Shown here piece by piece: positions 1 through 64,000 of a stretch of 64,000 bases of DNA. Location of the stretch: NCBI GenBank assembly GCA_030704615.1, contig CM060731.1, positions 67,952,001-68,016,000 of the forward strand, written 5' to 3'. How positions within the stretch are numbered: position 1 is the first letter of the stretch; each line of letters starts with the position of its first letter. A program made the translations under genes and the position numbers. Under the pieces are notes generated by a model, which was not told the DNA's origin, did no database searches, and worked only from the letters and a program-made list of their open reading frames with translations. Source of the stretch: Takakia lepidozioides. Its lineage: Eukaryota; Plantae; Bryophyta.

Positions 1-176
1 TTTTCAGTCCAAGGGTATTACTATAAATTGACTATTGCCTAAATTTGCACATTGAAGTTCAACCCAGAGTTCCTCAAACTTCTGCAATACTTCATTTCTG
101 CGTGCAAAAAAGTCAACTAGTATGGGAGGAAAGTTCGATACTTATATCTTCCCTGCTGTTCTATTTGGAGTGGCAG

Positions 177-806
177 GTCCATGCATCTCTTGCCAGCAGA
201 CGAGATTCCGGGATCACATCCAATGACAGCTTCGTCGTCCTTTACCTGAATCTGTTGGCTTTTCATCTCAAAGGAAAAACCCAAGACCACAAGGCCCAGC
301 TCGAAATATTGAAGCGGTGCGGCAGCTATTCAGAGTTCACATCTGAGCACTTCTTCAAGATGGCAATGCATGCTTGCAATGGACAGAGTGTCGAGGTTGC
401 GACAACAGCATTCCACATATGCCTCAATCTCACGCTGAGTGCTGCCTGTCCTGACTACAACCGTGTTGCAACAATTGTAAGAAAGCTGATTAACCTTGTA
501 GACTTGAATTGCAAGGACGGTCCTGAGGTGCTGGGTCTTTATAGGCAAGCAAATCAGATACTAGTGGGATTGACCAGCAAGGACTACCCAAAAGACGAAG
601 CCCAATGGCTAGTTTCCACTGCCTGGAACAGGGCTATTCATCTTGTGAAGTTTTTGCGTTTCTCCGCTGCAGAGGAGTGGATGGATGTCGCGCTGGACTT
701 GCTAAAGCATGTCCCAGCTATGGAGACCCGTAGGCCTGCCATGTTGGAGAGCTTGGGCGAATTGCTGAAGCAAAAAGGCCAACACTCATCTTACATGGAA
801 GAGTAG
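177..806 (+). CDS. ZIP4: Last exon of meiotic TPR protein ZIP4/SPO22/TEX11 (upstream exons outside window)
   Basis: C-terminal YPKDEAQWLVSTAWNRA...AEEWM motif typical of ZIP4/TEX11; AG acceptor at 175-176; stop TAG at 806. Confidence 0.8.
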   Translation, partial: VHASLASRRDSGITSNDSFVVLYLNLLAFHLKGKTQDHKAQLEILKRCGSYSEFTSEHFFKMAMHACNGQSVEVATTAFHICLNLTLSAACPDYNRVATIVRKLINLVDLNCKDGPEVLGLYRQANQILVGLTSKDYPKDEAQWLVSTAWNRAIHLVKFLRFSAAEEWMDVALDLLKHVPAMETRRPAMLESLGELLKQKGQHSSYMEE

Positions 807-1902
807 GGCTAACAGATACTTGAAGAACTTGTTAATACGAGGACGCGCTCTGATGCAAACTCACTGCTGTAGCTGTCAGTTCACAAATCCGAACTGTTTT
901 AACAAAATGTTGGTTTTTGAAGTACAGAATTTGCTTCATCTGCCTAGGCGTTCCTGGGATTTTAACATTTTGTGGACTGCAGGCAGCTTCTTAGGACTAC
1001 TTGGATCACTCTCTCTATGAAGCATCTGCTTCGCATTGAACTAACAGAACCTTGAAGAGTCTTCCTCTTCCTCTTGGCTCATCATGAAGGAAGGAGTATC
1101 TCCCTATGCTCTCCAGGCACATCAGCTTTGACAGTACTGTTCCTGACAGTGTCTCCGAAAGCAGGGGGGGGAAGCACATCCCAGAGGGAAAACAGACTTC
1201 AATTGATGGATCTTGAAAACTCAAATGGTGGTGGACGAACACTGAAGATATCAAAATCTTCCCCAGGACTGACAACCACACACCTCTCTCATCACAATGA
1301 TGACGGTTCACCCACCACTTAGAAAAAAACAAGATTTGCCAGCTCGCATTGCGGCAAGGTTTCTCTCTATCCTCATCATTGCCACACGTAAGTGCCAAAA
1401 GATAGCTGTAATGATGAATAAATTTATGCAGACAAAAATTAGAATATAATACAGATCTGAATGTTTGGAGCTTCAGAAGCTGATTAGCTCAGTCGGTTGA
1501 AGTTTTGTGCTACTAATGTGGAGAGAATGGGTTTGAAAGGTGCATGGGTCACACATGCAGATCTTCAGACTGTTGGTCGGTTTGCCATCCATCCCTCTTT
1601 TGCCGGAGAACAGGACCACCCAAGAAATGTTGGGGCATAGTAAACTGGGTGCCCGTATGTGTCCTGCTTCTTTCTTCAGGCCAAACAGTCCATACTGGCT
1701 TGCTTGCAACTAATCAAGAATCATGTCCAGCAGGCACTCCACCAAATGATGCCATTGCACCAAGGTATTAACCATTCAAGGGAGGTTCGGTAATCATCTA
1801 GACCCCCTGTAAGTGATCTCTTAGACATGAAAACTTTCTGGACCTCGTCCGTCAGCTTCCTTGTCTCTGTGCAAACAGCAATAGCCAATGGGCTTGCTAA
1901 CA

Positions 1903-4900
1903 TTACAGTCGCTTAAGGTTGATGGCTGCAAGCTCTGACTCCACAAACTCACCTGCGCAGATTGGCGGGTACTGATCTGCCGCTGCTGCCTTGACAAAGT
2001 GACCTAACGGCTGTAGCACCTCATCTGATGCAATGTGTGCAAACATCTGGCCCACCCAATCCCTGAGTTGATTAGACTGATTACCAATTCCAATCAGCAA
2101 AAAGAAGGGGATACCCTTGAGACTAGCTTAAATGAGAATCAGGCTAATGCTAGAAAAAATCCAGTTTGAATCTAAAATAGAAGATATGGAAGTCCATCAA
2201 GCTCCGATGCGACTTGGTGATCAACAACTTGTGGCAATGGAATTTTAGTAGTTCCAGTCCTGGGTTGATCTTGGAGCAATGCCAAGGGCACTCAGCAGCT
2301 TGCAGAAGCTCCACCTTCCCCGGTTGATTCAGAAACGATCCAGAGTTACTGTCCAGCATTGCATTCCCTGATACTTCCAAAGCAAATGACTGCACTTACC
2401 GTAGAAGAGACCCTCCACAAGCTGCCGCGAGCCACCCGGGCAGCTTCAACAGCCTCTTGTGTGTGCTCACTGACAATGACTTCGTGCATGCCCGCTGCAC
2501 ATTCTCCACCTGTCAGCCACTCTAGCTGTCCACATTGCCCATCCCACATTAACTACCTTCAGTCCAATATACTTGGATCATAATCCTCTTCAGAAGTTGC
2601 AGAACCCAAGCCCCTTGTTAAGGTTGTACCGAGACAGTATAAACTCGGCAGATATGTTTAGACGATTCCTTTTTTCATGCGTTAGTAGATTCAAACCCCT
2701 TTTTTGCAGTTTTCATCTGTAGCAGCCAGGGTGAGCTTCCTTAGAAGCATGTAGACACAGATTAATTCTCTTGCTCCTGTTAGTCTCTTGAAGAACACTG
2801 TGTGCACCAGAAGGGGGATGGCCAGGCAGGTGACTATAGAAAACAACCTTTACAGACTGAAACGTGTTCTAAGTGATACTCCAATGCCAAAGAAAAGTAC
2901 AAGTTGTGCTAGTCAGACTGCAGTCACCTGCTTGCCCGCTTGCAACAGGAGACAGCCTGATGGTACTTTAACTGCTACTTTGCGGCCATCTTTGAGCCAG
3001 ATAAATAATCCAGGGAAGCGACTTCGTCCGTGAATGGTAAGAAAATTGAGGTCATAGTGATAACCCGCAAACACATTGCCTTTGACACCGTATTTAGAGA
3101 GGTCGCTGCCTGTAGGTGCTAGCAGATGTGGTCCCTGATAGCGAACAACACAGAAGTGTCAGACTATAAGCTCCATCTAAAGACGTAATATAGGTAACAA
3201 CCTGGTCCATCCTATCACGGGAAGTCAGATAGAGTCAAAGGTATGCATTTCACAGTTTTACAAAGTTGCAATCAGCTCAATATGAGGATGTCCTAAGGGC
3301 TTTACACCATCACAAAGGAGCAAGTATGAGGTTTTATCTTTGTTTTTCGTGCATTATTACTCTCCCACGGTAAGAAAAATACTGGAGACCAACGCAGGGC
3401 CCATAGAGTGTTTACAGTTATCTTGACTTCAATAGAACCAAGAGCGCAAGAATTATTATGTCAAATTGGAGAGCAAGAGAGCCCATGGATACACAGTATA
3501 GCAACACATCAGAACTACAGAAAACAAAGAACACCTCGAACCCCATTCGTTGCAAGTGCATCATACAGGTAAGGAGGGAAAGAGAATGAAATGAAATGAA
3601 ATGGTACTTCATGACGTCTGAGAGAGAGAGAGATAAAGAAAGAAATTACAACATGTACAGGGGGCCCAAGGTCTATGGGGACAGATAGAACAAGAAGTGC
3701 CAAGCATTAACAAAATTGGGCAGGAGATTTGAAGTTGCCTGTGCCATCATTGAAGTAAACGCTGTCCGTGGAAGTCCAAAGCCAATTGCTGTCATCTCTG
3801 CAACAACCTGCATCAACCTACACCACTTGATAACTCAACCGTGATGGATTGTATGGGTGATGGATGCGAGGCACTATGAACAATTACCATGGACACGGCT
3901 TCAAGTATGAAATGACTTGGAACCCCACAAGGGATCTCACTTATGGGACAGATATAGACTTGCTCCTCTTTCCCCTGCAAATGCAATTGCCATAGAAATA
4001 TAAAGCTTCAATCATATTTCTAGTTGCCACCAAGGTGCAAGAAGGTGTTCAAAGTCTTAGAAATTCAAAAAAGGGGGAAGACAGAAGCTGATTGTCTTCT
4101 CTTACAGAAATCAAAGACAGATAAGAAGGAAACATTGGGTGCTGCTTTGGAGATGATGGATTTACCTCAACAGCAGACATCATTTTGTGACCCCATCCAT
4201 TCATGACCTCCACCCATTCAGGAAAACCCTCAGGAACCACCGGTTCAGCATTCAATTCCTGGGTATACACACAGTCATTGGTCAATCATCTATTTCTCTA
4301 GGACTGCAGCCAAAACAAGCCACAGCCTCAAGACACGTTTCAAAGCTGGGGCACAATCACCCAGAATCAGCACACTGACTCACTACAAGATTCACGAATT
4401 GATCTAGTGGGAGAAAGAGAGAAGGAAAGAGCGGGGGTAAGCTTTGGGAAAGTGTCAAGAACAACTTGAGAACTTGAAGACCTGGAAGCGAGTCTTGGAG
4501 GGGCGGGGGCCAATGCGCCACATATAGCGCCACTTGGGATCAGCACCAGCTGGCATGTGAGGCCGCACATCCTTGGGCAGCTGCTGCATACGTGCCTGCA
4601 GTTTCTTGTCCACCGCACAGCGTGGCACCTCTATCCCTTCTGGGGTCACTCCCACCTGCCTCTCAATCTTGTTAAATGCTTGTTGCTAGATACCCCCAAC
4701 CTATGCCTGGCATGACGTTTCCTGATCAACCTTTTGCCAGTCTTGCATATCAAACAATAAAGGGATTTTGTTTGCCCTGCTCTCTCTCCCTGTCCTCTAG
4801 GAAGCCTATTGCCATTGGGTGGACTTGATACGGGAGTACATTAATGTCTCTGTGACTAAATGCCGGCCTTGTGACCTCGTGTCCTTGTTTGTTTCGACCT

Positions 4901-7900
4901 GAAGCGCTTTGCTCTAGGTAAGGTACTGCATTGGATTTAGTTGGAAAGCTTGGGGCCTTTCCCTCTTTAGAATATGCCTACACGGGCCATTCCCTGCAAC
5001 TCCCTGGAGTGTGATCTCTGAATGGTAACAAGCGGACCCCTACCGCTTGGGGGCAGCCCCGCCGCCCAAATTGGGCAGTCGTATGCTCTGTCTAGCATAC
5101 TCGGCACTTGGGCTTGGGTTGGTTCCTGTGCTTAAACTTATAGCCTGCGACTACAATCAAAATTTTAGCTCCTATCAAAACTCCTCAGGGTGATTCCTGG
5201 GAATTGGTTACTTATGCCAAATCTAGGGCTTCATGTGTAGTTTTTGGGGTGAATCCCAGGATGGACGATGTGTCCTTTAAAACTACATGCTCTAGCTTAG
5301 GCTTGGATTTCATGGCTAATGGTACCATCTCGAGACTTGATAACAGGGGTACGTTGAAGGTTGCAATGACCAAAAGTGCTTCTAATAGAGTCCCACATCA
5401 ATTCAATCTCAAAGAAGTTCGTCCCTTGACTGGCTGGAGAGCGGTCTTAGACATTGGTGATTCAATGGGGCGCTCTAGGAAGACAACCAAGGGCAACGAC
5501 TTCAACTTGAGAGTTTCTAATCGGTTTGATGCTCTGGATGAGGTTGAATCCAAACAGCCAGAAGGACAAAATGCCCCTAAGTGTTCGGAACCTGAACGTC
5601 CTGAATCTGAAGGATTTGGTACTCTGAATGGTTTACCAATCCTCAAGGTTTACACAAGATGAACAAATTCTATACACGGGGTAATTGTCCCCAAGCCGTC
5701 AGATGGACAATCTGTCCCTAAGTGTGCAGAGCCTGAACGTCGTGTAACTGAAGGATTTGGTACTCTAAATGGTTTACCAATCCTCAAAGTCTACACAAGA
5801 CGAGCAAAATCTATACACGGGGTAATTGTCCCCAAGCAGTCTGACAGACAATCTGCCCCTGTGTGTGCGGAGCCTGTGCGTCGTGTAACTGAAGGATTTG
5901 GTACCCTGAATGGTTTACCAATTCTCAAAGTTTACACAAGACGAGCAAAATCTACACATGGGGTAACTGTCCCCCCTTTGCAGAACGGTTGGCCGTCCAG
6001 GAGCAATCACAAGCACCTAGACGAATAAACTGGTTGGAGATGTCAATGGTTATAAATGGGCAGGTAAGATGTGTACTCTCAAGGCAGCCTCTGCCAAACG
6101 CGGTCAAAAAGGGGTTGGATTCTTTGTCCGTGATTTCTTGTTTGACAATTGTGAAATTATCAACAAGGGTTTGAGGTACGAGCATAGTATCTGGCTAAAA
6201 CTGAATCTGAAGGGCGGCATGAGTACGAAGGACCTCTTTGTGGGTTGTGTTTACATGCCCACAGAGGGGACCCTTAGTGCTGACGCAGACAAAGCCTTCG
6301 AAGATGTAAAGCTGGACTGTGCTTCGTTCCTTGCCAAAGATCAGGTGGTGCTATTGGGTGACTTCAATGCCCGGGTGGGCAAAGGGCTCCATCAGGACGA
6401 TATCATTGGACCTTTTGGTGAGGACGAGCTGAATTCTAATGGCAGACGGTTAATTAACTGTCTAGAAGAGCTTCAGCTTTTGACCTTGAATAACAGGACA
6501 AGAGGTGACCAAGTGCAGTGGACTCGTGAGAAATCCCAAACTGGGGAACGTTCCATTGTGGACTATATCATAATGGACAAAAATTTGTTCCCCCAGTGTG
6601 CCAATGTGTTGATCGACAGAACTGATATTGGTACCTCTGACCACTTCCTGGTTTGGACTGAGATCAAAAGGTGTTTTCCCAACACCAAGAGATCTGTGAA
6701 ACGTTCGATTCGGAAGTGGCGCAGAGAAAAATTCCATAATGAGGAGGTCAAGGCTGAGTACGTCCAGGCCTTGCAAGAGGCTCTCCCTCATTTTGTCCAA
6801 TCGCTCCAAGAACTTCAGTCTCGCTCTGATAACGCAAGAAATGAAGTCGAAAGAGCAGTGGACTCTTGGGAGAGTTTCGTTTCCTCCGTGGCTGACAAGA
6901 TCATTGGGAGGAAACTAATTGTCTGCGGTAGAGCTGTTAATTGGTGGACCAAAGAGATTAAACTCAAGATAGCTGAGAGACGAGCCCTCTATAAAGAGTG
7001 CTGCAATTTGAAAACCAACAGAGAATTGTGGGCGAGGTACTACCAGCTCCGTAAAGATATCAATCAGCTTGTTAGGTCTCAGAAGAAATTATACTGGGAC
7101 AAGTTATACAGTGAAATAAACTCAAACCACCATGGTGGTAATGACAAGAAATTCTGGTTGGCCCTTCAACATTTGTACAAGCCGAAAAACGGTCAGCAAG
7201 TACAAGCGCTGAAGACTACTAAAGGTGCAGTGGTGACTTCATCGGTTGACATTGTCAAAACCTTTGAAACTCACTACAGTATCCTTGGCAGAGCTTCTAG
7301 GTCTAACAGTGAGGGGTCTTCTGCTGAATGGAGGGACACAGTTGGAAAAACTGTTCCTATGATTCAAAACAGCCCTGATGAACTGGAGTATATTTCAATG
7401 GCTTATAACGCTCCCATTAGTTCTTCTGAGATTGTGGAAGCAATTGAACATTTAAATGGATATAAAGCTGGTGGACCTGATGGTATTGTCAACGAGCTTA
7501 TCAAGCACGGTGGCGATCCCATGATAGAGGCCCTAGTTCTCCTCTTTAACCTTATCTGGAAGACTGAAATGATCCCCTTTCGCTGGCGACAGGGGGTCAC
7601 TGTCAATCTATACAAGAAGGGTGACAGAGAAGAACCGGGGAACTACCGTGGCATCACGCTCCTCAATGCTGTTGGCAAGACATTCTGCAGAGTTATAAGT
7701 ACTCGTCTCGAGGTTGATCTGGAGTCTAGAGGTTGTTTCCACGAAGGCCAAGCTGGCTTTCGGCGAAACAGGGGCTGTGTGGATCATATCTTCACTCTAA
7801 GCCAGATTATCCAGGGAAGGAAAAAAGAAGGGAAACCCACTTATGTTTTTTTCCTGGATGTCAAAAAGGCTTATGACACAGTGTGGAGAGATGGCCTATG

Positions 7901-10633
7901 GTTCCGCCTCTGGTCTTGTGGGATCAAGGGAAAGATGTGGAGAGTTGTCCACAACTTGTATGCTCACACCAAAAGCTGTGTCACTGTTAACGGACAGAAG
8001 TCCAACTTCTTTGACATAGACCAAGGTGTAGCTCAAGGATGTACTCTCTCCCCTCTGCTCATCAATGTTTTCATCAATCAACTCCTCGAGGATGTGGAAA
8101 GTGAGGGATTTGGGTTAAGGGTGGGTGATACCACCATACCAGCCCTTATGTTTGCAGATGACTTCGCAGGCATAGGGGAGACTCCAACCAATCTCCAGGA
8201 GTTGATTGATTGCGCGAAGAGATACTTTGATCTTTGGGGGCTAGAGGCTAATGTCAGCAAATGTGCAGTGGTAGCATTCAACGACAGAGGAGAGGGAGGA
8301 AGTGATCTTAAGTGGCAGTGGGGTAGCCAAGAGATCCCGGTCCTCCCTTCCTACACTTACCTGGGCGTTGAGTTCTCCTCCAATTGTAATTGGGATGCAC
8401 ATATCCGGAAAGTTGTTCAAACTGGCAAGGGCAAAGCTCTGGGGCTCACTAAATTTTTCCACTGCAGAGGGGTCAACTCTGAGGTTAAGAAAACCATGCT
8501 TTGTCGCGTTATTAGACCTGCCTTGGAGTACGGATCTGCTATATGGGTTGATAACTCCAACCAGGCTAAGTCTCTAGAATCCATTCAAGTGGGGGTGCTT
8601 AAGGAGTGTATGTCAGCATGCTCCAAAACAGCCAATGTGGCTGTTCGGGGTGAGTTTGGCATTCCGTCCTTAAGCTCCCGACGAGATGAATTCAAGGTCA
8701 GATGGTGGGGTCAGCTGCAACATATGCCCAACACCAGATATACTAAATTAATCGACTCTATATCTTGGAAACAGGACCGCCCTGTCAAACAGGCTAAGTC
8801 CTGGCAGAAGAGAGTAGAAGAGATCCTCAAGGACCTGGACCTGGATCCGCAAGTCTTGACCCTGCTGGATAAATCTGACTTAGAGGCTGTAGTGTCCTCA
8901 GCCATGTCTGTTGCCATGAGATTGTCTGATGAAAATGAAGTTAGGCAGAAAACTTCCCTGAACTTGTTTCCAGTCTGTGACATGGGGGAGGACATCTTGG
9001 ATGACCTCAAGGGTCTACCCACTCTCGGCACTAGACTGAAATTTAAACTCAGGGCAGGAAGCCTACCTTTGAACAGCAAACAGAAGCAGAGAGGAAAGGG
9101 AGAGTGCAATCGCCCGTTGTGTGGGCAATCTGAAGACAGTATTCATTTTCTGATACACTGTCCGGGGTTCTCTCACCAAAGAGACGCTCTCTTCAATCTA
9201 TTAAGGGAATTGTACCTGTACCCCTGTTTACCAACTTTGAAAGTCTCGAGGCTGAGCCAAAAGCCCAGGCCCTCCTGAGGCCTAGTTTTTGGGCAAATCA
9301 CACACAGCAGATTGATGCTTGTGTGAAGGGATTTCTAGAGGATATCTGGAAAACCCGGATTAATTCTTTATATGGAGGTAAGTCTTACTACCAACGTCAG
9401 CCCCTGACAGAGGTAGGTTCTGTCCCTTTTGTTCCCGCTCAAACTGGGCGCGGGGTCAATGGCCACAAGGCTACGGCAAACAACGTCTTATGGGTACAAT
9501 CTCTTGTGAGCTCTGCCCAAACTGGGGAAGGGGTCTGTGGCCACAAGGCTACGGACAATGTCTTATAAGTGATTTCTTTGAGATCCGTGGGAGATTCATT
9601 TTTCTATTCAGTGATACCCAATCTCTCACAGAGGTCTTCCATTATGAGGATCAGAAATTCTTGGCAGCTTACCTACATGAGGCCCTGAATCTTAGACAAT
9701 CCCCTTGCTTTTGGGCTGCTTGTGGGGGCCCCCTCTATCTTTTCTTCTTTCTTTCTTTCTCTTGTCCCATAAGCTCTTTGAGCTTTCCTCAGTTGCTATA
9801 GAATACTATTTCATTTCATTTTCTTTGTGTCTGTCAAAACCAATCCTGGCTGATTTACCCACCATCTGTCACCTGACTAGATTTACAGTTATTGTCTCAC
9901 AGAGTATATTATCGCTTACAAGTCAATCAGCTTTTGGACGACCTTGAGCAACAGATTGATAAATGAACCAACATTTTGCCTAGTTATAGGTCTTCTTATC
10001 AAGACTTTCAAGATTTAGCCTGGTGATACACCAACTTATGCATCAAACTAAAGCAATTCATGTGGAGACCATGATAATTAAGTGCAACGCGAGGTGACAG
10101 TTCGGGCGCGCTACAGAGGGGGCCTAGTGACCTCGCTAAGTTTTCGGCCATGGAACCTACATGGCATGGCAGAGCTGCAGATGCAATATCAAATACTTTG
10201 TGGCACGTTGAGCGCCTGCTGACTACATGCTCTGATCACATTTTCACACTGCATAAAGACTAGATGCTATTGCAAATTGTCTTGGGAACAGTTGGGGAAA
10301 GACGACCTGGTAATGCCAGTTAGGCCGCTCCTGCGCGCGCTTGGACGCAACAGATTGCCCGAAATAACGCTCCATCATATCCAAGAACTGATCATTATCC
10401 TCAGAGGAGCACCGGGGGTCGCGAATTACAATCGCCCCTGTCTCCCGCAAGCATGCTGCCACTTCCTCACAGCTCAATTTTAACCCATCATCCAGATCTA
10501 TCTCTCCTTCTGCCTTCTCATTCAACCCATCAACTAACTCTACCTTCCCATTGGAATGCCCGCAGAGATCAGGTCCGAAAAGGCCGGAACTGAATCTCAA
10601 ATAGGGCTCTATATCTATCACCGGCAGCTCCAT
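1903..10633 (-). CDS. 2-oxoglutarate/Fe(II)-dependent oxygenase (At5g48020-like). Exons 10633-10307, 4655-4482, 4258-4166, 3807-3739, 3134-2928, 2525-2400, 2046-1903
   Basis: Exons join in frame: MELPVID...RPNWHYQ|VGVTPEG...WRYMWRIGPRP|ELNAEPVVPEGF|VVAEMTAIGFG|GPHLLAPTGSDL...GYHYDLNFLTIHGRSRFPGL|LEWLTGGECAAGMHEV...WRVSST|MFAHIASD; HxD...H iron triad present. Confidence 0.9.
3578..3700 (-). mobile_element. Short 3'-end remnant related to the intronic LINE (or a SINE sharing its tail)
   Basis: Reverse complement (gggccccc...tttctttc...gaagtaccatttcatttcatttcat) resembles 9724-9822 including the (TTTCA)n tail. Confidence 0.5.
5573..5975 (+). repeat. ~2.9 copies of a 141-bp (47-codon) tandem repeat upstream of the LINE endonuclease
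   Basis: gaaggatttggtac recurs at 5609, 5750, 5891. Confidence 0.9.
6069..9568 (+). pseudogene. LINE ORF2: AP endonuclease, reverse transcriptase, C-terminal zinc finger; frameshift near 9197
   Basis: GDFNARVG, VDYI, SDH (APE); PGNYRGITLL, QAGFR, FLDVKKAYD, GVAQG, FADD, YLGV (RT); the second copy at 53141-53743 restores the frame. Confidence 0.9.
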
Positions 10634-11013
10634 ACCTCGAGGATTCACAGCTTCTTTCTTCAAAGCTAACAAACAATTTGAATGCACAACTCATCCGCAG
10701 AATTTCTGAAAATCTCTGGAAAGAAAAGTCAGGTAAGACTTTCGCAAGAATACAAATGGTGGGTGGTCAGGAAAGAGGACAAAAACAAAGGAAGGAATGT
10801 CAGGAAACAATATTCTTAGAGAAAGGAGACCTCTGGAAGTACTTAAGGATGCGGTACTGAGAGTGTAGCGAGAGGGAGAAAACAAAACAAGCGTGGATGA
10901 AAAGCAACAGCTTGAGTACACTACTGTTCCTCCTCTCATCAAGTCACCCATTCGTCTACTGTCCGTTTTCATCCGATTTAGTATATTCTACTCCTGGCAG
11001 CTGTAGCAATTGT

Positions 11014-12317
11014 ATGCAGAGGGGATCCAAGCAAGCAGGTGGGTTGAATGTTCGAGGTCGATGGCTTACACAGCGCCGGGTCACAGATCCAGGTAGGTTT
11101 TGGATCAGATAGGAAGGGGAGAATTGGGATTTGTGCCATATGTAGCAGTATGAGTGATGTGAGATTGCGAATCCATGTGTTTCTCAATCAGTCTCTAAGG
11201 TTGCTGAGTTTGAAGGAATTTCCAGAATCAAGTCTTGGAAGAGTATTAGGGTATGCTGATACCTGGGGAAATTGTGGTTGGGTTTCGACACAGATCTACA
11301 CAGCCAACTGAAGAATTGCAGCTGAGAGTAGATCCTATTCATGGAGACCTTGACACAGAGATTTATGGCCTGCACAGCAAAGTAGCCCAGCTCAAGCATG
11401 TAAGTTGTCTTTCCCCAAGGAAAAGAGATGCGTTGGCGTAGAAACACCGGAGGCATAAGATTGGTGAAGAACCGCAGAAGCCTTACTTAGGTTGAACTCA
11501 TCACCTGATTTTAGGGCAACTATGTTTCTTTCATGTATCTCGTGCCAGACCAGTGGGCAACTCCCCCTCGAAAATCTTGGCAAGACTAACGGCTTGCAGT
11601 GCAGGGTGAGAGTGAAACTCTATGGATCTGCTTTCTCAGATTGAGTAGGTCGGTTGCTAAACAAGAGAACACTCTGGCTGCCTGCGAAGTCTTGTGTAGT
11701 TCTTGGAATTTGGCCTTACAATCGGAAGACAAGGTTCCTGGATGCTAACATTTGAAGATGGGAGGGTGGATGGTGTGCCAGGTTGCCCAGCACATTGAGT
11801 CAGAGACCAAGTACCAAAATGATATCATTAATCAGCTGGTATGCCCATTCTTTACCATTGTTCATTTTGCGTAAGATTGCAGGAAGGGCGCATCATTGTC
11901 TCAGCCCACCAGTTAGCGGCATGAAAGTGAGCATAGATGTTCAGATATCATGCTGTAATTACTACAGCTTTGAAATGGATGCTCACATCAGTTTTTGTCT
12001 TAGGGTAGTATGTGCCCACTACTGTGCAGAGCAGGACAGCCTTGAGGGAGAGTGGAAATTTTCCTCTTGTCACTGGTTAGGCATCTCCCAAGGGTCTGTT
12101 ATTACCTGCAGTTGAATTGAGCTCTGTGGTTTGTCGTGGTGGCATGCAGGAGGCAACCATGGCCAAGGCACAAGCTGGTCTCAAGAGCACCTTGCGAAGG
12201 CTCAACCGGGGTTTGGCTCAGCAAGGCATCAGCCCTCTTGTCTTAGTTGTCCTCTTTGCTTTGTTTTGCTTTTTCTGTGTCTTCATATGGTCGAAAGTTA
12301 ACAGACGCTTCCATTGA
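11014..12317 (+). CDS. Bet1/SFT-like Qc-SNARE (At1g29060-like). Exons ~11014-?, 11294-11399, 11782-11838, 12150-12317
   Basis: EELQLRVDPIHGDLDTEIYGLHSKVAQLKH|VAQHIESETKYQNDIINQL|EATMAKAQAGLK...C-terminal TM VVLFALFCFFCVFIWSK; GT-AG sites clear for exons 2-4, first-exon donor uncertain. Confidence 0.85.
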
Positions 12318-12712
12318 GTCCACAAGCTGTTGTACAATAGCATTGATCATCTGGTTGAAGTCGCCCTGACCCTGTATGTCCCAGCGAGTTTTATTCGATG
12401 CAAGTCTCTCTTCACTCCTCGGTTGAAGTTTCGGTTGAAGTTTTGGCGACGTTTCAGAACTTTGTCATTGCAGGGGATTTGGACTTCCCTTTTCCTAAAC
12501 ATTGATATGCAATACTGAATACCTGTCTGTATCAATGTTAGCAACCTGATCTTTCTTAGGCGAATATTTTCAAATTGACAACAAGGAATACCCGCAGAAC
12601 AGTTTCAAAACTAAAATGCTCTCTTTCGAGAGTAGGCTTGAAGAACTTTGCCGAGTCAAGAAGTGTTTATTTCAGAATATGCAAAGGTGTGAAGCTGATA
12701 GCTGGTTAAACT

Positions 12713-14995
12713 TCATCTAAAAGGATTGAAGCACCTCAGTATCTTGGACAGGTGGTGGTGGTGTTTTACTGGTTCTCCTTTCAACTCTCCATCCGAAAAC
12801 ATTGAGTTGAAGAGAGAACCTAATCTAGTGGATTGTGCTGCTATGAGCTGTACCGTTGATGAGTCGTCTGATGGAAAGATTGCATTCCCATCATCCCAGT
12901 CTGCGATGGCTTTGTCAAGAAATTGCCAGAGAAGGGCTCCAGCTCCTGCCCCCCCTGCTTGGGCTGATAAATAAATGCTGTCATAAAATATATTGTACAC
13001 CACATCCCTTTGAGCAGGATCGAATCCAGCTGTTTTACTGGAGATTCCAAATTCAGTGAAGAGTACTGGTTGGTTGAGAACATCTGTTGCATCCTCAATA
13101 TGTGCACTCACCCACTTATCAAGGAATTGCATCTGGTCTGAAAATTCTGCATCTGCTTTCCTGCAGACACAATTGCGAATCCTTTCATTAGGCAGGCATT
13201 GGCCATCTCTTCTTAACTCAAGGTAGAAATGGTGCATTATTAACAGGACCAAAGGCACCTGCCCTTGTAAAAAAGGGGACCAGTTAGTGGTCAATGGTTT
13301 TAAGGGAAACCCACTGTTTCATTTCAAATTTCTGGCCACATATGTGACTTACCAGGAATCAGGATACGCATGTACAGTCGCAAAATCAATGCAAGGTGCC
13401 TGGTGGTTGCGGACGAAATCTGTGCCCACGGTAGCGGAATAGGAGTTTGCGTTGAACTGAGATCTCCCTCGGCTGTTCTCTTGATAAAAACCTTCCAGTC
13501 CCACGGTCAAGAGGTGCTTATTGTCCAGAGCCTTAACGCAGGCTGCCATTTCCTCAATCCACGCCTGCTCCCAATTTTGTGAATGGGTCAAAAGCAGCAA
13601 CTCAGCAAATGAACGGAAGTGGTCGAGTGCATGTATGTCATAATCGATGAGAGGATGGAGTTTTCTTATCCAAGTTACTTTAAAAGCCTACCGAGCTCTA
13701 CGGGACAGTAAGACTCTCTCATCAGGAGGAATCTTAAGGCAGCAAAGCGTGGAGAACTAGGAGATTAGTGACAATGGACTCCTTTCGATGGTTCCATATG
13801 ATTCTGCAATTTCATACGTACCTGAATACTATCGCCTGAAGGATCTGCAGTGCACCGGGGCTCATTGATCAGCTCCCATCCAAAGATTGTGGGATCATCA
13901 CAATACTGTACTCCGCTGATGGTGTTAACTCTTGTGAGCACAGCCTGCCACACAAAGGTGGGGAAAAGTTACTAATAGATAAGCATGGTACCGCCTATCG
14001 ACAATGCTTATACAGTTATTCAAGACTGTACTTGATTGATGTCTGAAAGACTAGCCAGGGTCTAGTTGCCAATTTTCCCTCTAAGGACTCTTTCAGCAGC
14101 AAGCAGCTCCAGAGAGTTGCAGGAAAGGTTTGCATGCTGCCAAAATTTCAACAAATCAAAAGTTGGATTCGTCGTCTCCTGGACATTGAAACTGAGCGAG
14201 ATTCACATGTGTCACACTATTTCTCGGCCCTGTTTAACTTGCGATTTTACCGTGACATGAGCTTTGTAGAACCCGCGAACGGTAGGATTTATGAAGAACA
14301 CATCATCCGTAGACCCAACATCGACGCCGGCCTCCCTTGCCCAAGCCACGTACTGATCCTTGCCACCATAATTGTCCCAGTTGTTGACGAGGCTCAGGAG
14401 CAGCCTCACTCCGTTCCGCCCTGCTTCAGCTATAGCAAAATCTAATCCCTGCAGTGTGGCAAGTCCATCCACACCTCTATTAAGCACTGTTCAAACCTGG
14501 AAGACTTCCTTGAAGACCCTAAACAAAACGGATTGTATGTACTGAGAGCAAAGAAATTCTGACACAGAGACAGGTACAAGGAAACAGAGCTCCAAAATGT
14601 AATGGACGCAGACAGACCACATTGTGAACAAGTTGAACGAGAAACAGACGGGCACAATGATGGCATACATAGAGACACGGAGATTACAAAGAATGGACAA
14701 AATTTGGAAAGGCAATTCGCAGCTGAAAGTGAGAGATGGAGACCTTGAAGACAGACTCGTCGTAATTTCCAGGCGAGATTTGGAGAGCTTGGTAGCCACC
14801 ATCATTGAATGCCCAAGTGCGGCAAACCGTGAGTCCCAAACCAGCCCCAAGCTGCAACACCGAGCTCACTCGTGGCCTGGTGGAGTCGTCAATGGATTGG
14901 ACCATAAGCCAGTACGAATTCCACCCATTAACATAGAAAGGCTTCCCATCTAACACGAACTGTATACCATTGGTCTGCACGAAAGATTCTGCCAT
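12713..14995 (-). CDS. GH5 endo-1,4-beta-mannanase. Exons 14995-14744, 14448-14251, 13944-13822, 13564-13353, 13160-12713
   Basis: [38 protein letters not shown] (acid/base Glu), [22 protein letters not shown] (nucleophile Glu); canonical splice sites. Confidence 0.93.
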
Positions 14996-15053
14996 CTTCC
15001 CTCCACACGCTTCGGCTGCTCCCGGATCAATGCTCCATCTCCGGCCCTGCTCC

Positions 15054-15061
15054 TACTTATA
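15054..15061 (-). promoter_or_regulatory. Putative TATA box of mannanase
   Basis: TATAAGTA on minus strand about 60 bp upstream of the ATG. Confidence 0.4.
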
Positions 15062-15761
15062 GCAACCGTTCTCTCTCCTCCAACAACACTTGTAATTTCT
15101 TTTAAGCAGCCCTAACTTCTTGGATTGCTTCATTTCATTTCACGCTTCCATCTTTCCTGCAGATCTACCACATTGCAATCTGCAAGGCACTTGCCTGCTC
15201 AATCGCCACATGTCCATCTTCCGCTCTGCGCTCTTGCGTCATCGTCTTCCTCGTCATCACAGCACCGACTTTGCAATGATTGATGAGCATCTCCGTCCGA
15301 CGACGCCATCCGCTCGTCCATGCTTCAGCCACAAGGTTTCAATGACATACGCATATCATATCTATATCCATCAAAGTTCCTCAGTGTTGCCAGTGAGGGT
15401 GATGAGGACTTCTGAGATGAATTGAAGGTTTGCAAGCATCCCTTCCATCATCAGAACTGCCGTATCTTCTGTTTCTCCATGTTTTCTCCATGTCCTGCCC
15501 CAGCCACGTCGGTCGCGGTGATTCAGGCTGTGGAACCTCAACAGTAACTTCAAAACAAAACAAACAATAAGATTATCAAACGCATCAGAAACATGCATGA
15601 CTAACTTCACCGAGAGACGTCAGGCTCATGATGTCTTGTTTCTCACATAATCCCTTGTATTGTTTTGTTTTGTTTTGTTTTGAAGGTCATGAGAAAGGTG
15701 CTCTTACATGATGATGGTGTGAAGGTCTCGTCTCTCGTCTCTTGTCTCTTCCACACGGCTC

Positions 15762-15793
<32 letters not shown>

Positions 15794-16204
15794 TTGGTCA
15801 TGATACCCGGACTCTCTTGGTACATGGCAAATGAATGCAGTGACCATCTACAGCCATAAGGTTCCCAATTTACCTCCATGGAAGGTGCTACAAACAGTCT
15901 AGTGTGGAGAAATCCATCACCATACACTTACAGATTATCACCATGAACTCAAATTTCAGTGGGCTTTTGCAACATGATAGACATTGAAGCCGGTGTGACA
16001 AGAGCTACTTGAGTCACAGGCTTTTTGGAGGTTGGTCATGTGCCATTGTGAGTTCTATATGTTATAAGTTTATGGTGATGTCCCAGTTTGGTGTCATGAG
16101 AGATAAAACTTACCCGAGAGACATATTTGGTGTCAAGAGCGCAATTGTTAGGCTTCTATGCGATGCGGCTTTGTTTGATGTATCAGGCTCCTTGACAACC
16201 AGCA

Positions 16205-16365
16205 TGTAGCCCAGTGGTAATGGGCACATACCACGCTGGGTTTAAACCACGGTCTGGTGTGTCATGAAGGTGTCCACCTTCCTAGCAGAAGGCAGTAGCC
16301 CTTCGGGTGAAGTGACTCCATAAGTTAATCTTCCTTCAGGACCGTCATACCTTTTTTTTTTTTTA
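16205..16365 (+). mobile_element. tRNA-derived SINE (family A)
   Basis: A-box TAGCCCAGTGG, B-box-like GGTTTAAACC; body matches reverse complement of 55088-55160. Confidence 0.55.
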
Positions 16366-16696
16366 TCAGGTTCCAACCTTTGACTAGGTACACCCATTCC
16401 AAGCCATTAATTTATGGTTGTGACTTCATTGACCCCCAACTTGCCCCCATGACCGCAGTGACTTTTCAGGTAGGAAGGAACCTCTTAGAGATCATTCACC
16501 CAAGATAATGTCTCCATTGTATTCGCACGACTATGTCGTGGAAACTTACCTTTAGCAATTGGACTTCTGTCTTTGCATCCATCCCTTTGAGACCGCACTA
16601 GCAAGCCACCAATATCGTCGTCAATTGAAGTACATAACGAAGAGAGCTCACAAGGAGTGTACTTTGAGATGATCAACCATTTCAAGAACGAACGAG

Positions 16697-17250
16697 TCAG
16701 TCAGTCAGAACCAGTGTTGTACTGGTATCAGTTTTAGGACATACCAGACTGGTCTTGGTACCAGACATATCGCAAAACTTTCATACCAGTCTGGTCTATA
16801 TAATAATAGATGTATCTTTTTCCAGATAATGGTATGAGTATGAGTATACTGACCACAATACCAGTTGGTATGAGATATCAATTTTGGTATAATTCCAAAG
16901 CCATCATTGAATAACAAGTTTATCAAATAGCAAGTATCAAGTGAAAACAAATACAATACAATAAAGAAATAAATATACATAAGTACAAATATGTAGGCAT
17001 ATGTACACATAAATTAGTATAGCATACATACCAGAGTAAATGAGGAAGATGCCGGGGGTGGGGGGGGGGGGGGGCGGAGGGGCTGGTATTGTGGCTGGTA
17101 TGAAAAAACTGATACCAGCCTGGTCCTGGTATATGACCAAGTATTCTCCCAGATTATACCAGACTGCTCTGGTATCTAATATCAGTGCATATACTTGTGC
17201 ACATACCATGCAATACCCTATATACTGGTACAACTGGTCTGAACCACTGA
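16697..17250. mobile_element. MITE-like element with imperfect TIRs and many internal ATACCAG motifs
   Basis: Left tcagtcagaaccagtgttgtactggtat vs right reverse complement tcagtggttcagaccagttgtaccagtat; no TSD found. Confidence 0.55.
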
Positions 17251-17404
17251 TTGAATTGAATCTCTTGTAGTTGAAGCTTGTTTACAATTGATCTGTGACC
17301 TAATTTCAATTTCTTCAACATCAAGTTTGACTGCCGCTCCCAGGTTTCCTTTAAAATTTTAAGATTTTTTTTTTGACTAATAGGTAATAATTAGGCTTTC
17401 TTCA

Positions 17405-17655
17405 AACCTTTTTTTAAAGAAAAAAATTAAAAGGGAAACACACCGGAGAGCGACAGCTCACAAATCAGGCCCTTTAATTATAGTGAGAGGAAAATGACCT
17501 CTTTCCGAGTAACCTCGCCGTGAAGGCTTTCTCATGGACACCGCCCAAGGGAAAGGGGAGAAGAACATACTGCAGCCATCAAGGTAGTAGGATTTGACCC
17601 AGATCCATTTGGGTGGCACTGAGTGCACTATCCAACTGAGCTACCAATAGTGACT
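17405..17655 (-). mobile_element. tRNA-derived SINE (family B)
   Basis: A-box TAGCTCAGTTGG, B-box GGTCAAATCC; 3' tail aagggcctgatttgtgagctgtc...tttccctt + A-rich end shared with 55190-55387. Confidence 0.7.
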
Positions 17656-17787
17656 GACACTTTTCTTTTTCTTTTTAAGAAAAGAAAAATCTTTGGACAC
17701 TATGTACCCACAATTCATTTGGCCAGTTTGGGAAGGTCAGGCAACCTAACACTGTGGGAAAAGCCAATCAGTGGGGCCGCGGGAGGC

Positions 17788-18015
17788 TTGGAGAGGAGGG
17801 AAATGGCTCGACAGGGTGCAGACATATGTATGCCTAGGCTAGCGTAGAAGTAGGAGGCAGTTCTTGGAGAGGAGGGAAATGGCTCGACAGGGTGCAGACA
17901 CCTGTATGCCTAGGCTATCGTAGAAGTAGGAGGCAGTGCTTGGAGAGGAGGGAAATGGCTCGACAGGGTGCAGACACCTGTATGCCTAGGCTATCGTAGA
18001 AGTAGGAGGCAGTGT
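17788..18015 (+). repeat. Three copies of a 76-bp tandem repeat
   Basis: ttggagaggagggaaatggctcgacaggg at 17788, 17864, 17940. Confidence 0.95.
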
Positions 18016-18296
18016 TTTTCTTTCTGGCGAAAAATCGCCAAATTTCAACCTGGAAACTCGGTTAGCTACTTGTACAAAGGAATTATAGAGGGTAAAATCT
18101 GAGATTTTCGCCAGAAAGCATCAGGAGATAAATTTCAGGAGCCTAATTTTGCCGAAGTGGAACAATGATAACGTGACACCTGGAATATAGCCACTTTTCT
18201 AACTTTGTCACCTCGATATTCTCGCCACATGGGCACTCGGTGAAATTCACAGGTGGCCCCGCCAGCAATTTTGGAAATATGAGAAAAAAAACACTA
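18010..18296. mobile_element. Non-autonomous hAT-like MITE
   Basis: TIRs CAGTGTTTTT / AAAAAACACTA; 8-bp TSD GTAGGAGG / ATAGGAGG (1 mismatch). Confidence 0.75.
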
Positions 18297-21200
18297 ATAG
18301 GAGGGTCAATGGGAGGTAGAGAGCTGGAAGGTCTTTTTTATAAGGCATGGGAAGGGGCGGTGGGCCCAAGACAGAAGACACGTGTACGCCCTCCTTCTAC
18401 TTCTAGAGCTTTGTAGAAGAAGCAGCGGGATGAGGGGGTGGGCCCGTTCTAGAAGGCTCCACCACAGCCTCCAAAGACTATATAAGGAGGTTGAGAGGTA
18501 TACATTTTATTAGGTTTCTTCCGCCTCCCTTTGGTGGGCTCTGCAAGCAAGGCCCCTTAGAAAATAAAAATTTAGAACCTGAACCATCATCTAATTAAAA
18601 ATCATGCATGGGCATGTGTCACCTTCTTGCCTTCTTTTTTTGGACCTTTTATTTCATTCCTTAATATAGGTGGCCTTATTAAATTAGCCCCCTTTTTTTT
18701 CTTTTTTTTCTTGAGACAAAGGGGACAGAGGCCCTTTTAATCAAATTAAATCAGGTAAATGTTCACAAAAAGGTGGAAAAAATAACCACCAGGGAGGCCG
18801 TAAGGCTCACTGAGGGGGGAACATCCCCGTAACCACAGCATACGAGCTACAAGCAGGGGAAAAAAAAGGGGGGGGGGGGGGGGGGGGGGGGGGGGGAGGG
18901 AGTAGTAGGATGTCGCATCCCGTGCACCAAGAGAAAACTGGAACTAAAAATCTAGGCCTGATAAGTAACGTAAAACCAAGCCTAAGAATGATGATAGACA
19001 AGGAAGATTAAGAAGACTTGAGATAGTTCAAGGAAGCTCCATCCTCCATGACAGGAAGCTAGGGAAAAAGATTAAAGAGGGCCAAGTACTACAAACTAAA
19101 ACCTCAACTGGGTCCTGAACTTGGTCATATGAGGCTTCTTGTGTCTCCAATTAAAATCCGCATCATCTCCTTCACCAAGGGACAGTCCAATGAGCTAGAG
19201 TGGTGACTTTCCAACAGAATCGCAAGTTGGGAAGCATGGTTCCGATAGTGTCATTTTTCCCCCAGGACTGGTAAAAGTCATTGATGAGCTGCATGTAGTG
19301 TGAATGCAAGGGAGTAACATTGAAATTTTTGTTGGACGAATCATGAAATTTTTGTGGGAATCAAATACGGCATTGGTGAAAAAGGGAGTGCCTGGTACTA
19401 ATGTCGGGAGGGAATTACCCAGGACTACAGGTAATTCCATGAGAACACTATACTCTTGCTCTGCCAGGACAAAATATGGCTAAGTCATAACATGCGCATT
19501 TTTCATCCTTGGAATGAATGATTTTCGTCGCGTATGTTTAACCTAGAAACTCGAGCTGAGGAAAATGAGGAGGAAGACGACGGGCAACTCTTCGCAGCTG
19601 CTGCCGTAGTGGTGTCAGGCAGGCTGGCTTGGGAACTTACACCTGCGCCATGTGAATCAGCTTGCCTTAAAGCGCGACGTTAAGGGATCTGCTTGGCATT
19701 TTGTGCAAGGAGAAGCGGTGCCTCTTTCTGCGTGGTAATGATCAATTTTGAAAGCTGAGCAGGTGCTGAGAGCGGTGCACTACCGCTGCCGCCATTGTCT
19801 TGAAGAGTACAGTTATGAGGAGATGGAGCGTAGCAACAGCTATTGGGGCATGAGAAGTGCAGGCTGGTGTGGATGCGATTCAGGTTATCTGTAATTAAAG
19901 ACTTGTAGTTGCTTTCTGTCTTAGAACTGTAGGAGCACATCAATCCTTAGGGTAGAAGTGCACATGTAGAAGGATAGGGTAGAGGTTGGCAAGCACAAGG
20001 ATGTTGCCAGCTAATGAAGCAAGCCGTCATGACATGATGAGAACTGGAATCAAGATGAGGAGAAGCGTTGAATATGGCTGATGACAGCGATGGTGAGGTG
20101 CCAGCTTGGCAGGCAGAACCACCGCTTCACACGAGTATAAGACAGATAAGTTCTAAGAGTGTTGGCTTCCTTTTTTGGCACTTAGGAATGACTTTGTGAA
20201 GTTTTTGGAACTGTCTCTTGTATCTACTGAAGGGGACAGAAATGTGAGGAGTAGAAAAGGCCTTCGAAAAATGGAATGAGGACACTAGAATTCAAACCAG
20301 GATAGGGTGGAGATGGATGCACCTGTTGTTACACTGTTATTAGGAAAATGAGAGGGGACAGGGATATCTCACCTCAGGGTCAGAATGGTTGCTGTTCTTG
20401 TGTTCCTTTTCTTTGTTTTCAGTGTCTTCAGCCAGCAAACCAAGGCAGCCTTGGATGTTAAAACAGTGGAGCCAGTGTAGAACTAGCTTAGTGGAATGAG
20501 GAAAACAAGGATGGTCATTCAGAAACTGATTTGAAGAGCTAAGAAGGGATGACGTGGATGGGGAAGAAAAGTCAATGCTGTTTTGGGGTTTTGATCTGAT
20601 TTCTAGAAGTGTTCTCAACATGTGAATGACTGATGTTCGAAGTTGAGGAGAAAAGGAGAGCTGTCAGGGTGTGTGATTCGAGATCTGTAGAAGGGTTGTG
20701 AAGCACCTTGACCAAACAGGATCCACTTGAGGGAAAGGTAGTGCAAGGACCAGTCACTGGAAAGAGAGAGAGAAAAAGACTGACAGAGGGGCAGATTATC
20801 TCTTGTGTGACCAAGGTTGACTTCAATGATGGATGCACTGGATGCCTGGCTGGATGTGCATTGCATTGCATCGTAGCCATGCTGTTGTGGAGAAAAGTAA
20901 GGAATCCACACATGAAAGAAAAAGAGTGTGAGAGAAGAAAAAGTGAAGAAGGGAGAAAGGATTGATGAGGGATGGACAAATGGAGAGCCAAGGTCAAGAA
21001 GACATGAACCCTGAATGATCAAACTAGTGGGCCTGCAGTTCATGGCATATCTGAGCTGCCCATCCACCTAGACCGTGATCTCATTACAAAAAGGGGCTTC
21101 CGACATGTTGCTGACCAAGGGAACTGCCCACAAGGGCAGTGTTTCATCACTGACATAGGGCTGATTGCATCACTGAATACATCGCACCAGCATAGCTGGT

Positions 21201-21459
21201 GCTGTACCTGCAGGTAGGGGATGTTGTGTAAAAGGTAGAACCAAGAGTGAACAACAAATTGACTCCCCATCCATGTCTTCTCTTCCGCTGCGGCGTGGAT
21301 GAGGATTGCTTGAACTCTGATCACGAAGGAGCTGAGGGAAACCCACAGCCAAGTGATAACAGTTGGACAGACTGGAACAACATTTCTTTCTTTTGCTCCG
21401 CTTAGAATGGAGGGGAGCACAATTAGAATTATACATAAGGGGATTCACGCCCCTTCTTT

Positions 21460-24400
21460 TCACACTACATGCCTGCCACGTTCTTCAGAAGACCTGGAAA
21501 CAGCTACACACAAGGTTCCCCAAGCCTTCCTCGCCTCAGTAAGCAGGTCTTGATATATATTAAACAGAATAGACTTGCCCCTGGGGGATCTTCCCTCATA
21601 CATCTGAGAACACCTAACCTTCCACAGGTTCCACAAGGTTAGAGCCCCCAGATTGGCCCAAACTGGGCATGAAGTAGGACTAAAAGAAGGCTGGAAATTC
21701 AAGAGCAGCAAAGAGGAAGAGATGGGGGATGGGGAAGGTATCCCAATTAGAGTAGAAACACATCACAGCTTTCCAAACTCTGGCAAGAAAAGGGCAGTCA
21801 GCCAGGCTGAGCCATGCATAAACCGCAAGAGGTGTTATTGAACAAGGTCTTGACATTGATTGGTAAGATCTTATGAGCCAATTTCCACAAGAAAGCTGAG
21901 ATTTTAGCTACCCTATGTTTCTTCCACATATCTTTCCATACCGAGTCCCAGTTGGCTGCTGACAGGTTCAAGTGGCTCCACTTTTCAGACCACCTAGATA
22001 AGAAAGAGGTGGGTCCTTCGAGGTGGTCATCCTCCGTGTCTGACTTGTGCTCTTCATAAAACTTTGTAATATCCAGAAGTCCATAATGTGGTTAAAAGAT
22101 ATTACTTTAATATTGTCTGTCTCATTCCTGGACAACAGAGAATAACCCATCTTAACTGTATAAGCAAAGAAAGGGGAGTGGTGGTCATCTGTCCAACTCC
22201 ACTCCCCTGGGTCAAATTGTAAAGCAACCAAGGGGTACTTAAGAAACCAAGTGAAGGTAGAGTGCAAGGCCCATTGCATTTCCAGCCCTGGCGGCGGGGT
22301 TGGATTGGCAGTCCCCTTCTCATCCAGCACTCTAATAGGGAAGAGGAGCTGCTTCTGGATATCCAAACAACCCGCGACACGAAGGCTGCCCTCACAATCT
22401 ACCACAAAAGCAATCCCAGAAGCCATATTCCATTGAGGGAGAGAACCAAAAGGATCGTGTTACCACCATTGCTTGATGCAGCAGTCCAGATTGGCGGTGT
22501 CTCCACATCGTCACTGTTGCTCAAGGGAGGACCGGGCCCTGGCACGTCTGGTGCCCACAATTTGAGACACAGTAGCTGTAGGAAGAAGATGCTGCCTAGA
22601 TGAGTAAGGCCACAGCTCCCAGAAACCCCACCCTGGTTTTTGACGGGACAACCTTTCTGAGTTGATTAAGCTGTTCCCAAAAAGGGGCTGACGGTAGGCT
22701 TCTGCATAATATACCGGTCTTCTTTGGACAAGCTTAGCCCTGATAGACTGCCAAGCCACCCAAATGGATTGCCATGGGCGAGATCCCAAGTTCACTTTAG
22801 CATTTTTCCCCTGAACAATCCATCGAAGGGAGTCGGCCCACAGGTGGGATGAGGAGGGTTTGGCCCCCATCAGATAGGGCTGGATTAACTTATTCCACGG
22901 GCTGTGACGATGAACAATGGCTCTAGGAATCCATTTAGCCAGAAGGGCCTTGATTTGAGTTGCCGGATCCAAAATACCAAGACATCCTCTTTTTTTTGGC
23001 TGTCACAGTTGTTCCCATGAGAGAAGAGCGCGCCTCACCGGGGATTGAGTGGTTGCACCCCAGATAAAGTTCCAAATGAGAGCTTTGATTTCTTTCACCA
23101 TCGAGGTACCCGGGTCCCAAACCGTTGCAGAAAACCAGCAGGAGCCAAGAAGCACTTGGTTTGCCACCAGAGCTCGACCAGCGATTGATAGCATGGATGA
23201 GCTCCAATGAGCAAGAGATTTTTTTAACCTAGAGATGACATTCTGCATTCTGCTCTGCTGGGACAGATTAAGACCTATCTGATGCCCAAGTAGGGTGTGA
23301 GATTCACCCTCACTAAGCCAATTAAGACCAATGTCTTGCCCCCAAGCGCTACAGTGGGAAGAGGCAGCCTGACTGTGCATCGCCGAGAGAATCTCCGTGG
23401 ATTTCAGCCAGTTAATGTTCAAACCAGAACCCAAGCAAAAATGTGCAAGGCTTGTACCGCACGGTCAATATTCTGTCTGTTTGAATTGTCCAGCAGTAAA
23501 GTGGTATCATCAGCATACATGGACAGTTTTACCATTTCGGTGCAAATGTGGGCAAGTGAAGGCCCACAATGTCCTGCCTGGCTTCAAACAGGTGCCCAAG
23601 AGAGTCAGCTGCAATGAGAAAAATGAAAGGTGCCAAGGGGCAACCCTGTCTTACCGACCTTGAAATAGGGACAGATTGGGAGATGACCCCACCATAACCT
23701 TACTGGAAGCAGACCTTAGAAGAATCCCCACCCAAGACAAGAAGTGACCATTCAAGCTAGTCTTTTCCAACGCAGCAAGGAAGAAGGTCCAATCAATCGA
23801 GTCAAAAGCCTTTTCGAAATCCAACATTAAGAAAGCAAGGGGCTGGTTGTTCAAGGTAGCCCGGTGAAGCGCTTCATGGGCAAGTAGAATATTATCAAGA
23901 ATCATACGGTCCTTAAGGAAGCCAGTCTGCTCCTTCCTAATGATTTTTGGAAGCAGGGGTTGGATCCTTAAAGCCAGCGCTTTGGCGATAATCTTATAAG
24001 TAGAGTTGAGCAAGGTAATAGGGCGGTAGTTAGCCACCTTATCCCTCTCCCCTTTTTTGTAGATGAGAGTGATAAGACCCTCCAAAATCTGAGAGGGCAT
24101 CAATTGTTTGAGGAGGATGTCGTTGGCCATATTGAGAAAGTCATCACCCAAAGTGCCCCATAAGGCTTTGAACAATTCAACAGGCAGACCATCCGGGCCC
24201 GGACTTTGAGAGAAGGCAGGGCTTCCCGAATTCAGACACAGTAAATGGTTCTGCCAGATTGGCTCTGTCCTCATCAGACAAGGAACAAGGAATGTTCCTA
24301 AGGAGAGTGTTTCTGGCCTCCACCACCTCGGGAGTGTGATCTGTTTTTTGGAAGAGCTGCCTGAAGAAGTCAGCTGCAATGCCAACCATCTTCTTTGGGA

Positions 24401-24892
24401 CAGTACTTGGGAGACCAGAGTTGTCAGACAGAGAGGGGAGAAAAGTAGAAGCTCGACGTTGGGCCGCTTTGACGAAAAAATATCTAGACATTTTCCCCCC
24501 CTTAAGTGACCAATTGACCCCCGCCTTGACCCTAATGAATTGCTGCCTAGAATGCAGAAGTAAGGATAGGTTTTTCTTAGCAGTCTTGTAAGAGATCAGG
24601 GTTTGTGGGTTGTCTTTTCCCTTTTGCATCTGAAACTGACAAATATGTAGGCATTTAGTTAGCGTTTTCTCTTTTCTGGAGGACTCTTCCGCTATTTTCC
24701 TAGACAGTTGCTGACATTTACTTCTAAGACTCTGAAGCTTCGAAAGAAAGAGGAGTGGGGGAGGAAAATGGAAGGTCAGCAGAGGACCAAACCCTTTGAA
24801 GCTGGAGGATAATCTTCGGGTCTTTGAGAAGGAGAGGGTTTAACTTAAAGAAACCTCTACCCCTTACCCTAGCCCCCGGGGTGTGGAGAGAG
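21460..24892 (-). mobile_element. Decayed L1-clade LINE ORF2 (end of endonuclease, RT, zf-RVT/C-terminus)
   Basis: GFFKLN, KSPGPDG, NYRPITLLNSTYKI, QTGF, LDFEKAFDSIDW, YADD, GLNINWLKS, LSIAGR, LWNLWKVR; multiple frameshifts. Confidence 0.88.
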
Positions 24893-25741
24893 CCTGGGGG
24901 GTGCACTCCTCATTAAATGTACCAGCCACGTGCGTGCACAGGAGGGGGTATTTTAAACCCCCCCATGTACAACATTATACATACAGAGGGGGGTTTAAAA
25001 CACCTTAAATATAATTTTACAGGAGGGGGTTGTTGTGTTTTAAGGGGTAGTGTAGTGGTAAGAGCGACGTTTTGACCGCGGGATCAAATCGCGGGATCAT
25101 CTTTTTGTTTTTTTTGTTTTTTTTCTCTACGCGGTCTTTCTCCCCTTCCCTCCCACCGCTTTCTCTTTTCCCTCCTCTCATCTCCTCTCCACTCCTCTCC
25201 CGCATTCGCCTTCCCTTCCGCGGGCTTTCTCTTTTCCCTCCTCTCCCCTCCTCTCCACAGGGCATGGTATTCTTCCTGATGTTTACAAGGTTTAGGGGAG
25301 AGTTTAGGGAAGCGATCCTTTTTGGTTGATGGGAGGGCAAATCCTCCATGGGTCATGACACAAGGTCAAGGACAATGTGGTGAGGGCACCTTCTTCTTCG
25401 ACCTATTTCAGCCTGTCTTGCCCTCTCATCAGAGTCGGCCCTAAATTTGTAGCACTGAGCAGACCTAGCATGAGTTTTTAGAAGATTGACAATGGTGGGA
25501 CAACGGCAATCGCAAGGTGTGGCGTTTTCTTAAGGTACGATGTGAAGATTTTTTTCCATCCTGCTATTGCAGGCTCTTGCCTCCTGTTAGTACCTGATTT
25601 GGTATTCTTCCAGATGTTTATAAGGTTATTGGGAGAGTCAGCTTGTTCTAAGCAGGCCGTGCTCAGCTGCACCGTGGTGGTTCTCACTGACCAATCCGTC
25701 GTTACCTGACTGCAGACAAGTATGCACACACAAGAGGTCCT

Positions 25742-26080
25742 CTTTTGATCTCAGTCCAAACCAGGAAGTGGTCAGAGGTACCAATATCAGTTTTGTCGAT
25801 CAACACATTGGCACACTGGGGGAACAAATTTTTGTCCATTATGATATAGTCCACAATGGAACGTTTAGGGTTTGGGATTTCTCACGAGTCCACTGCACTT
25901 GGTCACCTACAGTTGAAGTCCTTGCCCTTGGTTGTCTTCCTAGAGCGCCCCATTGAATCACCAATGTGTAAGACCGCTCTCCAGCCAGTCAAGGGACAGA
26001 CTTCTTTGAGATTGAATTGATGTGGGACTCTATTAGAAGCACTTTTGGTCATTGCAACCTTCAACGTACACCTGTTATCA
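25742..26080 (-). mobile_element. Internally deleted fragment of the RTE-like LINE inside the pack element
   Basis: Reverse complement matches ~5340-5508 joined directly to ~6503-6670. Confidence 0.85.
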
Positions 26081-26399
26081 ATGAGAGAACCCCGGACAGT
26101 GTATCAGAAAATGAATATTGTCTTCAGATTGCAGTAGCGGCAAAATTGATAAAATCAGGCATTGCTGATGAAGGCACCTTCTTCAAGACTTTTCACCCTG
26201 TTTTCCCCTCCTACCAGAATCGGCCCTAAATTTTCATGTTGAATTATGCAAGTTAGCTGGTTGAGTGAATCTAGGATAGTTTGGAATGACTTTGACATGA
26301 TACTGCCAATGTGACAACAGGAAAGTATCCAGAAACAGGTAACAAAGACGAGGAGAAGTTGTGGAATGAATATTTTTCTGACTCCAGACAATGGTAGGA

Positions 26400-27150
26400 C
26401 AACCGAGGCAAAAAGGTGAATGCCTATCAGATTACCAAATGTCATTCTGAACACTGCCCCTGCCCTGGTGGACATGTAGCCAAATGTGTGTGCATCGAGG
26501 ATAAGGGATCAGTGTTCAACTCTATGGCTGAACGAGATGTGGTGTTGTGGAGTGCGATGCTTGCAGGGTATGCACAACAGGGGTGCAGGATGGAGGCTCC
26601 AACCTTTGAGCAAATGATGGGGGAAGGGGTGAAGGCCCCCGACATAACGTTTGTGGAAGTTTGCAGTGCGTATGGCAGCCCTGGAAAAAGGCAAAGAGAT
26701 CCCTGGTGACATCATCAAATCTGCAATTGTACCAAAATTTGTCATCCTGAACATTGCTCTAGTGGCCATGTATGCCCAATGTGGGAGCATTGAGGATGCC
26801 AAGGGAGTGTTCAACACTATGGCTGAATGAGATGTGGTGTCGTGGAACGCGATGCTTGCAGGGTGTGCAGAGCAGGAGCGCGAGATGGGGCTTTGGAGAC
26901 CTGAAAGCAGATGATGGGGGAAGGGGTGAAGCTCGACCACATCATGTTTGTGTGCGTTTGCAGTGCGTGTGCAAGCCTGCAGCCCTGGAAAAGGGCAAAG
27001 AGGTGCATGGTTGCATCACCAAAGCTGGAATGTACCAGATCTGATTATTAACAATACCCTTGTGGACATGTATGCCATTGTGGGAGCATTGAGGATGCGG
27101 AGGGAGTGTTCAACACTATGGCTGAACAAGGTGGTGTCGTGGAACACGAT
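26400..27150 (+). pseudogene. Degenerate PLS-class PPR repeats
   Basis: VFNSMAERDVVLWSAMLAGYAQQG...EQMMGEGVK.PDITF; LVAMYAQCGSIEDAKGVF; frameshifts. Confidence 0.85.
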
Positions 27151-27239
27151 TCATCCAAGAGGTCGATTTTAAACACAAGATTACTTCTGATTCCCTGCGG
27201 ATCAATAGCTACAAGAAAGCTGCGTGGGTAGATGGTCAA

Positions 27240-28430
27240 CTGGAAACAGCAGCGGCAGCAGTGACAATGTCACCATGGACCTCTTCCCCCTTTTCCAGAG
27301 CTCCCAGGCTTGCACACGCATTGCATTCTGCTAACATTACATTCCACGTGATCAAAGATCGTTGAGGCATTCTGTTGAACACTTGGTGAGCATCAATGAT
27401 GCTCCCGCACATAACATACATGTTGACAAGGGTGTTGAGTAGAAAAACATTTGACGTGAATCCACTTTGGATGATGTGAGTATGCACCTGTTTTCCAGCT
27501 TCCAAACCTTCCATCTTGATGCACTTAAGCAAGAGACATACACACATATCTGAATCTGGTGAAATGCCTTGTGATGTGGTTAGGCTTCACCCCTTCCCCC
27601 ATCATTTGCTCATAGGTCTCCAAAGCCTCCATCCCGTGCCCCTGCTGTGCATACCCTGCAAGCATCACGTTCCACGACACCACATCTCGTTCAGCCAGAG
27701 TGTTGAAAACTCCCCTCACATCCTTAACGCACCCACATTTGGCAAACATGTCCACAAGGGCAGTGTTCAAGATGACATCTGGTACAATTCCAGCTTGCTC
27801 CTAGGCTTTCACACGCATTGCAAACACAAACAAATGTGATGTGGTTGGGCTTCACCGCTTCGCACATCATTTGCTCATATGTCTCCAAAACATTCCTACC
27901 ACACCTATGCTTGGTAAATCCTATCAACATAATATTCCACGTGATCAAAGATCATTGAGGCATTATGTTGAACACTTGGTGAGCATCCCTGATGTTCCGG
28001 CACTTAACATACAGGTTGACAAGGGTGTTGAGTAGAAAAACATTTGGCGTGAATCCACCTTGGATAATGTGAGTGTGCACCTGCTTTCCAGCTTCGAGAC
28101 CGTCCATCTTGATGCACTTAAGCAAGAGACAGACACATATTTGAATCTGCTGAAATGCCTCATTGGTTTAGAGTCTGTAGAGCCTCTGTCAGGCTGTCGC
28201 TTAAAGTATCTTCACATGCCCAGAAGTGCCAGAAGAGGCATTGTGGACTCCCTCTCTTGATCCTCTTTCAGAAGCTGTGGTCATGGTTGAGGTGCCTGAT
28301 TTTATCAACTATGCCACTGCAGCTACTGCCTTTAGTTGACCATCTACCCATGCAGGTTTCTTATAGCTACTGACCCCCACATGGAATCAAGGTAATCTGG
28401 AGCTTGAAGTCCAGCCCTTTTGGATGAATC
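27240..28430 (-). pseudogene. Inverted block of PPR N-terminal region and PLS repeats (segment duplicated at ~27330-27560 and ~27935-28160)
   Basis: GKQVHTHIIQSGF.SNVFLLNTLVNMY..CGS..DAHQVFNRMPQRSLITWN; GVKPNHITFVCVCNAC. Confidence 0.85.
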
Positions 28431-28439
28431 TGGACCCAC

Positions 28440-29187
28440 ACTCTATTGTACCAGATGTCATTTTGAACACTCCCCTGGTGGACATGTATGCCAAATGTGG
28501 GTGCATTAAGGATGCAAAGGGAGTTTCCATGGCTGAACGAGATGTGGTGTCGTGGAGTGCGATGCTTGCAGGGTATGCACAGCAGGGACGTGGTATGGAG
28601 GCTTTGGAGACCTATGATCAAATGATGGGGGAAGGGGTGAAGCCCGACCACATCACGTTTGTGTACATTTGCAATGCGTGTGTAAGTCTGTCAGCTTTGG
28701 AAAAGGGCAAAGAGGTCCATGGCGACATTGTCAGATCTGCAATTGTATCAAATGTCATTTTGAACAATACCCTCGTGGACATGTATAAAGGGAGTGTTCG
28801 ACGTTATGGCTGAACGAGATGTGCTGTCGTGGAGTGCGATGATTGCAGGATATACACAGCAAGGGTGCGGGATGGAGGCTTTGGAGACCTATGAGCGAAT
28901 AATGTGCGAAGGGGTGAAGCCTGCACTTTGCATTGCATGATGTTGAGGAAGAGCTTAAAGAATCGTCTCTTTGCCACCACAATGAGAAGCTGGCCATTGT
29001 TTTTGGGCTTATCAGCACACCCTCTGGGATGTCTTTAGGGATCATCAAGAATCTTTGGATGTGTGGTGATTACCACACAGCCACCAAATTCATCTCAAAG
29101 ATAGCTAAGCAAGAGATTGTTGTACGGGATGCAAACCGCTTTCACCACTTCCAAAATGGTGTTTGTTCTTGTGGGGAGTATTGGTGA
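28440..29187 (+). pseudogene. PLS PPR repeats fused to the C-terminal part of a DYW deaminase domain
   Basis: [27 protein letters not shown]...[20 protein letters not shown]...[20 protein letters not shown]; E/E+ region and PG box missing; CxDC changed to CGDY. Confidence 0.9.
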
Positions 29188-29875
29188 AATGAAATGCTTG
29201 TCATCTAATTGAATGTATTGAACTATGTCAACTGTGAGTCAGGTTGGACTCCAACAGTGGCAACAAAGGCACACGAAATCTCTTTTTGGAGAGGAATTCT
29301 CAACAATAGGTTTTGAACATAATTGGACCTTGCGAATGTTGAAACTGTAGAACAAGTTCAGAAACTGTCCTAGTTGATGAACAGAGGTGCAGTGACTAGG
29401 TCTTGATGGTCTTCAAGAGGGTCACTCTCTGATGAAATACCCAGGATTGCATATCAGAAAATAGAAACTTTCTTCAGGCCTCTTGCACATCGGGCATTGA
29501 CAATGTCCCTTTCCTCTCGGCATCTGATTATTGTTCAAAGTGAGATTCCACAACAAGTTTTAACGAGGGCAAGCAATTTTTTTAATTAATTTATTAGATT
29601 TTATTCTATTTTTAAATGAATAAACTTGATATAATATAAAAACATACATATACATATTTGAGGGTATTTTTTTATTATTGAAAAGGGTACATACAGAAGG
29701 GGGTACTTTTTAAAAATTGCAAATTTCTATATATTTACAGGAGGGGGTTTTATAATCTTCAAAATGTATGTACAGAGGGGGTATAAATGATCCAAGGACC
29801 CGTATACAAGGGGTTTTTTTATTAGGCGGCGAACGCACGTGATACAGACATTTTATAAAGAGTGCATCCCCCAGG

Positions 29876-30005
29876 GGAGAGAGAGGTGAACAGTAGAGTG
29901 GTCGAAGCCCGGAGCTATGGTCCAATCTGACAATCCAGTTTAAGAAATGCTCGGAGCAGTAAAATCTATCTAAGCGAGCAAGAGAGCGGTTAGGAGGTAC
30001 CCTAT
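29876..30005 (-). mobile_element. Continuation of the L1 endonuclease on the far side of the pack element
   Basis: SLARLDRFYCS and FDH (SDH-like) motifs; cut at 30006 by the LTR. Confidence 0.8.
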
Positions 30006-32820
30006 TGTTAGACCAAGTGTCATGGTTTTAGTCATGGTTATCTAGAATTACCTACTTCTAGTCAACTATGACATTTTATATATTTATATTTATGTTTTGT
30101 GTGTTGGGACTTCATTTGGTCTCACATGCCAAGTGAGGTGTCGAGCCTCATTTGGGACATGGGGATAGGTTTCCCCCTTGTGAGGATCATCTTCTTGTAG
30201 TTGAGCCTCCATGAGCCTTTCTCCATGAGCCACCTCCATAGCTCTAGGTATTGAGAGGGAGTGTGGTGAGGGCTTTGTAGGGTGGATTCCGTTAGCAAGG
30301 GTGCCCTTGGCTTGACTTAGTTTATGTGATTGAGTGGATTCATGAGTGGAGTGTTTCCATTATGTTCGCTTTCATTATCACTACAAGAAGATGACCTTAT
30401 GCTCGTGAGTTCGGAGTGGAAGGGTTAGTTTAGCACTTGTGTGTTGAAGAGAGCTTGGTAGAGAGCTCTTGTGTTGCAAGGTGTTACAGGTGTTGCAAAG
30501 GAAAATCCTTGTGGCGTGGAGAACATGGATGTTAGGGTTTGAGAAGCATTACTTTGCTCTATAGAGGTGGAGCGCTTAAAGAGAGAGCTCTCACATCACA
30601 AAGCTTGCATGGTCTTGCAAGGGACAATGCTTGTATATGCACTAAGGGTTTGAGAGCTTGGAAAATAGTTCTTACATCACAAGCGAAGCATCTTATGTGT
30701 GGAGATATAGACACTAGGGTTTCAAGAGTAAGCTCTAGTTGTTCATGGTGTGAAAGAGAAGCCAAAGGGCGGCACATGCTTGGGTTGGAATCACCAAAGA
30801 AGGACTACAATAAGGGTAGCTTGAGGAGCATTGAGTAGCTCAAGAGAAGCTAAGAAGTGGTTGTTCTCTCCATGGTGAAAAGAAGCCAAATGGGGTTTCA
30901 TTTGGTTGACAAACAAGCAAGCTAAGGCGCTAGAAGGGAGTGCTTTTGCTAATTCTATGAGTTCTTAGATTGCTCTTGGTGAAGCAAGTGGTTGACCAAG
31001 CAAGTGACGCATGTATGGAGCATGCTTTCCAAGTGCGGCTTCCAACTTTAAGCTTGAGGAGAACTAGAAGGTGAAGGGAACAAGTTCATTCCTTTGTGTA
31101 TGAGGTGATGCTTATGTGGACATGTTTTCAGCCCATTGAGGCTTCTATTTTCAAGCCTTGGAGAGCAAGAAGAAATGAAAAGGGCTGGTTTCCACTTGGG
31201 TGAAGGAAAAGCACTTGTAGAACACATGTTTGAGTTGGGGTTTCAACCTTAAGCTTGAGGAGAGCACGACTCTTGAGCTTGCAAGTGAAGGGACTTGAAT
31301 CTTCCTCTTTGCATGAGATGGAGATGTATTGATGCTTGGAGAAGCAACACATAGAAGCCAAGAGTGGAGCATGTGTGTGGATGGCGAAAGAAGAACACAT
31401 GAATGAGTGCAAGACTTGGTTGCTTGTCAAATGAGGTAAAAAGCTTGATTCTTGAGCTCCAAAGAGAAGTGAAGCTTGTTGTGTGGCAAATGCATTGCTA
31501 GGTGAGATGGAACCAAGCTTGGTTGTGGCTTGAGGTGAAGAAGATCAAGGTAGTTTGCCTTGGTATCTCATAGAAGTCATGGATGCTTGAGGAGAGCAAG
31601 CATGAAGCTGGAAGCCCAAACCCTAGCTTGGAATGCACAAACCCTAGCATGAGATGCACATGAAACCCTAGGTTCATGGGAACGGTCACCAAAGTGTGGG
31701 AACGGTCATTATAGGCTGGGAACATAGTGACATATAAAGACAATATAGGGCTTTTGGAGGATTTTCAAGGGCCTTTTGGAGGATTGTTTGGGGGATCTTT
31801 GGGGTCCTTTGAGGAGCTTTTGGAAGACACTCTGAGGTGCTTTTGTAAGGCACTTTGAAGAGCTTTTGAAGAGGTATTTGGATGACTGTTTGGAGGACTA
31901 TTTGCGGTCCTTGAAGGCCAAGTTTTGGCGAGTCTTTGGAGCCTTTGGAGGGCTATGTGGAGGACCATTTGGGGTCCTTGAAAGCCAATATTTGGCAAGT
32001 TTTTGGAGCCTTTGGAGGGCTATTTGGAGGGTTGTTTGGGGTCCTTGGAGGCCAATATTTCGGCGAGCTTGAGAAGTCCTTGGCGACTTGTTGAAGGAAT
32101 ATTTGGGGTCTTTGAGGGCCAAGACTTTGCAGGCTCTTGGGGCTTTGGTGGACTGTTTGGAATAGCATTGTGTAAGCTTTGGGAGCCTTAGTGAGATTGT
32201 TTGAGAGACATCTTGAGGGCTCTTAGAGAGTTATTTGAGAGATCCTTGAAAGGTCTTGTCTATTGCTTAAGCAAGAGAGTGTGGAGATAGGGTAGTGGGA
32301 TGATAGCATGTTGTGATAGGAATTGCTTTAGTCTCTCTTCCGTGTAGTCTTCCACCCTCTTTGTAGGCCAAAACCTTTCCATAGGTGGAGGCAAGAGTCA
32401 GTCCGGGTTTGGGCTGCATGGGGTGTCTTGCAAGAGCGACACTGTGGAGTGTTTTTGGTATGGGGGAGTTACTGTTTGATTTTCTTGTGTTTGGATCCCC
32501 TCCACACCTGCATGCTTGACTGTGCGCCATGTCAGTTTTGTGTGGGCGCTTGTTTTCATACGAGGTTGGTCTGAATTTGATTACTGACCAATCCTAGAGC
32601 GTGCTGTCGGTGGTGAGGCTGGGGTGATGACCAGTCAGACCATCATTGTTCTCTTATGGTGAGGCTGGGTTAATGACCAGCAGACCATAGAAGTGCTTGC
32701 GGCGGATACAGGTGCAGGTACAGGTTTACGTTATGAACCTAGTAGTCTAAGCCATAAGCTGCAACAGGTTCTCTATCCGGTTACCTTGTGGAAAGGGGGA
32801 TTAAAGATAGGTTTACAACA
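30006..32820 (+). mobile_element. Putative ~2.8 kb 5' LTR of the Ty3/Gypsy element
   Basis: Starts TGTT exactly where L1 homology stops; ends AACA just before gag; degenerate GA/GT-rich repeats 31750-32230; partner LTR not in window. Confidence 0.6.
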
Positions 32821-34599
32821 GGTGTGGTTGTGAGTTTTCATCACGGAGGTGTCACTAGTTACTGAGGGAAGTGCCGGTACGAGCAATAGCGATACTAGTG
32901 GGTATATGAGACGAGGTGTGCGGTTTAGGCCACCTTCACCTTCTGTGTCTTCTAAGGAGGGTTCTGATTCAGACTCTGAGGGCTCCACGCAGACAAATAC
33001 AAGCTTTTTCCGTGCCATTGTTATGGGATACGATGGAGGAGATGTATGGAGCTACCAAGGGGCCTCGGAGGTACTCTGGAGCTGTGGGCACCATCGAGCT
33101 TGATGATTTCATACAAGAGTTTGACAGTTGATGTTACTTGCAGCAGATGCGCAATCCACAGCTGTTTACACCCTTTATGGCGTGGAAGGGATTGTTTCAA
33201 CACCTCGAAGGGCCTCCCATGGATGACTACCATGAGTTTAGGCGGGGACATGAGGTGAAAATTGAGGAGTGGCGAGAGTATTGGTCACCTCACTATGTCT
33301 CCTTCACTAGAGGCACAAGGGCAACGACGACACCAGCAGCTATACCAACATCTCCAACTACAAGCAGTAGTAGTGGGACAAGTGATACAGGAGCTGGGAA
33401 ATCCACTCAAGCTCATGCTGCTGCACCAGCACCCGTGCCTGCCTTTAACCCAGTTGTGGAGTTCTTCGAGGAGTTGAGGAGAAATTGATAAGGACAGAGA
33501 AGTTGCGGAGCTTGCAAGAATTTCAATGGAGGCCTACTGAGAGTTTGAGAGAGGCTCACGCTCACATGAGGCGCTTGATAAATGTAACCCAAGGGGTTAC
33601 AAAAGCTCAGGCAGTCCAATTCTGGTATGGGATATTGGACAAGGAGCTGAGGAGAAGGGTACGGGATGCAACTCTCCTACAAGTGGACCAACCCACCTTA
33701 GCAAATGTGTTTTGCTGGCAGAGCGGATAAAGCTCAATATGGTGGAGTAGCGAGTGGCTATGGTGGGGTATGGCAAAGAGACGCAACGAAGTGGGGCTCC
33801 TAGCCAACAACAACCACTAAACCAACGTGTGCAAGGCAACAAGGGGGCTCAGGTGAAGCCCAGGGAAGGACAGAGATGATATCAGATGTAGATGTCTCTT
33901 CCTTCATTCTCAGGCCAACAACAGTCGGGTATGACTTGTTGGGATTGTGGAGGACCCCATGTCAAGAAGGACTGCCCGGAGAGGAGCAAAGCGCCGGCAC
34001 ATGCACAACCCAACGACGCAATGGCGTGAGCGTTGCACGTGAGCGCACGAGCGTACGCTCACGCAGGAGTGACGTGGCGTGAGCGTCATGTCAGCATGCT
34101 GATGTGGCGGTAAATGATGACGTGGCACTGTCCGTCATCTGCCACGTCAGCATTAACATGCGCCGCCTATAACCGTGGATGGTCCTATGACCGTGGAATT
34201 AATGCAGGGAATGTTGCCTAAATAGAATCAAAACGAGCGTTGAGGCCTACAATTGCAGCATCCAACATTGTGCAATTACAAATGCTTGTTTCACTTTTAC
34301 AATTACGAGGACGAAAAAATATCCTCATAAAGTGTGCGCCATAAAGGCTGCCACGGGAAGACCTTCCTCCCTCCTCAAATAACAATAAGAGTTAGTATCA
34401 TCTTCAAAAGATGATTGTAGTGCATAGCGACAGCAAGACATGTAGACTTCGAACGGTGCAATGACAAATGTGCACTACCTAAAAGTTGTCACTCAGAGCT
34501 CACTCCGTATAGTTGGAGGCCATATCATTGCACCGCCGACGAATTGATGTGAATTACACATTTCAAATCATGGTCGTCCACATACCACATTGCATAGTT

Positions 34600-36524
34600 G
34601 ATGCTACCCATGTGTTGTATCTCGCTGCAAAAGAGTATCGACCTCGTTGAAAACTCATAGTGGCCTGGTGAATGAAGTTGTCACGTTTGGGATCGCAAAC
34701 CATCCTCTTCAAAAATATGAAATACAAATGTTTGCAGGGTATGAATTACCTCTCTTGCCCAAACTGGTTGATAGCATATTCACAAAATCAGGACATGTGC
34801 AATTGGGGAAATTGGAAACCGTGATGTCGTAGGTCCTGTCATGAACAGCAGATGTGGAAGTGATGATTGTGAATACCCGACCATATCCTGGATCGGGTAC
34901 TTCCGTGGTGCTTCCAACACGAGCTTGGAGCATTCTTGCGGACTCCACTTTGCCAAAGTGTTCAGCGGTTGGAGGGAAACGCCGAACGAGCTTTCCATCT
35001 CGTTGGTTGGCCACAAGTCAGGATTTGCCGGGGGGACCGGGGAGGACGCAGAAGTAGTAGCACATGCATGGAGTTGGGGTTGTCTCGCAAGGGAAAAACC
35101 TGCCTCCTCCAGCATTTCAATCTCCTGAAAGCTGAGATGTGTTCCCACCTTCACGGGCCAAACGGTTGGAGGAGATGGCTTCATCACTACGGAAGGACGC
35201 ATAGTTCCATGCACACATCTGGCACAATCATCTGCGCAGAACCAGAACTTGTGGTTCTTGGCTTCTGGTTGACCGTATGGACGCATCAAGCCCGTGAAAG
35301 TCGGAGCAGGAGTTCGGGCACCACCTCTGGATATAAATGAAGTGCACTTCTCGAAATTAGTTGTCCTGATCGCTGTACATTTCACACGAGACCCTACACT
35401 TGTGCGTTCTATGTGCCAAACGTGGTCGGGGCATGCGGACTCAAGCACATCAAGGGGGTTGTTTCTCTCCTGCACCATTTCAGTGGCACTGTTTGATGCT
35501 GGAGCTTGCCGTTGTGTTGGAGGTTCCTCCACAATGGAGGTTCCGGACATGGAGCTGTCATGCAAGGGAACACGAGGCTTCGAGAAGTTATCACGGTCTG
35601 CCCTGTGGGAATCTGAATCCGAACCAGGTGGAGTGTTCAATTTCCTCTTACAGGAGCCGAATCTCTCCTCCCCTTCAAGATGTGGAACTCTAGAAACAAG
35701 TGGCGTTCCCAGGGCATACATGCTCACCGCCCATGCTATCTTGATTGGATCCCCAGATTTGTTTGCAGCACGCAACATCAACTCCCATTTGTCCGGACCC
35801 TTGCCACAAACCCCACCTCGTAAGAAATCACGGTATCGGGTTTGTTGTTGCAAGGCACGTATCAAATCATCTGTTGTTGCCACATACAAATCCCGACCTC
35901 GTTTCCCAGACTGCTGCAACCATGCGTTGTGCACAGTTTCTGCCAAATTGCAAGATGGCATGTCCGCCATTTCCTCAATGGACATGTTCTGCAAAGTGCA
36001 GAACCACACTTCAAAATAGTGAACAGAAAACAACATAAAGAAAGCGAGGACACAATAAAATGGAAAGCAAATGTATGAAAAAAAATATATATATATAAGC
36101 CTCGTACCAATGGCATGGCTGCTCCCCACTGTCTATACTGGAAGTGCCAAAACGCCAGCCAATCTTCCAATGCTCTTATACTCTCAAGTGATGTAGCTCC
36201 AGAAGAGAACCACCAGGCACGAATTGTCTGGAACAAAGTGTCCGCCTTCTTCATTGTTCTAGCATCTTTGTACTCTTTGCACAATTTACGGTGCTGAGTC
36301 TGCATCTCTGGTTTGATGTCCGACTTTGTATGTTTTTCCAGAGGTTGTGTCCAATGGAATAGACATGTACGCTCTCTTCCTGACATAGGCACTTTTGGGT
36401 CGCCCGATCCGAAGACAATACGAATAGCATTGAAATTTGCTTGAGCACTATCCACCATGAAACCTGCGAAATTTGGAGATGGCAGCCCATGGCAGCCCAT
36501 GACACGTATCAGGGAATTCCACAT
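34600..36524 (-). pseudogene. MULE DDE transposase C-terminal half with SWIM zinc finger (intron ~35990-36106); N-terminus missing at this position
   Basis: FMVDSAQANFNA...CLFHW (MULE D and CxxH), CNLAETVH (E), SWIM CTCPDF...PCKH. Confidence 0.8.
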
Positions 36525-37351
36525 GAGCTTCAGTAAAATAAAGAGACTTTATTCTCTTTCGTATTGTAGAAGGAACCCTCTCCAGCTTGACTATTCTCTC
36601 TCTAAGCGCGAAAAGTAGAAAAACACAGTGACTCCCGATTTCTTGCGGGATTGCCTGCGTTCTTGCGTGTCTCTAGAAGCATCGGATTCCCTCTCGCGTG
36701 ACCGTTACACATAGTCGTTCCCTTATTAGTGCACATGCCAGCAATTGGTGTACAGCTGTTCGTATTCAGTTATGGATGTCTGATGTGTGTCGCCCAAAAT
36801 AAACGGCGTGTTCTTTATTAGAACGGTTTCAATATTTAAAAATAACAGCGAATCCCAGAAATCTTGGCGCACAGTCTTACACAAATAAATGTAAATGAAC
36901 GAGAGTTTGATGACAAATCTTGGAATATCATACACGGTCATCTTTGTTAGCCAAACCCCACATTCGTTTCACATTTGGAACTTTCCAGGTGCGCATGATC
37001 ATTGGTAGTAGTATAAAGATACATTTACTTAATCTGCAATCCCATCCTCAGATCCTGTGGCATGCTTCCAGGAAGTCGGCTTTGTTATTGGGTTTAAAAG
37101 ATGAGGTTCTGGTTAACGGTTTAACAGCTGCCGACACTGCTCCTAGGGATACTGTGACCACTGGGCCCACAAGAAAAGTAATTAAAATGGACGGCTGCAT
37201 ATCTGGAAATAATAACATAATATGCACAGTCGTTGTCTGAGCTTCCTCCGCCATATTCTCTGCTCATTCTTCAACTGTGTTCTGGAGACATCAGTAAACC
37301 GATTTACACTAGATCTGCGATAGCAAGGTACAAACGTACGCGAGGAAGGAA

Positions 37352-37935
37352 GATGGCTTCCTCTGAAGCGGAGTTCTTCTCTGACGACAAACCAGTGCCG
37401 TTCTCCCAGGAAGTCCTTGACAATGGATTTGCAATTGTTCTGGAACATGTCTTGGCTACCCGTTTTCAGCTGCAGAATGGCTCCATCTTTTTGGAGAAAG
37501 AGGTGTACGATCTTAAAGGGAAGTTGTTGAAATACTCTTTCCAAAACCGTGATGAGACGGCTCATATCAGCCAGTGGAGAGTGCGTCCTGGTCGATACAG
37601 AGTACTTGGAGAGCCTCGGCGAAAGTCCCTTGGGTCATATGTGACGCCCGGGACTGCTGCTTCGGTCGTTGAAGACAAGAGGGAGGTGGTGGTGAAAAAA
37701 GAACAGACGTCCTCCACTCCAATCGTTGAGCTTTCGGATTCTTCCGATGATGACATAAGTGAAATTCCAAATCCAGTCCTTCCTACTGTGATTGGAGAAG
37801 CTGATGAAGAAGAGATTTGTAGTATCATTCCAAAATTGCGGGCGATGGGAGGAATGGCTGGATTTAAAAGTGAGTTGCGGGGAATTGATTGGGAATCTTT
37901 GAAGCAGGTGCCTGTGAAGTTCTTGCCGGAGACTT
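37352..37935 (+). pseudogene. ORF of uncertain identity within the MULE, possibly the inverted transposase N-terminus
   Basis: Open ~195 codons MASSEAEFF...IDWESLKQVPVKFLP, then an abrupt compositional junction. Confidence 0.4.
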
Positions 37936-37999
37936 CTGCCTTGGCCCTGTGTTCTCCAACAAACGACGCCTCGTCATTTGCTCTCTTGCTCTGCGTCTC

Positions 38000-40900
38000 T
38001 CTCTAAGGTGAACGCGGAGACTGATTCAGAAGAGCAGACGGAGACTGAGGCAGCGGCTGTGACACAGTCGGCGATAAGAGTGCGCCAGCCTGTGGATGCA
38101 GAGATGATTCGCAGGGACACTGAAGGAGGTGGAAGCACGCGGAACGCCGAACCGGGAGAAGTCCAGAAACCCTAGAGCAGACAGAAATTCCAGCAGATGT
38201 GAGAGGGAAGAGGAAAGCTGCAGAAGGGGATCCAATTTCAAAACCTAAGAAGGCGCCAGTAAGTTTTAAATTTAACTTACATTTCATTGTTGAAGATATG
38301 CGTAGAGATTGAGTGGAATGTCCCAGACAGGGATTGTCGCTACCGACCATCACAAAGGTGATTTGCTTTCTACTCCTCTGCTAAGAGTTTACCTCACAAT
38401 GAGTGGGTGACTATTGGTACAGTCATTCACTATTGTTCAGATCATACAGTCTGTCTAATTGCCTTTCAAGGAGTCCTTCATCTTCCCTTCTTTAGCAGGA
38501 ACTACTGAATTGCGAGTGTCTTTAACGCCATTCGATTCTCCTCATGAGATTTATGTACCTATGTGTTTGAAGAGAGAGTGAGGGTCGGCATACCGTCAAT
38601 CATCTTGTTCAGATCATACAGTCTGTCTGATTGCCTTTCAAGCAGTCCTTCATCTTCCCATGCTGGCGACGGTAATCACAGTGGAATCAATCTGAATAAT
38701 CTGCACTTACTGTCCGCCCTAAACTATACTGAATGTCGTTGCCGCCAATCACTTACACATAGATGTCATTACACAACACCAATCCGGCAGGTCGTTATCT
38801 TTTGTGATTGTCGTTAACGCCGTTCGCTATCGCTCTCGCTTTTGTTTTGAATACGGCAGTATCAGCTTTGCTTGTGTAGATTGTGCTGAATTGTTTCACA
38901 CCATTCATAGTGAGTTTCTTTGAGACAGAGTGATGGTCGTTACCGCCATTCACTATTTGCAAATTACTCAGTCAAAACTGAATGGCATCGTGCAGAAAAC
39001 TGTGAGGTCGAAGCCTACAGGATCAGAGGGGAAAGGATCTGGAGATGGGGACGAGTCCGGATAAAGCTCAGAGAATACAGATGAAGCAGATGAATCTGAA
39101 GTGCACTACCTTGACAAGGTGAAAGAACTCATGTCATTCCAGAAGGTAAACTCTCAGGAGGTTATAAGGGACATGCTCGTATGTGGAGGGCGTCTGGACA
39201 TCCCTCTGTGCCGGATGATATCAATGCCTGTTGTGCGTCCACCTCTTTCCCATGACATAACAAAATTGGAGAGTGATTTTGTGCATGGATATAGACTTGG
39301 TGCACAAGTTTTTTTATGTGTCACTGACGGATATAAATGGGAAAAGCACATTAGTGTCTCCAGAGATCAGTGATAACTGGGATGAGTGCTGGAAAGATGC
39401 CAATGAGGAGTTCGAGTTGGGCCTCATGATGGGAAAGAACACCCAGCAATTCTGTAACCACATGTTCTACGTCTGGGACGGCAACCACCGATTGTTGGCA
39501 TGGATGGGATACATTCAGAAACACCATGCGAAAGACAAAGACAAGCATGTTGCTGTGGAGGCAATGGTTTTGGATCCTGGAAACGACATCGCTAGGCTTC
39601 TTACAGCTATGCACAACGTGAACAAGTAAGTCATCCAGGAGATTTCATTCCCTCTGTAGTGTCTTATTAATACCCAAAAAACAATGTTAAGGAATGTAAT
39701 GTTTCCAATGTTTTTGCAGATCGACAGAGAAATCGCATGTGACCACAAGCTTGGTTCACACACTATTCCAAATTCAGAGGATTGGTCTGATGAAGCTGGA
39801 TGATTTTCGGACAGTACTACCACCCAATATCATCAAGAAGTGCGAAACATGAAGAACTGCAGGCACTTGGTATTCTTTGACACGAGAGGCGTTTCTGGAG
39901 TACATGTATGCGGTAAGCCCGAGTCTGTACTCGAATACATGTTTGTAGTCCCTTCGGTGCTAATCACTACTTGAATCAATGCAGCAAGAACTGGCAGAGG
40001 CAGCTGAGAAGGGAAAATCCGAATATTACTGCACCACACCAGAGGAACTAAGGACATCAAAGGGTGTGGAAGCTGCAATAAAGAAGGAGTTTGAAATGCG
40101 AAGAACCAAATTGATGTCCGCCTTCGGAAAGCAGCTTAGAATAGTAGATCCTGGACTTGGTTCTGAGTTCCTTCAGCAGATCAAAACACACTATGACAAG
40201 CATGTGCATCCGGAGATGCAGCAGGAGAAATTGCACCGGCTGGCCATATCGATGGTCGACCCACAAACAAAAATAAGGTGGCTAGAGATATGGAACTCAG
40301 ATCAAACAGTAAAGGACTTGAATCAGTTCCCAAAGAGCACCATACAGCCTGGCACAAAGGTGGAAGGAATCAGTGATTTGGTGTTTGATAACTGGCTCCA
40401 CAAGGCTACATTTTGGAGTCAGGTGTGTATTCAAACATGCCGTTTTCTTCTCTTCAAGTATGTGATGAGTATCTTATTTGCAATTCTGACAAATATACAA
40501 TTTGTAGCTCGAAAAGCGCGCCGTCATTGTGCTGGATCAGACTTTGAAGGATCTGAACATTCGATTGTTTCGCCTCCCAAATGTCATTGGAGGCATACAT
40601 AAGGAAGTGGAGAGGTCTCACCTGGAGATACTGTTTTTTCCGGGAGTTCTCCAAAGATGGTAACATTTTACGGTCCAACGACTTTGACAGTCAGGTTGGA
40701 GGAGAGTGGGCCATGATGCGAGTTGTTTACAGGTGCAATGTCATACTTGAAACTCTACTGGTTTTTTTGGGAAAAAATGTGGCTTCGTAAGGATTGCAAT
40801 CATAGATCCAGATTCAATGTCGTTGACGACATTCACTTTTTTGTCTGAGTCATTCTTAAGCGAGTATATGAATTCACCTGGTTCTAAGGGTGTAATTATA

Positions 40901-43700
40901 GTGTCCCTGATTAGAATTGATAATGTCATTGAATGGCGTTGACGACATTCACAACCGGAGTTGTTGAGAGGCCCTCAGAGTTATGTTAATTTTTGTAATG
41001 TCCATAGAGGTTACAGTGAGGGTTCCTCACTTCATTTTGCTGAATGTCAATGCAGACATTCAATTGTTCTGCATTGTTTTTGCCTCTTGCGAGGAATCTG
41101 AAGGCTTGATAAGCTCTTTTATGAGAAATCCAAAGTGAATGTCGTTGACGACATTCACTTCTGTGTCTGTATTATTCACCAGTGACAATTTGAATTTACA
41201 TGGATTGGGAGCTGAGTAATTGGTTCCTTGTTGGTATTTTTGTGAATGGCGTTGACGCCATTCACATACAGTGTTGTTGTGAGGTCCTTAGTGATATGTT
41301 CGTTATGAATGTGCATTGAGTTTTCCGGGAGGGTTCCTTACTCGAGTTTATGATTTCCATCCTGTGATTTTGCTTCATTTGAGGAATAATTAGGCTTGAT
41401 TAGGAGTGTATTCACAAATCCAAAGTGAATGTCGTTGACGACATTCACTTCTATGTCTGTGTCATTCCAAAATGATAGTTTGCATTCACCTGGATTAGGG
41501 TGTATTTACAGTATCATTGAATGGAATGTTTTGAATGGCGTTGACGACATTCACATTTGGAACAGTCGTGTGGTCCTGAAAGGTCCTTGGAGCAGTTCTG
41601 AGAGCCATTTCAATCTATGTTTTTTTCATTCTGTTCTACTTGCATCTTACTCATTGAGCGCTTTTGTGGGTTGGGATTTATCTCCTTTTTTTCAGGTACA
41701 CGAAATATGTGCTCATGGAAGGAAATCACCTGAGCGGAATTCCAGATTATCTTGACATGTGGTCGGACCCTGCAAACGATCCAACCATGTATACTGTAGG
41801 GATATTGAAGGACTGGAGTCCTTCTCACTTCAGAGACTGTGGGTAGTACCTTGACTGCCCACCGGAGCACACGACCTTTCAAGAACAACATATGAAATAC
41901 TTGAACAATAACGCTGAGATGCTGGCGCCTTTGACTGACGAAGAGTACCAACGAAACATAGCAACATTGGCTGCCAAGGAGCCTGATGCTCAGGGAACGC
42001 CGCAGAAGGGAAAGAAGGCGGGCCGCAAACCAAAGACAAGGCTGTTGATGTCATAGCCATCTCACCAGCAAAGCCAAAGGACAAAGAGAAGTCCAAAGAG
42101 AAGGAAAAGGACAAGGGGAAGGAGAAAGAAAAGGAGATGGAGAGTAGGCATGACTTTACTGCTGGAAGATATACCCGCACTGTTCAGTGCGTGTTCGATG
42201 CCAAGCCACACCCTTCCCGTTCTGATTCGGCAGGAGAGATGAAAATTGTTAATGAGGGTTGGCTGTCGATGATGCAGAGTCGAAAGAGAGGATACACTGG
42301 GGTGCCTTCGCCTACCTGGGACAATATAATCTCATTCCTCAATCTGGTGAGAATTCCAGTTTCTTTCCTTTTTCTCTGAAAGTTTCGTTGGCAGTATTTC
42401 AGTCTCGTTCTTTGAAAACATTCTTGCCATCGTTCTTATAAAAACATGTCTGTTGCAGGTGAGCACAGGTCCTACCTTCGTATGCGGTGTGTAGAAAACT
42501 TATGCGGCCGACATTGTCATTCTCGACATTCCGGATGGCCAGGCTGTGCCAGAAGTTCTTCCAAAGGGCAAGACGCCAAGCTGGAACAAATTTGAGGACA
42601 ACTACTAGAGTTGGGTGTTCGGGTTCTGTAATAACTTCCTCTCTGATGCAGGGACACTTCTGCTTTTCAGTCATGTGACAATGATAGTCGTCGGGCATTG
42701 GCATCATACCTCAAGTCTTCAGGGTTTGAAGTTTTGCGCACATGGAATTGTGTGAACAGCCTCTACCTTGTGAAAGGGGGTTTCCCTGGTCAGCTGGTAT
42801 GCCGTCTCCCTTCTGCTTGTGCTTTCATGATGAGTTTCAATGTTCTCTGCAACTCCACTCTAGTAGAATCTATTATGATCGACACCGATCATCACCGATT
42901 CATGATAAAAATGATTTTATTGTGTCTGAGTTCTGAATAGCCGATGTACACACTTCCACTATAGATTGTGTTTACCACACTAACCTGCTATCTTTGGCAG
43001 ACGAGGATGCTCGAGGCGATCTGCCTGCGGAGGATTCGCACCTCAAAGACACCATCCTCCATCCGCAGCTTTGAGATTTCTGACCAGGGTTGTTTCGTCA
43101 ACCCTCCCTATGAGCCCCATGTCGATGACATTTTGTACAACTTCATGCAGTCCAGTCAGACTCTGAAGAGACCAGATGGCACTCCCTGGAGAGGTGCAAA
43201 GAAAAAGTCCCCAGCGTTCATGCAAATACTGCTGGAGTCATGCAGCCACCGCTCTGCACGGGTGGTCGATCTTTGTGTGTCTACAGGTTTCGTTCTTTCC
43301 CTTCTGAATTGGTTTTCTTTCAACAGTTTCATTGCTTAAATCCCCCCCACCAAACTGTTCATGTCCTCCTGTCTGGTGCAGGAACAACTTACCATGCATG
43401 CAAGGCAGGCGGAAGAAGCCTTTTTGGCATGGAGGGTGATTCTGACCTCTACAACACAGTGCTCCTCCCCCTTTTGTCTGGCTCCACTTCAGGCACACAG
43501 ACTGATCGGATTCAAATTCGAAATGATGACGATCCCGAAGATAAGCAGGTCGACAACGACTTTTCATGTGAGTAAGTGCTAAACCCTCTTTGGGAGCCAT
43601 ACTCAATTTCTCAATAACATCAAAGTTACAGTAATAACTTTTTCAGGCTGTCTTTCAGGAAAGGCAGCGGTGGATCTTCAAGAGATACAGTCATTTCTGG
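38000..43700 (+). pseudogene. Multi-exon cargo gene: ParB/Sulfiredoxin-like domain plus C-terminal beta-class N4C/N6A DNA methyltransferase-like domain
   Basis: VVRPPL...FYVWDGNHRLLAW (DGNHR at 39477-91); ADIVILDIPDG (motif IV-like, 42525-36); FLSDAGTLLLF; WRGAKKKSPAFMQILLESCS; spliced VVDLCVSTG|TTYHACKAGGRSLFGMEGD (motif I-II; intron 43287-43381); stops and frameshifts present. Confidence 0.72.
40810..41560. repeat. ~290-320 bp tandem unit x3, each with two palindromes GTGAATG(T/G)CGT-TG-ACG(A/C)CATTCAC
   Basis: Palindromes at ~40816, 40931, 41133, 41241, 41423, 41532, plus a degenerate one at 41041. Confidence 0.9.
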
Positions 43701-46283
43701 CGAGTCTGTTTTCGACAGCCCCCTTTCCAATTTTCTGCTTTCTGTTTATGCCGAAGCAATGGCACTTCACGCGGCCGAATCCCTATCCCCTGACTTTTTA
43801 GTGGCCAGCTGTAGGTGTATCCAGCGTGGATCCGGTGTTCTAAAATACTTAGACTTAGATGCAGAGGAAGCGGGGATACATTGTACTGACTCTGAGTCAG
43901 ACTGAACTATATTCTTTTAATATTCATTTTCATACTATCTGGAAAACGTTGAATCCCCTTCCTCCACCGTAGTTGTTCCTTTAGAACAAATAATAATCAC
44001 ATAATCAACTTTCATTTAAATTGCAATATGTATGAATCCATCTCACAAACCTCCCCGACTCTTCTCATATCCATTGTGCATTCATCTACAGTGTATTCAT
44101 GCGTGTTCCATTCATGAATTTTTTCTTTTGTTCAACATCCATTGTACATTCATCCTCTGTACTCTTTAATCCACCCCACAAACCTTCCACACTCATTTAA
44201 TATACGTTGTGCATTCGTCAAAAGTTTTGGTCATGCATCTTCCTGTCATGAATTTTGTCATTCCTCAACATCCATTATACATTCATCCATTTTACTCTTA
44301 TCCATCCCTCATTCATCCATCTACATTCATTTTTCACACTCATCCATCTGTTTATCATCCAACTGTACATCCATCCTTTATTCAATGCCTTTTATTATGT
44401 CGTCGAGCTTGTTTCCGCGATAAATGGTGCCAATCCGCGGGAATACACTCCACTTCTTTCTGGGCGCGTGGTGACGTGGCCTTCACGTGTGATGACGTGG
44501 AGTGAGCCCCGTGACGTGGCATTTGCGCAAGGTGACGTGGCGTGAGTGCTGTTGCGCTCACGCGCTCACGTGACCAGGCTCACGCCGAGGCATCCTGGGC
44601 ACAACCTACACAACTACAGTGTGGGCATTGTGGAAAGTTTGGGCATGAGGAGGCCCAGTGTTATGGCTTGCATCCTGAACTACGGCCAGGCCAGTTCCAA
44701 GGGAACAATGGTGGCTGAGGACGAGACAATGTAGTCCAAAGAGGTAGAGGAGGCAGAGGTCGAGGTGGAGGTCGTAACCAAAACCAAGGAGCACAGGGTC
44801 AAGGTCAAGGTCATGACCAAGGCATGGTGGATAGACTTGCCCAGCTAGATCAACGTCTTGCTGCCATGACCACTACTCATGTTGCACCAGCTCCAAGGCT
44901 TGAATACACCAAGCTCCACCTCCACAACCTCCTATGCCTAGGGAAGACCAGATTGGTATGGGCTTCATGTTTGGAGCCGCACTTGCAGGGCCATTGCATG
45001 TATTGGACTTTGCTGTTGCGGTCACTCGAGCAGTAACGCGTGCTCCTAAGCCAAGAGGAGCGGATGTGGATTTTGATCCACAAAAGGGGGAAGCGAGTCG
45101 TCAGACAAGGCTTCCACAGTCCTTTACATTGATTGAGACAGTGTCACCTATGCCATCAATGGCACCTGCTCGCCCAAGTATGTCAGAGGTAGAGCCACGA
45201 GTACCATTGGAGAGAGTTGGTGTGGCTCGGGAAATGTCAGAGGGTGGTGCTGCAAAGCAAGGTGCAACCAGTACAGTGGGGGCGGCTACGACGGTTTGTC
45301 AAGCTCCATTGTTTTCTGCAATGACCATTGCAATGCCGGGGATTCGGCCAGCTGCTGTATTCAAACTAGCAGCTAGACTCTATGAGAGTGATGATGCATC
45401 GGCACTATCTGCAGAGATAACATATAAGGTGTAGTCTATGGATGCTTTGGATTCGAGGGTGAAGTCAGCCACAGCTGCGCCATGACAAATGACAGCTGCA
45501 AGGTTGCAGGAGTTGCCAGCTAGGCCAGCCATTGAGCGCAGCATGGTGACTCCTAGAGTAGTCCTGGTGGACAATCATGATGGAGTGTTTCAATTGGGTG
45601 GTCCAACCGGAAAGAGGTATAGGCCATTGCCGGTCTTGTTGGACTCGGGAGCACAGCCTTTGATATTGGGGAAAGCAGCAATTGCAGGCTTGGGCCTTAC
45701 AGAGGCGGACTTGGAGCCTTGTCCTTTCCAAATTCAAACATCTTTGGGCGGTTCAGAGAAAGCGCGAGGGATTACACGCCATGAGCTCTTCATTCGATTG
45801 CAGCCGGATCATCCTACGGACGGCTCAGTCATGAGAGCTAAAGCCATTGTTACGGACGCGATGTCCTATGATGTGCTTGTTGGTGGGGCTGTGTTGCACC
45901 CATGGGATTTACTCTGGACTTTTGGGAGGAAACGACATCCTACAGGCCGGAGTGGCAGTCAGGGGATGGCCGACGTGCACTGCTCCTAGTGCGGTTTATT
46001 GGGGATGTAGTGGTGGATCATAGGAACATGATGCCAACATTGGCTGCATTCTTAGGTGTGGTGACTTAGGGTGGTGAGCTCTTGGAGGGCAATAGCCATA
46101 CAGATGATAGGCCACCACTTGATGAGGACAAGCAATTGGCATACAAGGCTGAGTCGCTTCCTCATGTTCCTGTGCATAGCTCACTGTGGGGTATAGTTGG
46201 GGATTTGCAACGAGTATCAAGCCAGTGTGTGCAGCTTCTTTGGACACAGTGCCTATTACTTGGAAACCACCTGACTCAGGGAT

Positions 46284-46950
46284 TTGTTTGGAGGCATGAA
46301 CACTGGGCTTGCAGGAGTGTTGCAAGCAGGGATTAAAGTACGCAAGTACTTGTATGTGGAGAAGGATGAGATTGCTCGGCGTATTTCTATGTGCCATATC
46401 ACCTTGCTCACACACCGGTATCCTGAGTTGTTGCCTCTCTCAGCAATTCAAGGATACCAAAAGACCTTGCCAGCAGACATTACCATGCTGGGGCGGAGGA
46501 TGATCGGCATGGTCCCATTGACTTGGTGATAGAAGGGTGGCTTTGCCAAGCACATTCGTCCGCATGTCATGGTAATGATTTGCATGATGCACGATCACAT
46601 CTGTTTTGGGAGATGTTGCGAGTGTTTACGTGACTTGCAGGTGAGGCAAGTGCAACCTCCAGCTTACATCCTGGAGAATGTTCTTCTCATGGGGGATTCT
46701 CGGGCCAGGTTATGGCTAGTGTGCATTAGATCCGGTCATGGATTGGACCAGCTGTATTGTTGGATGCAGCTGCAGTGGGTTCACGGGCACATAGGCCTAG
46801 GTTAAGGTGGACCAATCTTACACCACAGCGAGAGCGGGCAATGCGGTTTGCCACGGGCACTACAGCTGTGCCAGCTCTATCAGAGGCATCACGACGCCAA
46901 GTGTTGGGTCAGGCAATGGATCTCAATTGCTTGACATGGGTTATTGGCTT
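46284..46950 (+). pseudogene. DNMT3-like C5-cytosine methyltransferase domain within Gypsy pol
   Basis: Motif I LFGG; II YVEKD; IV HGPIDLVIEGWLCQ; VI YILENV; VIII DAAAVGSRAHRPRLRWTNL; IX ERAM.F; X RRQVLGQAM, in canonical order. Confidence 0.88.
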
Positions 46951-47880
46951 GTGCATGGCTGAGCAATGGAGATTGCAAGCATTGATGGCTACTTCTGCAC
47001 TTCCATTGGATATTACACCCTCTCTGCCCACCGGGACGCTGGAGGCAGTGAGTGGGGGCGAGCACATGATCATGAGATGCAAGCACCCATGACAGGTGTG
47101 GGATGAGATGCGCAAAGAGAGAGTCATTGGATCTCTCAAGCAACAGTATGAGGAGTGGGGAGAGCCATACACTGAGGATCAGTTGGAGGTCAAGGTGGCT
47201 AAGGTTTTTGAAGAGGTTGAGAATGTTTCTTGCTCAGAGGATGTTCTCAAGGTGGCTATGGCGGAGCAAGTGGAGGCTATGCCACAGTCAGGGTGGGCGG
47301 ACAAGGCCCAAAAGGTTGCTATGTAGCAACCAAATGATGCATCTCCTACCTCCAAGCCCGGTGTACCCAAGATTGCAGTCACTGAGGACAATTGGGAACC
47401 AAATATTGGACCTATAGTCACCGGAGGAGAGAGACGGAGGATCCAGCAGTTTCTAAAGGCTTATAGAAATTGCTTTGCCTTCGGTTTGAAGGTTTTGGGG
47501 CGTTTGAAGGGCAAGGAGATTCGTATTGATTTGAAAAGTGATACGCCAATTTTTCGAAGGCCCTACAGGTATAGTGACATGGAGAGGTCTTTGATCCAGT
47601 CACGGACTATGGAGTTGTTCGAAGCTGGATTGGTGGAGTTGTCAGGCGGGGAGTATGCCTCGGCAACGGTGATGCCAGCTAAAAAAGATATCTATGGCAA
47701 TTGGACAAAAAGAAGGATGTGTGGGGTCTATCGTCCTGTGAACCGTCAGACTAAGTCTGATAGATATGCCATGCCAGAGGAAATCTTTGATGCCATTGGG
47801 CATGCGAAGGGTGTTAGTACATTGGACTTACGATCGGGTTATCACCAGTTGCCAATCAAAGAGGCTGACATGCAAAAGAC

Positions 47881-48680
47881 GGGACATTAGCGTACGATTT
47901 GGGTTGTTTCCCTCTCAACTTTGGATCTTAGCACCCAAAGTCTGTCTGTACAAAATCATGGCCAGTATTCGGAGTTTCCTTGGGTTTGATAAGCTTTGGG
48001 CCACCCTAGCCCATTGAGTGCTCCCTCAGGCCAGAAACAACGTATAGACATTACTAGGTGTTCTGCTGATAGACACCAACCCGTTGTTGATTACCCTGTT
48101 GATGATGTTATCAACACCTATAAAGAATCGGTTAGACATCGCCCTGTTGTCTGGCCTCTTAACAAGCCAGGGCCATACCCCTTGTTTCTACGTGCTAAAC
48201 CGAAGTGGAAATTTTTTGACGATGTGTGGTTTATTACTTCTCCAATTGGTCGAAACTAGTTGCTTTCGATTGTCGATAAGTTGACTGTGGCGTTTCCTGA
48301 GTTGAAAGGCAAAGTTCTTTCCAATAAGACAAGCAGGGGTGTTGGAATTACACATATGGAGGAAGCCCTTGTTCCTCGGAAATATGGCATGGAAGTGACT
48401 GGTCACAGAGATCCGATCTCTTATGGAAAGTGAGTGAGGTGACTTTACGAAAACAATGACGGAATTCCAATGTTTATTGGCTGACCCTTATCTGCACGAG
48501 TGTTTTGGTTTTAACTTGTTTTTTCTTTCTGTGAAGATACAATCGCATTGACAATAATTTAAGAGATCGAGCAATGCAACGAATAATTAGTGGAGAATTG
48601 AAGAACGGTCGTCTTTTTCGGTTTGAAGATGCCTACAGTGAGGAAAAAATTGCATATGAGAAGATAAAAGCAAATCTCTT
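47881..48680 (+). mobile_element. Crypton-like tyrosine recombinase remnant (DUF3504-type)
   Basis: LFLR...VWFITSPIGRN*L...KVLSNKTSRGVGIT.M...VP...MEVTGHRDPISYGK|YN, with a GT-AG intron before the putative catalytic Tyr. Confidence 0.65.
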
Positions 48681-51079
48681 TCCTGTCTCCTTCTTACATT
48701 GTTGTATTTCAATTTGGTGATATAATCTAATTATTTGTTTGTTTACGTGTAGGAGAAAGAATGTGTAGGGGATCAGACCCTTGTCATTACTGTCGTTTCT
48801 TGTTCTGAGGAGAAATCCATGGTACCTGTAGCAAAAGTTAAGAGAGTATCTATTGATGTTGATGAGGTACTGGGATGAGTTGTTCGAGAACGAGCTTCCG
48901 AAGTATAAAGATCGGCTGGAGGCTATTCATGGCCGTTTGCCTTTTGGTCCTGCTAATGTGAATACCAGTACTGGCCATATTTTCAATAACCTGCAGAACT
49001 GTCCCATCACTATCAACTACATCGTTGATCCAAATATTCTTTGTTGCTTTTGCACCAGCTTCAATGGATAATTCTTCAGAGTCATCTCAGAAGCTGACTT
49101 GATTGCTGCATATATATGTTTAGACTAAGATCGATGGAAGATGATTCGGATTGTAATCTTATAGAAATTATAGTAGACATAGATCATTTGAATGTTAATT
49201 CAGATATAGTCTAGCAGCAATAGTTTCTAGAAACATTGATTCAATTGAGTTTGTCATTCAGATTCTTTGACATTGATGGTGATCAAATTCTTTCAATAAA
49301 GTTGTACTCACAGTCGTTTGATCTCAGCTCAAGGCTAGTGTTGTGTGATGTTCTGTAAAGAAAATTTTCATGTAAAGATAAAGAAACCATGCATGAAAGA
49401 AAAAAAAATGCCCCAACTACAAAGTACCTTCTGAATTTCGTAAGGTATTTTGCTAGCGTGGCAAGGACCTTACGGGAGCCGGAAGGTACAGTGCAATCTT
49501 CTGCCCTGTAAACGACCTAAAATGAACCAGGAAAAATATCATGGTTCTTTACGCATGTGCGGAGGCTCACGCCATTGTGAGCAACAACAAATATTCAATA
49601 TATTGTTTGAATATTCTTTAAAGATTCTATGGCAAAACGAATTGTGCTCACGCAGACGAACTGTTGTAGAAATAACTTATGTTCACGTGAGCACAAGCTA
49701 TATATTTTTGAGATTCTGGCAAAACTCTTGAAGTTTTGTAGGCGAAACCTGAGGGGTTTTTTCTTTGTGTTTTTCTGGCAACATATAGGCCCAATTACTG
49801 AAGTTTGGTCGGCGAAAGTTTTTTGTTCTTCTTTGGGCACAACTAGGGCCAAAAACTTGGGTATTTTTCTTTTTCTTATTTTTTTTTGTTGATCTTCTTC
49901 TGTAGACAGGTCCAAAAAACCATGATTATCCCACAAAATCCAAGTGTTTCTTTAATATATTATATTTTTTGGTATTTTTTGCTATGCCTCACAGCACTAT
50001 GAGGGTTTTTATTAGTTTTCTTCCAATAATTTCAAGCTTGGTTATATGTATTATATAGGTAGTAATTAAAGTAATTAAATTTATTATAGGTAGTAATATA
50101 ATTATAAATATCACATAAACTATAAATACATTTATAACTGAGCTTATTTGCGTGTAAATTATTTTCTGTCAAAACATTGGGACTTTATTACCATGCTTTT
50201 GTGCTCACGCCTCTATTTTTTTCGCTCACTTCCCCAAATTCAGGAAAACCCTGCAGTCCACATAAGATTATCTTACGAGGGAATTCCCTATGACGTCCCG
50301 CTTGGGCCATTTCTTAGACGGGAAAATTGTGGAGGGAGTTTCTGATTTTTCGGGCTTCAGCTCGAGGTCCAGCATAGGGAAATTCAACTGTATATCTGCC
50401 CCAAACGTCCAAAAAATCAAATCGGCGAAAGCCCAGTGGACACTTAAGAGGCTGTCCGAAAATTTGTGGCAAATATTTGGAAATCTTTACTCGCCATGGA
50501 ATCGGGCACGGGTCACCATAGCCGTGTGTGTGTGTGTGTGTGTGTTATTTATTTATTTATTTATTTTTTCCCGTGCATTACACCTAGTAATCGCCATAAA
50601 AGTACCCAATGCAAAATCTTTGATGTGCTTTACTGTGGAATTTCACATGAGATAGGTAGGTAAGATCACACAGAAGGTTGTCCAAGGTTCGAAAACACAT
50701 ACAAGTTAAGTTACGAACAGTGTTATTGGTGATCTTGTGGCGTTCGAGTACAGGCTTGTCGTGGAGGCGATGGTGACGACGGACTACGAGCTCTCAGCAC
50801 CAGAGGGTATGGCTGAATCTCGAGGTCAGTTTTTTCTTAGGCTGAGACTCGTGGTCTTCCTCTTTCATGTATGGACTATTCATATGTACACCGGAGATTG
50901 AGTTGTCAATGAACTTGTGTGTTTATAAAACCCAAAGGGCAAAGTTTGGTGATGATCTCATAAACACTCCCCGAATGATGGCCATAACCTTCCTCGTCAG
51001 ACACAGACAGGCACGGAACTTTTTGGCGTCACTGTCCCTAGGGCTTGAATCTGTTCAAACATTCGAGCTATCAGCAAAT

Positions 51080-51355
51080 TCACCTTCTACTAGCTCCTTT
51101 TTGGCAGCTGGGCCATGACCATTGGGCACTCCGTTGAAGGATGAGAGAACGGACTAATCAGACTTCGCTGGATGTAGCCTTTTAGGCAAAAGACCCCACT
51201 CACATTTTGGACAGAGCAGATAAGTAGAATTGAGATAGAAGGGGCAGGTGGAGAGCAGAATTGGCACATTACTGGGCCAGGCTCGCTGCAGTAGTGGGCC
51301 TTTGCCACAATCGTGAAGTTGATTCTGGCCTTCCAAGTATTTCTCAAGAGCACTC
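51080..51355 (-). mobile_element. Diverged 3' fragment of an RTE-like LINE subfamily
   Basis: LRNTWKARINF...KAHY resembles LEDIWKTRINS...GKSHY; nucleotide similarity to the caaactgggcgcggggtcaatggccacaaggctac repeat. Confidence 0.5.
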
Positions 51356-51377
51356 TATATCACTACCCTAGGCAGAG

Positions 51378-53752
51378 AAACACCATGGTGGTAATGACAA
51401 GAAATTCTGGTTGGCCCTTCAACGTTTGTACAAGCCGAAAAACGGTCAGCAAGTACAAGCGCTGAAGACTACTAAAGGTGCAGTGGTGACTTCATCGGTT
51501 GACATTGTCAAAACCTTTGAAACTCACTACAGTATCCTTGGCAGAGCTTCTAGGTCTAACAGTGAGGGGTCTTCTGCTGAATGGAGGGACACAGTTGGAA
51601 AAACTGTTCCTATGATTCAAAACAGCCCTGATGAACTGGAGTATATTTCAATGGCTTATAATGCTCCCATTAGTTCTTCTGAGATTGTGGAAGCAATTGA
51701 ACATTTAAATGGATATAAAGCTAGTGGACCTGATGGTATTGTCAACGAGCTTATCAAGCACGGTGGTGATCCCATGATAGAGGCCCTAGTTCTCCTCTTT
51801 AACCTTATCTGGAAGACTGAAATGATCCCCTTTCGCTGGCGACAGGGGGTCATTGTCAATCTATACAAGAAGGGTGACAGAGAAGAACCGGGGAACTACC
51901 GTGGCATCACGATCCTCAATGCTGTTGGCAAGACATTCTGCAGAGTTATAAGTACTCGTCTCGAGGTTGATCTGGAGTCTAGAGGTTGTTTCCACAAAGG
52001 CCAAGCTGGCTTTCGGCGAAACAGGGGCTGTGTGGATCATATCTTCACTCTAAGCCAGATTATCCAGGGAAGGAAAAAAGAAGGGAAACCCACTTATGTC
52101 TTTTTCCTGGATGTCAAAAAGGCTTATGACACAGTGTGGAGAGATGGCCTATGGTTCCGCCTCTGGTCTTGCGGGATCAAGGGAAAGATGTGGAGAGTTG
52201 TCCACAACTTGTATGCTCACACCAAAAGCTGTGTCACTGTTAACGGAAAGAAGTCCAACTTCTTTGACATAGACCAAGGTGTAGCTCAAGGATGTACTCT
52301 CTCCCCTCTGCTCTTCAATGTTTTCATCAATCAACTCCTCGAGGATGTGGAAAGTGAGGGATTTGGGTTAAGGGTGGGTGATACCACCATACCAGCCCTT
52401 ATGTTTGCGGATGACTTCGCAGGCATAGGGGAGACTCCAACCAATCTCCAGGAGTTGATTGATTGCACGAAGAGATACTTTGATCTTTGGGGGCTAGAGG
52501 CTAATGTGAGCAAATGTGCAGTGGTAGCATTCAACGACAGAGGAGAGGGAGGAAGTGATCTTAAGTGGCAGTGGGGTAGCCAAGAGATCCCGGTCCTCCC
52601 TTCCTACACTTACCTGGGCATTGAGTTTGCCTCCAATTGTAATTGGGATGCACATATCCGGAAAGTTGTTCAAACTGGCAAGGGCAAAGCTCTGGGGCTC
52701 ACTAAATTTTTCCACTGCAGAGTGCTCAACTCTGAGGTTAAGAAAACCATGCTTTGTCGCGTTATTAGACCTGCCTTGGAGTACGGATCTGCTATATGGG
52801 TTGATAACTCCAACCAGGCTAAGTCTCTAGAATCCATTCAAGTGGGGGTGCTTAAGGAGTGTATGTCAGCATGCTCCAAAACAGCCAATGTGGCTGTTCG
52901 GGGTGAGTTTGGCATTCCGTCCTTAAGCTCCCGACGAGATGAATTCAAGGTCAGATGGTGGGGTCAGCTGCAACATATGCCCAACACCAAATATCCTAAG
53001 TTAATCGACTCTATATCTTGGAAACAGGACCGCCCTGTCAAACAGGCCAAGTCCTGGCAGAAGAGAGTAGAAGAGATTCTCAAGGACCTGGACCTGGATC
53101 CGCAAGTCTTGACCCTGCTGGATAAATCTGAGCGGCTGTAGTGTCCTCCGCCATGTCTGTTGCCATGAGATTGTCTGATGAAAATGAAGTTAGGCAGAAA
53201 ACTTCCCTGAACTTGTTTCCAGTCAGTGACATGGGGGAGGACATCTTGGATGACCTCAAGGGTCTACCCACTCTCGGCACTAGACTGAAATTTAAACTCA
53301 GGGCAGGAAGCCTACCTTTGAACAGCAAACAAAAGCAGAGAGGAAAGGGAGAGTGCAATTGCCCGCTGTGTGGGCAATCTGAAGACAGTATTCACTTTCT
53401 GATACACTGTCCGGGGTTCTCTCACCAAAGAGACGCTCTCTTCAATTCTATCAAGGGAATTGTGCCTGTACCCCTGTTTAACAACTTTGAAAGTCTCGAG
53501 GCTGAGCCAAAAGCCCAGGCCCTCCTGAGGCCTAGTTTTTGGGCAAATCACACACAGCAGATTGATGCTTGTGTGAAGGGATTTCTAGAGGATATCTGGA
53601 AAACCCGGATTAATTCTATATATGATGGTAAGTCACACTACCAACGTCAGCCCCTGACAGAGGTAGGTTCTGTCCCTTTTGTTCCCGCTCAAACTGGGCG
53701 CGGGGTCAATGGCCACAAGCCTACGGCAAACAACGTCTTATGAGTACAATCT
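51378..53752 (+). mobile_element. 5'-truncated second copy of the RTE-like LINE (RT + zinc finger)
   Basis: Nearly identical to ~7125-9505; small deletion at ~53130 breaks the frame; intact CPLC...HFLIHC. Confidence 0.93.
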
Positions 53753-55087
53753 CTCTGTTCTTTCTTGGAGTGAGTTCAATACTGAGGTAGGGTTCCATGA
53801 AGAAATTTGATGACAGAGTGGTGGTGAATTTAACTGTGTAACACAAGTGAGGCACACCAACCCTAAAAGCTAGAGGGTAAAGTGCGTCTGCATGCCCAGC
53901 ACCATCTTTTTCACTAGCCTGTGTTCTTTTTAATGGTGAGTTAAGCCTGTTCTAAACCAACTGAATAATTTTGACACCTTCAATTTTCTGTTTGATTGAC
54001 AAAGGAGGGAACATGGCATCACTTGCCCAAGCACCTATGGATATCCATTGCAAAGATGGGAAGTGGTTGAAGACTGGTGTAGTTAGTAATCATCTTCCCA
54101 CTCGCCTACCTGCTGGGTACACTCTGTACAAGCTCATGTTAGACATTTGAAAGTGTCAGAGCCCCTCACTCAAGGAGCAGGCAAGCCTGGGTCATCCCCC
54201 CTTGTATTTCGTCATGGGTCCTCCTGCACCAAGCCTCGCGTGGAAGGCAGAGAGGAAGCAATACAGGTAGGAGAACACCTCATAACAGGGACAAGCTCAT
54301 CTTCCATTCAAGTTGACACATTGACAAACAAGCTGCAAGTGGTGGATCTCTTACTCAATGGTGATTGTTGATGTGGATAGGCGGTAATTGAGAAATCCAA
54401 GCTCAGTTACCGAAACAATTACTCTACAATTCACTTTACTTGCGCCTCAATCTCTTTCAAGCAGATACAGAAGCCTACAACCTGTCTTTGAAGCACTGAC
54501 TCCAACTCGAAAATAGAAACACCTTTCAACTAAGCTACCACCCACCCTTATCAACAAAAATTATTAGATCCAAAACTGTTGTGGCAGGCATTTGATCCAC
54601 CATGGGTGATTTGGTATGGCAGTTAGAGGATAGAATTGTCAAGCTTCATACAGGTACCTGTCAGATTATAAACTTTACTAATTATTGGATTGTGATCGAG
54701 TACCCTTATATCCATTTTTGGCCCCTTCTCAAATTTCAGGGTTGTCCTATAGACGTGTCACTGTATGTAACACACCTTAGCATCATCCAAAGCACTTTGA
54801 AGGGCTACTGTACTACAGGAAAATTCTAGATCACAAATATCTGCAGTGAGCAAAATGTCCAAGTGGTGAGGGCTTGAGCTTTCTGAGAGATACCAATGAT
54901 GCTCAGAGATTCATCACCCAAGAATTCATGAAAATGAACCTCCTTGTCTTTAGGTGTAACCTTGGGGAGTGCCATTCAGGCTTACATGAGAAGTTATGGG
55001 CTATTCCTGCCCAAGGTGGGCATTATCATACATATGAACTATATATAACATATACATATATATGACGTCTCCCTAAGGAAGCGTCAA

Positions 55088-55160
55088 TTAAGGGCTACTG
55101 CCTTCGAGTAGGAAGGTGGAAACATTTGTGACACCAAGCGGTGGATTGAACCCACAACCA
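55088..55160 (-). mobile_element. Fragment of SINE family A
   Basis: aagggctactgccttc...aggaaggtgga is the reverse complement of 16270-16303. Confidence 0.5.
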
Positions 55161-55189
55161 CTTCTAAGGTCATATGAACAACATTTAGA

Positions 55190-55387
55190 ACTTGGCTCGG
55201 TGGTTCGGGGTTCAAACCCGCTGCCCTGCCTGGTGTGTGGATTGTTCGTGACCGGTTGGTCTGGTGGTGATGTTCCCACCCGTGTGCCTAATGGCTTATC
55301 TGAAAGGGGGTTAATTTTTCCCCCTCCTCAAGGGCCTGAATTGTGAGCAGTCTCTCCCAGGTTTCCCTTAAAAAAAAAAAAAAAAAA
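55190..55387 (+). mobile_element. tRNA-derived SINE sharing the family-B tail
   Basis: GGCTCGGTGG and GGTTCAAACCC boxes, shared tail, poly(A). Confidence 0.65.
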
Positions 55388-55629
55388 CATGGCTTAGAAA
55401 TTATACTGCCGGGCCTACGCCTATAATATAATAATTCTAGTGGCGAAGACTAGTTTTAGTCTAGGGCAGGTATAGGGTGTCATTGTGCCACATCACCGTC
55501 GCCATGTTTCGGAGGCCGCATCATCGACGTAGTCTTTTAAGCTGCCTAGGGAGAAAACAAAATGAAAAATATATGAAAAAAACTGAATTATGAAAATCAT
55601 TTCTGTAAAATCTACTAGTCTAACATTAC

Positions 55630-56060
55630 TACCTGCTATATCAATGCTGCAACATTGGGATCATCGAATCACTTGAACATTGCTTGATTGATTGTGATGC
55701 CCTACAAACCACTTGGCCCCTGGTGCACACATTTTACCAGACATGGGGCATTATGCCTAGTCAGCCAGTGGTGATTCTACTAAACTATGACAAGAGGGAA
55801 AAAGACATGGCATCCGACTGCCCAGTGTTCGAGACCCTCAGGGCAGCTACCCTTTGGAACCTGTGGAAAAGCAAATGTGCATGGGTCCTAGACAATGACA
55901 ATACCTCTCCCACCACGCTGCTCACTCTAATTTTCTTTGATCTTACTGTGGCAGCTAAGAAGGCTTGGGCGGTTTTGTGTGCAGTAGTCACCAGGAAACC
56001 GCAGCGTCAGCCAGCACTCCTCCAGGCCTTCCGATCAACATGGGGGAAGGATCATTTGTG
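55630..56060 (+). mobile_element. L1 ORF2 C-terminal fragment (zf-RVT)
   Basis: C..IIESLEHCLIDC...TLRAATLWNLWKSKC...AKKAWAVLC, homologous to 21460-21711. Confidence 0.75.
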
Positions 56061-57551
56061 AATGCACTGATGGACTCACCTGTGTTTAGGCAGACGGAAT
56101 CCCCGAGTGCTGGCGGGGGCACAGGGCCAAGCTTTTCAACTCCCCCCAATTTGAGAGGAGCGACATCAATTGGAAACACATCAAATCGTCCTCTGCCACC
56201 AAATTGCACTTTCACAGATAGATTCTTGATAGCCCTCTCTACAGGCCATCTCGTCTGCCCCGTTACTGCAAGGCCTAATGTGTCTGTTGGCCGGCATGTT
56301 GGTGTAATCCTTCTACGAGTTCATAAGTACATATGTGATGAAGTCGACGTCAAATATTCAAAAATACACTTAGAAACATATGAAGATCATGAATGTGCTA
56401 GAATCCTCTTGGATTTCAATAAGTTGTAACTCACCTAGCTTTGCCACACATTTCACAACTAAAGAGACGCAATATCCAAATGATTTATGTTGAACTATGA
56501 AATTAATAATTACTTTCATTTATTGGTCTTCTGAGTTAAAGTAGATGTTAAATGTTGGCGCTATAAAAATTGCGAAATCGTGAGAACACCATCGCTGAAT
56601 ATGTTTTTTTTGCTTTCCTTCAGTTCAATGAGTGTAACAACATTGATCTAATTAGGCTATTTGCTGTTTCAGGGGTGGAGATTTCTTGGAAGAAGATCAA
56701 AACAGCTCACATTTATTAGAGGAGGAGGTCAGGAGTTTTCTACCAGACATTAGAGATTGACATTCATTCGCCGTCTAACCTCATTCTATTGTGGAGTCTT
56801 GTTGAGACTGCATTTGACAAGTTTCACATTGCAATCATCCCCAGAGATGGTGATTTCACTTGTCATGTACGATTTCCTTACACTAGTGACTTCTGCTTTA
56901 AGGTTTATGAGTCTTGCATTATGCACTGCTTAATGTCAAATATCGTCTTGTGCCATTGCTCTATCCGAAAGTCAGATATTGGATGATTGATAGCAGTGCA
57001 AATAGACTTTCTCCTATTCCTTGGGACAATGTTGGTGCTTTTAGCACTATTTAGCATCTTTCGACCAGATTATTTGCGAATTGACTTGGATTTGGCATAT
57101 GCGATAGCGACCTGTGCTACGACCTGGTTTTTTTTCCCCTTTGCAGGCTATAACTCTTGACCGAAACGAACATCCTCAATCGCTACAGCAATCAGCCCCC
57201 ATTGAGAAGCTGCAAAGCTACAGGTAAGCCCCACACTTTGTTGATTTTTTTTTTTTAATTCTTTGGTTGGTTGGTTGGTAGTTGGTTGGTTTTATTTCAG
57301 TGTTTGTGTTGTTTTTTTTTCTCTCTTTATTCTTCCAATATTTCATTTGTTGTTGCTTCTCCTTAAATCATTCCCTTTCAGTTCTTTCTTTCTTTCTTCT
57401 TGTTTTATGGTGTCATGGGAAGGGGGTATGCACTCTCATTTTCTTCTCTCTCGCTCTCGGGCTATCTGGTTTTCTTGAGTATATTCCGTTCTCCGTTTGT
57501 GATGCTAGAGTGCAGTTTTGTTGAATTTTAATTTGTACTGATATTTGTTAG

Positions 57552-58388
57552 AAAGGCATGTAGGTGGAATTATCAAGGTTGGTTTTAGATGATGGCAAGC
57601 AACTTCTATTCCCGAATGCATTTCGCTCGGCCAAAAGACTTGGTGCCAAAAAGCACTGCGGTTTTGCCTCTTCAGGTGATACAGATGAATATAAGAAGTA
57701 CACGCCGCGGATAGCGAGACATCGTGTTGCGAAATTCAAGAATGCAAGTGATGTCGGTGGGGTGTTGAAACACATGACACCGGCGTTGAAGACCGTGCTA
57801 GCCGAAGGAGATTACGAGTGTCGGCCGCTTGAGACCCGTGTTGACAAGTTGAAGATTCTTGAGGCCAATGATTTCCCGACATCCATGATAATCGAAGGAT
57901 CTGGTCCCAATCCATTTAATGATCTCCTAGATCGTATGGCCCATCTCGAGAGGAAACAGAAAAAAAAAATGAAGATAACGCTCGCAATACAGATACAAAT
58001 ATTGCACTCCTCAACGCGGAGAATAGATTGTTCAAGTCGTTTTTTACTGACGCAATATATATGGCATTCCGGGCTTTTGCCGACAAGATTATCGAAGGTG
58101 TTATTGAGCAATCTGGTGTGGATCATCTTGGAAAGAAAGAGAGGGTTGCGTGGCTGAAGGGGCGGGAGGCTCTAAAGATGTCTAAACGGAACCGTGCCTA
58201 TCAGATTTTCAAGACAAATGTACCTTTTGATTCTAAGTTCTTGCAGCAGGTTCGAGATCGACGAAGCTCAGTTATTGTTCCAGACTGTTTACGGACTAAC
58301 TCCTAAGGATGTTTTCCAGAATGACCTGCAAGATGATTTGGATAATTACTTCATCACACTGTTCTACATGAAGAAAGTCACGCATTGA
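57552..58388 (+). pseudogene. Frameshifted coding exon of an unidentified gene; probable small upstream exons at ~56672-56727 and ~57147-57222
   Basis: Three overlapping ORFs joinable by two frameshifts (one in an A-run at ~57960); flanking AG/GT sites; no motif recognised. Confidence 0.4.
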
Positions 58389-59112
58389 GTTACATTTACG
58401 AGGACTTAAACTTAGCTCTTGAGTTGATCATGTCAACTTACTGCCGGAGTTAATCGCGTGTAAAAGACGGATGTACGGGATGTTGAATCTGGAGTTGATC
58501 GCTTGAGGCGGATGTACATGGTGCTTAATAGTAAGGTTTGATGTGTTTGATGTAGAGCGTAGATTAGATGTACATGGTGCATCACAAAATCTGATGACAG
58601 TGTCATTTTGAATCAATTTTTAGTTGTAGGAACATGATATACATCTTCAATTTCCTCTACGGACAGAGTTTTCCGCACCTCCCCAACTCATCGACACAAA
58701 ATCATGTTGACGGTGAAAGCAACGATGGACATAAGACAAGCTCCCAGAGAGAGAGAAAAAGAGACGAATGAGCACGGGAGCAATGAAGTTCCACTAGAAA
58801 TAAGTCTTGTTGCCATTGTTATCAACATCTATCATCCGTTGTTGTATATATATATGTGAGACACAATACAAAAATAAATAAGAAATATTGTTACATTCAA
58901 ATTATTTGTGCAAGCAAACCTATCAAATATGTTTACTTAAGAAAGATATCTCAACTAAATGAATATCACATACACATTTGTTTCTATTTTAACATATTTC
59001 AAAAGCTAGACAAAAATGACAGCAATGTCATTTCAGACTGGATTGACGAGCTGCAGTCTTTGGGGGACCAATCCCTTTGCCTCCTCCAATCTTTGTCATT
59101 CAAGCTATTCTT

Positions 59113-59737
59113 TGTCAAGGACGAGAACATGACTGAACACAAACAAGAGATAAGACTAGAGGTACAAGGCTAGACAAGAAGTCAAGGTCGGCGTGGCCGA
59201 ATGCACGATGAGTAAATAAGAATCAAGATGATATTTATAACAATGAACAAGAGTACAAGATATTGGAACACGACTTGAATACTGGAATGCTGGAAACTGG
59301 ACTGGAGTACCAGATACTGGAAACTGGGCTGGGAACTGGAAACAAGAGTAGCTTGAACTGGTGTTGGTGAGACTGAAGAGTGTCCCAGTCTCGCCTCCTA
59401 TATATACTGGATACTAAGAAGTTTCCCTAAGAAGCTTCCCCTATGGAGGTTGCTTGCTGGAGAAGTTTCCAAGATTAAACAAAGGTTTCTTGATGGAGAA
59501 GCTTCCTTAAACAAATGAGGTATCTTGATGAAGAAGTTTCATCCAAAGGAAGCTTCATGAGTAGTTTCCCAAGTTACTCTTGATAATTTGGTAAACTCCC
59601 GATAACTTGGTAAGTAATGGTAAATCATGGTAGATAATGATAAATCACGATAAGTCATGGTAATTTTTGATAACATGGTAACTTGATAACTTCTGGTATT
59701 TACTCATGGTAAGTTCTTCTGGGCTATGTCCGTGACA
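59113..59737 (-). mobile_element. Solo LTR (625 bp)
   Basis: Termini TGTCAAGGAC...GTCCGTGACA; 5-bp TSD TTCTT/CTCTT; internal TATATATA and short repeats. Confidence 0.75.
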
Positions 59738-60328
59738 CTCTTGCGCAAACAACATCAAGTGATTCCATGCTACTGTTCAAGCATTAGATACTGCAGTTTT
59801 GGACTCAGGTGATGATAATCGACTTCTGTTGCTTGAAACTCTGGCTTTAGAAGACTGGATAAAGCTTTCTTTGTCCGCAAACAAGAATGGAAAGTACATG
59901 GCCAGATCTAGGCTTATTGGTTTGTTTCAACTGGATTTAAAAATATATATATATACTGCACAAAGGAGAAGCCCTAGAAGTGGTTGATATTGTTCATTGT
60001 AATGTTCTTAAAATAGTTGCAAACTTTATCAGTGGATCAATGAATCTTTATCATTACATTCTAATACGAAAAAACGTCTTAAACATACTTTTTGTGTGAC
60101 ACATCAATAGAATCAGATTCAGTGTAGAGGAATAATCTTTGGTTTGTTCTGCACTTTTTTTAGTCTTATTCGAGCTTCCCATGGTTTTTAGTTTTTCCCT
60201 CGTTCAATAAATTTGTGAGGGCCTCCTTTTTGCACCTTCGATTGTGAATAATAAATTAAGAGAAAAGCCAAGGTGACACGCTGGCTAATGTGGGAATTGA
60301 CTCCTCTTTGCCATAATCTCAATTAACC

Positions 60329-60376
<48 letters not shown>

Positions 60377-61190
60377 CCCAAGTTGCCTAGGCATATAGCA
60401 AAGTGCAAAGATAATGAATGATTTAACCTTCTCCATGAACTATGTGTGAGAGGTAAACATGATCAAGAGAGTGGTTGTGTTCAAGTGCTAGTCGTTACTT
60501 TATGGCTACTCTTTGGTCTTAAGAGAGGATGGGCTATCTATGGAAAAACCCACATTTGTATTGTCCATTTGGATCTCTATATTTTGATTCTCTAATTCTT
60601 AGAGATGACACATGTGATCACTTCTACTAGCATTTACATTCATATTTTAATTTATTTTTTTAAAGTGAAAGGGGAGGTAGCCCTTGAGGGCTTTATTAAT
60701 AATTATTGAGGGGAAAAAATTAAATCATTACATGCCCGTAGGCCGCCATAAGGCAAAGACTCACGATCTTTTATGTTAAATCACTTACCTAGTTCTAACT
60801 TGCAGTATATTGTATATTGCAATCTTTCGAAGATTTTGAGCCCAATGTGGGTCACACCTGGTCAAATTCAATTATTTTGTGTGGGGCCGGGTTATTGTAA
60901 AAACTCTATTTTATTTAGATATTTATTTGGTGGTGATTTTCTATATTAAAAAATAAACATGGGGTAGAGGCCTGTAAATCAAATTAAAAAAGAAACCATA
61001 TGGACCGTGGAAGATACAATTATGCAAGAGTGAATGATTTATAAGTTAAAAATCATAAAACTAATAATTGTTTTAATCATTTAAAAATAATATTAGTAAT
61101 TCTAAATTAAAAATACATTCAATCAATCAATGGTACTATTTTTCTTATATAGAAAAAAATAAAATAAAGAGCCACTTCATTTTGTGGCTA

Positions 61191-62392
61191 CTAGGGTAGC
61201 TTGTGCCGTTGGCCCATGTGTGAAGAATTGAAGTCTAAGACCAAGTGCAATTTCCTACGTATCCAAGTGCATCTCCTATATTAAGGCCCATCTAAGCCCA
61301 AGTACAATCTCATGTTGATGTTCGACTCTATAACTTTTTTCCCATGAACTCTCTTACAAATTCATTTCTTTAAGTGTGAAGTCAACAGATGGAAACGACT
61401 GCCAAGTGTCATTTTTCAAAAACCATTTCAATATCAGGCGATGACCTTACAATATCATATGCACTATCCTAGACCACAAAGTTTCTGATACTTTAACAAC
61501 CCTATGTATCCAAGTGCGACCTCTAATGTCATTCCAACACTTAATTTTTGTAATTTAGTTGAATTTTCAGCGACCAAAATTGTTCATATTTCTATAATTC
61601 TCGGCTTGTAGGTCCAAATTTTGTGAAACCAAGTCAGCCCAAGTGTCCAATGTCATCTAAGTCCAAGTGCAATCTCAAGTGCGTCTCCTATCAAGGCTTC
61701 ATACATTGATATATCCAATCATTGTCCCAGGAAATCCCACTTTGCTATTTTTCACGAATTTCCAGCGACAAAAGTACTTGAAATTCAACATCTCCCACAC
61801 CGTAGGTCCAAAAATCATGAGACCAAGCCGGTGCACCCCTCCTCATCGAGGGATTTAATGGCACTAAGCACCAGGGCTGGCCCCGCGATTTGGGAGATCT
61901 TAACGACGCTACAAAACAAAACAAAACAAACAAATTGGTATCGGCTTGGTATCATGATTTTTGGACCTGCGGTGTGGCAGATGTCAAATTTCAAGTACTT
62001 TTGGTTGCTGGAAATTTGTGAAAAATAGTTGCAAAGTGGGCTTTCCTGGAACAGTTACGTGGAGATCTCCCAAAGTGCAGGGTCTCTGGATACATAGGGG
62101 ATTGCAATTGGACTTTGATGACACTGGCCACTTGGGCCAACGGCAGAGTCTATGAAGCAAGGTAGTTTGTTTTGTTTTGAAGCGTTGATATCTCTAAAAT
62201 CGCGGCCCCCAGCCCTAGTGCTTGGTTCCGTTGGAAAGCCCTCGATGAGGAGGGGTGCAACGACTTGGTCTCATATTTTTTGGACCTGCGGTGTGGGAGA
62301 TGTCGAATTTCAAGTACTTTTGATCACCGAAAATTCGTGAAAAATAGCAAAGCGGGCATGGACACTTGGGCCAACGGCACATGCTCCCCTGG
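61191..62392. mobile_element. Non-autonomous foldback-type element with TIRs and long internal inverted repeats
   Basis: Left ctagggtagcttgtgccgttggccca vs right reverse complement ccaggggagcatgtgccgttggccca; 61740-61930 is inverted at 62160-62355. Confidence 0.7.
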
Positions 62393-62716
62393 TATCTAGT
62401 ATCTATTGTAGAGTTGATGTGTATATATAATAGTTTACTAGTTCTATATTTTTAATTGGCCCAATGTTTATACAAAAATCAATATTAAGAGTTATGACAT
62501 CTCATTAGCTATTACTATTATTATATCTATAATATATATATGTCGTATTGTAATATCTTCGTAAATGGAAACGTGGTCACCACAAAACCAAAGTGTTGAA
62601 CTTCCGAGGGTTTCGAAAAGTGGACAAACCGTTGATTTTTGTTTGGTGATTTTATCATAATTAATATCTAGAAGTGTTACATTGCTGGAATATGTGAAGA
62701 AATCGAAAAAAGTAAT

Positions 62717-62717
<1 letters not shown>

Positions 62718-62748
<31 letters not shown>

Positions 62749-62845
62749 CCCCGATAAAGGAGAGGTAGCCCTTGGATCTTTATTCAAATTATTTGAGGGA
62801 AAAAAATTAAAACCCTGGGGTGCCCGAAGGCTGCCATAAGGCATG
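62718..62845 (-). mobile_element. Poly(A)-tailed retroposon 3' end; related copies at ~60652-60760 and, more weakly, ~18692-18810
   Basis: poly-T followed by aaagg.gaggtagcccttg...ctttatt...gagggaaaaaaattaaa...gccataaggca in both 60.7 and 62.8 kb copies. Confidence 0.6.
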
Positions 62846-64000
62846 TTCTCATGGTAGGCCGTGCTGGATAACTCATGAATTGTGTGTGTGAAGCTGAGGA
62901 GACCAATATTAATCTTGACAAAAAGGTTTTTATTCATAAAACCATCTTTAGACATCCACATTATATCCTTCAATGCATCCACAAATTCAGGGTTATTTGT
63001 TCCACATGTATATGTAGTTGAGTCCGTATTTGTAAGGTCATGTAATTAACTTTTCTGCATTTGTTGATGGGATTGACCCTAAGACTTAAAATTTTCTCTA
63101 TTTTTGTACGGGGAGGGACTTTAAAAAAAAATAAAAATTGTACAAGTTTTTATACACAAAGGATGGGTAAATTTGTAATTAAAATACATACAAGGGGTCA
63201 ATATCAGTGTACAATGCTGAGTATAGAGGTATTAAAAAAAAAGTCTTGATCGCACATATTATGAGATTTACATGAATAGTGAACCCCCCGAGCAAGGGGT
63301 CCAACTTTCACATCTGGAAGTTTCAGATGAGAGCCATACTTCACTAGAAGAGAAACCGGTTTTTTCCACGGTTTTTTCCACACTTTTTGATTTTTTTCTC
63401 ATGTTCGAAAAAGTCACATATTAGTTAGTGATTGAGCAATAGTTTAGATATGTTTTCGTCGCATCATCACTTAGACCACCACTCATGGCGCTCGCGAAAT
63501 GTCAATCTTACATCATGTATATATGGTGATTATATTTTTTTTATTAGTAGAAATAAGAGATGGGAGCGTCCAGTGATGAGGTCATTAGAGCCTATGAAAC
63601 ATAATGTGTATTTCAAACAATAATATCAAGGTTCTTACATATTCTTGGCGATTTTCGGAAAAAAAAATATTCTTTCCCATCGGTGTCTAACCATATTGTC
63701 AATTCACCTGATGGGTAGATGATGTATTTCATAGCAATAAACAATAACAACAATTTCTAGCTTAGGTCGTCCATATCCAAGTATACAATTGCGAAAAACC
63801 TCTTGAGGTGGCTACTATTCCAACCATCTGTTTTTCTACTTCTAAATTACAATATGACGATAAAATCAAATCCATTTAGATCTACATAAATTCACAAAAG
63901 GAGTCTAGGTATTAGTACTTTTATTCTTATTCACAGCTTTTCTAGCCATTTTAGTTTCTATGCTTAATTGAAATAGAGGATGTGTCGTTCACAATCAATA

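Follow-up and report, generated by a model that had tools for sequence, protein, structure and literature searches.

A probable Pack-type DNA transposon with a scrambled PPR-DYW and LINE interior, inserted in an L1 of the moss Takakia lepidozioides

The genomes of hornworts, lycophytes and the moss Takakia encode thousands of PPR-DYW editing factors. The expansion of these factors in early land plants is currently ascribed mainly to retroposition (PMC13386178). Capture of host gene sequence by DNA transposons is documented in the Pack-TYPE elements of flowering plants, namely Pack-MULE, Pack-CACTA, Pack-hAT, Pack-PIF and Pack-Mariner (Gisby & Catoni 2022, PMC8903248). These elements are non-autonomous, are bounded by terminal inverted repeats (TIRs) and target site duplications (TSDs), lack a transposase and carry host-gene fragments in mixed orientation, and their ends recur in the genome more often than the adjoining inner sequence does; Pack-hAT has TSDs of 8 nt, and capture by template switching has been described (PMC8903248; PMC8277862). 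PPR sequence is absent from the main text of the former paper. In animals, a survey of Pack-TIRs named gap filling and FoSTeST template switching as routes of capture, with hAT as the commonest carrier and a median microhomology of 2 bp at the junctions (Tan et al. 2021, PMC8277862). The element reported here lies in a 64,000-nt stretch of the Takakia lepidozioides genome (hereafter the window) and resembles the Pack-TYPE elements in the features listed above, including the 8-nt TSD of Pack-hAT. It differs from them in its host, a bryophyte-grade land plant and not an angiosperm, and in its cargo, which combines pieces of LINE with sequence of a single, hugely expanded family (PDF-PPR-DYW).

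The element occupies 4983 bp of the window (24893-29875), with a TIR at either end and an exact 8-bp TSD outside (Table 1). The TIRs are 43 nt long, imperfect and 77% complementary, and 15 of the outermost 16 nt match between the two ends (one mismatch); no further copy of this 16-nt core was found in the 64-kb window at up to two mismatches. The TSD, GGAGAGAG, is identical on both sides. By our own estimate, chance would yield about 1e-4 such structures per window (about 5e8 position pairs x 4^-8 x about 1e-8 for the 16-nt core). A subterminal motif occurs three times near each end and on the same strand at both, as ACAG[GA][AG]GGGG(G)T on the left (24938, 24983 and 25019) and as ACAG[GA][AG]GGGG on the right (29693, 29737 and 29772), and the left subterminal region also holds a 23-nt palindrome (24947-25004). 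These 12-nt motifs are presumed to be the binding sites of the transposase. Only the ends are the element's own sequence, which extends over about 165 nt at the left end and about 190-275 nt at the right, and neither the TIR core nor the subterminal motif was found again inside the element. Fusion of neighbouring insertions, a model known from Pack-TYPE elements (PMC8903248), would leave internal TIR remnants and is unsupported here.

The target is a decayed non-LTR retrotransposon of L1 type. A minus-strand ORF immediately to the left of the insertion matches RVT_1 at 3.6e-16, and excision in silico of the element together with one copy of the TSD leaves a 74-codon ORF that runs across the junction (..FDHSTVHLSL/HTPGARVRGRGFFKLNPLLLKDP..). 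In plant L1s, the end of the endonuclease is followed by the linker. The order in the restored ORF matches this architecture. An empty-site paralogue was sought in the window, but no other L1 copy there covers the insertion point at DNA level; the intact LINE at 6069-9278 is of a different clade from the host L1 (28% identity, in the RT only). The initial annotation had described a 4983-bp unit with TIRs and an exact TSD, inserted in an L1 whose frame is regained on removal, and this structural observation on 24893-29875 as a whole is confirmed.

Table 1. Features of the element and its insertion site (window coordinates)
Feature	Position	Strand	Basis or remark
Host L1: decayed non-LTR retrotransposon, linker and RT portion	23651..24892	-	ORFs, RVT_1
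Left TSD copy, GGAGAGAG	24885..24892	.	exact 8 bp
Left TIR (CCTGGGGGGTGCACTC...)	24893..24935	+	repeat comparison; contig X6 record 17 stops exactly at 24893
Left subterminal region	24936..25035	+	three motifs and 23-nt palindrome
tRNA-like fragment (25040-25095), then T-rich run	25040..25125	+	read from sequence; T8 runs at 25108 and 25117
CT-rich low-complexity stretch with 66-nt internal direct repeat	25126..25260	+	repeat comparison
Degenerate PDF-like N-terminal pieces (ILPDVYKV.., ..NPPWV, ..QWWDN..)	25264..25640	+	motifs, direct repeats
LINE fragment 1, antisense	25742..25908	-	96% identical to window 6503-6670 (5' part of ORF2)
LINE fragment 2, antisense	25911..26081	-	97% identical to window 5337-5507
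LINE fragment 3, antisense	26082..26132	-	98% identical to window 9125-9175 (3' end of ORF2)
Second PDF-like set (EEKLWNEYFSDSRQW, in-frame stop, then DNRGKK)	26178..26424	+	motifs
PLS-type PPR block, ~2.4 triplets, period ~300 nt; two frames, three stops	26425..27151	+	repeats, translation
Isolated PDF-like piece (DFKHKITSDSL..)	27165..27272	+	motif
Inverted PPR block: two 'first PPR' copies and partial triplets	27263..28182	-	593-nt repeat, 72-91% identical
PDF-like piece upstream of inverted PPR block	28293..28453	-	inverted repeats, motif
PLS block, ~1.5 triplets	28445..28922	+	ORF list, Pfam; frame change at ~28790
DYW deaminase, C-terminal 84 aa, ending ..CSCGEYW and stop	28933..29187	+	Pfam 4.7e-36, motifs
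3' untranslated-like region without poly(A), AT-rich from ~29560	29188..29687	+	sequence inspection
Right subterminal region	29688..29832	+	three motifs
Right TIR	29833..29875	-	repeat comparison; contig X1 record 7
Right TSD copy, GGAGAGAG	29876..29883	.	exact 8 bp
Host L1, endonuclease-region end (ARLDRFY.., ..FDHSTVHLSL)	29884..30000	-	continuous with left flank after excision

A TSD of 8 bp points to the hAT superfamily, and on TSD length alone the element would be classed as hAT-like. It further resembles Ds-like non-autonomous hAT elements in its fairly short TIRs and in the subterminal motifs repeated over the outermost 150 bp or so of either end. The hAT TIR consensus starts with 5'-YARNG (CA/TA), whereas both ends of this element start with CCTGG. 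The hAT target preference, nTnnnnAn, is matched halfway only by the TSD. Within the 64-kb window, neither a hAT transposase linked to the element's ends nor an autonomous partner with the same ends was found.

The interior consists mostly of PPR-DYW sequence. PPR/PPR_2 and DYW_deaminase were the only Pfam domains found in it, and tblastn with 163 full-length PPR proteins covered 26341-29184 without a gap, which corresponds to 57% of the element; the closest full-length relatives, from Diphasiastrum complanatum, share only 52% identity. Beyond this PPR-like part there is an additional degenerate N-terminal "PDF-like" motif, and the longest stretch of the element left without assignment is about 0.5 kb. 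The AAG|GTG sites at 25514-25519 and 26413-26418 might be exon-intron borders of the parental genes. No ORF of the element carries a transposase domain in Pfam. Since 26341-29184 is PPR-like, 25742-26132 is LINE and no ORF has a transposase domain, there is no room for a transposase gene. The initial annotation had read the interior as almost wholly PPR-like, with PLS repeats and a DYW end. This holds for most of it, apart from the LINE stretch; the PLS repeats and the DYW end are both present, but the latter amounts to the last 84 aa only, and both the inversion of 27263-28453 and the LINE fragments had been overlooked. The proposed gene start, a CT-rich leader followed by a candidate ATG at 25264, does not survive: the ATG opens an ORF of 21 codons, out of frame with the surrounding PDF-like motif. 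A tRNA or other RNA gene in the left end was also considered and rejected, as ARAGORN found no tRNA there and Rfam returned only chance-level matches of MIR5148 to the palindrome (E 0.6).

PLS repeats are found on both strands of the element. The minus-strand PDF-like piece and the plus-strand PLS block meet head-to-head at 28445/28446, the inverted PPR block itself runs through three different frames with one stop, and long inverted PPR arms of 127 nt are 92% complementary. The longest ORF of the element, 129 aa (28424-28813), lies within the PLS block that starts at this breakpoint. In the DYW end, HxE is intact as HNE (28978-28986), while the zinc motif CxxCH reads CGDYH (29062-29076), with Tyr in place of the second Cys. 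The first half of the DYW domain is missing, and E1, E2 and the PG box have no match anywhere in the element.

With PDF-like N-terminal motifs towards one end and a DYW stop codon followed by a 3' region towards the other, the cargo has the polarity of a whole gene, as it would if the transposon had duplicated a PPR-DYW editing-factor gene that still worked or had lost its function only recently. The probability of this is next to nil, and for this copy the idea is refuted. A continuous ORF from PLS through E1/E2 to DYW does not exist, the blocks lie in different frames and contain stops, a 1.2-kb segment is inverted, the candidate start codon leads nowhere, and of the motifs of a complete DYW deaminase (PG box, HxE, CxxCH) HNE alone is kept. 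Because its blocks are in different frames and interrupted by stops, E1, E2 and half of the DYW domain are absent and CxxCH is mutated, the cargo is dead. It is a scrambled, non-functional pseudogene mosaic and encodes nothing functional.

The LINE sequence in the interior totals 391 nt, in three internal antisense fragments of 51-171 nt. The donor site of fragment 2 lies within a 152-aa ORF upstream of ORF2, taken as ORF1, so that the order is non-collinear: the 5' part of ORF2, then ORF1, then the 3' end of ORF2. Fragments 1 and 2 are joined through a 2-nt filler (AC), and fragments 2 and 3 are joined bluntly. A further stretch, 29361-29540, resembles the 3' ends of the LINE copies at 9067-9247 and 53316-53497 in antisense (69-70% similarity). 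The animal Pack-TIRs (PMC8277862) likewise have short foreign fragments enclosed by intact ends and joined bluntly or through short fillers, although here the cargo, of about 4 kb, is far larger and composed of many parts. In contrast to the animal junctions, no microhomology was seen at the three LINE junctions, which suits end joining as much as template switching. Splicing was rejected as the origin of the abutting pieces, the donor boundaries having no GT..AG. As the LINE pieces are short, internal, non-collinear and abutting, they point to capture and not to ordinary insertion. The PPR segments show signs of capture as well, being arranged head-to-head and ending at arbitrary points within motifs.

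LINE sequence inside the element might also be expected if an empty TIR element had existed first and had then received PPR retrocopies and LINE copies in succession, every insertion having boundaries of its own, and the retroposition to which PPR expansion is ascribed would supply such retrocopies. The locus does resemble the retroposed PPR copies (PMC13386178) in adding dispersed PPR-DYW sequence to a TE-rich region. It differs from them in having TIRs and an 8-bp TSD instead of a poly(A) tail and a TSD of variable length, and in being a rearranged two-strand mosaic instead of a collinear cDNA copy. When the PPR pieces were checked for insertion boundaries of their own, as had been proposed, neither poly(A) nor internal TSDs were found: runs of A stay below 8 throughout the element, including after the DYW stop, and no block is flanked by internal duplications. 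The LINE pieces lack 3' ends and adjoin each other directly, and the PPR blocks are cut within motifs. Serial insertion is therefore highly improbable.

Contigs from the same organism place the termini at other loci. They stop at, or at most 3 nt from, the ends of the element and then run into different flanks. One of them (X6 record 17) breaks off at the left terminus with a different flank beyond and, as another copy of the family, departs from the present one after about 25056; another (X1 record 7, 1964 nt) matches 29736-29872 and continues for 1.8 kb in a different flank. As the termini recur before different flanks, the ends belong to a multi-copy mobile family; the element is no singleton but part of a repeated TE family. 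Contig depth over the ends exceeds that of unique flank by roughly at least 100-fold, a figure summed over contigs and not a copy number, and depth drops 5-10-fold from the ends to the inner segments next to them. Within the interior, many contigs diverge on either side of 28445/28446, and loose contig ends at 26082 and 26132 run on as LINE sequence. Matching contigs also occur in two runs guessed to be RNA, where they are inseparable from thousands of PPR genes or DNA.

With its TIRs and flanking TSD, a host-gene-like interior that is mostly PPR-DYW, no transposase, and termini that recur in other flanks, the locus bears out the Pack-type reading of the initial annotation. We consider it likely that the element is a non-autonomous Pack-type cut-and-paste DNA transposon that captured PPR and LINE sequence and was then mobilised in trans into the L1. 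Host DNA would have taken up the space of the transposase gene. The captured DNA would comprise three short LINE fragments, all antisense, and no fewer than three segments from PDF-PPR-DYW editing-factor genes, some on one strand and some on the other; the most likely mechanism is template switching while the element was being repaired or replicated. A transposase acting in trans would then have inserted the unit into the L1, giving rise to the 8-bp duplication.

The lower depth of the inner segments and the early divergence of the other copy would also fit gap filling in situ. In that model, a short non-autonomous element had inserted into the L1, and repair of a double-strand break at this locus later exchanged its interior for PPR and LINE sequence, so that the unit with its cargo never transposed. 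This model has been described for most single-copy Pack-TIRs (PMC8277862), and no second copy of the exact mosaic was found: a 28-nt degenerate TIR pattern had no match in an exact scan of a metagenome collection, and the DYW ORF had no match above 74% identity among 5.8 billion proteins, a collection evidently without the ORFs of this genome. Against it stands a 429-nt contig from another sample, which is 97% identical across the DYW end, the 3' region and the LINE-like piece and has about 4 times the single-copy depth of its run. Gap filling is unlikely, if still the foremost of the alternatives to the Pack-type transposon mobilised with its cargo.

The locus provides a cleanly delimited case of PPR-DYW sequence within a cut-and-paste transposon, indicating that a DNA-level route physically exists and that it scrambles the repeat modules. 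Intron loss was reported in only 52% of the dispersed PPR duplicates of Takakia (PMC13386178), which leaves room for such a route. Movement of PPR cargo by DNA transposons may thus have had a part in the expansion of the PPR genes. In the broadest form of this idea, which we hold to be rather improbable, a TIR family of high copy number, with 8-bp TSDs like those of hAT, would regularly copy, invert and recombine PDF, PLS and DYW modules, so that part of the expansion to about 2,000 PPR genes, along with new repeat combinations and RNA targets, would stem from Pack-type shuffling and not from retroposition, and inverted PPR arms would give hairpin RNAs that feed small-RNA control. The single copy studied here contributes dead fragments only and gives no sign of a contribution to functional genes. 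Dead mosaics of this kind can make PPR gene counts too high and mislead target prediction that relies on motifs.

The proposed Pack-type element (24893-29875, 4983 bp) is bounded by 43-nt inverted repeats (24893-24935 and 29833-29875; 77% complementary), and the match reaches ~45 nt once two small gaps are allowed. Its terminal 16 nt (CCTGGGGGGTGCACTC) have their sole second occurrence at the opposite end, with one mismatch, and no further occurrence in the 64-kb window at ≤2 mismatches. Immediately outside both ends lies GGAGAGAG (24885-24892 and 29876-29883), an 8-bp target site duplication (TSD); by our own rough estimate, chance alone would yield ~1e-4 structures combining a 16-nt core and an 8-bp duplication over the length of the window. 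On both sides lies a decayed minus-strand non-LTR retrotransposon, the host L1, whose ORF adjoining the insertion on the left contains RVT_1 (3.6e-16). With the element and a single copy of the TSD deleted in silico, a 74-codon ORF reads across the junction (..FDHSTVHLSL followed by HTPGARVRGRGFFKLNPLLLKDP..), with an ARLDRFY motif slightly upstream in a neighbouring frame; we take this region to be the endonuclease end followed by a linker, as in plant L1 architecture. These results bear out the terminal inverted repeats (TIRs) with an exact 8-bp TSD, and the L1 insertion with a frame restored on removal, that were proposed in the initial annotation.

Logan contigs from four runs were compared against 24400-30390; one run represents the same genotype, because its contigs are identical to the unique flanks. 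A 269-nt contig matches 24893-25056, breaks exactly at 24893 and continues into 76 nt of unrelated sequence, and a 1964-nt contig matches 29736-29872 and then runs into 1.8 kb of another flank. Contig depth, given as sums across contigs and not as copy numbers, is ~48,000 at 24800-24999 and 18,000-44,000 at 29600-29999, down to ~9,000-10,000 in the inner segments beside the ends (25000-25199, 29200-29599), and 240-570 in the unique left flank. This profile indicates that the termini are common to many more loci than the adjoining interior, the same pattern as in Pack-TYPE families, whose ends are commoner than their inner sequence (PMC8903248). The element's ends are thus those of a mobile, multi-copy family. 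About 120 nt past the insertion (~30000-30390), the right flank becomes a different high-copy repeat (depth ~375,000 versus ~500 in the left flank), and at this point the host L1 seems to have lost its 5' portion.

The motif ACAG[GA][AG]GGGG(G)T occurs three times at each end, always on the plus strand and at a spacing of 36-45 nt; these copies are putative transposase binding sites. The left subterminal region also holds a near-perfect 23-nt palindrome (24947-25004), whose MIR5148-like Rfam matches on both strands are at chance level (E 0.6-0.75, far under the gathering score). Just inside this end, 25040-25125 resembles a tRNA fragment, with D-arm-like and T-arm-like stretches and then a T-rich run; neither ARAGORN nor Rfam called it, and it may be a tRNA pseudogene or the head of a SINE. 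With its TSD of 8 bp and its repeated subterminal motifs, the sequence points to an element that is 'hAT-like by TSD', a label short of demonstrated hAT membership. The hAT TIR consensus starts with YARNG, whereas this TIR starts with CCTGG. No autonomous partner with the same ends was found in the 64-kb window.

Pfam recognised PPR, PPR_2 and DYW_deaminase and no other domain in the element. Full-length relatives, retrieved with its longest ORF (129 aa), are PLS proteins with N-terminal repeats (..LWxEFFSDPxQWWDNR..YPDFKHK..LW..NPPWV), the top ones being Diphasiastrum proteins at 52% identity. We call these repeats PDF-like after the 'PDF motif' of OSB proteins, to which they bear a resemblance (PMC6963530) and for which no Pfam model exists. 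Using 163 such PLS proteins as tblastn queries, we obtained continuous PPR coverage over 26341-29184. The PPR-like interior with PLS repeats and a DYW end, as initially described, therefore holds for this stretch and its PLS blocks, but LINE fragments occupy 25742-26132 and the DYW end is limited to its last 84 residues.

Blocks of sequence between the ends of the element
Feature	Coordinates	Strand	Matching segment of intact LINE	Basis
Degenerate PDF-like pieces	25264-25640	+		Fine mapping
LINE fragment	25742-25908		antisense to 6503-6670	
LINE fragment	25911-26081		antisense to 5337-5507	
LINE fragment	26082-26132		antisense to 9125-9175	
Degenerate PDF-like pieces	26178-26424	+		Fine mapping
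PLS block, two frames, three stops	26425-27151	+		Fine mapping
Stray PDF-like piece	27165-27272	+		Fine mapping
Opposite-strand segment: PDF-like piece, followed by the first PPR in two copies, plus partial triplets; three frames, one stop	28453-27263	-		Fine mapping
PLS block, two frames	28445-28922	+		Fine mapping
DYW, last 84 residues, terminating at stop	28933-29187	+		Fine mapping

The DYW part keeps HxE as HNE, its CxxCH is altered to CGDYH (codons 29062-29076), and the element lacks E1 and E2 as well as the half of DYW that bears the PG box. The ATG at 25264, put forward earlier as a candidate start, opens only 21 codons, out of frame with the surrounding PDF-like motif; in natural relatives the start lies 50-170 residues ahead of this motif. 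That the cargo is a working PPR gene is refuted for this copy and has next to no probability. Two pairs of inverted PPR arms (27571-27697 versus 28530-28656, 127 nt, 92% complementary; 26740-26888 versus 27629-27777, 149 nt, 85%) lie 0.7-0.8 kb apart, and a read-through transcript would form long double-stranded RNA. One run contained 77,619 contigs matching the PPR/PDF part (25200-29200) at ≥85% nucleotide identity, with summed depth thousands-fold above the unique flank; PLS triplets and PDF-like motifs are therefore unusually uniform in DNA across the genome's PPR family, as a result either of an expansion in very recent times or of concerted evolution. After both PDF-like motif starts (..QWWDNxxxK), AAG/GTG occurs at an identical codon (25514-25519, 26413-26418). 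The site is possibly a conserved boundary between exon and intron in the parent genes, in which case the cargo would have been copied from genomic DNA, not mRNA.

The three LINE fragments match the antisense strand of the intact-looking LINE at 5204-9278 with 96-98% identity, which makes that family look young, and their order is non-collinear with this donor-like LINE. It encodes a 1069-aa ORF2 with endonuclease and RT domains and a 152-aa ORF, taken as ORF1, that lacks a Pfam match; it is of a different clade from the host L1 and has a second, broken copy at 51411-53743. A further segment, 29361-29540, shows 69-70% similarity, in antisense, to the 3' ends of two LINE copies in the window (9067-9247, 53316-53497). 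The first fragment join has a 2-nt filler (AC) and the second is blunt, with neither GT..AG at donor borders nor microhomology. Nested retro-insertions are very improbable: the internal LINE fragments directly abut, and there are no internal TSDs or poly(A) (no A-run ≥8 anywhere in the element). Neither the TIR core nor the subterminal motif recurs inside the element. In-situ gap filling between the ends, with no transposition afterwards, is somewhat less improbable, though still unlikely. We consider the unit quite probably a Pack-type non-autonomous transposon that captured host fragments and was then inserted in trans. Template switching or end joining in the course of repair or replication would have filled the space between intact ends with copies of host fragments (PMC8277862), and a trans-acting transposase would then have placed the unit into the L1, producing the 8-bp TSD.

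In rice and maize, Pack-TYPE elements have been described for every class II superfamily, among them Pack-hAT with its 8-nt TSDs, and only Pack-CACTA was obtained in Arabidopsis (PMC8903248); Pack-TIRs are reported in animals (PMC8277862). The literature searched held no report of PPR-DYW cargo in Pack elements, nor of Pack elements in bryophytes. A kingdom-wide study attributed the growth of the PPR family in hornworts, lycophytes and Takakia (2,016 PPRs) to retroposition giving dispersed duplicates; of those in Takakia, only 52% showed intron loss (PMC13386178). The Pack-type element itself is a known kind of thing; what is potentially new is its possible link to PPR expansion.
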